A DNA stretch of 64,000 nt from Felis catus (Eukaryota). Under the pieces are notes generated by a model. The model had not been told where the DNA came from and did not search any database. It was given only the letters and a program-made list of their open reading frames with translations. Positions 1-64,000 of this stretch are shown here, piece after piece. Each line of letters starts with the position of its first letter. The stretch's first letter is position 1. The stretch lies in the NCBI RefSeq assembly GCF_018350175.1, contig NC_058382.1, positions 58,220,001 to 58,284,000 of the forward strand, in the 5' to 3' direction. A program made the translations under genes and the position numbers.

Positions 1-3000
1 AGGGAGGACCAGAGACGCACCTGGAGAGACGGGTAGGGATGTGAGGGGGCTTGAGTGTCGTGCTAATAAGCAGCTTGCAGGGACCCTGAAGACGGTCACG
101 CGTTCGGCGCCCTGCTAGCCTGGGCACGTGGCAATTAGTGGGTCCAGTGGACAACCCCCCCCTGAGCTTATAGTCAGAGGGAGGCCACAGATAAGAAACC
201 AGAAAACAGATAAATAAGCATTAGGTTGGATGGGGGAAAGCGATACGGAGAAACGGTACCAGGGTAAGAGGGATCAAGCAGGGGGAGCTTGCCGGCTTTT
301 TACGGGGTGGCGTGGTGGCGGTCAGGGAGGCCTTTCTCTGACACTCTTTAGCAGAGCCCGGGGCGGGGGTGGGAGGGGGGAAGGAAAGTGACAGGGACGT
401 CTTGTTTGCGGCAGTCCCAACGCGTGTGCCTCTTGCTGGCTTCAGCAGGGCTGTTAATAGAGCTCCTTTGTGGATAGAGGAGATAACACAGGTTACAACA
501 AGGGAAGGGCAAGTGCAAAGGCCCTGAGGCAGGCGGGACAGCCAGGAGGCCAGTGAGGGGGAGAGAGGTGGGCCGAGGGCAGATAGCACAAGGTCCCAGA
601 GAGGGTTGTCAAAGGCTCGGCTTTCACTCAAAATGAGCCGAGCCACGGACGGTTCTCTGTGGCGGAACAGGCCTCCTCGGGCTGCCGTGCCAAGAACAGA
701 CTGCAGGGGGCGCCGGCGGCAGCCGGAGGCCAGGGAGGAGGCACTGTCCAGGCAGCGAGGTCTGGGTGAGGTGTAATCCAACTCCAGACGCGTTTTCAAG
801 AGCCGGGTGGGTCCTTTCCAGGGTATGGGAGCAAAGGGGGTCAGGCTGTTGGGAGATTTTCAGCAGAGAAGGAGTGCGATCCAGTGTGTGTGGGCAGCTC
901 GGTGGCAGGTGGGTACGGCCTCTGGCAGAAGAAACAGCCTCCTGGTTGGGGCCGGTGGAAGGTCCTGGAGGCCTCAGTATCTGGCCTGCAGCTCTGCTTG
1001 ACTTGGTTCCCACAGAGCGTCTTGCTTATTTTTTAAAACGTATTGCCAACACTTAAAAAACAGGAGATTTTTTCTTTTTAACAAGTCGAAATCTCTATTT
1101 ACGCTGGGTCTGCGTTCCCGCTCGGCACCTGTTGGCGGGAGCCGCCCCCGCTTGTGCCCGGAAGGGGCACGTGTCCTTCTGTTTGCTCCAGACACCCGTC
1201 TCAGGAATGCAGGATCCCCTAGACTTCACCCCGCTGGCCCCCTTGGCCCAGCCTCTTGTGCAGTGTACAACCTGCCCACATGTGTCTGGCCTCTCCGCCC
1301 CGATTGGAACCAGCCCTTCAAGTTTGGTAGGAAATGAGAGGCTTGTCAGGAAATCTCTGCGAGTTGTGCCTGCCCTCCTGTCACCCCTGGCCCCCCAGTT
1401 TCCAGCGCAGCCGTCTGCCTTGGCTCCTCGAAGCCTGTGGAACCATTTAAAAGGCTCCTAACGATATTGATCAATCTCTCTAAAATGGATTATCCCGTTT
1501 GCCTCCCAGCCTGACTGGATGCCCTGGGTAAGATCAGAAAGGAATTATGTTAGCCGGAGGCAGAGGGAGCAGGGGTGAGAATGTATCTCCTCCCCGGTGA
1601 TGCAATCTTATCAGAGCTGAACTTTACTCTCCATCTTGGGATATAGGATACTTTGGGGATGTCGGAAAGAAATAATCATCTTACGATTTGCAGCCTGCTC
1701 GACACCGAGCCAGCTGGGAGGGGTGGTGGGGGGGCCGGGGAGGCTGGAGCGAGGACCATTTTTCGTTGGAGCTCTTCCCCGGAGAAATCAAGCCCTCTTA
1801 GAAATCCCTCTGGGGCCCCAGCCTTGGGTGGTGCGCCTGCGACCAGCTCCGTCAGGATTACGGCCCCGCGCTGCTGGCCCAGGGGACAGGCACGTTCATT
1901 AAAATTTGAAACACAAATGGAAAATTGCTACCTGCAGCCTCTGTGAGCAACCAGCAGTGCATCTGAGTTCCCGTTAATGGATCGAACGCGGAGGAAACAA
2001 TTACAGCCACCGCCACGGCCATTCCTTTGGAGATAGCGGGGTCGCATCCAAACCCGTCGGAGGCGGGGGAAGAAGCCATGAGGTCCACGCGATGATGGTT
2101 ATTTTCCTCTGTCCCGGGGCTGAGACCCCAGTTCCCCACCCCCCCCCCGACCATAGGGCACTTTTCTTGGCTTCTCCGTCACCCCGCTGCCTGCAAGGCA
2201 TGAGCCATCCATCCCTGGGCCCTGTTGGGTTTGTCACCTAACGCATCGGTACACGTTTGCCCCTGGCTGGGTTTCGAGACTTTTATTTGGGAGGTGATCC
2301 CTGGAGACGCAGAAGTGAGGACAGCAAATAAGAAAGGGAAGAAGCTGGTGCGGAGGCATCACTGAGCCCGTGCGGGCATCGGGAGCTCAGCCTTGCCGGG
2401 GGCCCCTTAGAGGTGCCGGGGAGCGGTCCTCCGTTGTCCCCCGTCCTGGGGCGGAGAGCGTCGGGTGCACCGTGCGCTGCCTCCGTGCGGGGGTGGGTTG
2501 TCCAGGGGCTGCTGCTGGGGAGCTGATGCTTCAGCAATGGCTTCCGTCCCCTGCCACCTCCTGACCTGGGGCAGTGGGTGGCCCTTACTTCAAACAGACA
2601 GCTCTGTCATGCGCTCGTGAGCACAGCTGATCCCAGCCAGTCGGAGAAGGGGGGCCGCAGAGGCCTTTGCGTGGGTTTGGGCAGGAGAGAGCGAGGCCCT
2701 CTGCTAAAAGGTCCATCCTGGATGGGCTCCAGCTCCCCAGGACCCGAGGGCTGGCGGGGTGGGGGCGCCCCTGAACATGGGGACAGCCCCAGTGGGGTCC
2801 TAAGCAGAATACCCTGGGAGCTGTGTCCCCGCCTGGCCCTCCCACCCTGTCACTGCCCCTCCCAGCCTTGCCGGGATGTCTTCCGTGTGCACTGGTGTTT
2901 ATTTGGCCAAGGGCTGGGCCAGGGACTTGGAGTCTGAGCTGTTGTAAGGAAGTGGCGGTGGGGGGCTCCCTTGTCCCCCCGCCAGGATGGACCGGATGGC

Positions 3001-3964
3001 CCTGGGTCCTGAGACAATGGGCCAGGGAGGGGCCAGGTGCTAGGCCCAGGGCAGGAAAAGGACGACTTAAGGATAAACACAGACCCGCCCGTGCAGATGA
3101 ACTTGGACTTGGGCTGCAGGGAGATTGGCAGACTCTGTCCCTCCCCCCATGGAGCCTGGGGAGGAGCTGGGGGGGGGGGCGGTTGCAGAGGCTGAGCTGT
3201 CCCTTCTTGCAGCTACCCCCACAGGGAGTGTCATCATCCCCACCACACACGTGGGGAAACTGAGGCAGGGAGGAATGTGCCCAAGGCCACACAGCTAACA
3301 ATGGAAGAGTGAGCTTTGTACCTGGGCACTCCTGCTCCAGACCCCTCAGTAATAACCAGTGTGCCACCCTCACTCTTAGAAGCTGGGCTCCCGCTGCCCC
3401 CCCTCCCCCGCCTCCCCAGCTGTGCTTCCAGCTGTGACCCTGGGCAGAGGCTGGGGGTGGGGTGGGGGGTAGGACGGATCTACCCCTCTGGTCTGGGACT
3501 GTGGACTCCCAGGTTCCGGCAGGATTCTGCCGCACCTGCCCCCGTGGGTATTTGTGGGGGTGGGGGGGTCACGTCTGTTCTTACACGTGTGTGACAGAGA
3601 GAGGGGGCTGCGTGTGGCCCAAGACTGGTCTCACCTGCGAGTCATGTGCCCGGGGCCTCGGGGTTCGTGGTTATTGTCAGCAGACTTCAGGGGCTGGAGA
3701 TTGTCCCCACGACATTACCCTTGTGCCCCTGAACCGGCCCTCGCACAGACGGCCTTGACCCCCGTCTTCCAAAGCAGGGGACACACAGCAGCCCTCTGAC
3801 ACGGGAAGAATATGCTCGAACTCTGTGTGTCTAATCTCTTAGATACTCTTTTTGCATGGGTTTTATAACGGAGAGATGGTTAACGTGTGCAACGTAGAAA
3901 TAACCGGTAAGCGAATGGACGCATATACCGGGACACGAGAGTTCAAAGTTTGTTTTGTTCTTAC

Positions 3965-4870
3965 TTTCAGAATCAACTTTATCGGATATGGTTTGCGTCC
4001 GGTAAACTACAGGCATCTCGAGAGTTGTGGTCATTGGCCTCTGACACAGGCATCTGTCTGTGCTCCCGCCGCCCTGGTCCTCGTGCAGCACGTGGCCCTC
4101 TCTCCAGAAAGTTCCTTCCCAGGTGCACCTACCCAGTCTCTCTCCACCCCAGCCAGGTGGCCACTGATGACCTTCCTTGACTCCAGGCTAGGGTCTCTCC
4201 TCCTTTTGACTTGGTGGCAAAACAGCCGAAACGAAACGTAGCGTCTCATCTGGGTTTACGCGGTCAGTTCAGCAGCGTGAAGCACGTCTTCACTGTGGCG
4301 CGACCCTCGCCACCGCCCGCCTCCAGGCCTTTTCCGTCACCCCAAACGCGAACTCTGTCCCCATCGGCCCGCGAGTCGGAATCCGACCAGTGCAGGGTCT
4401 CCGGGGGTGGCATCCTTCGGGACCTGCCCGTCTGCGGTCTGTGATGGGCTTCGCGGGCGGAGCGTAACGTCCCCGGGGACCACGCGTGTCGCAGCGCGCG
4501 TCGGGGTTTCGTTCCCTGACGGCTGTGTGTGCGCGTGGCGTGGGCTGTGAGCCCGTGCCTCCGCGACGCTCGCCTGGGTGGTTTCCACGTCTCGGCCCCC
4601 GTGGCCGGTGCTGGCGGCCTGTTCCGGGCCTGCTCTCTCTCCGTGCTTCTGGGCGTTTCCTAGGGGAGGCGCGCCGGCCCCCGGAGCCTCACGGAGCCAC
4701 CTGCCCCTGTGTGTCTGGCTGCCTTTGCGCGACCTTCCGTCCTGATGTTTGTCCAGGTTGCCACGTGTGTCCGTGTTTGTTCTCTTCGTTGCCGAGCGAT
4801 GTTTCTCTGCGGGATTCCGCGTGGTGCTCGGCCGGCCTTTTACCGACGGACAGACGCTCGGGGCTGTTCT
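3965..4870 (-). mobile_element. L1ME-type 3' end (~3965-4205 and ~4686-4870) interrupted by an L1MB-type 3' end (~4210-4685)
   Basis: aactttatcggatatggtttgcgtccggtaaact...tccagaaagttcc...ccactgat, then ttggtggcaaaac...cagttcagcagcgtgaagcacg...aactctgtccccat, then tgtgtgtctggctgcctttgcgc...ttcgttgccgagcg. Colinear with recalled L1M 3'UTR consensuses. Confidence 0.75.
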
Positions 4871-7015
4871 GGGGGTGAGGAGTCAGACGTGCGCGGCTCC
4901 AGCTCCCTGCCCGCGTCTGTTTCTTGGAGCTGAGGTGTGCGTAGCCCTCCCCTCCCAGCAGCCGGCCGGCCCAGCTTCCCCTGGGTGCTGGATGGTTCTG
5001 GAAACAGAAGGGAGATGCGGCCTGCCGTTGAGACCTCAGAGGCCACGTGAGGGGGCCACCTACGGGCTGGGACCCCAGCAGGGCCACCTGGGGAACCCCC
5101 GCCCTGGGGGCTTCCTTCTCCCCAGGCCGGGACTGAGGGTGGGGTTAGCAGACTTCTCCTCTGGAAGCCCCAGGCCCATCTCTGCTTGGGTTGGGGGGCG
5201 GGGAGGGGGGGTGCTTTTCCAGGCCACCGAGGGGAAGCCATGGAGGGTAAAGGTCGGCCTCCTTATCAGGGCTCCCTGGAGGGAAGAATAAAAAACAAAG
5301 CCACCCACAGCCCTCTGGGCGTGACAGTTTGCTGATAAGAGGAAGGCTGCCTGGTGGTTTGGGATGACACCCTGAAAGCAGAAGTGAGTGAGCCCTTTGC
5401 TAATCTGGAGCTGCATGTGGCCGAGACCCCAGTCCCGCTGGCAGGGGCCAAGAGGCCAAACCAACCCGCCCTGAGCCCGGGCCCCTGGGGGACCATGTGT
5501 TCACCCCCTTCCCCCACTTTGCCTGTGTCGCCGCGGGGGCTGGGGGATCCGCTTTCCAAAGTCCCTCGGATGTGGGCCTCCGGGCCCAGCCCTGCCCCTG
5601 CTTCCTTCGGCCTTCTGATGCGCATTCATGGGGCGGCTGCTGTATACAGGCTGGGGGGGCCGGGCTCTGGGCTTTCCAAATGGGAGACGCCGGCCCCGTA
5701 AGGGCTGGGCCGTGGGGACAGTGTCTGCAAGAGGGGATTGTGACAGTGCAGACCCCAGGGCCATGAAAGGGGGGTGGGGGTGGGGGCGAGAGGCGGCGAG
5801 GATATCTAAGGGAGAAGTGTCCCAAGGAGGGAGGGCCAGGAACTGCCTGAGGATTAGGATGGCCCGGGTCAGCAGCCAAGCTTCTGTGGGTTTGGCTGAA
5901 GGCCAGGAAGTTCTGAGTTCTCTGTGGGGCTCACTGGCTTGTTTCCTCAAGGGAAGTGGGGTGATGTGCAGGTTTGGATCTGGGCTTCTTCGGAAAAGGA
6001 GTAGTGGGGCCGCTCCGGGTCGTGACGGGTGGCGTGGAAGCGGCCGGGCCCCTCCTGAAGCCAGGGCCACCACCCGCGCTCCCAGGCGGGAGGGTCTCCA
6101 GGGTGTGTGCCCCTTGCCGAATGTCTGCCTCCGCGACCCCCCTCCCTCTGTCGACCTTGGGCAGGGATCCAAGTGTCTGAGACACGGGGATGTTAGCCAT
6201 ACCTCGTCGATGGCGGAAAGTACGAGCCCCCCGGGGGGCCCGGAATGTTCTCCACTCTCCAGGTGGTAGGTCCTTCATCCACGCTCGGAGCTGGGAGGAA
6301 TCTGAGGTCCAGAGAGGTCCCGGGTGGCAGGTGGCGGTGGGTTTGAACACAGCCTGTTCGTCCCTGGGCTCCTACCCCCGGGGGGCTGCCTGGGCAGGAA
6401 CGGCTCCCTCACCTGTCTCCCTGCACCGAGGAGGCAGCGGCCAACACAGCCCCGAAGCGGCTGGGGAAGCAGGCCTAGCCTTGGCCACCGTGTAGCCCGG
6501 GGACAGTCACTATCGAGGATGCTCATGGGTCACAACAGGGAAGGTTCCAGAAACTCAAGCCCCGGCATGGTCCCGAGCTGGCAGCGAGGGATGGATGAGG
6601 GATGAGGGACAGATCACGTCGTGTGTGGGACGCCCTGCAGGGAGTTGGAGAAGGGGGAGGTGAAAAGGCCTGAGGCATCGCGCCCGACGGGTGGGGCCTG
6701 GCACCCATCCTGGAAGTCCCCAGGGAGGGGGGCGGGGGGGAGGGAATGAGGTGAAGCCCACTCCTTTGGTGGCTCATCAGCAGCCCCAGACAGGGTCACG
6801 GGGCCCCAAACTGGGGCTTTGGGTCATCTGTGCGCCTCCGCGGTCCGCCGTCCCCGTGACAGCAGATAATCGAGGTTTGGCTGATCTTGATTGTGATTTT
6901 CACAGGCGTCTGCTCGGGCAGGGGGGCAGGAAGAGGGTCAGACAGAGGAGCGAGGCTGTGCTCCCGGGAGCTCAGTGATTCTCGGTGTGAGTCAAGCTTT
7001 AAAAATTCAAGGGCC

Positions 7016-7230
7016 GGGGTGCCTGGGTGGCTCAGTCGGTTGAGCGTCCGACTTTGGCTCAGGTCATGATCTCACAGTCTGTGGGTTCGAGCCCCGTGTC
7101 GGGCTCTGTGCGGACAGCTCAGAGCCTAGAGCCTGTTTCCAATCCTGTGTCTCCCTCTCTCTCTGCCCCTCCCCCAGTCTCACTTTGTCTCTCAAAAATA
7201 AGTAAATATAAAAAAATTAAAAAAAAAAAA
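7016..7230 (+). mobile_element. Can-SINE (SINEC_Fc-like), full length, young
   Basis: Head ggggtgcctgggtggctcagtcggttgagcgtccgact, B-box gggttcgagcccc, CT region and A tail. Perfect 14-bp TSD aaaaattcaagggc (7001-7014 and 7226-7239) after a TTT|AAAA L1-endonuclease site. Confidence 0.95.
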
Positions 7231-7479
7231 TTCAAGGGCTGAAGGAGGGGACTCGAGCTGCAGAGCTGGACCCGCTTGCGGTCACCCTTGCTGCCGGGGG
7301 CTGCCTGGGGCCTGAGCGCTTGGGCAGGCCACCACCCTGGAGGCCTTCCAGACCCGGCTCCCACGGAGCAGGGACCCGCACTCCTCGGAAGCTTCCGGAA
7401 CCACGTTCCCAGTCCAGGTTATGGCCCGCTCCCTGTTCAGAGGCAGCTGCCCCGGGCTGCTTTCGTGTCCAGCCTGGGT

Positions 7480-7900
7480 ATCATTCGTTCATTCGCTTAG
7501 TCAGTACCGAGCCCCCACCGTGTGCCAGACAGCTGGCTCGGTACTGCTGACCCGGTGGTGACGAAGCCTAGCGAAGTCCCAAAGAGAGAGACAGGAGCAC
7601 ACATCTATCTGTCAGGTGTAAATGCGGAGATAAAGTACATCAGAAACCCCACAGTGGGGTGCGGGGGTGGGGCAACGGCGGGGAGGGAGGGGGAGTCTGG
7701 GAGCAGACCTGAAGGGAGGGGAGGGATGGAGAGAGCCTTGTGGGTAGCTGGGGGAAGAGAGTCCCAGGCAGAGGGCACAGCCTGTGCAAAGGCCCTGAGG
7801 CGGGAAGAGCCGGGTTGGGGCGGGGAGGCTGGTGCGGCTAGAGTAGAGGTGAGGCAGAAGGGCAAGGCCAGGGCCACGTCTTACAGGGACCGTGGAACCA
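7480..7900 (-). mobile_element. L2 3' fragment
   Basis: tcattcgttcattc...tgtgccagac...tcccaggcagagggcacagcctgtgcaaaggccctgagg. Confidence 0.7.
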
Positions 7901-10900
7901 GAGTCTCTCAGGGGTCACCCGTCCGCCTGCTTCAATTGGGGCTGGAAGGGGAGGAGAGAAGGCACGGAGGCCATTCCGAGCCATTGCTGCTCTACCCCAA
8001 AGCCACCTGTGGCCACCCGGCTGGCCCCATCGGCAATGGGTTTTTAATTATCTAAATATTGCCTTTGCCCTTTGCTTCCAGCCGGGACTGCTGCGCTCTG
8101 CAAAAGGCAAATGGCTTTCAGTGGCTCTACTTGGGGGCGCGGGAAGCTTTTCTCCCTGTCTGATTACAGCGGAGTATAATCTGCTTGGTTTTATTGTTTA
8201 GAAACAATACAGCAACGTGGCAGGGAGTTCGGAAAGTGGATGTGGCAGGGAGGGGGGCAGAGGTAGCCGCCGTCACCAGCAGCCACGCACCTCCTGGCGT
8301 GTGCTGGCTCCATGCAGGCCGCGGTGTCCTTTGTTTTTCAACTGCGTGTGACGTCGCGTGGGTCCCGCTCGCGGGGACCGGCGGGTGGGGGGGGGAGGCT
8401 TGGCGAGGGCCTGGGGTCTCAGCTCAAGGCGTCGGAGGGAGCCGACCAGGGAGGCAGGCAGGGGGTTCGATCTGGGGCTCCGCCACCCTTCTCAGGCCCC
8501 AGGGGGGAGGCGGGGCTGCGGGAGGGAAGAGCAGATGTGAGGGTGGTTCTCCGGGAGGAGGTCAGATGCCAGGCAGAGCCGGCTTGTGGGAAAAGGGGGG
8601 GGGGGGCAGGTTCCTCTGGCTACACCACTCAGGCCGCCCCTCTGCCCTCCCTCCCCCAGCCTCCCTCTTGCCCACCTGTCCTCCGCCAGCCCCTCCCCCC
8701 ACCACCGCCACACCCCTTGGCCGAGGGGTCCGGCCCCTCCGCTGGCGTCTCCGTCGCCCCCTGGTGCCCACGGGGGCCACCGCTCTCCTTCCCCCTTCTC
8801 CTCGCGGCCTTGCCCACTCCCGTAAGTGGCTTAATTAAGGAGCTGTGCAGTTTATTTATGTATGGACCTCGCCTAATTGGCGTGTTTGTCTTTCCTCATT
8901 ATTCCCAGCTGGACAGAGCCGTTTGAACAACAAATGCAAGAAGGCTGGATTTCTCCAACACAGTGTCTATTTTTGAAAGGCTGCTCGGTGCCCCCGCGAT
9001 TAGCCGCGTGCACATGTTTGCCGGCTGCAGCCACATGCCCGTAAGCACTTAATTGTGGGTGCAGTTAGTCAAGGCGGGCAGCTCTCTGCAGATTTCAGGG
9101 GTGAGGGGACCTAATTACACCTGCAATTGAGTGCTTCAGCGGGGACAAAAGATGCCTGTTCAGCTAATTGCAGCCACCGAAATTGCCCCCACAGAAAGAG
9201 TCCCTGCTAGATGCTCCGGGAGCCAAGGCCGCGAGTTGTAATAAAGAGTGGAGAACTCGGAATTATAGCGGTAGGGGGTGCTGGGCTGAGCCTCAGGGAC
9301 TCGGCGTCTCGAAGCCGGTCATTACACCCTCGGGGCCGTTTTTTTTTTTTTTTCCCCTCCCCCCACCGTGGAGGCTGCTCGGTGGCTGGTTCTTCCGCGA
9401 GCACCTGCCTTCACACGCGGAAATGTCACACCGAAGGGAAATGGGGGGTTGACGACGCCCTGTCGCCCGCCTGCTCGCGGGGCGGTGTGAGTCACCAGTC
9501 TCGCCTGCGGCAGACCCCGCTGTGCCTTCACCCCCGACGGTCTCAGGTCCCGCGTGTGTGTGTCGCGCGTCCCCCCGACAGCCACGGAGCTGCCACGCGA
9601 GCTGGCCGTGGTTCCGGAGGAGGCGGAGGGGACCGGCAGGGCCCTCGGGGAGCCCGCGTTCTGGGGCGGTCTTAGGCCGCGGCCCCCGTCCTGTGACGGT
9701 CTCGTCACCCGCAGGTCCCGTCAGGCTTGCCTTTGGTTTCTCTGTCGGAGCGACAGGTTTGTGCCGGCCTCTGGAGTCACGGCGGGCCTGCTTGTTTCGC
9801 CTGTTCGTGCTGCTGACGCTCGGCCAGGAGGCGTGGATCTCTCGTGTGCCTGTGCCCGTTGTATTTGCAAAAAAAAAAAAAAAAAAAGTGGGTGTAATTT
9901 GAAGCCTGAGATGAAGGTGCCTTCCTTCAGGGGGTCTTGTGTTTGTTCCTGGAACGCTGTTGCTCTAGAAGCGCCTCCGCCCAGGCCAGGGCTGGACGAG
10001 CCTAGGGCCACCCTAGAGGCTTCCGCACGAGGCCTGGCCGGCTCCCCCCTCCCTCTTACCCTGAGCGGGGTGGCCCTCTGGGGTCCTGCCTCGTTACCGG
10101 CAGGGTCTGCTCCACCTGGCGCAGAGGCCCCCGGCTTTGCTCTCCGTCCCCCTCGACCCTTAAGGCCATAAAAACGGAAGTTCAGAACTTGCCGGGTCTG
10201 CGGATGCGCTCAGGGCCGGCGTGGCCTCCGTGGCGAGTCGGCTCCGGGGCTCTGCCGTCCCTGTCCCTTTTGGCCTGGCGACTCCCTACAGTCTTGTCAG
10301 CGGTTTGGTGCTTTGAAGAAACGGGGGGGGGGGCTATTTTTATCCAGCCTTTGGGGTTGATTTGATGGGTCGTTACTACGAGAAAACAGGAAGTCCAGGC
10401 TGCTGCTTCTCCCAATTCAGGGTGGCAGTGGGGGTGGGGGGTGGGGACAGAGCCCTGGAGGAACCACCAGGGCTGTGCCCAGCATAGAGGGTGAGAGGGA
10501 GTGGCAGCCACCGCGTCCAGAGTGGTCTGGGAGCCCTTCATGGAGGAGGAGGAGAGTGGCAGGGAAAGGGTGTGCAGACCGGCTGGGCCCCCCCCACGAG
10601 GGCCGACTGCAGCAAAAGGCCAGCTTGGATGGGGGTCTGCTGAGATTCAGCCCACAAGGAATGCTAGCTCCCAGGCCAGGGGCCTCCGCAGGGCTCTTCT
10701 CTGTGGGGCCCCGCCAGGGGCAGAACCTGGGCGCTTGGCCCGATGCTGCAGAGGGCAGACCCGTGTGGGCCCCGGGTCTGACCCTGCTCAGCTCCGGGGC
10801 TGAGTTACAAGCACTTCCGGAGTTTGGCTGGCAGGGGAGGGTCTCACCTGCCCCGATGTCCCCCCCGCCCCCCACCCCCCTTCTCTTCTCCTGGCCTCCA

Positions 10901-12714
10901 GTGCCTGCTGTCCTACGTCACGGCAGAGCCACCGGGGTGGCCCGGAGGGTATCTATCCCGGTGTGGCCGCAGAGTGGGGCTGAGACCTTGTTTCTCTATC
11001 ACTCTGGATAAGGGTGACACCCCCCCCCACCTTGCTGCTTGTCATCCGCGTGACCTTGGGCCCGACCCCTCCCTTCTCAGGCTCGGTCTCCCCACCTGTG
11101 AAGGGGGCAGGGGCTCTCACTCCCCAGCACGGAGGACAGCCGCACCGGTGGGGAAGGTGAGGCGGCCAGCGCTAACAGTCGTGCAGTCCGGGGACGCGTT
11201 GGCGGGAGGCACGTTTGGCTCTCGGGCCCGAGAAGGCGTTTCAAAGGGTGCGCGTCCCAGAAGGGGGTCGGTTCAGAGTTCTAGCAGGGCAGGGCCTCTG
11301 CCGTCCGCGAGCTCCCCCGTTTTGACCTTTGGGGTGGAGTGGGGGAGACAGCGCCGTGCGCATGTCGGCTCCCACCCCCCCCCCCCCCCCAGTCAGGGCT
11401 GGGACGTGGGGAGGGTGCGAACCCACCCTCGATCGGCAGGCGAGGGAGGAGAAGCGACTTGCACCGGGCAGCTTTCTCTTTGGAAAGCCGTTCTGTTTCT
11501 TAAATGTCAGAGTGAGCAGATGGTGTGTCTGAGTTTTATTAATCATGGGCTCGCGGAGCTGGAAGGCCTGGGGGATCATTTAGTCCGAGCGTCCTACCGA
11601 GGAGGAGACTGAAGGCCAGAGAAGGCCAGAGCCACGCTGCACCTGTGACGGGGGCTGAGCTGTGCTGGGACCCAGATCCCCCCCCACCCCCCCATGCCCG
11701 CGTGCCTCCCACTCTGCGGAAGTAAACAGGTGCACTCTCCCCTCCGCCTCAGGAACAGCCGTCCAACTCCCGATGAAAAGCCGAAGCAGTGCTGATTCGG
11801 GGATGATCCGCCCCCAGGAACAACCGGAAATCCTGCCTTTGGGACACAGGGGTCAGGGCTGTGGTCGCCCACTGAGAACGTTCCGGTCTTGGGGCACCCT
11901 GCAGCTCCAGACGAGCTGGGGCTTCCCAGGTGCTGCCAGGAGACTTAGGGTCACGAGGCCCAGGGGACCCAGCCTGACTTGTTGGGGGCCCTGCTGGACC
12001 CACCCCTTGACGGCGATTCCTCTGGGCCACGTAACTCCTCCCTGCCCCAGCCCTTGACTGAGACTGTCCCCTCCCCTCCGTGGCAGCTGTTGAGACGGAC
12101 GGTAGCACAGGGCACCCGGAAGTTCACCTCATCACATGATGTTATGAAATTGAAACCACCGTTTTGGCCCAAGTGGGCAGAATAGCTCTTTTGTCCTGCC
12201 TTTCCCAAATACATCCTAGAGCTGCTCCAGTGAGTCACGAGATGCTCCAACAGCGTGGTTCCGTGAAGATAGCAGAGGTGGGGCTAGATCACACTAGAGT
12301 GTACATGACTGATAGCATATACTTTGTTCTTCGTAGCGGGTTTTGCTTAGGTTGGAGAGAAGGAGGTCTGTGGAGATAAAGGAGAATGACTGAGAGGCCC
12401 AAGGCACCAGGGTAGCCCACATAACCTGTTGGCGGCCTTCACCCCCCCTTTGGCCGTATGAGCACCTTCACATCATTGCGTTCCTTCCTTCCTGGCCCTG
12501 TTAACTGAGACACAAGCTTGTCCCCACTTTGGAGCCATTGATTCTCAGCAGCATCGGAGAATCTGGGACAGCTGGAAGGCCCCGTTCAGCCCCTCTGATT
12601 TTTTATGCGGTGAAATCGGGGCCGAGAGAGAGCGTTTTTTTTTCCGAGGCCGATGGCAGAACGGGGTCTGAAACTCTGGTCCCGCAGCATACTGGTGGGG
12701 TCCCTTAGGCTGCA

Positions 12715-13158
12715 TTGATGGCTCTCAGCTGGGGTGAGTTTGTGCCTTCGCCCATCCCCCGGGGGAAATTTGGCCATGTCTGGAGAGATTTTCCTTGTCG
12801 CGATGGGAGTGTGCCCCCGGCATCCAGTGGGTAGAGGCCAGGGATGCTGTTAAACATCCCACAGTGCACAGGGCCGCCCGCAGCAGAGTTCTCTGGCCCC
12901 GGAGCGCTGGGGGGGGCTCCAAGTCAAGCGTCTGACTCTTGATTTCCACTCAGGTCATGATCCCACGGTTCTTGAGTGCGAGCCCCGCATCGGGCTCTGT
13001 GCTGACGGCTCAGTGCTTCGGATTCTGTGTCTCCCTCTCTCTCAGCCCCTCCCCTGCTTGCTTGCTCTCTCTCTCTCTCAAAAATAAATAAACACTAAAA
13101 AAAAAAAAAAAAAGAACCCTCCAGCCTTAAATGTCAGTGTGCCGAGGGAGGGAGCCCT
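12715..13158 (+). mobile_element. MER20 (hAT-Charlie) fossil, split by a Can-SINE
   Basis: tttggccatgtctggagagatttt...ggcatccagtgggtagaggccagggatgctgttaaacatcccacagtgcacagg, resuming after the SINE as aaatgtcagtgtgccgagg. Confidence 0.85.
12901..13113 (+). mobile_element. Can-SINE inserted into MER20
   Basis: ctcaggtcatgatcccacggttcttgagtgcgagccccgcatcgggctctgtgctgac...(CT)n caaaaataaataaac + poly-A. Confidence 0.9.
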
Positions 13159-14299
13159 GGGCCACATCCGTGCCTGGCCCAGGAGCTAGTCTCCAGGAGG
13201 ATGTCTTGAGCTGGGGACATCCCGTGGGTTCAGGCGGGACCCACCGGAGGGTGGATGGACGGTCAGGCCGTGGGGGACAGCGGGGACAGGGTGGGCCAGG
13301 CAGATGCTAAGGCAGGACGTGGCAGGGCTGAGCCAGGATTTCGTCACGAGGCCCCGGGGAGCCCCTCTCGGACCCCATCGTGCTGCAAGCCAGTGCCCAG
13401 CCACCTTTTAAGACTCGCATCTCGTCGGCCAGAGGGCTGCAGAGACCCAAAGCAGTTAGGCCTGGGGGAGACAGGGAGATGTGCGTGTTATCCACAGGCG
13501 GATAATTATGCCCCCCCTCCCCTGTCACTCCTTCCCCAGCAGTCCCCAGCAGCAGGCAGCAGGGAGGGCTGCTCACACATGCCTTTTTTGCCTTGAACCG
13601 GCTTCCGCCTGGTCCCTGGTGCACAGGCTCCGGGAGGGAGAAGAAAGCCTCGTCGGCTTGGCCCCGGGCAGCAGATCAGGACGGTGGCCGGAGCCGAATC
13701 GGAGGAGGCAGGCCCCACGCGGGCTGTCGCCGCGTCCACAGAAGGTGCCTGTGGGGGTTTGCGGGAGGCACGCTCACGCCAGTATGTTCCCTCCCCCCGG
13801 AGACCTCCCTCGGCACTGCTCTGTTGGCTCCACAGGAAACAGAACGCTGACAAGAGCTGTCGCGGATTATGAATGGACCGCCTCCAGAAGTGGCCGGCCT
13901 TTGTCCCCGGGAGGCGTGTGAGGACAGGCTGGGAAGGGCAGGGGGGTGCTTTTCGGGGATGTGCCGCGTGCGGCCCCGGCGGTCCCCAACACCGTCTCCG
14001 TCCGATTTCTCCGGCCTCCACGCAGCCACGAGAAGCGAGCCCCTTGGCCGTGGCCATCCAGGTCGCTGCCCGAGGCTTGCCCCGCCGCTGTCTCAAGGAG
14101 GTCCCCCAAACACGGATCTCGCCGGCGGTCCGCTCCAGCAGCGGGCCCGCGCTGGAGGCCGGATGCCCGGTTCTGCGCGTTGACCGCGGCCGTGCGATGG
14201 ACTTGCCCTTTGGCTTTGTCGTTTGTGTTGCTTTTCGTTAAGAAGGGCACCTGAGCTCCAGCCTCTTTCCCGGCTCTCACCCGAGGGGAACACCACAGA

Positions 14300-14505
14300 G
14301 AGCGGCTTAAAACGCAGGGTCTGGGGCTCCGAGGCAAGCTTTTCCTCTTACCGGCAGCGTGACCTTGGGCCAGCCGACTTTATTCCTCTGGACCTCCGTG
14401 TTCTTATCGGAAAAATGGGGATCCTGATAGGCTTGCTTTGGTTGTGGGTACAAAATAGATACTTAAAGTGCCCACTGCAGTGCTGGGTATTAAGTAGATG
14501 CCTCT
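14300..14505 (+). mobile_element. MIR
   Basis: gtgaccttgggccag...cctctggacctccgtgttcttatcggaaaaatgggga core. Confidence 0.7.
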
Positions 14506-14514
14506 TAAGGGGAC

Positions 14515-14968
14515 CTACTGGTAACGTGTTCAGCTAACAAAGGCCCTGAGTCCCAGCGGCTCATCGTGCTACAAGTAACGGTTTCCGACTCACATCGGAA
14601 ACTAGACAGGAGTAATTCTCCACCAGGTGCCCCCATGACGTATATTCGGCAGGAGGCCGCGTCAGGGGCCTCTGCTCTTAACCATCTTTGGGGGGTCTGG
14701 TGGAGGCGCTGCGTGTTTTAGACGTGGGTCCGGGTCGTCCTGGGAGCGGACATCTGGGAGGCAGACCCAGAAGGAGAACACGGAGGCTCCCGCGGGAGGT
14801 GGCTCGGGGCCAGGCCTGGGAGTGGTGAGTTATTCCCTTCCACCGCGTTCTCTTGGCCAGCACTCGGTCATCTGGCCCCACACATGTGCATGCGAGGCTA
14901 AGAAACACCGTCTGGGTCTGAGCCCAAGAGGAGAGAGAGAAACAGGTTCGGTGAAAAGCTGGCCGCTA
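14515..14968 (-). mobile_element. MLT1J/K-type MaLR LTR remnant
   Basis: ttggccagcactcggtcatctggccccacac...gaggctaagaaacaccgtct...agcccaagaggagag...aaacaggttcggtgaaaagct. Confidence 0.5.
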
Positions 14969-15419
14969 GGGCTCCTTGTTATTGTTACCCCAGGCCTCAC
15001 GGGGCGGCTGGGACGCAGAAGGCCAGCTAAGCCCTCGGTTCATAGGCTGATCTGGCAGGGCTGGTTGGCCGTCCCCCGGGCAGATGGCCACACCCGATGA
15101 TCCCTTACAGCCCAGGCTGCTGCCCAGACCCCAGCCAGCAAATGTGGGTCACCCGGGAGGAGACGGGAGGGTGGGCAGGTCACTGGGAAGCCTCCCCATC
15201 CCAGTGGGTGTTGACTGCAGCTTCGCGGAGGACGGGCCACCTGACCACGCACCCGTGCGGGGGTCCTGGCCCCTTCATGTTAACCCAGGCCCTCGCTACA
15301 GACCCGAAGGAGAGGCTGACCCCGCTGGCCCGAGGCCCATGGCGTCCAGCCCTGGATGCCACCCAGGGCCTCCCTGGGTTGGCAGCACGGAGGGCATTCA
15401 TTTCTACAAAGTGACAGAA

Positions 15420-15860
15420 TGTATTAGTTCCCCGTGGCTGCTGTAACAAAGTACCACAGACCGGGTGGCTTAAAACATCAGAGATTTATTTTCTCCGGGT
15501 GCTGGAGGCCAGAAATCTAAAACCAGGGTATCAGCAGGCCCAACACACTCCCTCCAAGGGCTCTGGGGGAAGATCCTGCCTGCCTCTTCCAGCTCCCGGG
15601 GCACCACGTGTCCCCCTGGCCGTGGTCGAGTCCCTCGTTTCTCTGCCTCCATCCTCGCGTGGCCTCTCCGCATGGCCTCTCTAAAAAAGCGTCTTTTTAG
15701 AAGGACGCTTGTCAGATTTAGGGCCCACTCTGACAATCCAGGATGACCTCACCTCAAGGTCCTGAATTCCATCTACACAGACTCCTTTTCCCAATGTGGC
15801 CACAATCGCAGGTTCCAGGCGGACACGGGTTTTGGTGGGGCCGCCGTTCAACCCACGGCA
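15420..15860 (-). mobile_element. MLT1C-like MaLR solo LTR
   Basis: TG..CA ends; tgtattagttccccgtggctgctgtaacaaagtaccacagaccgggtggcttaaaaca...atccaggatgacctcacctcaag...gttcaacccacggca. Confidence 0.85.
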
Positions 15861-16139
15861 CGGGGGCAGCTGGAGGAGGCCCCCTGAGGCCTGGCCCCCC
15901 CCAAGATGGGACAGCACAGCCTGGATGTGCACTGTAGCCCCTGGGGAATAGGAGAGGAAAGGCGGGAACAGCACACAAAGACGGAAGCCAGGCCTGGGTT
16001 TGCAGATGTCGTCGGGAGGGATGCTTGGACAGAGCTCCCCCGCCCCCCATTTCTGTCCGGACCTCTCAGACCTGCCTGTCTTGAGACTTAGAACATTCGC
16101 ACGCCGTCCGGTCACCTAAGGACTAGAGCGGGACAGACG

Positions 16140-16810
16140 GGGCCAGTGGGTGTGTCCACTCCCTGTGTGCCCTTCGGGTGAGTGACTTCACGTCCAGGGG
16201 CCTCGGTGTCCTCATGTGCAAAATGGGGTGACGGTCACTGTAGGTCCGCCTCCCAGGGTGGGGGCAGGTGCCAGATAAGATAACACCCTTAGCCAAGCAC
16301 GTAGCACGCAGCCCTGGGTGTACTCAGGCCCCATCAACGGCTGTTATTATCGCTATTTTTCAAAACACGGGAGTAATTACAGCTGTATTTATGGAGCCCT
16401 TGCTGGCTGCCAGGCACCAGGGTGGTTATCCACCTGGATAACCTGGAATGCGGGAGTGATTTCATCCCATCTTCCAGGTGAGGAAACTGAGGCTCAAAAT
16501 GGTGAGGTCACCACCTGAGGGCACACAGTGGGTGGCCCCCCCCCCCCCAGCTGAAACTTGAACTCTGGCAAGCCCAGCTCGAAGCTGGTGGTCAGGAACC
16601 TGGACTCTGGAACCAGCTCAGGTTGAAATCCCAGCTCTACCATTTACTGGCTGTGTGTCCTTGGGCGGGGTCCTTGACCTCTCTGTGCCTCATCTAGAAA
16701 ACGAAAACGCCTAATGGTGACCTTGAACAGCATTGTCATGAGGATCCAGTGAGTTCCCTGTGAAAAGCGCTTAGCACAGCAGCTGGCAAAGACCGAGTGC
16801 TCAGGAAACA
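16140..16810. mobile_element. Cluster of three MIRs (+16140-16345, -16370-16530, +16585-16810)
   Basis: cctcggtgtcctcatgtgcaaaatgggg; cccatcttccaggtgaggaaactgaggctca; ctctggaaccag...gttgaaatcccagctctaccatttactggctgtgtgtccttgggc...aaagcgcttagcacag. Confidence 0.8.
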
Positions 16811-19800
16811 TCAGCTGGCACGATTATCCTAAAGAGGGAAGTGGAGGGGGCAGAGCCAAAGGGGCATTTCAGGTGAGCCACGCTCCCGGCCTTCCCTCTG
16901 CTTCCTTTCCTGGGATCCCCGGGGAGCACCGCCAGGTGTGGTGGTGGCCTGGTGGCCTCCGGGCCTGGCCCAGGTGGCCACCGGCGTGCCGGTGGGGACA
17001 CAAAGGCAGCAGGCCCCGGGAGCCGGCCCCCTCCCCGCCCGGCTGTGCTCTCCAGACCCCGGCTGCAGCCTCAGTGTCCTCAGCACGTGTGGGGAGGCTA
17101 TTTTTATGGCGTTCAGCTGACGCTCTTGGCCGGGGAGGCTGTCTCCGTCCCCGCGCCGTGGCGACAGCAGCCCCGCTAGGGGGAGTCTGGGCCCCCTCCA
17201 TTTTGAAGGAGCCGCAGGGGAGGGGCGGGCGGGGGCCCTGCATCTTCAGAGTGGGTGTCCAGGGGGCTCCACTCGGCTTCCAGGGAAGCAGCCGGCAGCC
17301 CCCGGCTTGCTTTCCCCTTGAGAAATGCGGCAGCTTTCTTTTCCCTGCACCCTGCCCGGGACAAGGCCCAGCGTGCCCTCTGACCCTCGGCTGGCTGACA
17401 GCGTGGGCAGGGGGCTCTCAGGGCGGCGGTCCCAGCCGTAAGAAGGGGCCCTGGAAGCTCAGCCTGCCCCCCTTCTGCGTGTTTTCTAGAAACGCCCTCC
17501 TTCTCCCCAGAGGTGAGCTGATCCACAGGGGGAGGGTCGTTGCCACGACCGGCCGGCCTCTAAGAGAAGACAGGGGTGGAGAGAGACGTCCTGTCCTTGC
17601 ACGGAACCCCCATGAGGTTCTGCCCTTCTCACCTGGTCCAGGTGTGGCCCAGACTGGCTGCCCTTCTTGGCCCCCCCCCCCCACCGGCAGGCCATCGCCA
17701 CCCTCAGAGGCGGGGCGGCTCCCCTGGGACTCAATGGCCACAGTGAGGAGTTCCAAAAACCACAGCCAAGCCACAAGGGCCGGTGGGAAAGGGAAAATCC
17801 TTCCAGCTCATCGTTCAGACACATTATGGCAAACAAGCGAGCCATTCAGCGGACAGTCTGCCCGCTAAGCAGGCTGCTTGGCACAGCGGGGGTTTTGCTT
17901 TCTATTTTTCAGCTGTTTTGGCTTCGGGTCAGGAGCTGTGGTGCAGCCGCCCTCCCCTAGTGGCGCTCACCTTTTCCTCCCGTACAGATGTCCCTGTCAC
18001 CAGGAAATGTCACCAACCTACGTGGAGCCGCCTAGACCCGGGGCCAAAGGAGGCTTGGTGTCACTAGACTCCAGCAGCTCTCACCTTCTTCCCGGGGGAG
18101 TGGCCAAAAGCAATTAGGGGTTGGCCTGGGCTTTTGAGATAATTCAATGCAGGCATTCAGATGCTTATAGGGAGAGTTGTGTGCCTTCCTCGGGGAAGCG
18201 GAGAGGCTGGTGCTGGCCCACCAGTGTGGGGCCTCCTACCCCCCTCTTACGGCTCGCCCCCCGCCAGCCGGGCTGGCGGGGAGCCTCCCCCAGGCTCTGC
18301 CTTGACTCCCCTGCCCTGTTTCAGTCCTGGAGGGCCCCCGACTGGCTGTGTCCAGAGGCCCTCGCGTAGAAGCCAGGCCAGTTGGAGCTGGAGACCGAAA
18401 ACCCCTTTGGCATTCCCCTGGGGCTGGCGGCGTTCTCCACAGGTGGCTCTCAGAAGGCAAGCTCCTTTCTGGCACCACCTTCCCCATTTTAGCAGGGGAA
18501 GGGGGGCACCCAGCGGATTGGGGGAACATCCCTCCCTCTGTACCCTGCCTGTGATTGGCCCATAATTACAGGTTTATTGCCTGTACAGCTATTGTGTAAT
18601 GACATGTTTGCAAATTAATTTTTATGGCTCCTGCCATTAGCATATACAGTAGAGGAAGGTTTAGTATTAATTACTAGGTTGTTCCTGTAATCCCGGAGAA
18701 TTAAAAACCAATAAAAGAATGACAACAGAAACTGATAGTTTAGGGTCTTTTAAAAATAGTTTAAAAAAAATTTTTTTTTCCCCAAAGTAGGACCAGAGAT
18801 TTTCCAAGCTTAAGACGCACTTGGAGGGGGCGGCCGCTCAGCCGGGCCCTCCCGTGCGCGCCCCGGTGCCCCCCACTCCCAGAGGGGCGCGGATTATCAA
18901 GTGTGCCGGTGATAAGTGGGTGATAAATGGAGGGGAGGCGAAAGCTGCGATCCCGGCCCAGGCCGAGCCGAGCCGAGCCGAGCCGGAGGCGGGGGGCGGG
19001 GGCGGGGGGGGGCGCGCAGGTGCTGAACCCCGACCCCGCCGCGCCGGGGCCGTTGTCTCCCTCGCCAGGCCGCCAGCGGCGGCAGGCGCAGGGGGAGGTG
19101 CGGGGAGCGCCGAGCGCGCCGCCACGCAGCCCCGGAAACAAAGGGCCGCCGCCGCCGAGGGCCGGGCGCGACCTCCGGGGTCAGCGCGGGGCGGAGCGGC
19201 CAGATGTCGGCGGCGGGCGCCGGCGGCCCCGCGCGGCCCGTTTCCTCCAGGTCAGCAGCCCCGGCGCCCTCCCGGGTGACCGCGCGCGCTCGGCCGCCCG
19301 CGGGGAGAGGCGCCGGGCGGGGCGCAGGGGGCGGGGGAGGGAGCAGGGGATTAAAAGATGCTCCTCGCACCCCCGGCCGCCCAGCGGGCGGAGGAGGCAG
19401 CCGCCGGCGTGCGGCACCCACCCAGCCGTTGGTGGCGGCGGGGCGGAGCGCCACCTCTCTCTCGGCTTCGTGCGCTCCGCCCAGCCCATTTAAGATCCTC
19501 CGGGCGGGGGGAGGGGGGCGGGGGGGGGAGGTGAGTGGCATTGAGGGGTCAGGAGGAACGCCTGGTGCCCCCACCTCTTCCAATTTGCCCTCCGGAGCTC
19601 TCCTCTAGAGTATCATATTCCGGGAGTTCAATTGTCATCTGAAGCCGCCGCGTTTAGAAGGGACCCCCGGGCTGCCGCTGGGGACCCCTGATTTACGCAG
19701 TGGCTGGAGAGCGTTGGCAGGAACCCAAGCCTGGCGTGACCGCGGAGCCCCGCCCTGCGTACCTGCGGGCTCAGGTCTGTTCCTCAAACCTGGATGGTTG

Positions 19801-21160
19801 TATTTGGGGTCAAAAGGTGACCCCTCAGTGTCACCCAGCCGCGATTCCGGCTGGTTGTGCCACGGAGGGGCCCTTCGGAAGGTGAAAGGGCTTGAAAATA
19901 AAGGGTCACATCCAGAGGCAGCTTTGCAGCGTGCGTTGAAGAGTGTGTGGGGGCGTGGGTAAAGGGATCCTGTCTCTTTAAAATCGCTGGGCTGGACAAT
20001 GAGCGCACAGGATGTGGTTTGGCGGCAGGGTTTTTTCCCCTTCGATTTGGGGAATTATCACATGGGGCCTTCTTGAGCTGGTGTGAAAGAGAGGCGGCGT
20101 GGGGAGGAGAGATACAGACTCCACACAGTCACTCACACACACTCTGTGCAGTTGATCGTTCTCTTAAACCAAATTAGCCAGGGCTCTCGTTACTATGGTG
20201 CAGCCGGGGCTTGCAGAATCCCAGTAATAGCATTTATTAGGTCTATTTGCCTGGAAGCATGCCTTCCCGGATCTGATAATGCACCAGTGCAGGGAGAGTG
20301 TGGAAGAAGGTATCAGGCATTTGATTACACTTGCAACAGGGATTTTTAAGGGTGGGGTGCGAGGAAGAGAAAAGGAGAAAGAAGCCGCCCGCCTTAGGAG
20401 CTCACCCGGGCTGGGCGGTGTGTGCCTTTCCGCAGTCCCGCGTGGGTTCACAAAAGGCGGGCCAGAGCTCCCCCCCCCCACCCCCACCCCGCCCCACTCC
20501 CCGGGCACGGTTTGGGGATTCTCCTCCCAGGCCCCGGCGGCGGGTGAACTCCGGCTCCCGCAGCTGTCAGCCGTGGGTGGGGAGGGCGGGCCGGCGGCCA
20601 GAGCGCAGAGTTGGGCAGCCGAGGGGGGCCCGGCGGCGCCCGCAGCCGCCCACTGTTTGCAAACGGCCCCGCTTTGGGGCAGAGCGGAGCGCCCCGCTGC
20701 CAGCAACGGCAGCCTCCCCGCGTTTGGAGAGGGGAGCCCAGCTCTCGGCGCCCCGATCCTAGTCCGCACGGATCCGCTGCCCGGCTCGGCGGCCGCGCTG
20801 GGGGAAGCTCGCAAGTGAAACTATTATTATCGCCCTGCAAAGCATGGAGCTCTTGGAAGACGCCGCGTAGAGACGGAAGGAGCCGCCGCCGCCTGCAGCC
20901 GCCCGCCGCTGCGCCCCTACCCTTTCGCTTTCATTAGGGGAGACAAATCTGCTGTCAGGCAGCCAGCTTTCCAATTTACCGATAATGATTCTTGCATGAA
21001 AATTGATCGAGGGGCTCTCCACCGCCGTGCGCTCTCGCCTCCCCGCTCTCCTCCTCCTGCTCCTTCTGCCCGGGCGCCCGAGCCCCCGCGAGTTCTTTCT
21101 CCTCCTTCCCCCACCCCTGCTCTCTGAGTCAGTGGTGGGACGCCGGCCCGGGGAGATAAC

Positions 21161-21161
<1 letters not shown>

Positions 21162-21193
<32 letters not shown>

Positions 21194-21209
21194 AAAAAAG
21201 AAAGAAAAA
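21162..21209. repeat. A30 homopolymer plus A-rich tail inside the CpG island
   Basis: Directly visible; no SINE body upstream. Confidence 0.9.
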
Positions 21210-22100
21210 GGTTTTGGGGGGGGGTGTTGGTGGCGAGAGGGGGAGGGGAGCCGGCTCCTCGGCCTGCTTTCTCCTGCCCGAGACTTGTTTGCAATCGCTG
21301 CCTCTTTTATTTACGAGAAGAAATCTCCCCCTCGGTACTTCTTGGCTGTTTGGGTATTAATTTTCTCCTCTCCCCTCTCTCGCTCGCCCCCTCCTCCTCT
21401 TCCCCCACCCCGCCCCTCCTCACCCAGTAGCTAAGGGGAAACGAAAACAAAGCCGATTTCTCCTTGGCAACAAGAGATACCCCCTCCCGCCGCCCCCCCT
21501 TCCTTTTTCCTTCTGGTTCTGAACGTGAAACCCTGTTGGAAACAGGTCCCTTGACCCTCGCCCTTGACATTCAAATGGCTGAATGGAGGAGAGATTGCTA
21601 CTCGCACGTCTTGGGGCTGCTGCTCTCTCTCTCTCTCTCCCTCTCCTCTCTCCTTTTTTTCTTTCAAATGAGTAATCCCTGAAGATCTTAACCCCCCAAT
21701 TTCATCACCCTCACCTCCCCCCTTTATTTTTCTCGCGCTCCTCTCGGCTCTCCCGCCTGCTTCCCTCCGCCGTGCGCCCCCCTCCTTTTTTTATTTGCAT
21801 CTCAAGTCCAAAAGGCAGAAAATACACACGCGGCGAAGACACCGGGCAGCCGTGGAGGCTCCGGCCCGTCCTCGGTCGTCAGTCACCCCATTGTGGATCT
21901 GCCCGGGCCGAGGTGGCCGAAACTGCCCGGGCGCTGGCCCCAGAGAGAGCCTTTTCATCATCTTAGGGAGGGGGAAAAAAGGGAAGAGAAAGACATTTTT
22001 CTCCGTCGCTCTCGGGATCTCTCTTCTGTCTTTATTTTATTGTTTTGGACATTTTTGAGCGCCTGGGCTTGGACGGCCCTTTTTGTCTCACTGCTGGGTT

Positions 22101-22110
22101 AAAAAAAAAA

Positions 22111-22156
<46 letters not shown>
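22101..22156. repeat. A14 immediately followed by T42 homopolymer
   Basis: Directly visible, ending 46 nt upstream of the ATG. Confidence 0.95.
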
Positions 22157-22159
<3 letters not shown>

Positions 22160-22202
22160 TTCTTCATCCCTCTCTGGCCACTATGGAATTCTAATTTGAA
22201 TC

Positions 22203-22239
22203 ATGTTTGGATTGAAGCCGCCACTGTATTACTTACCAG
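22203..22239 (+). CDS. GSE1: First coding exon (coding part) of a GSE1 alternative-promoter isoform; encodes MFGLKPPLYYLP + first base of G; partial CDS
   Basis: ATG at 22203 (A at -3), 37 nt, then a consensus donor CAG|GTAAGC at 22240, inside a CpG island. The peptide matches my recollection of the Gse1 N-terminus MFGLKPPLYYLPGMSHEPKS. Phase 1 fits the shared exon starting GC-ATG-AGC. Downstream exons are not in the window. Confidence 0.85.
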
Positions 22240-25200
22240 GTAAGCGAGCTGTGCGCCTCCCCGGGTCCCGCGCGGCGCCGGCGCGTCCCGGATCCCCCAC
22301 CCCTCCCGACCCCCCCCAGACCCGCACAGCCTGGGTCGGGGCGGTGGGTCGGCCGAGCGCCCCCCCCCCACCTCCACCTCCACCTCCCCCGCGGGCGGGC
22401 GCGCGCGGCCCCGCAGCTCCCGCTGCGGTCCAGCCGGCGGTGTGTGCGCTACGTGCGGCGGGGAGCGCCCACCCGGCCCGCCGCCCCCACCGCGCCGCCG
22501 CCGGGGGTTGCGCGTCTCGTTCCTTTTGTCTGCCCCGAGCCGGCTCCGCCGCGGCGGCGCTGCGAGCGGCCGGGGCGCGCTGCCTTCCAAGGTGAATTAA
22601 GCACCGGGTGTGAAGTTACTTTGCCGCAGGCCGCCCCGATCGGGTGGCAAGCTCCCCCCTCCCGCCCCCAGCCTGGGGCTTATTTTCCTCTGCCTCCTGC
22701 CGGCCCCTTGCGCCCTCTCTGCGCGAGCGTGGCGCGCCTGCCCCCCGCCCCCCTTCCTGCCCGGGTTTCCCTGGAAGGTTTTGTTCCTGCCGAGGTCGGA
22801 GGAGGGGGCCGGGGAAGCTCCGGAGGGTGGTTGGCGTGGCTTCCTGTTTCCCTAACCTTCCTGCGCGCTGACAGCAGCCTGCCGTGTAACTTTCTGTTTC
22901 GGGGCAAGTCGTGCTTGTAACCCAGAGTGGAGGGGCGGGGAGGGGGTGACAGCAGGAGGTTTGGGGAGCCCCTCTTGAGTTCACCTTATTTGGACTTTGC
23001 GACCTTAAAAATAATTACATGTAGGCTAAGGGGAAGCCGGGAAGCCAGGGGTTCCTGGAGAGGGAGGCAGGAGCCTTGGTGATCCCTAGGCCCTCGGGCT
23101 GCCTCCTTGTCACCCCCTTCCAGTGCCCCCGGGGTCGGGAGCAACTGACTAGGGCTGCCCTCCCTGGGCCCCTGGCGCGCAGGTCAGGAAGGCAGGGCAG
23201 CCAGTGTCCGCTTGTACTGGGAACAAGCTGTTTGTATTTTCCCTTCTTTGCTTTGAGAGTTTCGTCTTTGGGAGTTCACACAGTTCCCGTGGAAGTTGGG
23301 GCCACCGTGGACCTGGGGGAGGGGAGACTGGGGTGCTGTAGGGAGAAGGGGAACTTCCTGGGCTCCTGTGGGGGCTTCTCAAATTCTGCAGAAAGAGGCT
23401 GGCCGCGGAGGGTAATTTCTGCACTGTTTTGCTGGGGAAAGGTGCAGGTGGCTGGGTGTTGGGTTTTTTCACTGCACGTTCAGGAACCCCTGTCACTTTG
23501 GCCGAGGCTCCCACAGAACCCCTGCAGTCCCTGGGAGGAGCGTGGGGGGGGAAGGAATGGCCTGGACAGGACCCAGCTCTTCTGGATCTGGCCCTTGCTG
23601 CCCTGGACCAGGTCAAGGGAAGAGGTCGTCCAAGTGTCCCAGAGACTTTAAAAAAAGAAGCAGGAAAGCCTGATGGGTTCTGGGTGAAATCTGTACAGTT
23701 ACTCTTTCTGAGCTTTGTGGCTATTGTAGGGCCCCAGCCCTTCCCAGAAACTGACAAGGTCTGCATTTCATGCTTACTGCCTCCACCGCTTGTGTGAGGA
23801 AGAATCGTTTTCAGGGTCTGTGCTTTATTCGTGAGGTCTTTTTCCCGCAATGCAAGTACAGCTCTTCCCCTCCGTCCACACGGCCCTTCGCGGATCTGAG
23901 GCACATGAGAACCGGGAACCCCCAGTCTGCACAAGGGTTCTGTTCCAACCCCGGGGCTGACGAGCGGGGGCGGTGCTCAGAGCCGTGTCCCCCCCCCCCG
24001 CCCCCCCACAGGAAGATACCAGAAAGCCTCGAGCTGGGGTGATGGATGCATCGGGGCTCCTGGAACCCAAGCTGTGGCTGTAGCATTGCTGCTGTGGCTG
24101 CTTTTCAGTTAGCTGGCCTCCCCCCCCCCCCCTGCACGGGGAGCTGCCGGGGGGGGGGACAGGGACAGTTCCTTCCTCTGTATCTATAGCCCCCCCCCCC
24201 CCCCCCCCCAGTGCTGCGCCTTGCCTTGTAGACACAGTACATGTTTGTGGCAAGAATGAATCTTCTTAAGTACAGGGCGTCTTGAAAGCACAGGTGTTTG
24301 TAATCCACACCCTACTTCACCTGCCATTGGACGGCTGCTGGAACATACTTCTTCATCAGGTGACCGATTTTCTATTTACTCTTGGAGCCTCTGAAAAAAA
24401 AGGAGGAAGTGTCAGGCTAGGAAATTCGAAGCAATTAAGGAAAATCAGTCTTGGCTGGTGTTAAGCCCTCGGGGGCAGCGGGGTGAAGAAGGCAGGTCTG
24501 GACCCCCGGGGGAGGTCAGGGCTCAAGTCCTCCTCGGCCTGTGCAGGGGGGGCTGTCACCCGGTTCTCCCCTCTTTCTCTCTGTCTCTCAAGTTTTCTGT
24601 TTTTAAATTCTCCTACTAGGGTTTTTGTACGTTAGGATTGTGGTATCAGAGCATAGGGGCTCAACTGGGAAGAATCGTGGCGAGATGCCTTCGCTTCTCT
24701 GGGCTTCTGTCAGCTCAGAGTAGTCAAGGTGATAGTCAAAGGGAGGCCTGGTTGTCCTGACCCCTGTCAGGCCCCCTCGGGCGTGCTTTGCAGCAGTCCC
24801 CCCTGTGAATCTCACTCCCACCCCTGAGGTGGGTGCTGGTGCCTGCCCATTTCACAGATGAGGAAAGTGAGGCTCCGAGGAGCTAGGGGATTCGGCCAGC
24901 TTAGACGGGACAGAGCTGGGGTGTGCAACTGGCCACTGCCCCCCACACTGCCCCGGGACAGAGGGGCCTGGTGGCACCCCTTACAGCAGAGGTCTGGGAC
25001 CAGTGCTCTGGAGCTTCTGGGACCCGGTTCTGTTCTGCAACTGCAGAGCCCAGGGCCCAGAACCTGCCCTTCCGGCCCTCACCTCCCGCCCGGGGGCAGT
25101 TCACAGACCGCTGTTCCTGTTGGACCCGCGACAGGATTGAGGCTGGTGGCGGCACGTTCGAAGCCTCCGCCCCCTCTGAGCTGCCACCTCGGGCAGGTGG

Positions 25201-25279
25201 ACTTAAGCTCTCGGGGACTCGATTTTCCCATTTGTGCGATGGGCTCCAGACGTGTATCCAAGTCAGTATCCGTGCGAGG

Positions 25280-25469
25280 CAGGGGTTGGCGATCTCTGGC
25301 CCACCGCTTGTGTTTGTAAATAAAGTTTTATTGTCCACGCCTCCTCTTCCACGGAGCGTCGGAGAAGGCTTTTGTGCTACAACAGCAATGTCGAGGAGTT
25401 GCAACAAGGCTGGTCAGGCCTGAAATATTCATCACCTGGCCCTTTTCAGAGAAAGTTTGCTGACATCTG
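25280..25469 (+). mobile_element. MER58A (hAT) inserted into a MIR
   Basis: TIR caggggttggc...gtttgctgacatctg, internal tttgtaaataaagttttattg, 8-bp TSD gtgcgagg / gtatgagg. Confidence 0.85.
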
Positions 25470-25573
25470 GTATGAGGGATTAAATGGGCGAATTTTTACA
25501 GGGCACTGAGGACAGTGCCTGCGATGAAGTTAACACGTAGCAAGCGATAGCTATCATAAAAATCATTACCATA

Positions 25574-25776
25574 TTTTTTTACGCTTATTTATTTTTGAGA
25601 GAGAGAGAGAGGGCGCGCACACAGGTGAGCTGAGGAGGGGCAGGGAGAGGATCCTCAGCAGGCTCCTGTCAGCACGAAGCCGGATATGGGGGGCTTCAAC
25701 CCATGAATTGTGAGGTCGTGACCAGAGCCGAACTCGAGGGTCAGACGCTTAATGGACTGAGCCACCCAGGTGCTCC
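25574..25776 (-). mobile_element. Can-SINE, diverged
   Basis: T-rich tail, (GA)n, and reverse-complement head gacgcttaatggactgagccacccaggtgctcc. Confidence 0.9.
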
Positions 25777-25794
25777 CCCCCCCCATTATTACTA

Positions 25795-25886
25795 TTTAAG
25801 TAAGTTCTAGGCCCAACATAGGGCTGGAACCCACGACTCTGAGATCCAGAGTCACATGCTCCGCCAACTGAGCCAGCCAGGTGCCC
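25795..25886 (-). mobile_element. Short Can-SINE-related (tRNA-head) element in tandem with the previous one
   Basis: gggctggaacccacgactctgagatccagagtcacatgctccgccaactgagccagccaggtgccc. Confidence 0.75.
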
Positions 25887-28800
25887 TCCAAATTATCATT
25901 AGTAAGGTGGAATTATTTGCAGAAACTCACAGGGCTCCTTAGTGGTTGGACTGGGACTTGAACTCATGTCTTTGGGCCCGACCCTTGGCCCCCAGGACAC
26001 AGTGTCTGACCTCTGCGTCCTTCCCTGGCAGAGGTCAGGGCTGGTACCCGTGGGAAGGGAGCTGGGGACTGGCGGATGGGTGGGGTCTGCAATGCTTCTT
26101 GGAAAACTTCCGGTTCTGTGTGCTCGTGCGCCCAGCTACCCCCTTTCCTGAACTCCACCAGGTTGCGAACTCCGTGCGGGAGGCGACCGGGTGCTTCCTT
26201 GAGGCCCAGCTCGGCGCCAGGCCAGTAACGACAACAACAAACACAGCAAGGAGGGACGGGTGGTGGAGGCGCTTCTTGCGCGGTGCCCGCTCCGTCGCAG
26301 ACGTGGTGTTCGTGTGAGCCCCCCCCCCCCTTGCCAGCTGAGGACACTGAGGCACGGGGAGGTTGCGGTCAAGCAGACAGTCGGCAGCTCGGCCAGGCTG
26401 TGACGGCAGGCAGTTTGGCTCCAGAGTCCCTGCTTAATAAATATTTGTTGAAGGAGAGCCAGGGAGGGAATTGGCGGTTGGTGGTGGTGGTGATGGCGCC
26501 CTGCCGGCCCCCTTATCTTGTTCCTGGAGTTCACGGCGGGGCGGGGGGTGGGGGGACTCCCCAGCTGTCAGCTAACCCCACCCCGGCCTCATGCTGAACT
26601 CTGGGTGACCCAGGCTGCCCCTCGGGATTGACTGTCCGCTGCTGGGAAGGACACTCCAACTCCAGGGAAGAAACTGAGGCCCAGAGAGGGCTGGGGCTTG
26701 GCCCAAAGCCACACAGCCTGCTGGCGGCTGCTCTCAGAGACTCTGGGTCCCCCTCAGAATATTCCCCTTGCCCCCAGCAGCCTCCCGAGCCTCTGACAGG
26801 CTTGCAAGGGACTTAAGGGCTTCCCCTGCGGGGAGCTGAGGGTGCCCAGGCCGCCTGTGGGGAGCTGCCTGGATTTCATTTGGGCGCCCAGACCGCTGCC
26901 AGAAAGCCCCAGCCTGAGGCTGGGTGTGGGTCTCTGCGCAGGCCCACCTGGGCCGATGGAGGGGGCTGGAGGGGCCTGGAGGCGAGGGCAGGCTGCCAGC
27001 CTCCCCCCCCCCCCCCGCCCGTCCTCAGGTGTCTGCTGGGGGCAGGGGGTGGGGGGGGCAGAGCTGGGAGGGGGGGTGATGGAGCTCAGGCCCGGCCTCT
27101 GGCCCGACCTGGGAAGCTGCTGGGCGGTTAGCAGAGCCGTGGCTTTGGGGCGGGCTCTGGAACCACCCAAGGCCTGCTCTGGGGGCAGGCTGGGCCTACA
27201 GGGATCTGAGTCAGATAAAAGGACAACATTGCTATTTCGGTTGTGATTGAGAAAGCTGCTTATTTACAGCTCAGAAACTCAGCGGGGACAAGCATTTCGG
27301 CTCCCATCTAGCACTTTCCAGGCAGTCACTAATTAATCTTCTGATACCCCTGAGACCTGGGGAGGGGCTGCCACATTTCCATCTGTCGGCTGGGAAAGCC
27401 AGGGGCCTTTTGTCCCAGCTGTGGCCCAGCCCTTCTCCGAGGGGCCTGCTCTGGTTCCCACCCCCCTGCTCAATTTGGTTCTCATTAAGATTTTTTTCTT
27501 GCTTAAATGTGTTGTTGTTACTCCATGGGTGGGAATCTGATACAGCCCCACTGGAAACTCTCCTGCTTCTTATCTCCTTGACTCTTGGAGTCAGGAAAAG
27601 TTTCTTTTATGCTCCTGGAGCGAAGAGTCATTATGATGCCTGGATTCCTGCCCTCGGCTGGGGCAGGGTGATTCTCTTCCTCCGGTGCAGGGGTGCGGAG
27701 GGCAGTGGGAGGCTCGAGGGGCAGCTGGCCAGGGCCACCCAGCTCCCAGAGGCCGAGCCTGTAGGATGAAACCTGTAGACCTGGGCTGCGTTTCCAAGTC
27801 TGGTGCTCCATAGCCCTTGTCCCACTTCCCCCTGGATGTGGACATGACGTGCCCACCCCCCCGCCCCCGGGGGCAAGTGTGGACGGGCCCCTCCAGTCAT
27901 CTGGTCTACCCTGGCATTTGCAGCTAAGAAAACAAGACTTGTAATTCTCCTTAGACTTTTGGTGACATCGGGTCGGTGGACGGGGCCTCTTTGTTTACAA
28001 GGGGACGTCCTCTCATCATCTACTTTGCAGGAAAAAAAAAAAGAAAAAATCAGGCTTTTGTCACCCCTAAAGTAGCCTTTCCCAAAGGGTGACGGAGCCC
28101 CATGTTTGAGGATGTCAGCAAAGCAGTCGCTCATCCATATTTGGGATTGTCTCTCCTTGGTGGTCTAGCTACACAATCAGCTGAAATTTTGCAGCCACGG
28201 GGTGGGGGCCGGGGGGAGGGGGGAGTACATTAGAAGGGAAGAGGGAATTTGGGGGTGAGGGAATAAAAATGGATGCCGTGCTTTTTTGTGTGTTTTTAAG
28301 AGCTCCATATAGATTTAAAGTCCTTTTGTTAATTTAGGAACATAAAACTGTGTGATGTATAGCTTGCTTTGCTCGTAAAATTACTAAGTGTGGCATATTT
28401 AGAGATGTGAGAGCTTGGGGTAAAAGGGAAAAAAAATCAGTGAGACTTTTTTTTTTTTTTTTACAAGTCTTTAGGGGGAAAATGCGTTTTTCTGGCTTTT
28501 TCCCCCTGATGCCAGGCCCTCCGCAGCTCTGGCTGGGATTGGTGGTTACCCTCAGCCCAGATCGCAGCCAAGCTGGAAGCTGGAGGGGGTGCTGGTGTGG
28601 GCTGGCCGGGTTTGAGCTAAGCCAGGTCCAGATCTCGCCCCCAGAGCCCGAGTCCACCCCGTCCCAGAAGCCCCCGGCCTGGCTGCCCTGTCTTCCTCCT
28701 GCCGAGAGACAGGAAGCGCCCTCTGACCAGGCCTGGACCGCCGCCCAGTGGGCATTTGGCCACTTGCTTAATGGCCTGCAGGGTTGGGAAGTCACGGAAC

Positions 28801-30748
28801 ATTGGACTTGGAAGGGACCTCAGAGGTCAGATGGCCCAGCCCCTCCCTTCTCTCCGTTTGGTGGTCTCCTACGGGGCCTGGGTTCTTAGAATGTTGCTTT
28901 TCACATAGACACACATGTGTGCGTGTGACCCCGTTCTCCCCTCCTGGGGCACAGAACAGGTCTGTGCCCCCTCCCCCAGCCGGGCAAGGCTCCCCCTGCG
29001 GGCTGCCAGGCCCTGCACCCTGTCGACCTACGTTGGCGGGAGCGGCAAAGGAGGTCTGTGTCTTGTCCCCTGCCTGCTCCGGGAACAACAACCAGGGAGG
29101 GAGGCGAACGAGGACGGAGTGCCCTGGAGTCTCCTGCGATCACCCTGGCGGAGGAAATCCAGGAAGGCTCCTCGGGGAAGGTGGCATTGAAGGCCGGCCT
29201 TGGGAGGGAGGACCACCGAGGGGGTGAGGCTGAGTGGAAGGAGGCTGGTACCGTGAAGGGGGCTGAACCAACAAGAACAGAAAAGCTGTGTGTTCAGGGT
29301 GCCTCCGGAGTGCTGGGGACTGAGCGCCGGCCATTCCCACCCTGGTGGTCGCAGACGTGCGGATTGAGAAGTCCAGGGGCACAAATGCTGGTGTGTGCAG
29401 AATCTTCTGGAAGCACAGGGGAGGCAACTGTTGGGATTAAGCTGGGGGTGGAGGCAGTGTCTGAGAGGCCGTGGGGAGGAGGAGGGGACATTGGGGCTGG
29501 CCTTCCTCCTTGCGGGCGGCCCCCCCACCCTCACCTGTCGGGCACTTGAGACGGAAGGCGGCCAATCCTACCCCGGGGCTCGGCAGTGCCATCTAGTGGC
29601 GGGGTTCTGAAGCCTGTGCGCCCTTCAGAGAGCTGCGGGCTCCAGACCCCAGAGGCCAGACAGATGCGTCAGGACCAGGGGGCAGGGCAGACAGGGCCCA
29701 GCTGGGAAGCAGAGCTGACCCCCGCAGGGGCCGGTGGCCTCCCAGGAAGGATACTTGCAGAGGGAGGGGAGAGCTTGGTGAGGCGGAATAAAGCGGTGGG
29801 GGAGGAAATGACCCCCTAGGGTGGGTGGGAGCCACATTTTGGAGGGTCTTGGTGTCATAAGGCCAGTGGCACGTGAGTTGGATTGTGTTGCAAGGGGTGG
29901 GGGGAACCCAGGGCTTTAAAGCAGCGAGGTTCTTTCTGTTCTTTCAGCGCGGGTTTGCAACGCGCCAGGCACCGGACCAGACGCGTGGAAATACAGCCGA
30001 GGAGCCCCCGGGGGCCGTCCCTTCCTGGAGCGCCTAGTTTGGGCGCCAGCTCGTCGCACTGTGTCCCCCGTGTGATGCAGACTCTGGAAAAAAGGAGAGC
30101 AGGGGAGGGGGTGGGGGTTGCTGGAGTGTGGGTGGAGGCCACTTTGTCCCGGTGGCCAGAAAGGTCGGTGTTAGCCTGGTGAAATGTGAGGGGCAGGGAC
30201 CCAGGCTAAGGGTCCTGCATGTGCAAAGGCCCTGGGGCGCCAAGGACGTATGTACGGACGTGTGGCCACCGGGCACGTGCCGTGGAGAGCAGGGTAGAGA
30301 TGAGAGGTGGGGCAGTAGGCCTTGCCCTTGAGCACCCCTCCGGCTGCGGGGCTCAGGTAGATTCCAGGCGGTCGGGGCAGCAGGGACACCAGGGTGCGGG
30401 GACTGCCATGGCCCCAGGCGAGAGACAGGTGGCAGGCTAGACTGGGTTGGCAGTGTGGAGGCGCTGAGAGGTGGGGAGAGTCTGGAGGTAGAGACGGATT
30501 GGATGGCAGACCGCCTTGGGCCCATCTGTTTGGGGAAGATGGCTCCAGCAGCCTCCTTGTGGAGGCGGACAGTCAGCAGAGGCTTTCCTTAGAGTGAGGG
30601 GGTCCTGCGGCAGGAGGGCGGGCTGGGGGGCGCCTCTGAGCCCAGGGTCTGTGAGGAAGAGCAGGAGTGCCTGTCCGGCCTGCGGCCCCGGCGTCTGCAA
30701 GGAGAGGTCAAAGTACGGACAGTCAAGGCTGAGTGTGGGCCAACGTCT

Positions 30749-30929
30749 CAGCGGTTCTCAAAGCGGGGTTCCCCAGCCAGCAGCATTGGCACCGCTTGGG
30801 AGCTGTCAAGAGGTACAGATTCTCGGGGGACCCCACCCCCCCGACCGTCCCGAGGCGGGTCTGGGAGTCTGTGTGCCGACGAGCCCTCCAGAGGATTCCC
30901 ATGCTCGTTCAAGGGTGACAACTGGTCTG
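30749..30929 (+). mobile_element. MER5A
   Basis: cagcggttctcaaagcggggttccccagccagcagcatt...gagccctccagaggattcccatgctcgttcaagggtgacaact. Confidence 0.75.
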
Positions 30930-32629
30930 ACCCTTGTCCCGACTATGGAAACTGAGCCCGATGGCTGAGTTCCCGAGGAAGATTGGGAATGGGGTTGACA
31001 TTTCCTTGGAAGGGGGTCCTCGGTGAGTGAAAGCCGCCCCCCACCCCCAGCTTCAGCCCGTCGCCACTGCAGCCGGGTGTAGAGGAATCGGGAAGGAAGG
31101 GTATCCCGTCTTCCAGGTGGCCTCCCGGAGGAGGTGGTAATGACCGAGGGCTGAGGTCGGCCGTGGGCTCTGCCTGGCGGGCGGGGCCAGCTCAGGCCCT
31201 GCAGCTCTGGTCTTAACCAGCAGGGAAGCTGGGCGGAGAGCCTTGGGTTCAATTCTGCCTTTGCTCCCCACTGGCCATGTGGCTCTGGGCAGATTCCTTC
31301 TGTTCTCTGGGCCTCGGCGTGTTTGTTCATCAAATGCCGCCAGTGGGGTCGGCGTGAGCACTCGATGGGTCAGTCTGTGGACCGAGCGCTCTAGGACCCT
31401 TAGCTTCGGGGGCTGTTCCGGCTACGGGCCTGTGTCTCAGACTCTGGACTGGGGCCGGAGAAGGGGGCCCTTCCCAAGAGACCTGGCTGAGTCATTCTTG
31501 ACAGGGGCAGTGGCCGGGGCGGGGAAGGCACTGCCCCTCGGCCCCCGTGGGGCTGGGCAGGCCAGCGAGGAGTTCAGGGCCACTTTGCTCAGACTCCCGA
31601 AATGGCTGTCGGCCAGCCAGGGCTCACACAGCGGCCTGGTCACAAGATGGCAAGTTCTGAATAAGTAAAGAAGAAACAGAATCACTTTGATCAGATGGTC
31701 CCAGCTCTTCTCCCGCTGTCCCCCCCCCGGCCCCCCACCGTCAGAAACGCCCAATCGGGTGCACCCCAGCGCCCTACGTCTTATTGGATGAAGGGTGTCA
31801 TTGCCGGACCGTCCTCCGTGGAGGGTTTCCTTTTAATGAATTCCTTCTCCGACCTCCCCACCCCGAAGGACTCCAGTGTCACCCTCCAGCGAGTGGCCGA
31901 GCCCCGGGGCCCACAGCACCTTGTCTCCTGCACTGGGGCCCCTTTGAAGCTGCCCGCCACTCGTCCCCACCCCCTTGTCACTCTTGCCCTATAATTCATT
32001 TAGGATTAGCTTTTAGACCTCCTCGCCAGTCCTAACTTCTGTTGCCTTGGTAACTGTCAACCGTTTGCTGGTTTCCCGTGATTATCTGACAAGAGGAAGG
32101 GGGGGGGCGGGCGGGGAACATAAAGAAAGGGGGAGGAGACAGTGCCTGGGTCTTAATCGAGCTCACTGGAGGGGCCCAGCGGGCGGGCTGCTTGCTGGGG
32201 GAGCAGTTGGGTAGGTGAGGCCGGGCGGCAGCTGCGTGCGGGAGGGGTGGGGTGGGGTGGGGTGCGGGGGGCGGTTCACACAGGCTGCCCCCCACCCCTC
32301 TGGGAATGAGTGCGAACAGTATCAGGAGCCTGCTGGATCTTCAGGGCCCAGGGACAAAGGTGTCACCCGCCCCCCCCCCCCCTTCCCTTTTGGGAAGTTT
32401 CCACTGGCAGATGGATTTCAACCCGTCTCCACTGCAGCACCAACCACAGGATGCCCGGGCAGGGGTGGGCAGGCCAGGCCAGACCGGCAGCCGGGGGACG
32501 GGTGCGTGGGTGTGCGGGGCACCAGGCCGCCCGGGCTGGGACGGAGGGAGTGTCCGTGAGCACGCGTGTGACCACATGGAGCGATAATCGTGGATGTTGC
32601 GGCTGAGCTCAGGAGCTCACAGAGGGCGC

Positions 32630-32995
32630 GGCGGGCACAGCTGGTCTCTGCCCCGGGACAAGGACCGCTGGATGCAGAGGGGTTTCGGCGGCCAGCCCCT
32701 GGACCCCTCTGAGGGCCTGTCACGCTCGTGCCTGGTGGTTCGTGCCGGCTGGTGGCCCCCGGCCGCCTCCCTGTGACCCCTGCGTGTGGCTTGGGCTTCC
32801 TCACGACCTGGTGGCCTCGGGAGAGCTGGTACTTCTTAGGAGGCAGCTTGGGGCTCCAGAGGCGGATGTCCTGGCCCGCAAGGGGGAAACTGCACGGCCT
32901 CTTAGGATCTAGCCCCGGGGCGGGTCACGCCGTGTCACTTACGACACCACGTTGGGCACGTGTGGGATCGCGGTCCACCCACCTGCGGTCCCCGT
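32630..32995 (-). mobile_element. MLT1G/H-type MaLR LTR fragment, GC-shifted
   Basis: gtgtggcttgggcttcctcacgacctggtggcctc...acttcttagg...ggctccaga...aaactgcacggcctcttaggatctagcc...gtcacgccgtgtcactt. Confidence 0.65.
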
Positions 32996-35609
32996 TTCCA
33001 GGCCGGCGTTGGTGGTGGCCTGGCCTTTCGCAGGGGGGGGAGAAGATTTCGTGGTCTTCCAGAGTCAGCTTCGAAAGTGATGCTTCCGTGGAGCAGGGGC
33101 CGGGCGCTCTGACGGCACCTTCCGGGGCGGGTTCGGGTTCAGGTTCGGGTTCGGGCGCCTTCCTGGGCAGAGGGCCCCCCCCCCCCCCCCGCTTCAGGTT
33201 CACCAGCCCTGCGTGGATGAGGGCCGTCCCTCGAGGCGGGGGCACTTTCACCCGTCCCGGCAGGAAGAGCAGCCCCCTCAGCGGCATCCGTGGGGCGACG
33301 CCAGTGCCTTCTGGGGAGCTGCTAATGAGCTATGCCTGGTTTTTATGAAACGCCGTGGTAAATTATTAATTTGGGCCAGAAATGAAAGTGTAGAACCGGA
33401 TGGGCTCATGAATATTCATCCTTGACTCTAGCATGCCAGGGTTGATCAGCGGCTGGAGCAGCCAGCCCCACTCCTGACCCAGATTCGGGGCTAGTTCTGT
33501 GGGGAGGAGGCCCTCGGGAGAGCCGTGCTCCCCTCCCTCAGTTTCTCCGTCCGTCGATGGGGCTGATAACCCACAGCCCGTCGGCACAGTCGCGGCTAGA
33601 CCAGCCTGAGCGAAGAGGCCCTAAAGTCAGAGGGTTCCGGACCCGGCCGGTTGGCACTGTGCGGTTGCCAGTGATGTTGATGTCTCTGTGACAAGGGACA
33701 GAAGCCCCCACCCCCCCACTCCTCTGCTCCTGTCTTAGGGTCTCCTGGGGCTCAGCGCTGGGGAGCCCCTAAAGATGAGCACCCTTTGGTCTCATGGGCA
33801 CCCTTTGGTTCTGGAGCCTGATTGGGGTTAGTGCCGCTGAGGGCCCTCCCCCGTCCGTGTGTGAACCTCGTGGTACGTTAGCATCCCCAGCTGGTTCTGT
33901 TCCTAGGGTGGTTCCTTACTCCTAAGGGAGCCTGGCGCGACAGGAGAGCTCAGGGACTCCAAAGCAGGGCGGCCAGGGCTCGAACCCGGACTCCGCCATG
34001 GACTCCTTGTTAGGTCGTGGGCGGGCTGCTTAGACGGCCGCGGTTTGCCTGTGCAGGTGCGGAGCGTGGCACTTCCTGAGCTGGCTGGGAGCATTGAGAG
34101 GGATCGAACGTTTCACGTGCCCCTCGCGGCGTGGTAGGCTCTCTGTGGCGTTGACCTGCTGTTGGCACTGTCGTTAGTGTGGCTCTCGTCGTCTCATTTC
34201 CTGCAGGGATTGGAGCTCGGGGGCTAGGCGCGCCCAGGCCTCCGCGGCTCGGTGCCCCGGCACAGGGGGCATTTCCTGGGGACCGCAGTGTTGGGTTAAT
34301 GTGTGTTTTCCCTGCTTCTTGGGAACCGACGCGGTGTGCCCGCGGGGAGGGCCTTGGAACCACATCAGGCTCGTGTGGCTTTCAGTGGGTCCCTCTGGGG
34401 TCCTTGCACCTGCCCTCTGCCTGGACAGGCGCCTTTGTGTTGCAACCCCCCGGGGACTGCCTCTGCGTGGAGCTGAAGCCACTTCCTGCCTGAGGTCCTG
34501 GGGTGGAGGTGGGGGTTTCGATCCTCTGCTTGGCAGAAGAGGACACGGAAAAGTGAGGTTTCTGGCAGCTTCCGGGGTTAGAGCCAGATAGGAAGTGCGG
34601 CCGCGGGTTCCCAGGCCGAACCAGCCGCCCCTTTGGCTCTGGGAGGGGGCCGGCTGACCGGCCAGATGGGATTCAGCGTCACCTGTCTGAGCCCCAGGCC
34701 CACAGGCCGCTTTGGGGGCCTCCGCCAGGACGGGGGAGTTCTGGGCGGCCTTGGCCCTTGGCCCCTGTGAGCCTTCGGGGCCTTGGCATCGGGGGAGATG
34801 GTCAGAGCCCAGAGCACGTGGGAGGCTGCCAGGTGTGTGGCTGTGGGAGGGAGCGTGCTGGGGGAGGAAGGACCTCGCCCTTGACCTGCCTCTGCCAGGG
34901 CTTCTCAGGGGCCTCGAGGGTCCGCAGGTGGGCTGCTGGCAGGCTCTTGGAGATCTGACACCTGCTGTGTGACAAAGCCGATGCGCCCCAGCGTGGCCTG
35001 CAGAGAGGTTCACGAAAAGCCTGTGAGGTTTTATGTGGCTTATTGAAACCAAGAACTCCACCCGCCTGCTTTTCATCCTGGTTTTGATGCCTTTGACTCA
35101 GGGCCCTGTCACCTCCCAGGTGCTCTGCCCGGAGAGAGGCAGTCAACGGGTCAGACCGGTGGGGCGAGCCGAGTGGAAGGAATAATAAAGCAAATAGCCC
35201 GCAACCAACTTTGTTCTCCTTGCCCCGGTTTGGAAGGAGCTGCTGGCTTCTTGCAGCTGTTGCCGCTGCTGGGGGGGCAGCTCCCGAGCACCTGCTGGGT
35301 GCCAGGCCCGAGAGGGGCGGAGGGCGGGCGGGATCGAAAGTGAGTCACAGGTCATGCCTTCAGGGCCCTCCTGGCCACCTGAGGAGGGGAGGGACTTGGC
35401 CGGGAGTGGGCTGCAAGGTTCTGGGCTTGGAAAGATGCAGCCTCCGGGGGCTCAAGAGGACAGAAAGTTCCCGTGCGGCTGGAGAGATCTGGGAGGACTT
35501 CCTGCGGGAGGTGGTGTTGGAAGCAGACATTGAAGAATCAGTGGGTTTGGAAGGGGGAGCAGCCCCCAAGGTCATCGGCCACCCTCCCCAGGCTCAGTGG
35601 CACGGATGT

Positions 35610-36015
35610 GGCTGGTCCGTAGGCCACACGTTGGCCTAGCCACATGTGACCATTGACACACAATTTTTTTTTTAAGTTTATTTATTTGTTTTTGAGAGGG
35701 AGACAGACAGAGCGAGTGCGGGAGGGGCAGAGAGAGAGAGGGAGAGAGAGAGAGAATCCCAAGCCGGCTCCGCAGTGTCAGTGCAGAGCCCGATGTGGGG
35801 CTCGAACTCACAAACCACGATCTGAGCTGAAACCGAGAGTCGGACGCTTAACGGACTGAGCCCGCCAGGCGCCCCCTATTGAAACACAATTAAAATGAAA
35901 CAGAATCAAAACTTAAGTTCCTCGGTCACACCAGCCCTGTAGCTGTGTGGGGCCATGGCCACCTTGTGGGACGCCCTGTAGGGCAAGAGAGCTGTCCGTC
36001 ATCACAGAAAGTCCC
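35610..36015 (-). mobile_element. MER3-like (hAT-Charlie) fossil, split by a Can-SINE
   Basis: ctagccacatgtgaccatt ... aattaaaatgaaacagaatcaaaacttaagttcctcggtcacaccagcc ... ccgtcatcacagaaagt. Confidence 0.65.
35666..35876 (-). mobile_element. Can-SINE inserted into a MER3-like element
   Basis: T tail, (GA)n, ggggctcgaactcacaaaccacga, head cggacgcttaacggactgagcccgccaggcgcccc. TSD attgacacacaatt / attgaaacacaatt. Confidence 0.92.
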
Positions 36016-37043
36016 CTCGGAAGGCACTGGGCTCACGACCTGGGGGGGACGCCTTTAGGGGCCGGGAGGCCCCTGGGAGCCCGAGGAGGGGTCTTGGCTG
36101 TGTTTGGAGCCATAGGGACCTCCCGGAGCAGGGAGGTTGACCTGCCTGCACCACTGGACACGGAAAGGACGGGAGCAGAGGGGGACAGTCCAGAGGTGAC
36201 GAGAGCCCAGGTGAGGGAGCCCTGACAGGGGTCAGGCCGGCGGTGGCACGTGTGGGTGACAAGGGCCATGGAGGAGGTAGGAGTGAGGGACATGAAATGG
36301 GGAAGTGAGTTGGGATGGGGGTGGGGACAGAAACCGCCAAGTGACAGTTTGATGATGAAAGGAATCGTTTCCATTGTCACGTGGCCCCGGACCTGTGGAC
36401 CAGTTGGAGCCTGGAGCCGTCCCCGTCATTCGGGGGGTGTGCGTGCACAGGCTCGGGGTGTCTCCTTGGGAGGTCTCCAGGCTGGTTCTGTCCCGTGCAT
36501 GCGCACACGCACTCCAGTTCGCTGTCTCGACGCCCCTGGCGTGTGCCTTGCCTTTGTGTGAGCACGCCTCTGGAACGAGCCTCTTCGAGTTCCCACCTCT
36601 CCCTGCTCGGTGTCGGGGGGGGGGGGGCTCTCCCGCCCCTCGGGGCCCCGGCAGCTTAGCATCTCAGTGACATCCTCCCGAGTGCTAGTGCTAGAGAGAC
36701 GATCTGGGGGAAGGGAGGCCTTGAGTCACCCAGAGAGCTTCCTGGAAGAGGCGTGGGCTTCCTCTGTTGAGCCAGGGCATCGCAGGTGAGCGGGATCACA
36801 AGCAGAGGCCTGGGTGTCGGGCTAACTTGGACCGTGAGGAGGGGGTTTGGACCGTGATAGAGAGCGTTGGGGTTTGGGGGCACAGCGGGGTCTGGTACGG
36901 GGGTACCTGGAATCATGGGCAAGGGGGTTAAGGGGCCTCCCGTGGCCACCCCCAGCCGAGTCCTGCCCCATGCGTGGATTGTCTGCCCCCCCCCCCCGGC
37001 CATGTGACCTTGCACGGGCCCTTCCAGCTGTCTGGGTTTCAGG

Positions 37044-37240
37044 TTTTTTGTTCGTTTTTGTTTATTTATTAAGAGAGCGAGCGAGCGAGCACACAAGTGG
37101 GGAAGGGGCAGAGAAAGAGACTCCCAAGTAGGCTCTGTGCGGTCGCACGGAGCCCGACGCGGGGCTCACACCCGTGACCCATGAGCTCCTGACCTGAGCT
37201 GAAGTCAGGCGCTTAACCGACTGAACCACCCAGGCGCCCC
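37044..37240 (-). mobile_element. Can-SINE
   Basis: tttatttattaagagag...cctgacctgagctgaagtcaggcgcttaaccgactgaaccacccaggcgcccc. Confidence 0.92.
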
Positions 37241-37254
37241 TCAGCTGGTTTACT

Positions 37255-37780
37255 TGTTCAGATAAAACCCACACACGGTGAGTTTAGAGGGTGCCGTTCA
37301 GGGGGTTGTAAATACACTCACAGACTTGGGCGGCCGTCACCACTACTTGGTTCCCGAACATTTGTCACCCCCCCCAAAAAAAAAACCAAATCCCTGTCCC
37401 CAAGCGGGTAAGCGGTCATTTCCCGTTTGACCCCGTCATCCAGGCCCTAGGCTGCTGCTCCTCTGGCTCCTGGCTCCCCGGGGCTGCCTGTCCCGACACG
37501 TCCCGTCAGTAGAGTCACATAGGACACCAGCTTCGTCCGCTGAGCCTCGTGTTCATGACGTCATTCGCGGCGTAGCGAGGGCAACGCTGCCTTCCCCTTC
37601 ACGGCCGAGTCAACCCCCCCCCCCCCCACCGTGGGGGCGGACCACATCTGGCTGGTCCCTTCACCCGTTCGCAGATGTCCGTGCCCTTTCCCCCTGTCGG
37701 CTGTTGGAACCACGCGACTGTGAACACGCACACACGAGCTTTTGTGCGAACCGGTGTGTTTTCCCCGAGCCTCTGTTTTC
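37255..37780 (-). mobile_element. Old L1M (L1MB/ME-type) 3' fragment, strongly GC-shifted
   Basis: aaatacactcacagacttgggcggccgtcaccactacttggttcccgaacatttgtcacccc...ctgtgaacacgcacacacgagcttttgtgcgaacc follows the L1M 3'UTR layout. Confidence 0.7.
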
Positions 37781-40587
37781 CCAACTGTGAAATGGAGCAG
37801 CGACCTGGGACCTGCTCTTTTTCTGTATCCGTGACGTATGCGACTTGCAAACTCTAAGGCGCTCCGGGATGGCTTTCGTCGCCACCCTTCGTGGCAGCTG
37901 CAGGGCCACCCTGGCCGGGGAGTCCAGAACAGGTGGCCGTCCGTGCTCAGAATGGACCCGCTGTGAGTGTCTGTCGTGTGTTTCTGGGGAACCTTCTGGG
38001 AGTTTATTTGAGAGAAATTGCTGCACAGCCCAGTTCCATAGAAGAAGGGGTAAAATGCTGGGACACGTGAGTGACCTCTGCCGCCCTCGTCTGGGGGTTT
38101 TCTGGAGAACTCCGGCAGGCATTGCTTCCTCGGTCGAGGCAGAAGTGAGACAGCCAGCCCATGCTGGGTTTCTGGAGGATGGATGTGGGAGAAGCCCGGT
38201 CCCCCTGTGCCGGGGGAGGGGCACCTGGGCCTCCTGTCTGGTTCTGACAGGCAGCCCCCGGAGCCTGAGTTTTTCTTGGCCAGCCTCCAACTGGTACAGC
38301 GCTGGCTTGGCCCTGAGCTCTTGTGGGACAGAAAGGAAGCTATTGAGGGCCAGCCGTGGGAGTTGTAAACTGGATAAATGGCCCTCCAGGATGCTTTTCC
38401 GCAGCTCTGCAGTGAGAATCCAGCCTGGGAAAATCCCAGTGTCCGTGATGCGGCTGCAGCCCAGAGAGGGAGAGTGGCTTGCCTGGGGTCACACAGCAAG
38501 GTCAAGCTGAGCCGGGAAGGCTCTTCCTGACCCCAGTCCGTGCCTTTCAGCAGCTCTGAAATCCTCTCTCGCCCTTTGACATAGCCTCTTCCATCCCATT
38601 AAAACCCGAGGCTTACTCCCCAAAGGCCAGCAGGAGCCAGACTCCGCGAAGCTGCCCCTTCCTCTGTGTGACAAGGCCCCGGGGTCAGGAGGCCACTGGA
38701 GTGACCTTACAGAAGTGTGCCTCCCAGGCCCCCCTCCACCCTGCTGCTAAAGGGCTCCCCAGCCACCAGGCCAAGAGCCTGCGGTGGAAGGGGGGGGGTG
38801 CAGTTTGGGGAATGTGGCAGATGTCCTTTCCAGAAGGCACAGAGCCGGCCTGCCCTCCTTCCAGCCCTGCTGAGATTTTGGTGCGTGGGGGGGGTGGGGA
38901 GGGGGGCGGTTCTCTGGTGCTTTCTAGATGTCAGGCCCCCTCACCGATCTGCAGCAGGGGGCCGGGGCGGAGGCAGCCGGGCGTTTGTCCCCGCCACCCT
39001 GGAGACCCCGGGGGACCCCCTGAGGAAGCCCTGCAGGGTTACGGGGTCTGCGGTCCCCGGCGCCCCGCGTCAGATTTATCAGGCTCGCCCGTGCACCCTC
39101 CTGACAAGGCCAGAGCCCCCCCCCCTGCCCCGCCAGCGGCTTGCTTAAAAGGTTAATCCCCTCCCTCTGTGACTGCTCCCCGCGCCCCCCTCCCCCTCCT
39201 CCCCGGTTTTTTACGCTCCAGTTAATTAAATGTGGCTGCCTATTGTCAGAAGACAAAGTTGGATATTTATTACACCTTGGCGCTCCCGAATGTCAAAGGC
39301 GCACACAGTTCGAAGACACACGGGCAGGGAAGAAGTCCAAGCCTATGTCCGCAGGGTCCAGGGCGGGCAGGCCGGCTGCCGCCACCCCGTGTGACCCGCA
39401 GTCCTTCCAGATTTGGCTGCAGCTAGCCAGCTTCCCCCACCGCGGGCCTGACATTGTGTGTTTCCCCGGGTGGCTCTGGCGGGAATCGCCAGGAGATCTG
39501 TTATCTGGCATAAACATCCTGGTCCCACACATTATTTCACTGGAAGGAATTAGAGACGCCGCTGAAACGTACACAGAGCCTCCTTGCAGTTTCTTCTGGG
39601 GGGTTCGGTGGGCCGGCCCGAGGGAGTGTCTGCAGCCCCCCCCCCGCCCCCCCAGCACCGGCCCAGGCCAGGGAGCTGGGACACCCCCCCCCCCCATCAG
39701 CCTCCCACCTTCCCATCTCCTGCTTGGCTCTTGGCATTCCGTTTTCACTTGCGCCCTGCAAAAGCGACGTGGCTAATCGTGATTTTTTTTTTTTTCCATG
39801 TGGGGAGGGGAAATATGGATGCGTTCATTTTATAGTCCCCCCCCCCCCTTAATAATAATGCTTTAAAGATGTCTGACATCTGTAACTAACAGCTGGCATC
39901 CTGTTATGGAAGAATGTCCTTTTATTTCAAAGCAGGTTGAACTGTCATTAATAGTATAATTAGGTGATTATCACTATATAGCAGAAAACTGCTTAATTGC
40001 AGAGATCGTTTTTCTAGGATTCCAGTCTTTTTATGGTTATATTTGTTTTAGCTGTTTGAATTTTCATGATATTTTGGCATTTGGTACGTTGCCTCGTTTT
40101 TGTGTGTGCGTGTTTCTTCTTCCTGTTTTGTAACGTGTCTGACAGCTGTCTTCGGGAGCATTTGGTCCCGAGGAATCTTCTGGTGTTAAAGCAGCACTGG
40201 GGAGCATTACCTGGAAGAGGTTTCTTACCCTGGGGCCCTGTTTAACCCGCTCTGTGCCAGGCCGGCATCCTCCAGGAGCAGGCCCCCCGGAATCCCAGGC
40301 GCCCTCTGATTTATCTGATCCCGCTGCGGATAATAGTGTGAAATTAGGCGTTTAACCCGAGAGCCAAGGTTGTCTGTTAAGAGGCCCCTTTTACAATGCA
40401 ATTTATTTTTACGGCGCGTCCTTAATACACAATGTTACCAAATGCCTCTGAGTTGCAGTGGATTCCGGAGAGAAAGGCGCAAGTGAAGAAAGGGACGTGG
40501 TCTCGGATGCAGCTGGAAGAGTTTTATCTTTCTAAACAGCACTTTGAGTGAAACTGAATGCGGAGGTGAGATTGTCCCTTAAAAAAA

Positions 40588-40633
40588 TTTTTTAAGTTTA
40601 TTTTGAAAGAGAGAGTGTGAGTGGGGGAGGAGC

Positions 40634-40682
<49 letters not shown>

Positions 40683-40817
40683 GAGAGAATCCCATGCAGC
40701 CTTCCGCACTGTGAGCGCAGAGCCCGGAGCGGGGCTCGAACTTGGAAACCGCGAGATCATGACCTGAGCAGAAATCAGGAGTCGGGCGCTTAACCCACTG
40801 AGCCACCCGGGCGCCCC
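40588..40817 (-). mobile_element. Can-SINE with a long (GA)n segment
   Basis: ggggctcgaacttggaaaccgcgagatcatgacctgagcagaaatcaggagtcgggcgcttaacccactgagccacccgggcgcccc; degenerate TSD ttgtcccttaaaa / ttgccctttaaaa. Confidence 0.93.
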
Positions 40818-42899
40818 CAAGGTTGCCCTTTAAAAGCAGGCAGGAGCCAGGTGCTGACCTGCTCTGCGTGAGACACCCATATTCTCGGGCTCGCCCAGCG
40901 GTGGGGACGCGGGCTGTGCGGAGTCCCAGAGCGGACCCCGGAGCGCAGCCTCTGTTCCACCCCGACTCCCAGAGCGGAGTTCCCTTTCTTCCTAGAAGCT
41001 CAGCCCTCCCAAGGGCAGGGCTGTGTTACAGGTGTCGTGACCGTGTGGATGCCCGTCGTAGGTTGTTAAGCCTCTTTCTTTCTTACGAGGTCAGGGAGAG
41101 ACTCACTAGCACCTGTTCCCTGAGATTGTAGTGTGGGTTCCTGGCTCGCCTTGGCCGAGCCCGGCGTGAGCCTGGGAACCTCATGCTTCTGCCTTGCCTG
41201 GCCCCTGCAACCCCCCAGGGAGGTTCAGCAGGCCCCTGAGGCCCCCACACCCTCCGGCTGATGGCCTAGTTCCTAAGAGCAGGCAGGCCCTCCCTGACTG
41301 CGGGCTTTGCGTGGGGCTTTATACCCCCTTCCCCGTGTCCCAGGCAGGAAACCAAGGTCCTGGAGGTGGGCTGAGCTGCTCCTGGCACCATCGTGGGGCC
41401 CAGCTAGGGGTAGATGCAGGCATGTGATGGGTGACGTCGTGGAAGGCGGGTCACAGGCCCGCCCAATATAAGTGCCTGGGACCCCGCCAGGAAGCACCTT
41501 ACTGAGAAGTGGGGGCTATGCCTTCAGGGCACTTTTGTTTTCCTCTGCTGTCCCTGGGCCTGCCGCCCTTCTGAGGCTGCGGGAGGGAGTGATCTGGAGC
41601 CAGCCGGAGCCAGCAAGAGACTTGGGCCTGGCCGGGACCCCGCCCTCCTGCAGCGGGCCCCTGTGAGCCCCCGCGGGGCACCTAGCCTAGCTGTGCCTGC
41701 GTCTGTCCGTCCGTCCGTCCGTCTGCTGAGTGCTCTCACCTTCCCGTATCTCAGAGGCAGAAGCTGAGCCTGGAGAGGCATCCAGGGTGTGACAGCGGCC
41801 GGAGGTCTAGGGTGTCTGGGCAGTTCCGCATCACCAGCTCCAAAGAGCTCCGGTGTCAGACTGCCTTTCCGTTGGCACTGATGGTTTTTTCCCACCTTTC
41901 CAAGACTTTCTGGGGGAAATCAAGGTGCCCCCCCCCCACAGCAGAACAGATAGAGGCCCAGATTCAAGGTTGTCCCTGGACCATCCCACCGCCCCCCGGG
42001 TCTCCAGAATTTTGTAATGCTCAGCTGGGGCCTTCTGAGATGGTCAGAAGCCCAGTGTCTGGCTCCTGAGGGCAGGAAGGCCAGCTTGCCTTCCTGTGCT
42101 TGGCTCCCTTCTGCAGAGCAGGTACCTGGACCCAGGAGAGACTGGGATTGGCAGCCACATGGACCGTGGAGGGCAGATCAGCAGGGGGGTGCTGTGTGGC
42201 TTTAGTAAGTCCCTTCCCTCTCTGAGCCTCTGTTTCTTAGCTGCCAGCCACCTGGTGTTGGGAGGCTGTTAGCCTTTGATCTGCTGGAGGCTTGTCTGCT
42301 CCTCCTCCCTGCTCCTGCCGGCACCCAGGGCCTCAGGAGGGACTGTCAGAGCAGCCTGCTGTGTCGTGTGTCGGCGCCTGGGAGGGGGACGCTGGACAGC
42401 CACCCCTGGCTTCTATGGCCAGAAGATAAATAACCCCTAATCAGTGTTTCCACCTTAAGGCCCCTAATAACATTGGAAGCATAGCTGCTGGACCCTGGTG
42501 TAGACCGGGGTACAGCCTCACTCAGGGCTGGGGCAGTGGGAGTCGGGGGAGGTCGACTCGGGGCCACAGCCTGAAGCACCTCGGCTCCCAGTGGACAAAA
42601 GCACAGGTCGCTTGGCCCTTAGTCCCTCTGTGCCAGGTGGCCGTTGGCCGGGGCTGGTACCCATTTTGCAGATGGGGACGCTGAGGCCTGGGGAACTTTT
42701 CTCCTGCTGCCCGGCTTGTGTGCCTGGCCCTTTGCTGATATTCTTTCCGGTTTTGACAGCAAGAATGTGGTAGCTGTTACTAGTGTTCTGGCGCCGGGAA
42801 CAGAAGCCTAGCTGGCTAAACCGCCTCTGAAAGCCCCGTGGACGGGGAGTGGTAAAAGTAGGATCTGAACCCAGCCCTGCTGGCTGAGCAGTCCCTTCG

Positions 42900-43215
42900 G
42901 GTCACGTCACATCAGGTGGCTCCCCCTGCTCCAAACCCTCCTTAGGATAAAGGCCAGCGGTCTTAGCAGCATTGTGTGCCATGCCCCGTGTCCCCTGACC
43001 ACAGGTGGTCCCACCTCAGGGCCTTTGCACATGCCACGACTCGCCTCCCTGCGTACACTCGTCACACACCTGACATGCGTTTTCTGTGTATTTTACTGTT
43101 TATCTCCCCAGCTGGACTGTAAGCTCTGCCAGAACAGGGAGAGATGTGGTTTGTCTTGTTCACAGTTGTATCCCGGTGCTAACAAAGTACCTGGCAGGCA
43201 GTGGGCACTCACTCA
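42900..43215 (+). mobile_element. L2 3' fragment
   Basis: cccacctcagggcctttgcacatgc...tatctccccagctggactgtaagctctgccagaacaggg...gtcttgttcacagttgtatccc...acctggca. Confidence 0.75.
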
Positions 43216-44886
43216 CGCCCGTTACTTGGAAGCCGTGCCTCACTGCAGGTCACAACCAGTCTGTGGCTCGGGATCTGCCGTACCCCCTCCTCGGGCAGCT
43301 TCAGCAGCGGGGGACCCCTGCGATGCCAGCGCCGAGCGCGGGCGAGCCAGAGCGGGCTCCGAGATGGGGGTGGGACAGAGAGGCCCCTCCCCTCGGGGGT
43401 GGGGCTTAGAGAACCACAGGGCCCTCCCCCGCCCGGGCAGGGCTTCCGCCTTGGGGTGGGATGGGGTTTCTGCCCGATCTAACCCACCCACTTCTTTTGA
43501 AATTCTGGCTGGGGCCAGCTGGGGGCGGGGGTCAGTCACAGACACAGCAGCGCTTTGTGTCCTTGGAATCCTTCTGTGGCCAACTTGTTGGGGAGGGCGC
43601 TTTGTATTGTAAATTTCCACCGAGTAATTATGTCTTAATGTATGATAATCCAGCTGGCCGGGTTGCTGGGCAGCCTGTATCAGCTGGGAGCCCGGGCCTG
43701 CTGTGGGCAGGGTGGCCGGGGTCAAAGTGACATGTCCTGGAGATCTGGGGACAGCGGGGTTTGCCTGGGTCCCGCTGCGTTGCTCCTGCGGGACCTGGGC
43801 TGGGGCTCCGGGGATTTGCCCGGACCTTGAGTGTAGGGGTGGGGGTGGGGGGCCGCTAAGGGTTTGTTCCTGGCGTGGTCCCTTACCTGTCCCTCATCCA
43901 GGCACGACAGTCCCCAAGGAGCCCCGGCCCAGCACCTCTCCCGCGGTTCCTGTGGCGTCTTAGGTCAGAACCAGCCCTGAAAGATGGTCCAGGCCCTGCT
44001 TGGAGTCGTGGATGGGGAGCTGACATTTTTGAACGTTCACTCTATGTTGGGCCCTGGGGTTCCAGGACTGAACTAAGCAGACAGAGATTCCTGAACTCCT
44101 GGACCAGGCGTGGAAGTTGGGGAGGTAGATAATGGACGAGATAAATAAGGTATGTGTCACGCAGTTACGAAGGAAAGATAACAGTGTGTGTAGGGGGAGG
44201 GGGGAAAGGGCGAGGGGATGGGTGCAGGTTTCAATTGGATGGGCCAGGGTGCGCCTTGGAGGGAGTAATAGCCCTGAAGGGAGTGAGGGAGCCGCCTTGG
44301 TAGATTTCTAGGGGAAGAGCAGCCCAGTGAGCTGGCTGGCATGTGCAAAGGCCCCGTGGCTGGAACTTCACTAAGTTGCCAGCTCTGAGTGTCTGTTCCG
44401 GAGATGTTCACAGAGCTTCCGCAAGCTGCGGGGAAAGGAGACAGAACAAGGGGGGACTTGGGGTCGGACGGGTATTCTGGCCCCGCTGTGGGAAAATCTG
44501 TGGCGATGCGGAGAAAGAGATGGGCTCAGAGAGAGAGGGTGAGTGGTGGGGGAGTACGTGCAGGAGTTCTGGAAGGGCCTTTCCTAGAGATGCCACGGGC
44601 CTTGGGTAGCAGGTGGTAAGTCTCGAAAGCCGAGGCTGAGCCCGGGACGGGGGGGGGGGGGGGGGCAGAGCTGGGGGGCAGGGCTGGTGTCTCTGCAAAC
44701 CTGTAGGGCTCGGGTATCCTCTGCCTCTGTGGAGACACAGCGGAGCCTGCCAGACGTCAGCCAAGGGGACACGTTGAGCTCGGTTTGACACGTGTCCCTG
44801 TCGATGCCCAGAGGGTCAGGTCTCTGGCCGGGCCACACAGCCCGGCAGTGGTGGCTGACACACAGCGAGGGGGGAGGTGGTGTCTC

Positions 44887-45225
44887 TGTTACGGATGGAA
44901 TGTTGGTGTCGTCTCCCCCAGATCCCTCAATTTAAGCCCTAACCCCCAGTATGGCTGTATTCTGAGATGGGACCTCTAAGGAAGTAATTCAGGTTAAATG
45001 AGGCCACGGGGTGGGGCCCTCTTCCGGTAGGATCAGTGTCCTGGTAAGAACAGACAGCAGAGAGAGCCCCCTTTCTGCTTCACGGGAGGACAGAGCGAGA
45101 AGGGGACTCCGTGCCATCCTGCCGGGGCCTTGATCTTGGACCCCGGCTTCCAGACCTTACCCGTCGTCGAAGCCACTTGGGCTGTGTGGTGTTTTGCTTT
45201 GTGGCCCAAGCAGCCCGTGACGGTC
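44887..45225 (+). mobile_element. MLT1A-like MaLR solo LTR
   Basis: tgttacggatggaatgtt...aagccctaacccccagtatggctgtattctgagatgggacctctaaggaagtaattcaggttaaatgagg...ccttgatcttggac. Confidence 0.85.
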
Positions 45226-45888
45226 ACGAGGCCCCCGATACAACCCTCGGGCATGATCTCCTGCGTGTGAGCCCGGGGGCCGAGTGTGAGTCCCCCAGGA
45301 GGGCTGTGTATGAGCCCGGCAGGTCGGCCGACTTGCCTTCATGAACGGTTTTAGTAAGGGTTTGGGGAAGCCCCTACTGGCCTGGTGTGGGGGTCCCGTC
45401 TGTCCCCCTCCATGAGGAGCTGCAGTGGGGGGGGGACTGAGGAAGGGTGCTTCCTGACGGGGGGCCTTTGGTAGGGAAGAAGCCGCCTCCCTCCATGCTG
45501 GGAACTAGGCACGCGGCAGCTTTGGAGAGGGAGGGGAGGCAGGGAACACAGACTTTGGGGTCAGGCCCTTGACAGCGGGTTGCCGGGGTCCAGGATGCTC
45601 AGTGTCCCGGGGCCAGGCCGGTGCCATGTGGGGCCATGTCCCGAGAGCCTGTGGAGCCTGGCGGTTGGGCCCAGAAGGTCCTGGGGCGCTGGGGAGACCC
45701 TGGCTCTCCGCTGAGTCTGGATGGGACGGGCGGGGCAGAAGCCAGAGTAAACCTGGGGGCGTGCTCCTGGGAAGGGGGGGTGATGGGCCCTGTCCTGTTT
45801 CTGTGCCACTGTTGAGGGGTGGGACCCTAAGGCAGGCCCCCGGGGAACCTGTTCCTACAGGGTCTTTGCTCCCTGACTCCATAGAGGG

Positions 45889-45889
<1 letters not shown>

Positions 45890-45932
<43 letters not shown>

Positions 45933-45945
45933 ACGCGCGCGCGTG
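45890..45945. repeat. (TG)n microsatellite followed by gcacgcgcgcgcgtgt
   Basis: Directly visible alternating purine-pyrimidine run. Confidence 0.95.
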
Positions 45946-46349
45946 TAGAGGGACAGGGACAGGGTGGTCAGTAACTTGGCCGACCCATGGGGACTGAGCC
46001 TTGCTTCACCCCCGTCTCTGATCCCAGGGACTACATGTGAGTCTCAGTGCACCACTGCAGCTGCCTGGAACTTTCCGCACTCTGTGCATCAGGCTGACCT
46101 CCGCCCTTCAGTCAGCGTCCCCTTCCTATGAGCTGGAGGCCTGGGGTCCCCTCTCCTGTCGAGGCCACTTGGGTCCTCGTGGTTGTGGGTTCCCAGCCCC
46201 AGCCGGCTGCATCTGAAGTCCACGGAGTTTAACAGACACAGAGTCCCGGGTCTCCTGCCACGCAGCAAATCGCATTCGGGAGACTCGGGCTGGAGCCTGG
46301 GGGTCTGCACCGCTCCAAGCCCCCCGCCCCGACTGGACGGTCACTCAGA

Positions 46350-47800
46350 TGTGGGAAGCAGGTACCGCCGGTGTGGGTTGCGGGGCGTGGGCCTCGTGGA
46401 GACTCCTGGCCCCCTGCGAGCGGGCTGCTGGTGCGGAATCAGGGGGGAGGGGGCCGGGGGCGCACGCACGTGCAGCCGCTTCTGCGCGAGGCCTGGTGTC
46501 ATCTCACATACGACTCTGAACCTGGCAGATGTAAAAGGATGCACTTAGCACCCCAAACAGGGCTCTGCAAACATTGCCTCCTCCCCGGAGGTGTCGGCAC
46601 CCCCCGGTTAATGTGTCCCGGCACAAAGGGAGCGTGCCAAGATTCCGCGTGACCTCGGCTCCTCCGCGCCTTCGGGGTAGCCGTCTGCCGCGGGAGTTGG
46701 CCGGGGTTCAGGGGGCTCGGGAAGCCCCCCGCGCGCTGGGCCGCTCGCGACGCCAAGCGCGGGAAAGGAGGTGGTGTTCTCTCTGGGAGCTGGCCGGAGG
46801 CCGGTCACTTGGGAGAGGACGAAGCTTCCTTGGCCCCGGATCGGTAAGAGGACCCCTTTGGCAAGGGGAGGGGGCCCTCCGGAACACAGTCCCCGCCGTG
46901 CACCCCGCCCAGGGGCGCCCCGAGCCCCGGCCCCCCTGTGTCGATAAACTGAGATTCTTCTCTCCACGGTTCGGGGCGCTGGGGGTGGGCACGGCCGTCC
47001 TGCACACCCCCCCTCGCCTCTTAATGCCTTCCTACCCCCAGCGCCCGTCTGTGGAGCCTGTGGTTGGTCGGCAGCCTGTCATTTAGCTGTTCCGAGCCAG
47101 CGATCGGGAGGCAGCACAAACTGTGGCATTTGCTGAGCGTAAAAATTCAATTAATTCCAGAAGGCAGATTAAATATAAGTGAGTTTTAATAATTTGCTGT
47201 AAAGTCGGAGGATTACTGGGGGCACGGGGAGGGAAACCACACATGCGTGTGCGATCAGGTTGCCGCGGCCGCGGGGGTGCGGGTGGAGCCCCTCACCCTC
47301 CCCGCGGGGCGCTCCCCCACCGCCCAGAGGCCGCCCGCCAGAGGGTGCTGTCGTGGGGTCTCCGGGCAGAACGTACAGGACCGGTGGGGCTGACCCAGCC
47401 TCCCGACTCCCCCCCCCCCACCCCGTGCACCCCACGCGGGGGAGCCGGCAGCTGAGGGCACAGGCGGCCGAGTCCTTCCTGAGCGACAGCACGTGCCCAG
47501 CGGGGCGGCCCCTTTGCCCCCGAATCTCTCTCTCTCTCTCTCTTTTATTTTCTTGCCTGCCCGTGGGGTCCCCCAGAGTTGACGGCTTCCAGTCCGGGCC
47601 CCGGAGCTCGTGTCGTCAGTCGTCCTAAGTTTGGAGGGCGTAAAGTGAGAGGGAGAAAACTCCCGTGGACCCCTCGGTCCCCCCGACGCACACAGGACCC
47701 ACACGCTCACACGCCTCCACTCCCGTGTGCGCCCGGTCGCACGCACACCCACCTGCCGTCGTGCGGGTGCACACGGTCCTGTCCCAGAAAGCCAGTAAGT
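46350..47800. promoter_or_regulatory. Intronic CpG-rich island with an AT-rich core (47080-47220)
   Basis: Dense CpG such as gcgcacgcacgtgc and ccgctcgcgacgcc, flanking aaaaattcaattaattccag...attaaatataagtgagt. Confidence 0.5.
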
Positions 47801-48283
47801 TGGTCGCCTTCCTGACTTGCCTCGGATTCGGGTGCCTGCTGTCCGTGCCTTTTGTCTTCTCCCACTGCCCAAACCCAGAAAAACAAAACAGGAGGCCTGA
47901 CCCCCTCCCCGTCCTCCTCCTCCCCGTGCTACCCAAAACGAGGCCTGACCCAGAAAAGGCGATTGGTAGAGGGGGCTGTCTGGAGCCTGCCTCTCCGGCC
48001 GCCCCTGCCCCAGGGGAGGCAGCGAGAGAAAGGAGGCAGGCAGCTTTTATGTCAAGACAGTGATGGTCCAGTGAGTACAAAATGCTATTTCAAAGCCAGC
48101 GTTCATCACTACCATTTCCCACTGTGATCTCCATAGATTTCTTTGTCTCCTTCAATTGGCCCTAATTATGGAACTGGAGGCTGCCTGATCAGTTTCATTC
48201 TTGTCATGAAATCCTGAGGGCACGCACGGGGACGGGGACACAGGCTCGCCAGCTGCACAGCCCGGAGACTGGCCTTGGGTCTT

Positions 48284-48350
48284 TGTGTGCGTGCGTGCGT
48301 GCGTGTGTGTGTGCCTGTGTGTGTGTGTGTGTGTGTGTGTGAGCGCGTGC
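48284..48350. repeat. Compound (GTGC)n/(GT)n microsatellite
   Basis: tgtgtgcgtgcgtgcgtgcgtgtgtgtgtgcctgtgtgtg... Confidence 0.9.
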
Positions 48351-50124
48351 GGGGGGGGGGGGGGCGTGTGCGCGTGCATGTGCTTAGAGACCTGCTCTCT
48401 CCCCCTCTGCTTGCTCCCCGAGAGGCCTGGCTGGTTCGGTGCCCCTCTTTTTTGGGCAGGAGTGAGTTCCCAGCGGACCTCCCAGCTGAGAACTGGCTAG
48501 CTGGGATGTGCATATGGTAAGCAGGCTGGGATGCTGGCTGCCACCGACTTGAACACCTGCAAAGACGAAAGCCACAGCCAAGCGTGGCTTTACCCTGCCT
48601 TCCCTCCACGCTCCCTCTAATGCCCTAATTATGCCGTGTTTGTTTCAGTAATTCACGCTCTCCGGGTACTGATCCATCAATAATGAATGTATTACCTGTC
48701 TCCGGGTAAGGTTGGGGAGATCCAGGATGCTGCTTTGAAAGCGTCTGCGAAGCAGAAGGGTCGGGGAGGCAGAGAGGCCCCCCCCCCCCCCGCCCGCAGC
48801 CTTCCTCTCTCCCAACCCTCCTTCCTCAGATGGCAGCATATTTGGCAAAAGGCATCTGAGCCTGGTACTTGGTGCGGCTTTTCCGTTCCCCCTCCGCTTT
48901 ATGCCTTTTTAATATTTAAAGCCATCATTGGGCTGAGCGATAAAATTCTTTCAAATCAAATTTTATCCTCCAATCTTGTGCTCTGCTTCCCCCTCTGGCC
49001 GGAAAAGTTGGTGGGGGCAGTGCTGGCTGAGCAGGGGTGCGGGGGGGGGGCGGTTCTGTCAGAGGGGAGCAGGTGCCAACGTGGAGGCTGCCGAGGCCAC
49101 CCCCACCCCCGCTGCCCATCCAGCATCCAGCCCAGGCCCCTGTGGGGTAAGGGGTGGGGTCTGCGTGGTCTGGACTGTGACCAGTGACAGGCCCACCCAG
49201 GACGGACCAGGGGAAGGTCGACGGACCCGAGGACGTATTCCAGGGCCAGATCCTGTCGTGTGGGGCTGGATCCCCCCTCCTCCCTTTTGCTGATTGCCAG
49301 GGCATCTTTGAAAAGATGGAAAAACAAAACCAAAAGGCGCGATGACCTGTGTGCCGTTTGCAGGGAGAGGGGAGAGAGGGGCAGCCACAGACCTCTGCCT
49401 GCTGTTGTCTCAGGAGCTGGCCAGGAGGACGGGACCATAAAATGAGCTTGGCCTCCAGGCACCAGCCTCCCCGGCTCTGCCTGCCAAGCCTGTGTTGTGC
49501 TGGCAGCCTGGAGCCCAGAGGTCGCTACCTATCGGTCCCCAAGGCTTGCAGGGACCAAAGGCCTGTCTGGGATGCTCCCCGCTCTGCCCTGCTTCTCTGG
49601 CTCCCGAAAAGACGCGCTCTGCCTGGGCTGTCTTTCTCCTCTTGCTGTTTTTGGTGGCCCTCCCGCATGGCAGACGAGGTGATGTCTTCAGGGTACCCAG
49701 GGACGCAGCCCGGTGCTGGGGGCCTGTGCCGGGAGACCCCATCGGGGACGACGCCAAGGGCAGCGGGGTTCCCCCGTGTTGCCAGCGCTTTCTCTAATGC
49801 CTTGTTTTGGGATGTCGTTGTCTGGAGGTGTCTTTCTGCCCGGCTGTACCTCCGTGTGGAGTGGGATACAGCCCAAGTCTGGAGCCTTCCGCTGTAACTG
49901 CAGCCTGGCATCAGCAGGTTGGGACCCCATCCTGGTTCTGATCCTTGCTTCCCGAATAGTCTTGGGCAGGCCACCCCTTCTCTGGGCCACAGGCGCTCCT
50001 TTGTAAGGCTGGTGGTGAGGACAGCGGCAACCGTCCCTCCTAAGTGATTCCTTGCCGGGCACCGAGCCGGGTCCCCGGTCTATACCTCTTCTGGCTCGAG
50101 GATGCCACGCGGTGCCTCCGTGAG

Positions 50125-50335
50125 GAGCAGGGACTCCGAGCCGGCCTGCCTGTGTTCACTTCCGGGCTCTGCCACTTACCAGCTGCGTGACCTCGACCAA
50201 ATCGTGCTACCTCTCTGTGCCTCAGTTCCCTCGCTTGTAAAATGGGGGTGAGAGAAGTGTCTCCCTCGTGGTGAGAGGTGGGGCTTTGCAGGGAGTAAGT
50301 GGGAAGTGCCCGGAACAGCAGGTAGCCATTATTTC
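50125..50335 (+). mobile_element. MIR
   Basis: ctctgccacttaccagctgcgtgacctc...acctctctgtgcctcagttccctcgcttgtaaaatgggg. Confidence 0.8.
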
Positions 50336-50469
50336 GTAACCTTAAACCTGCCCTCTGTCCGCTACCCAAGAGGGAAGATGCGATCCTCGTCCGAGGCTTA
50401 CCAAGAAAGTGACTTGTTTCACATCCGGTGTCCGATAAGGCTGATCAGCTCCAGGAGAGTCCCGGGGCG

Positions 50470-50902
50470 GCTGTGGCTCGGGACCCCAAGCTCTGGCTGA
50501 AACGGCACAAGCGTCCTCTCTCTCCGCTCTGGAGGCCTGGGGTCCAGAATCACGGAGGGACCAGCAGCGCTGGTCCCTCTGAGGCCGTGAGGATCTCTGT
50601 TCCAGGCGCCCCTCAGCCTGTGGACGGCCGCCCTTTTCCCCGTCTCCTCGCGTCGTCCTCCCCGTGTGTGTCTGTCTGTGTCCAAATTTTAAAACGACAC
50701 CAGTCACACTGGATTAGGGGGCCAGCCTGCTCCGGAATGACCTCATCTTTTTTTTTTTTTCCCCAGAATGACCTCATCTTAACTAATTAAATTACATCTA
50801 CAATGACCTTATTTCCAAATGAGGTCACATTCGGAGGTCCTGGGATTAGGGTTTCAGCCTATGAATTTGGGGGGGGGGAGGCACAGTTCAGCCCAGACCT
50901 CA
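50470..50902 (-). mobile_element. MLT1B-like MaLR solo LTR
   Basis: gacaccagtcacactggattaggg...atgacctcatcttaactaatt...attacatctacaatgaccttatttccaaatgaggtcacattcggaggtcctgggattagg...cacagttcagccc. Confidence 0.85.
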
Positions 50903-52929
50903 GCATGGCCTCGGACCAAGGGGTCCTTCCAGCTCTAAAGCGTGAATGTGCCCTGGTCCCAGCCAAGGGCAGTTCCCTGGATGCCAGGGGAGGGGAGACC
51001 TTGCTTCCCCGGCCCCCTCCTGCCCTCTCCTTTTTCGGATCCCTCCTCCACCTGGGGTCTCCACCATCCAGCCCAGGGTGCATGCTCTTCCAGACCCCCC
51101 CCCCCCAACAATGGAGCCTTTGCTCTGGGCACCAGATCCCCACTGGCTGTGTGACATGGCCAGGAGTCAGGACTGCTCCTTGAAGGTCACGCCTCCTGCC
51201 CCAGGGGGTTGAGGGAGGCACCCTACAGAACACACGGTGGCGAACCTTTTAGTCTTAAGTAATTCCAGCAAGTAACAAGGGAGGGATAAGTGCCCGCACT
51301 TGCCAGGGGTCCTGATGTAGCTGGTTTTTATTGAGCAACCTCAGTTCAGAGCGTGGATTGCTCGACGTCTGTCTTTCTCACTGGGAAAGATGTCGCCCCT
51401 CCAAGGCAGGGAATTGGTGGGGTGGGGGTGGGGGGTGTGCCTCCATCACTCAATAGGCTAGAGAAGCAAGAACAGGGATGGCCCTTGGCCCGGGCGGGGC
51501 TTGTGGGGTGCCGATCCCAGCCTGGGCACTCCGGCGGGGCGACGAAACCCCCACTCCCGCGGGCGGGCGTCTGGAGGGCCCGGCTGCGTAAGATGAAAAA
51601 AATAAATACGAGCGGGCGGGAGAAATAAAGGGGGAAAACAGCGATGTGGAGCCCCAATTGCTAGCAGATGGTGCTGGTATTAGGAAAATGAAAATACATG
51701 CAGTAAATTTGCTATTTGCCAGTGTTAATTTCTTATCCCAAGGTAAAACCTTCCCCCTGGCCCTAGTCCTGCCATCTGCACGTTCGTAAAATACATTACG
51801 GCGGAATCGATCGAGCGGCAGTGTGCATGTGGGGCTCCGGGTGGTCGGGCTCCAAGGGGGGAGGGCGGGGGACACGGACGCACCTGCTGGGGTCCTGGGG
51901 ACCAGCCCCTGGGCTTCCCGCCTTCAGCCCAGGTACGTTGAGGTATGCATCTCAGGTCATGACCTTCGTTGGCTTGGCCTCCGTCATGGCGCGGAGACCC
52001 GGGGTGTGGGGTGTGGGGAAGGCTGCCGGACCCCCGGAAGCTCTCCCACCTGAGAACCCACTCCTGACCCGCTTGTTCCCAGGGAGTCAGTGTTAGCCAG
52101 GCTGGCGATACTTAGCCCGGGGTCCCGCCCCCCTGGTTTCCTGGGCTCTCCCTTGGGCCCCCGGCCTCGGAGCCTCCCATGTCTGGGCAAGCGGAGTTCA
52201 GGCTTTGCAGGACAGGCAGCCCCCCTGGACCCTGCTTCGACCTCTGCTGTGGCTGGGCTGGTAGAGCCTCCCCCTGTGAGCCTCCCTGCTGTCTCCAGAG
52301 AGAACCCCTTCCCTCCATAGGCAGAAGCCTAACCAGTGAACCCACCCTTTTGGGGGTGGGAACAGTGTCCCCACTGGTTTCTTGCGTCCCACTCAGTGCC
52401 CACCGCCCCCCCCCCCCAGGAGAGCACAGCCGGGCCAGCCTGGGGAATGTGCCCATCGCAGCTGCCGGGCCAGCCCTGTCTACCTGCTTTTCAGAACGTG
52501 ATGTCCCCCTTGTGGCCTCAGTCCGGCTGTGTTGAGGGTGGGCCTTTGAGCCCCTGGGGCCCCCAGCCTGGAGCAGACACAGCACGTGCTCAGGGATGAC
52601 CGGTGCTCCCCTCCCCCAGGGTCCTGGTGCTCCCCCTCCTTCCCGCAGCGTGCCCTGGGGGACCGGGGGGCCCAGCCTGGGCCGCTCTGTCTGCTAATTA
52701 CCAGTGTGGGAACGGCTTTATGGTCCTCTGGGGCCCTGAGAGAGCCCCCCACATCTGGTCAATTAATGCTGAATCTGTAATTCGGATGACATACAACCCT
52801 AGCCGGCTCTCCAAATGAGGCGATTAAAAGGCTCTTCCCCTCCTTCGCTGAAGAACAAGCAAAACCGGGACCTTCTTTATTTCTCGGGATTGATGGGCCC
52901 TGCCCGCGCCCTTTGCTAGGACAAGGATT

Positions 52930-53900
52930 ATCAGGAATACCTCCGTATTTCCCGACTTCGCGGGCGGCGTAAATCTCCTATCAACTGAGGCAGGCGGCAG
53001 AGTGCTCTCGGGGGAAGGGGGAAGGCCGGCCTCGGCGGGCGGGGTGAGGCCGCCCCTGCCGCCCCTCCGCCCCCTGCCCTGCGCATGGCCGCCCTGACTT
53101 CAGGCCCCCACCCTCCTAGCCAGAGCTGGAAGTGTGCTGTGCCCCAGCGTCGTCTCTGGGGTGGGGATTGGCCTTGGAGGGGGCTCCCAGCGCCTTGCCC
53201 TGCGGCTTGAGACCCCGGGATGCCATCCTGCGCCTGCGGGCACACACGCGCGCCCACTGAGCCGCAGACCCTCCAGTCTCACGGGCAGAATTGGCCGTGG
53301 GCGGACGGGCCCCGGGCCAGAGCCTGGTTGGCGTTTCCCTGGCATCTCTGGGAAGGGGTGGCTCCCTGCTGGTGTTTTCTTTTTTTGGCCAATTAATTGC
53401 CGCGAGGAGTAGCATTTGTGAAGCATTACAGGTGAGTGCGGGAGCAACAGTGTGAGAGAGCCTGCGCGTGTGTGTGAGGCCGTGAGCAGGGGTGTGAGTG
53501 CGTGTAGGATGAGCCTTCGGGGGCCTGGGGCGCACAGAGCGAGTGCGCGGGAGTCTGGCAGCTCCTCCGCGGAGGGAAGCCCGCCCTTAGGGTCAGGCCC
53601 CGGTTCCCGCTTTGGCCCTCCCGTACCCACTCTGACCCTCAGCGGCCCACTTTGCCTCTTGGAGCCTCTTTTTCCGCCGCAGGACGTCCCCAAGGTGCAG
53701 TGGGGATAGATGGTGCGTGCGCTGAGCGGCCCGGCAGCAAGGGCCCTCGCGACGGTGTTCTCGCGGGACAGGACAGACTCTAGAACCGGACCGAGGGTGA
53801 AGTGGCAGCTGAGTGTCCCTTGGGGGACAAGGCGGGGGGCTTCGGGAAGGCCGGTGGGACAGACCCCTCGCCCTCGCCCTGGCGGTCGAGGCCACCTGCG
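52930..53900. promoter_or_regulatory. Intronic CpG-rich island, possible alternative promoter or enhancer
   Basis: CpG-dense, GC boxes (ccgcccc), adjacent AT-rich TAAT elements, perfect donor CAG|GTGAGT at 53432. Confidence 0.45.
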
Positions 53901-54744
53901 ACCCAGCTGGAGACGCCCAGGTCGCCTGTCCTTTCCACCCATCTCCAGGGGCCCCAGGTGTGGGTCTCACCTTCTGCCTTGTTCTCCCCAGTGTGTAAAG
54001 AGACATGAGGGCCACAGACCCCCCTGACATCCTGATGGTCTTTGGGTAGAGGGTCCGTTGCTGTCCTCACACCTTCAGGAGTGCACCTGACCCCAAAGTG
54101 CACGGTTCCCTCCAGGCTGCACCCGCTTTATTCCAGGGCTCCTGAAGGTACCCCAGGCATGTGAATGTTTAGGCAGGGGTTCTCTGAACTTGCTCCCCTC
54201 GCCGCCCCCCCCCAGCACCATTGAGCCTGAGACCCCTGACCCAGGAAGGGAGGGGGTGAAGACACAAGGAGACAAGACGTTTGGGAGCCCAGGGTACTCT
54301 CCTGCTCTCCCCTTTCCCTGAGGGCTCTCCGTCTTGGTGGGGAATTGGCCTTTTCCTGGAGAGAGCCATCCCTCTCCTGCGGCCTCGCTCGGTCGGGGTG
54401 CTGGGAGGGTCCCGGAGAGAGTCACAGGCGCAGGCAGCAGTGGGGGACCTCCCCAGGGGGCCTGGTGGGAGCTGCATGCCCCGGGCCCCGGGCTGGCTTC
54501 CACAGGGCTGGGCCAGCGGTGCCCGTGGCCTCCCGGCGGTCGGCAGGCTGAGCTGTCAGCACTCAGGCCTCACCAGGACCCCGTCTGCTGCTCTTGCGCG
54601 TTCACACTGTTCTTAGGAGCGGCGCGTCCTTCATTTGTTGTCCTGCATAAGTGAACAGCCAGGCTGCTCTCTCTAGGTGCTGGGGATTCATCCGTGAACA
54701 AAACAGACAGAAATCCTGCCCTCCCACAGCTTACCTTCCAAGGC

Positions 54745-54975
54745 AGCGCCGTCCCGTGTAATGTCTGACGCCGGTGGAATGTTCTAGATAGGTGATGCCC
54801 AAGTGGGTGGCCACCCCTGACGTGTGGCTGTGGAGGACTCGAAGCGCACCTGTCGTGATGAGGAACGAAGCTTTTTTTTCTCCTTTTAATTTGATTTTAA
54901 TTTATTTTCAGTTTAGCGCCGGTGGCCAGTGGCCGCCCCCCCCCCCCCCCCCCCCCCGCCCCTGGACGGTGCGCG
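54745..54975 (+). mobile_element. MER3-like fossil, GC-shifted
   Basis: cagcgccgtcc...ggaatgttctagata...gacgtgtggctgtggaggactcgaa...gaggaacgaag + AT-rich ttttaatttgattttaattt + gtggccagtggcc. Confidence 0.6.
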
Positions 54976-55164
54976 GGACCTTCGGGAGTATGGTGGGGGG
55001 GGAGGGTTTGCCTCAAACACAGCGGGTGCAAAAATGTCACTCCACCGGAGCGCAGCGTCTTCAGCACGGGGACCTTCTCTTCTGTCCGCTTTTATGTTGA
55101 ACTTCCAGCCCAGAGCTTGACATTTCAGGGGCTGCTGACAGTTGTGGAAAGAATGAATGCATGG

Positions 55165-55340
55165 CAGTCCCAGCTCTGCCGTTTGCCAGCTGTGTGACCG
55201 TGGGCAACTTGGTTAACCTCTCTGTGCTTCAGTCAACGAGAATAATAGTGCTACTCCACAGGGTGGTTAGGCGGCTTTTGGCGGGGGAAACACCCAAAGG
55301 GTTGGGAGCAGGGTGTGGCTTGGGCACTCAGTAAGTGCTT
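55165..55340 (+). mobile_element. MIR
   Basis: cccagctctgcc...cagctgtgtgaccgtgggcaacttggttaacctctctgtgcttcagt...aataatagtgctac...cagtaagtgct. Confidence 0.75.
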
Positions 55341-58174
55341 TTGTCCACTGCTTTTATTAGTAAGCGAGGAAACCAGCCCCGGGTGGTGGTTCCTGGGGCA
55401 TTTCCACTGGCTGCTGGTTTCTCTCTTTGTCCCTCCTCCCTCCGCAGGGCCGTCTTGGGGAGACCTGGACCACATTTGAATATTAGCGTCACCCCTGCTT
55501 TTAGACCTGTAAGGATTGGAGAAACCATCTCTAGTTCCTTTGTTTGGAAACTCAGCCCAGAGACCCTAGTGACCTGGCTGGGATCACACAGCTTGCTTGG
55601 TCAGTCGGGGAACTGGGACCCATCCTGGGTGTCCCAGGTTCTGGGCCAGCATTGTCCTTGTTGGTCGTCTACCTGAACAGACCTGTCCTCCCAGGGCAGC
55701 TCTGCCCACGGCCTGCCACGCCATGGGGCAGTGGCGGGGGTGGGGGCGGTCCGCTGGAGGGACAGGCTCTGGAATGGAGGGAAACACCCTCCCCCTCCAG
55801 CAAGGACGCTGTCCTGGCAGGCTGGGGGCTTGGAGGCTGACCTGGCCTACCCACATCTGGCCCTGCAGCCTCCCAGCAAGGCCACTTAGGCAAGTAACTT
55901 AACCTCCCTAAGCCTCAGTTTTCTCATCTGTGAAATGGGGCCACTGGTGCCTTGCCTCAGAGCTGGTGGTGAAGAATGAAAGAGAGAGTTCGCTGCAACC
56001 TGCTGGGCTGGGGCTCGGTATCATAGGGCCTTGCATGGAGGCACTGAGGTCCCCTCCTGTCCCTGCACCCCTCTGGATTCCCCAGCCACCTTCACAGCGC
56101 CTGGAGTGTGGCTGCCCACGGCCTTGGCACTTGGAGTCAGCCTGGGCCGTCCAGCTTGGCCTGCCGGTCGCCCTGGGGGTGCCTCCCCACAGGGCTCAGG
56201 CTCAGCCACCCCTGGCCGTCTGCAGCTCCTGTGGGGACAGCTGCCCTGAGTCCCCTGTCCCAGGCCTGATGTCATATCTGGGGGCAGCCTGGGGGCCTAA
56301 GCCGGGAGGTGCGGTTCCCACTGCCAGATCCCCTCCCTCCGCCCCTCCTTCCCTCCCCTACTCCCTCAGCCCCTTCTCCTCCATTCTCTCTCTCTCTCTC
56401 CCTCCCGCTCCCCCCAATGCCCGGCCCCTTAGCCTCCCCTCCCCCCCAGGCCCCTCTGCTCCCCCCCGGGGGCTGCCCTGTGCCAGCTCCTGCCTGTGTG
56501 AATGTCTAATCTCCAATTTTATTCGCTGGGCTCCAGCCATTTGCATAATCTACATAGTCACCCTGGTTTTAATTGCCCACAACTCTGCAGAAAGATCATG
56601 TGGTTAAGTGGTAAATCATAATTAGATAAATAATTGGTTTGGCCACAGCAAGCTGCTTTTGTTACACCTGCCATCTGCTGGACCCGTTTTTTTCTTCTGG
56701 CCAGAACAATGCGGTTCTGATGACAGAAGCATGCTGCTTCTCTCTTGCGGGGGCGGGGGGCTGGGGAGGGCGGGCGGGCGGGGGCTCGAGTGGAGGGGCT
56801 CGGAAGCAGAGCCTGGAAAATTGCCCGGTTGCTGGGGTCCGCGCCTGGCCTGCGTCTCTCATTCGCCATTCATTACCCGGCTTGGTTAATGCATCAGAGT
56901 GGCAAATTTGACTTCTTTGCAGAAAAGGGAGGGAGGAGAGAGGCCCGGGGGGAGGGAGGGAGGGAGGGAGGGATCCGGTGGGGGCTGCCCAAGGCCTGGC
57001 CCGCCTGTGGTTTGGCGCCGGGGCTCTGACAGGGCAGCGTCCCCCCCTCCCCCCACCCCTGCTGTGGGGAGCCTGGGAGGCTGGCAGGGGCAGGTGGGCA
57101 GAGGTCAGAAGCTCACATCTCTGCCCATCCATCCGCCCTCTGCTGGAAGCCCCATCTGTGAGCGCCGGAGCCTCCGGGGGAATTGGGGATCCTGGGCTGG
57201 CCGGGTCGCCTGGCCGGGGCCTTCTGCGGGGACGCCGCCGAGCCTCAGTCCCCAGACCACGGGGAGCTGCTTCGGACGGTCCTGTGTGCACTCATTCACG
57301 CCTGCACGCGTTCATTCACGCAGCAAGCGTGGGATGGGCGTTTTCCTCCATTATGAGTTTGGGTGCCCGGTTCCCTCCACGGGTCACCCTCGCTGTGTGA
57401 CTTGAGCACATTTCATGGCTGTTGCTTCATCTGTCGAACGGGGACCATAATTGTCCCTGCTGGTGGGCTTGTTGGGAGCATCAAAGGACGCGATATGGAT
57501 AAAGCCTGCCAAGCGGCGGCTGCACTAAGCGGGTCCTCGGTACCTGTGGCTGCTGAGGTGTGTGACTGCTAATTACAAAGGCTAATTAAGGGGACGGCCC
57601 TGGCGCTGCCCTCCGCTAGCGACACCGGAGGCCGAGCAGAGTGTGCTAATGGAAGAGGCACCCAGTGTGGTGGGAAGGGGCCGCGGGGAGGGAGGGCAGG
57701 GGGCTTGCCCAGACCTGTGCCTCCCTGAGTCTGAGTCTGCTCCAGACAGACAAACACAGGCGCCCCCTCCGCCACAGCGACAGCGCTCTCCCTGAAAGGA
57801 CTTCCCCGAGCCTCCCTGGCCCTGCCAGGCTCTGGCATCCTGTCTTCTGGGGTTTGCATCAGGAGAGACCCAGGAAGCGTCCTTTCTCTGCGGGGGCTCA
57901 GCTTACAATTGTCCGCCTGACAAAAGGCAGGCTGAGAGCTCAAGGCCCCTTTCCCCCAGGCGGAGACCTAGCCCCGGAGAGAGTGATAGGCCTGCCTCCC
58001 GGCTCAGAACCCCTGGGGCAGATGGCTGGCCCTGGTGTCATGATCTTACTGACCAGAAAACATTGGCGTCTTCCTTCCTGCAAACTCACTGATGACTGTT
58101 GCAAAGCTCTGGACGCAGTCTGGAATGGCAGATATTTTCTGTTTTTTCCATCCATCCGCCCATCCATTAAGCAA

Positions 58175-59254
58175 CTTCCTCCCTCCCTTCCTCCCTTCCT
58201 TCCTCCCTCCCTCCCTCCCTTCCTCCCTCCCTTGCTTCCTCCCTCCCTCCCTCCCTTCCTTCCTTCCTTCCTCCCTCCCTCCCTCCCTCCCTCCCTCCCT
58301 CCCTCCCTCCCTCCCTCGCTTCCTCCCTCCTTCCCTCTCTTCCTGCCTCCCTCCCTCCCTTCCTTCCTTCCTTCCTTCCTTCTTTCCTTCCTTCCTTCCT
58401 CCCTCCCTTCCTTCCTTCCTTCCTTCCTTCCTTCCTTCCTTCCTTCCTCCCTCCCTCCCTCCCTCCCTCCCTCCCTCCCTTGCTTCCTCCCTCCCTTCCT
58501 CCCTTCCTTCCTTCCTTCCTTCCTTCCTTCCTTCCTCCCTCCCTCCCTCCCTCCCTTCCTCCCTCCCTCCCTCCCTTCCTCCCTCCCTCCCTCCCTTCCT
58601 CCCTCCCTTCCTTCCTCCCTCCCTCCCTCCCTCCTTCCCTCCCTTGCTTCCTCCCTCCCTTCCTCCCTCCCTTCCTTCCTCCCTTCCTCCCTCCCTCCCT
58701 CCTTCCCTCCCTTGCTTCCTCCCTCCCTTCCTTCCTCCCTTCCTTCCTCCCTCCCTCCCTCCCTCCCTTCCTCCCTCCCTCCCTCCCTTCCTCCCTCCCT
58801 CCCTTCCTCCCTCCCTCCCTTCCTTCCTCCCTCCCTCCCTCCCTCCCTTCCTCCCTCCCTTCCTTCCTCCCTCCCTCCCTCCCTCCCTTCCTCCCTCCCT
58901 TCCTTCCTCCCTCCCTCCCTCCCTTGCTTCCTCCCTCCCTCCCTCCCTCCCTTCCTTCCTTCCTTCCTCCCTCCCTCCCTCCCTCCCTTGCTTCCTCCCT
59001 CCCTTCCTTCCTTCCTTCCTTCCTTCCTTCCTTCCTCCCTCCCTCCCTCCCTCCCTCCCTCCCTCCCTTCCTTCCTTCCTCCCTCCCTCCCTTCCTTCCT
59101 CCCTGCCTCCCTCCCTCCCTCCCTTCCTTCCTCCCTCCCTCCCTCCCTCCCTTGCTTCCTCCCTCCTTCCCTCTCTTCCTGCCTCCCTCCCTTCCTCCCT
59201 CCCTTCCATCTTTCCTCCCTTCCTTCCCTTCCTCATCCCTCCCTCCCTCCTTCT
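58175..59254. repeat. ~1.08 kb compound (CCCT)n/(CCTT)n polypyrimidine-polypurine tract flanked by (CCAT)n
   Basis: Directly visible. The + strand is almost entirely C/T, interrupted mainly by isolated G residues (mostly in ttgcttcc). Confidence 0.98.
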
Positions 59255-59677
59255 ATCCATCCATCTATCCACCCATCCATCCATAGCCCCTACACTTGTT
59301 CTAAAAGTGGGATCTTCTCTCTGGCAGATCCCGGGCTGCCTCACCTGCTGCTCTGTCACACCGCTGGGAGGGTTGCACCTGCTCTCCTGACCTCATCGTG
59401 GTGTCCCCTAAAGGGAGTGGGGCAGACCCCTTGCTCACTCGGGAAATGAGGTGTCAAAACAGTTTCCCAGTTAGGAGTGTTCTCAGACTCCTGTGATGTT
59501 TCCAGACCACGGTTTTCCTGGAGACCCCCTTGAGGGCAGGACTCTGGACTCACTACAGCTCTGTTCTTTGGGAAGCCCTCCATTCCGATACGCAGAAGGT
59601 TTTCTCCATGAGCCTGCCACGTAACCTCTCAGACTGAATATCAACCTGTGGCTAGGAAAGTGGGTCATTTTTATATT

Positions 59678-60133
59678 CCGTGCCGTCCAGTACGGTAGCC
59701 AGTGCTCCATCTGGCTGTTCTCAATTTAATTTTTACATTTTAAATTAGATAAACTCAGGAGTGCCTGGGTGGCCCAGTCGGGTAAGCGTCTGACTTCTGC
59801 TCGGGTCGTGATCTTAGGGTTCGTGGGTTCAAGCCCCGCGTCGGGCTCTGGTGCTGACAGCTCGGGGCCTGCAGCCTGCTTCGGAATCTGTGTCTCCCTC
59901 TCTCTCTGCCCCTTCCCTGCTCGCCCTCTGTCTCTCTCTCTCTTTCAAAAATAAATAAATGTTAAAAAAAAAATTGTTTTTAAGTTAGGTAAAATCAAAC
60001 AACATTAAAATTTCAGCTCCTTGGTCTCACTGGCCACATTTCAAGGGGTCAGTGGCCACACGTGGCTGGTGGCAACCGGCTAGGACAGCTCAGAGAACAT
60101 TGCAGCCATCCAGAAAGTTCTGTTGGACAGCAC
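59678..60133 (-). mobile_element. MER3 fossil, split by a Can-SINE
   Basis: gccgtccagtacggtagcca ... ggccacatttcaaggggtcagtggccacacgtggctggtggcaacc ... agaaagttctgttggacagcac. Confidence 0.8.
59757..59973 (+). mobile_element. Can-SINE inserted into MER3
   Basis: aggagtgcctgggtggcccagtcgggtaagcgtctgact...gggttcaagccccgcgtcgggctctg...A tail; TSD taaattagataaactc / taagttaggtaaaatc. Confidence 0.93.
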
Positions 60134-63100
60134 CATCCTAAGCACAGTCACAAATGCAGAGTCTTACCTGAAAGAGAGGCTGTCCTCAGTTGGTACTGGC
60201 CTCAGAACTTTCTGGATTCTCCCAGAAAGAGGGGGAAGTCCGAGCCCAGAATCAGACTTGAATTTTCATCCTGTCCGTGGTGCTGTGTCGCTTGAATCAG
60301 ATCACTGAACCTCTCTGGCGGATAGGGGTCAGATCTGGGGGGCGTTTGGAGGAGGGGGTGTTCTTGCGGTCTTTGGAACAGAGAGAGGAAAGGGAGACCT
60401 GGCGGGGCACAGATCTGGAATGCTCCCCAGGCTTGGGGACGACGTGTTGGTTAAGAACGTAATGAAAAAGTGTGTGACGCCCGGAGGGCTGGGGTCCCTC
60501 GTCCTGAACTCTGGACAGTGTCAGGGAGAGCGTTCACCCCCTTCTGCAGAGACGGTCTGCAGGGAAAGATGTTTTTCTTTCCCCTCCCGGGCCTGTGTTC
60601 TGTCTCCTGTCCCTTCACTGTGTCCCCTCTCAGAGAGCAGGCCGGACAAGGTGGCCCCGAGGCTCTTTGCTGCAGATTCCTGCCTTCTGTGCCCCATGGG
60701 CCACCCTGGGACTTGTCTGCCTCTCCCCGCTCTCCGCGGTGAAGGAGCCCTGGCCTGGTCGCCTGGGGGAGCCGTGAGAGTGCCCCCTGCCTTGGATCCC
60801 CCTCCTCCCCTCCCAGATAGCAGGCCTGGCTTTCACTGGGGTGCCCACACCCCCCCAGAGAACCTGACTCTCTAGTTCTGTGTCCCACCTCCACATACGC
60901 ACAGAGAAAACAACTTGGATCTTTCGGGAATTGCCAGGATAATTCACTCGTGCTGACGAAAGCACCGGCATTCCTAATTCCTAGGGGACACCTAATCCCC
61001 CTGGACCCCAGCTCCCTGGCCACCTCAGAGGAGCCAGGCCGAGGCCAGGGGACTGTCCCTCCCGGGGGTCGCCAGGCAGGGAAGGGGCTCCAAGCAGATA
61101 CTCTGGGCTGGGGCTGCTCCCCCAACAGCTGAGCGCCAGGGAGGGGTGGCCTGGTTGGCGGGAGCTTCCATTCTCCCAAAAGTTCTGTGCAGGTGGGTTC
61201 GGGGGCGCCAGCCCCCCTGGTGTGCGTGTGCAGTCCCGGAATGGAGCGAGAGGTGTGTGCACTGTGCCGGAGAGAGAGGCCGTGGGCGAATTGGGGTGAC
61301 AGGGTGGGGGGTGGCTCCAGCAGCCACAGCGCCGTGGGCGCCCCCCACACCCTCCTCCCTCCCACTCCCCCTAATTATTTTCCTCGGATGTTGTGAATTA
61401 AATCTAACAGTAACCACAGGAGACGGCTCCGGGTAAGGCCCAGCTCACATCTCCATGCGCCGATAGAAGTTGTTAAATGAATAATGTTGACTTACGCTGG
61501 GGACCCAATTCTCTCTGAATACAATTCCCCTTTGAGTTTCCAGGGAGCTTCGTGGAGAAAACGTAAAAATAACAAACACGTCTCCGTATCAGAGGTTGGT
61601 GATGCTGCTTTGAATTCTTTTGGGGGAGAGAGGCGGGGAAAAATAAGTTAAAATTAATTTTTAAAAGAGGATCACGCCCCAAGTCAGATGTCAGAGCAAG
61701 CTGGGACGCCGAGGTTCTGGAAGGGTGAGCCCCAGGGCTCCCCCCCCCCCCCCCCCGCCCCCCGCCACCTGCTGAAAATGTAGGTCCCTGGGCTCCACCC
61801 GGGACCCACCCCCCAAATCAGAAAGTGGGGGAGGTGCAAGGGGGGGATGGTGCCCCTGGCAGCCTGCTTCCTGGGTGGGGGGTGGAGCTTGGAGGTCACA
61901 GGTTAAGGGAGCAGTGGGCTGGGCCTTGAGGGCCACTTCCTGTGCAGGCGCTGCCCTGGCCAGCTGTGACAACAGGTGCTTAAATTTCACCTGTCTGGCT
62001 GTTCCGCGTCGCCGAGAGAAACCACACAGGCAGTGGAGGGGGCTGGGAGAAACGCTTTGCATGGCCCCTCCCTCCCTGCCCCCCCCCCTTCCTCTTAGAC
62101 CCCGGCCAGATGTCACCTGCGAGAGAGGTGAGCTTGCCTGGCGTGGCCAGGGCCCTGAGACGCCCCTCTGTGCAGCAGAAGGGTGGCGGTCACCCCCTTA
62201 CTCCTCCCCCGGGGACAGAGGGCCAGGCAGGGACCCCTGGGAGCATCTGAGGCGGAGACCGGGGCCCTGCTCGTGCACCCTGCACTTGGGGACGGCCTCC
62301 AGGTGTTGTGCCAACTGTTCCTCGCCCAGCCGCGTGCAGCCTGCCGGGGACACCGGGGTCACCTCGAACAGCGCGGCTTCCAGCGGGACCTGCTTGTAAG
62401 GCGCCACCCCGGGTTATTAGCGAACAGCAGTGGCCGCGCTCGCAGATGGGGTCAGGCGGCGTGGGGACTTTCCCAAGGTCAGGAAGCAATTTGCAGGCCG
62501 AGCCAGGAATAGAACTCCTGAGCTGGGCTGCGCTAACCCCGGGCTCAAATTGCTAGCCGGGCAGGTCTGTGCGGGGAGCAGCGGGGAGCAGGCCTCGGGT
62601 CAGGAGGGAGCCGCCACGAGCCCTGTATGTGGGCCAAGGGGAGGGGCCGGGAGCTCTCATCCCTGGTGGACGCGGAAGGCCCACTCGGCTGTTGCCGTCC
62701 ATCCTGCAAGGAGGCCGGTTTGAACTCCGGCCTGCAGAGGTTGGTGTGGAGCGGGCATGGCAGCTCGTGGCTGGGAAGGCTCTCGGGGCGCGCCTGTCTG
62801 TGTATTTCTTGTAAGAGCATCGGGAGTGTTGGAAAAAGCAACCCACGATCCAGCGTTTGTTTCCCTGGCGGCTCTTTGCAGAACGCTCCGGGTCCTCTCG
62901 GGGGGGAGGGATCGGTGTGGCATCCGAGATGTGGCCTCTGCAACGGCTGATGGAAAAAGCTGCATCCTAACAACTCTGGAAAGGCCCCGGCGTTCTAGCA
63001 AGAGAGGGTTCCGAGTGTACCGTCCGGGAGGTTCCCACGTTCTGTTTTTGGCTGGGTTTCTCTCGGGGCAGGAAGGACGCGCGCAGCCTTCGTTGCTGAT

Positions 63101-63139
63101 AAAGGTTTGTGTCCTCCTAGGGGCTTTCTAATTTCCTTT

Positions 63140-63420
63140 AAATCAATTCGGCAAACGTTTATTTAAGAGCTGGTGAAGGCCCAGAAAGAAGTGAGGCTGG
63201 ATTGATGGCTCTCCACCACAGTAAAGAATGCTGAAGTCACCCCGGGTAGGGGAAGGTCGACTTCCACTAGAGGGGGTTAGAGCCACGTCCAGGAAGGCTC
63301 CTTGGAGGAGGCGGAATTTAAGCCAGGGCCTGAGGGAAGAGGTAAGCTGTAAACTAGGGAGATTTGGGGAGGGCTGGGAAGGGTGCACCCCGCAGTGGGT
63401 GCTGCCCGAGCAAAGGTACG
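63140..63420 (-). mobile_element. L2 3' fragment
   Basis: caattcggcaaacgtttatttaagagc...caggaaggctccttggaggaggcggaatttaagccagggcctgaggga. Confidence 0.6.
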
Positions 63421-64000
63421 AGATGCTCTTAAGTCCGCGTTAACCTGTGTGGAGAGGATCGGGGGACATGGCCAGGACAGGCAGGCGTGGTGGGGGCCTT
63501 GGGTGTGTAAAGAGACTATGTGAGACACTTCCAGAACGGCCTGTGCAGGGGGTGGGGGTGGGAAATGTGGGGAGGAAGAGACACGGGTGCAGGGAGGGTG
63601 CTGGGTCACAGCGGGACGCCCAGGTTGAGAGTGGGGTGAGGCAGGGGAGGCGGCACGGCCTCTGGTGCCAGGCTGGAGGCCCTGGTGGGAGGCAGGGGTT
63701 CTGGGATGGGAGCACGGTAGACGGAGGCCAGAAGGGCCACGCAGGAGGGAAAGCCAAGTCCCGTCTTGGGGCACACAGGTGGAAATGGAGAGAGGGGACA
63801 GTGCACCAGTGCCTCCAACCTTCCCCCGGGGGCCCTGCGGACACCTGGGCACCTCAGACACCGGGCGAAAAGCACCAGCAGCTTCCAACAGAGGAAATGA
63901 CGCTTTCAACGGAATCCTCCCTCTTTGATTATTTCCAGTGGGGAGGCCAAATTATAAGGACATAAATACGACAAGAGCTGGGGTGGGTGGCCAAGCCCTG

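What the first reader, a model, noticed from the sequence alone, without database searches (positions are those of the whole stretch)
48600..48712. Candidate 57-nt 'stop-stop-restart' cassette exon that rebuilds the GSE1 N-terminal YYL-PG motif
Seen in the sequence: a ~64-nt AG-free zone, branch-like CCCTAAT (48623-48629), acceptor tgtttgtttcag|48649 and donor CGG|GTAAGG at 48706. The exon is 57 nt, so phase 1 in and phase 1 out, the same phase as the 22203-22239 exon. Spliced to that exon it reads MFGLKPPLYYLP-V-IHALRVLIHQ, then TAA TGA, then immediately ATG TAT TAC CTG TCT CCG G (MYYLSPG). This resembles the end of the first exon (CTG TAT TAC TTA CCA G|gtaag = LYYLPG), and the segment sits in an AT-rich, repeat-free island. 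Inference: inclusion would turn the normal start into a 23-aa uORF. The result could be NMD (poison exon) or reinitiation giving MYYLSPG-MSHEPK.... Alternatively it is a duplicated or alternative first coding exon. I do not know of this being described.
Basis: partly seen in the sequence, partly recalled or inferred. Interest (0 to 1): 0.75.

Follow-up and report, generated by a model that had tools for sequence, protein, structure and literature searches.

The report
Conserved exon-like block in GSE1 intron
A 57-base stretch in the first intron of the chromatin-regulator gene GSE1 looks like a small exon and is conserved in other mammals, but nothing here shows that it is ever spliced into RNA, so it may equally be part of a conserved regulatory DNA block.

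Summary
The window is the 5' part of GSE1 in a 2.43-Gb mammalian genome. The MFGLKPPLYYLP(G) exon lies at 22203-22239. The MKG first exon and exon 2 lie beyond the window, at window-equivalent 74083 and 90833.

Splice-like anatomy alone is at chance level. Four + strand and two - strand AG..GT pairs in 92 kb do as well on all three measures.

Two things exceed chance:
- The YYL(x)PG|GTRAG resemblance has a chance of about 4e-4 before look-elsewhere correction.
- Six of 11 orthologous genomic ORFs from other species start MYYLS[P/L]GKV.

Against an exon:
- Conservation runs at least 50 nt past the donor and into an invariant AT-rich block about 200 nt downstream.
- Pro is Leu in 3 of 6 groups.
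- None of 255 GSE1-related proteins carries an MYYL start.
- The ATG has a weak context, with an out-of-frame ATG 4 nt upstream.

Best reading (0.5): a conserved non-coding module with a fortuitous pseudo-exon. A real conserved 5' poison or uORF cassette remains possible (about 0.25).

The parts
22203..22239 (+). GSE1 first coding exon 1a, MFGLKPPLYYLP(G), with donor G|GTAAGC
   Evidence: The same N-terminus is joined to MSHEPK in proteins from shark to mammals.
46250..47900 (.). Intronic CpG island about 750 nt upstream of the candidate
   Evidence: GC 0.52-0.77 and CpG o/e 0.66-0.87 in 250-nt windows. Promoter activity was not tested.
48583..48646 (+). 64-nt AG-free zone holding branch-like CTCTAAT and CCCTAAT (48623-48629) and the T-rich tract TGTTTGTTT
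   Evidence: An AG-free zone of 64 nt or more precedes 88 of 6389 AGs (1.4%) on the + strand.
48647..48648 (+). Candidate acceptor AG
   Evidence: Rough PWM score 6.9 bits against 13.1 for the exon 2 acceptor.
48649..48705 (+). 57-nt exon-like segment, phase 1 in and phase 1 out
   Evidence: The antisense-frame peptide PNLTRRQVIHSLLMDQYPESVNY is identical in another species.
48681..48686 (+). In-frame TAA TGA that would end a 23-codon ORF begun at the exon 1a ATG
48683..48685 (+). Out-of-frame ATG (context AATAATGA, A at -3). If spliced to exon 2 it reads MNVLPVSGHEP*, ending after the exon 2 ATG
48687..48705 (+). ATG TAT TAC CTG TCT CCG G = MYYLSP(G); start context T at -3 and T at +4
   Evidence: Orthologous ORFs start MYYLS[P/L]G in 6 of 11 hits.
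48706..48711 (+). Candidate donor GTAAGG
   Evidence: Rough PWM score 8.5 bits against 11.0-11.5 for the three real GSE1 donors. GK (GGT AAG) is kept in all 6 MYYLS representatives. One cluster member has GQ.
48706..48755 (+). Conserved flank beyond the donor (KV.EIQDAALK.SAKQ in the read-through frame)
   Evidence: Three further hits keep this stretch in another frame (MGDPGCCFEN).
48756..48821 (.). Variable G/C-rich spacer with indels and frame shifts between species
48822..48983 (.). Strongly conserved block. The core at 48900-48983 is AT-rich and invariant at the amino-acid level in all 12 aligned sequences (YAFLIFKAIIGLS.KILSNQIL)

Best explanation
The 57-nt segment is the 5' half of a conserved non-coding block. 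The block runs from about 48650 to 48755, then after a variable spacer from 48822 to 48983. It lies in the large 5' intron of GSE1, just downstream of an intronic CpG island.

I read it as cis-regulatory DNA, enhancer-like or promoter-proximal. On this reading its AT-rich motifs happen to look like a polypyrimidine tract, a branch site and a GTAAG donor. The segment is then a pseudo-exon that the spliceosome ignores, or uses only at trace level, and the MYYLSPG / LYYLPG likeness is a coincidence held in place by constraint on the DNA rather than on a peptide.

Shown here: the sequence features, the conservation and its extent, and the absence of an MYYL start among the proteins examined. Inferred: the regulatory function and the lack of splicing.
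For: (1) Conservation is not exon-shaped. In the 7 distinct read-through sequences it continues for 17 residues past the donor at a similar level (1 of 7 exon columns vary, 9 of 17 flank columns vary). It resumes in a block that is invariant in all 12 aligned sequences (22 invariant columns).

(2) The frame between the two blocks is not kept. Three of 11 hits enter the downstream block from another frame and 2 of 11 start downstream. So neither a protein nor the ORF itself is what is conserved.

(3) Splice-like anatomy of this quality is expected by chance. Four + strand and two - strand cases in 92 kb do as well on acceptor score, donor score and AG-free zone. One of them, 47042-47178, lies in a second AT-rich island 1.5 kb upstream. 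This suggests such islands mimic splice signals because of their composition.

(4) The candidate's sites are weaker than the real GSE1 sites: acceptor 6.9 against 13.1 bits, donor 8.5 against 11.0-11.5 bits (the PWM is recalled).

(5) None of 255 GSE1-related proteins (146, 109 further cluster members) has MYYL or any YYL..[PL]G other than the canonical exon 1a motif. The set does contain 15 MKG starts, 15 MFGLKPPLYYLPG starts, 13 direct MSHEPK starts and several species-specific 5' exons.

(6) Pro of the 'PG' is Leu in 3 of 6 species groups, whereas the true MFGLKPPLYYLPG is almost invariant from amphibians to mammals.

(7) From recall and not tested: the segment holds strings that resemble forkhead (TGTTTGTTT), homeodomain (TAATTA) and PBX-like (TGATCCATCAATAA) sites.
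Against: - The YYL(x)PG|GTRAG match, in the same phase and on the same strand 26 kb from exon 1a, has a chance of about 4e-4 before look-elsewhere correction. An ATG directly precedes it. I count chance as the cause only with some discomfort.
- In one species the exon plus donor (23 antisense codons, 48648-48716) shows 0 amino-acid changes, while the next 17 sense codons show 6. That is a local conservation peak on the exon.
- Flanking intronic conservation is also typical of conserved poison exons (recalled knowledge), so point 1 above does not exclude an exon.
- The 64-nt AG-free zone with a branch-like motif 20 nt from the AG is found at only 1.4% of AGs.
- The protein database collapses isoforms into 90% clusters. 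At most 15 members per cluster were listed, and only 120 of 260 'longer' hits were shown, so absence of MYYL forms is weak evidence.
- No RNA data were seen at all.
- No enhancer assay or chromatin data were available.
Confidence: 0.5

Rival explanations
1. It is a real, conserved 5' cassette exon of the poison or uORF type. It would be included in transcripts from promoters upstream of it, meaning the MFGLK exon 1a and the far-upstream long-N-terminus isoforms. Inclusion stops the upstream ORF at TAA TGA. The mRNA is then degraded by NMD, or is translated from a downstream ATG. The exon 2 ATG (MSHEPK) is a more likely restart than 48687. Either way, output of the MFGLK or long proteoforms would fall, while transcripts from the MKG promoter at window-equivalent 74083 would be untouched.
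For: - In-frame stops and phase-1/phase-1 geometry.
- A 64-nt AG-free zone, a branch-like motif and a GGTAAG donor.
- ATG, YYLS and GGTAAG are conserved in 6 other species groups, and the whole exon is unchanged in one species.
- The motif likeness to exon 1a is unlikely by chance.
- GSE1 has many alternative 5' exons, all ending in phase 1.
- The candidate lies between the upstream exons and exon 2.
Against: - No transcript evidence was obtained.
- None of 255 proteins has the MYYL start that annotation pipelines would be expected to call for transcripts joining this exon to exon 2. That expectation rests on recalled knowledge of how such pipelines choose starts.
- Splice sites are weaker than those of the real exons.
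- Conservation is not limited to the exon.
- One cluster member has GGT CAG in place of GGT AAG at the donor (P0281).
Confidence: 0.25
2. It is an alternative first coding exon. Transcription would start in or after the CpG island (46250-47900), and the exon would end at the 48705 donor. Translation from ATG 48687 would give MYYLSPG-MSHEPK..., a shortened copy of the ancient N-terminus that arose by duplication of the 3' end of exon 1a.
For: - A CpG island lies 750 nt upstream.
- An ATG directly precedes YYLSPG, in phase with exon 2.
- The differences from exon 1a are synonymous (TTA/CTG Leu, CCA/CCG Pro) plus one inserted codon.
- The ATG is conserved in 6 species groups.
Against: - The start context is weak (T at -3, T at +4).
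- An out-of-frame ATG with A at -3 lies 4 nt upstream, and five more ATGs lie within the 181 nt upstream.
- No MYYL N-terminus appears among 255 proteins.
- Pro is replaced by Leu in 3 of 6 groups.
- There is no DNA similarity to exon 1a beyond the 8-mer and the donor.
- The conserved acceptor-side half of the segment would have no role in this model.
Confidence: 0.07
3. It is an exon, or part of one, belonging to another transcript. Candidates are an intronic or antisense long non-coding RNA driven by the nearby CpG island. The - strand also carries a donor-like CAG|GTAATA inside the segment.
For: - Conservation on both sides of the proposed donor.
- A CpG island close by.
- Fourteen runs guessed, but not recorded, as RNA hold 90-100% of the unspliced 601-nt stretch.
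Against: - The tool itself labels those runs as possibly DNA, and the only run on record as RNA is a gut metatranscriptome.
- No Rfam family matches near its threshold (5 matches, best 25.8 bits against a gathering score of 80).
- Nothing else points to a transcript.
Confidence: 0.08
4. The 100-166-codon ORF that starts at ATG 48687 and reads through the 'donor' is a small conserved protein-coding gene.
For: ORFs of 102-131 aa starting MYYLS occur in 6 other species groups and include an invariant 28-residue stretch.
Against: - The frame is shifted in 3 of 11 hits and truncated in 2 of 11.
- The middle part is hypervariable, with indels.
- The C-termini are unrelated.
- The region is about 60% GC, where long ORFs arise by chance.
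- Antisense-frame identity over the start region points to nucleotide-level rather than peptide-level constraint.
Confidence: 0.02

Closest known systems
Conserved non-coding elements (CNEs, enhancer-like ultraconserved intronic blocks)
   Same: - AT-rich islands in a GC-rich intron.
- Invariant over tens of bases in all 12 aligned sequences.
- Conservation is independent of reading frame and of the proposed exon boundary.
- A second similar island lies 1.5 kb upstream.
   Different: No chromatin, reporter or transcription-factor binding evidence was available here. The element also carries a complete, phase-compatible exon anatomy and a peptide-level echo of the gene's own first exon.
NMD-coupled 'poison' cassette exons, such as the ultraconserved ones in SR-protein genes (recalled knowledge)
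   Same: - A short cassette with in-frame stops.
- High conservation that extends into the flanking intron.
- The host gene is a chromatin regulator.
   Different: Inclusion has not been shown. The stop falls only 23 codons after the exon 1a ATG, so for that isoform it would behave more like a uORF with possible reinitiation than a classic poison exon. For the long upstream isoforms it would be a classic premature stop.
Intronic pseudo-exons (recalled knowledge: AG..GT pairs with good scores far outnumber real exons in long introns)
   Same: Four + strand and two - strand pairs in 92 kb match or beat it on acceptor score, donor score and AG-free zone.
   Different: Ordinary pseudo-exons are not conserved between species. 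This one is.
uORF termination-reinitiation and alternative N-terminal proteoforms (recalled knowledge)
   Same: A short upstream ORF of 23 codons followed by an in-frame restart codon.
   Different: By recalled knowledge, reinitiation efficiency rises with distance from the uORF stop. Here the ATG lies 3 nt after the first stop and competes with an overlapping out-of-frame ATG. No specialised stop-start element such as a viral TURBS was looked for or seen.

Membership tests
NMD-coupled poison cassette exon | The segment is spliced into mature RNA (junction reads on both sides) | not testable with these tools
The run search used a query too long to detect a 57-nt exon.
NMD-coupled poison cassette exon | Inclusion brings an in-frame premature stop upstream of later exon junctions | tested here: met
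   TAA TGA at 48681-48686 is in the exon 1a frame. The 219-nt exon 2 and further exons follow.
NMD-coupled poison cassette exon | The isoform is stabilised when NMD is inhibited | not testable with these tools
   No such data were reachable.
NMD-coupled poison cassette exon | Exon and splice sites are conserved between species | tested here: inconclusive
   ATG..G|GTAAG is kept in 6 of 11 orthologous ORFs. The whole exon is unchanged in the antisense frame of one species, whose ORF stops at the acceptor position. Only amino-acid proxies were available, and the tract upstream of the acceptor was not seen in any other species.
Alternative first coding exon | A homologous N-terminus is present in annotated or assembled proteins | tested here: not met
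   None of 255 GSE1-related proteins has MYYL or a second YYL..[PL]G. Sampling was limited by clustering and listing caps.
Alternative first coding exon | A favourable start codon with no competing upstream ATG | tested here: not met
   T at -3 and T at +4. An out-of-frame ATG lies at 48683 with A at -3, and 5 more ATGs lie within 48506-48631.
Alternative first coding exon | Its own promoter or transcription start site | tested here: inconclusive
   A CpG island lies at 46250-47900. No CAGE or read data were available.
Conserved non-coding element | Cross-species conservation not explained by a reading frame or exon boundary | tested here: met
   Conservation continues past the donor. Frames shift between the blocks in 3 of 11 hits. 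There are 22 invariant columns in the downstream block.
Conserved non-coding element | Regulatory activity (open chromatin, reporter expression) | not testable with these tools
   No such data were reachable.
Recursive splice site / RS-exon | A juxtaposed AG|GTRAGT that regenerates a 5' splice site after the first splicing step | tested here: not met
   The sequence after the acceptor is TAATTC, not GT.

The most novel reading that the evidence does not exclude
This would be a deeply conserved 57-nt 5' cassette exon of GSE1 acting as an N-terminus switch. It would end the ancient MFGLKPPLYYLPG open reading frame, or the long upstream isoforms, with two stops. It would then immediately offer M-YYLSPG in frame with exon 2. 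Inclusion would trade full-length N-termini for NMD or for a truncated proteoform that still carries the YYL-PG core. The exon would descend from a duplication of the 3' end of exon 1a.
Probability: 0.2. Interest if true: 0.6.

Novelty: new member of a known kind. Interest (0 to 1): 0.33.

Why it matters
GSE1 is a subunit of the HDAC1/CoREST co-repressor complex (PMC10681733; abstract seen in the listing, passages searched).

Its 13-residue N-terminus MFGLKPPLYYLPG is almost unchanged from sharks to mammals, yet I found no statement of its function in the passages searched in that paper.

If the segment is a real exon, it would give a conserved way to switch that N-terminus off. It would also be a natural handle for asking what the YYLPG motif does.

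If it is regulatory DNA, it marks a cluster of conserved elements beside an intronic CpG island that may control GSE1 or a neighbouring gene.

It is also a cautionary case. A conserved, phase-compatible, motif-echoing 'exon' can still lack any evidence of splicing.

Tried and rejected
1. RNA reads. No junction, depth or start-site data were obtained.

2. Run search. Twenty runs hold the 601-nt stretch. Fourteen are only guessed to be RNA, and the one on record as RNA is a gut metatranscriptome. The query was too long to reveal a 57-nt exon. This is no evidence for or against expression.

3. Orthologous DNA. A peptide-pattern scan of metagenome contigs matched 584 stretches, none confirmed. A degenerate DNA pattern gave 3 loci (L008-L010) that match only the pattern itself and are chance hits. 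No nucleotide alignment with other species was possible, so conservation rests on translated ORFs.

4. Antisense ORF search. It returned a single representative.

5. DNA-level duplication of exon 1a. The local alignment is not significant.

6. Rfam. Five weak matches, all far below gathering scores.

7. Other species' alternative 5' peptides. Eleven were searched in the 92-kb region and only the MKG exon was found. The long N-terminal isoform exons are not in the region.

8. Rejected on the sequence: a recursive splice site, and a conserved small ORF (see the rival explanations).

9. Earlier findings of this scan. Three look-ups found nothing on this genome or on GSE1.

10. Literature.
- 'GSE1' with 'alternative first exon' returned only matches to GEO accession numbers.
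- 'GSE1' with 'poison exon' found 0 papers.
- 'GSE1' with 'poison exons' found 1 paper, which names Gse1 only in an ATAC-seq table.
- 'GSE1' with 'isoforms' and 'N-terminus' found 15 papers. The one on GSE1 itself has no passage on GSE1 isoforms or exons.
- Supplements were not opened.
Full report
**Setting**

The window is G000:C39:58220001-58284000 (+) of a 2.43-Gb genome in 71 contigs. It holds the 5' part of GSE1.
- The first coding exon 1a, ATG TTT GGA TTG AAG CCG CCA CTG TAT TAC TTA CCA G|gtaagc, lies at 22203-22239.
- Exon 2 is outside the window. A degenerate pattern for G-MSHEPK hit once, at C39:58310832. Reading L002 shows ttcctgtttcag|GC ATG AGC CAT GAG..., a 219-nt exon that is phase 1 in and phase 1 out (L002:1502-1720, window-equivalent 90833-91051).
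- The DUF3736 domain of GSE1 lies further downstream.
- I fetched the 28 kb between the window end and exon 2. In it the mammalian MKG first exon (ATG AAA G|GTGAGC) sits at window-equivalent 74083.
- The candidate therefore lies between exon 1a and the MKG promoter. If used, it could affect only transcripts that start upstream of it.

**Observation**

- a 64-nt AG-free zone (48583-48646);
- CCCTAAT at 48623-48629;
- acceptor tttcag|T at 48649;
- donor CGG|GTAAGG after 48705;
- a length of 57 nt.

The in-script splice of exon 1a, candidate and exon 2 translates to MFGLKPPLYYLPVIHALRVLIHQ**MYYLSPGMSHEPK. The patch has lower GC than its flanks. It is single copy and free of detected interspersed repeats from about 45950 to 50450.

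**Is it more than chance?**

The splice anatomy is not. I used a rough PWM whose frequencies I recalled, so it serves only for ranking.
- The candidate scores 6.9 bits (acceptor) and 8.5 bits (donor). Exon 2 scores 13.1 at its acceptor, and the three real donors score 11.0-11.5.
- Thirty-four + strand and 18 - strand AG..GT pairs of 30-250 nt in the 92 kb score at least as well.
- An AG-free zone of 64 nt or more precedes only 1.4% of AGs (88 of 6389).
- Requiring all three properties still leaves 4 cases on + and 2 on -. Those on + are the candidate, the true exon 2, 11081-11156 and 47042-47178.

The peptide echo is different.
- In the whole genome, YY[L/F]xPG|GTRAG occurs 15 times and YY[L/F]PG|GTRAG 16 times on both strands. 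The backwards-read controls give 29 and 20, so the motif is not enriched genome-wide.
- Two of the 31 hits are exon 1a and the candidate.
- The chance that one of the other 30 lands on the + strand of the 68.6 kb between exon 1a and exon 2 is about 4e-4. Allowing for other likenesses a reader might have noticed, I put it at 1e-3 to 1e-2.
- At the DNA level only TGTATTAC and GGTAAG are shared, and a generic local alignment is not significant. A recent duplication is therefore excluded.

**Conservation**

No tool gave orthologous eukaryotic DNA, so I used translated genomic ORFs from the large protein collection as proxies.

The 166-codon read-through ORF that starts at ATG 48687 has 11 relatives in other, unnamed species (49-75% identity).
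- Six of the 11 begin MYYLS[P/L]GKV.EIQDAALK. Pro is Leu in 3 of these 6.
- Three others carry the next stretch in a shifted frame (MGDPGCCFEN, matching the cat GWGDPGCCFES at 48710 onward).
- Two start further downstream.
- After a hypervariable G/C-rich spacer (48756-48821), all 12 sequences share a block with 22 invariant columns. Its core is YAFLIFKAIIGLS.KILSNQIL at 48900-48983.

The antisense ORF covering the segment found one representative, a 47-aa ORF. Its longest contig (17,211 nt) is nearly the same length as that of P0147 (17,215 nt), so it probably comes from the same species. Its last 23 residues equal the cat's (PNLTRRQVIHSLLMDQYPESVNY, covering 48648-48716), and it ends at the acceptor position.

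In that species the next 17 sense-frame residues differ at 6 positions. There the exon plus donor is thus a local conservation peak. In four of the other five species groups the flank is about as conserved as the exon.

**Proteins**

I examined 146 proteins found with exon 2 and 109 further members of ten mammalian clusters.
- Among the cluster members, the N-termini joined to MSHEPK are MFGLKPPLYYLPG (15), MKG (15), no extension (13), long extensions ending ...GTG or similar, and several species-specific short exons.
- None of the 255 has MYYL or a second YYL..[PL]G.
- This counts against a commonly used exon. By my recollection, pipelines would call the in-frame ATG.
- The sampling is incomplete: clusters are at 90% identity, at most 15 members were listed per cluster, and only 120 of 260 'longer' hits were shown.

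**Translation logic**

ATG 48687 has T at -3 and T at +4. An ATG at 48683 has A at -3, is out of frame, and if spliced to exon 2 would read MNVLPVSGHEP*, ending just after the exon 2 ATG.

After a 23-codon uORF, a restart 3 nt beyond the stop is not what recalled knowledge of reinitiation predicts. The exon 2 ATG or a later one is the more likely restart site.

In a first-exon model, five further upstream ATGs lie within 181 nt.

**RNA evidence**

There is none. The run search listed 20 holders of the whole 601-nt stretch, of which only one is on record as RNA, a gut metatranscriptome. The query was too long to reveal a 57-nt exon.

**Weighing**

The segment is real, conserved sequence, so it is not a throw-away pseudo-exon. 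Two readings survive.

The CNE reading is favoured (about 0.5) for these reasons:
- conservation ignores the donor boundary in most species;
- an invariant AT-rich block lies 200 nt away;
- a second AT-rich island 1.5 kb upstream also mimics an exon;
- the splice sites are mediocre;
- no MYYL isoform was seen;
- Pro is replaced by Leu in 3 of 6 species groups.

The exon reading (about 0.25 as a poison or uORF cassette, about 0.07 as a first coding exon) is kept alive by these points:
- the improbable in-phase YYL-PG|GTAAG echo directly after an ATG;
- the AG-free zone and branch-like motif;
- the conservation peak in one species;
- the many alternative phase-1 5' exons of this gene.

The two readings are not exclusive.

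**Literature**

Four searches of the held library returned no paper describing such an exon in GSE1. Two papers were probed by passage search only. Statements about poison exons, pseudo-exon abundance, Kozak context, reinitiation distance and NMD rules are recalled knowledge, not tool results.

Noticed in passing
window 22094-22157: A long homopolymer pair (about 14 A followed by about 50 T) lies some 45 nt upstream of the exon 1a start codon, inside the presumed 5' UTR or promoter.
   Followed up: no
window 47042-47178 (AT-rich island about 47060-47230): A second AT-rich island lies inside the CpG island. It has its own exon-like anatomy: an 86-nt AG-free zone, acceptor cccccag|C and donor TAA|GTGAGT. 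It also carries homeobox-like strings (CAATTAATTCC, TTTTAATAATTTGC). Its conservation was not tested.
   Followed up: partly
window 48900-48983: An AT-rich block is invariant at the amino-acid-proxy level in all 12 aligned sequences from different species. It is probably an ultraconserved-type non-coding element.
   Followed up: partly
L006 about position 83 (window-equivalent 74083-74089): The mammalian MKG first coding exon of GSE1 (ATG AAA G|GTGAGC) lies 10 kb beyond the window end and 16.7 kb upstream of exon 2.
   Followed up: yes
window 50459-50897 and 44879-45104: Two SINE-like interspersed repeats. Part of the first (50459-50748) has a 95%-identical copy about 814 kb away on the same contig (C39:57453977-57454266, - strand).
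   Followed up: no
window 48284-48351: A (TG)n / (TGTGTGCG)n microsatellite lies 300 nt upstream of the candidate. Nearby are another acceptor-like site at 48460 and a donor-like ATATG|GTAAGC after 48516.
   Followed up: no
proteins P0159, P0189, P0205 and others: In several mammals exon 2 itself (219 nt, phase 1/phase 1) is skipped in annotated isoforms (MKG-SSLSSESS..., MFGLKPPLYYLPG-SSLSS...). The 5' end of GSE1 is therefore built from interchangeable phase-1 modules.
   Followed up: partly
protein P0281: One member of the most widely sampled orthologous ORF cluster reads MYYLSLGQV instead of ...GKV. This is a change at the third base of the would-be donor (GGT CAG). It comes from a single 532-nt contig and could be a variant or an error.
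   Followed up: no
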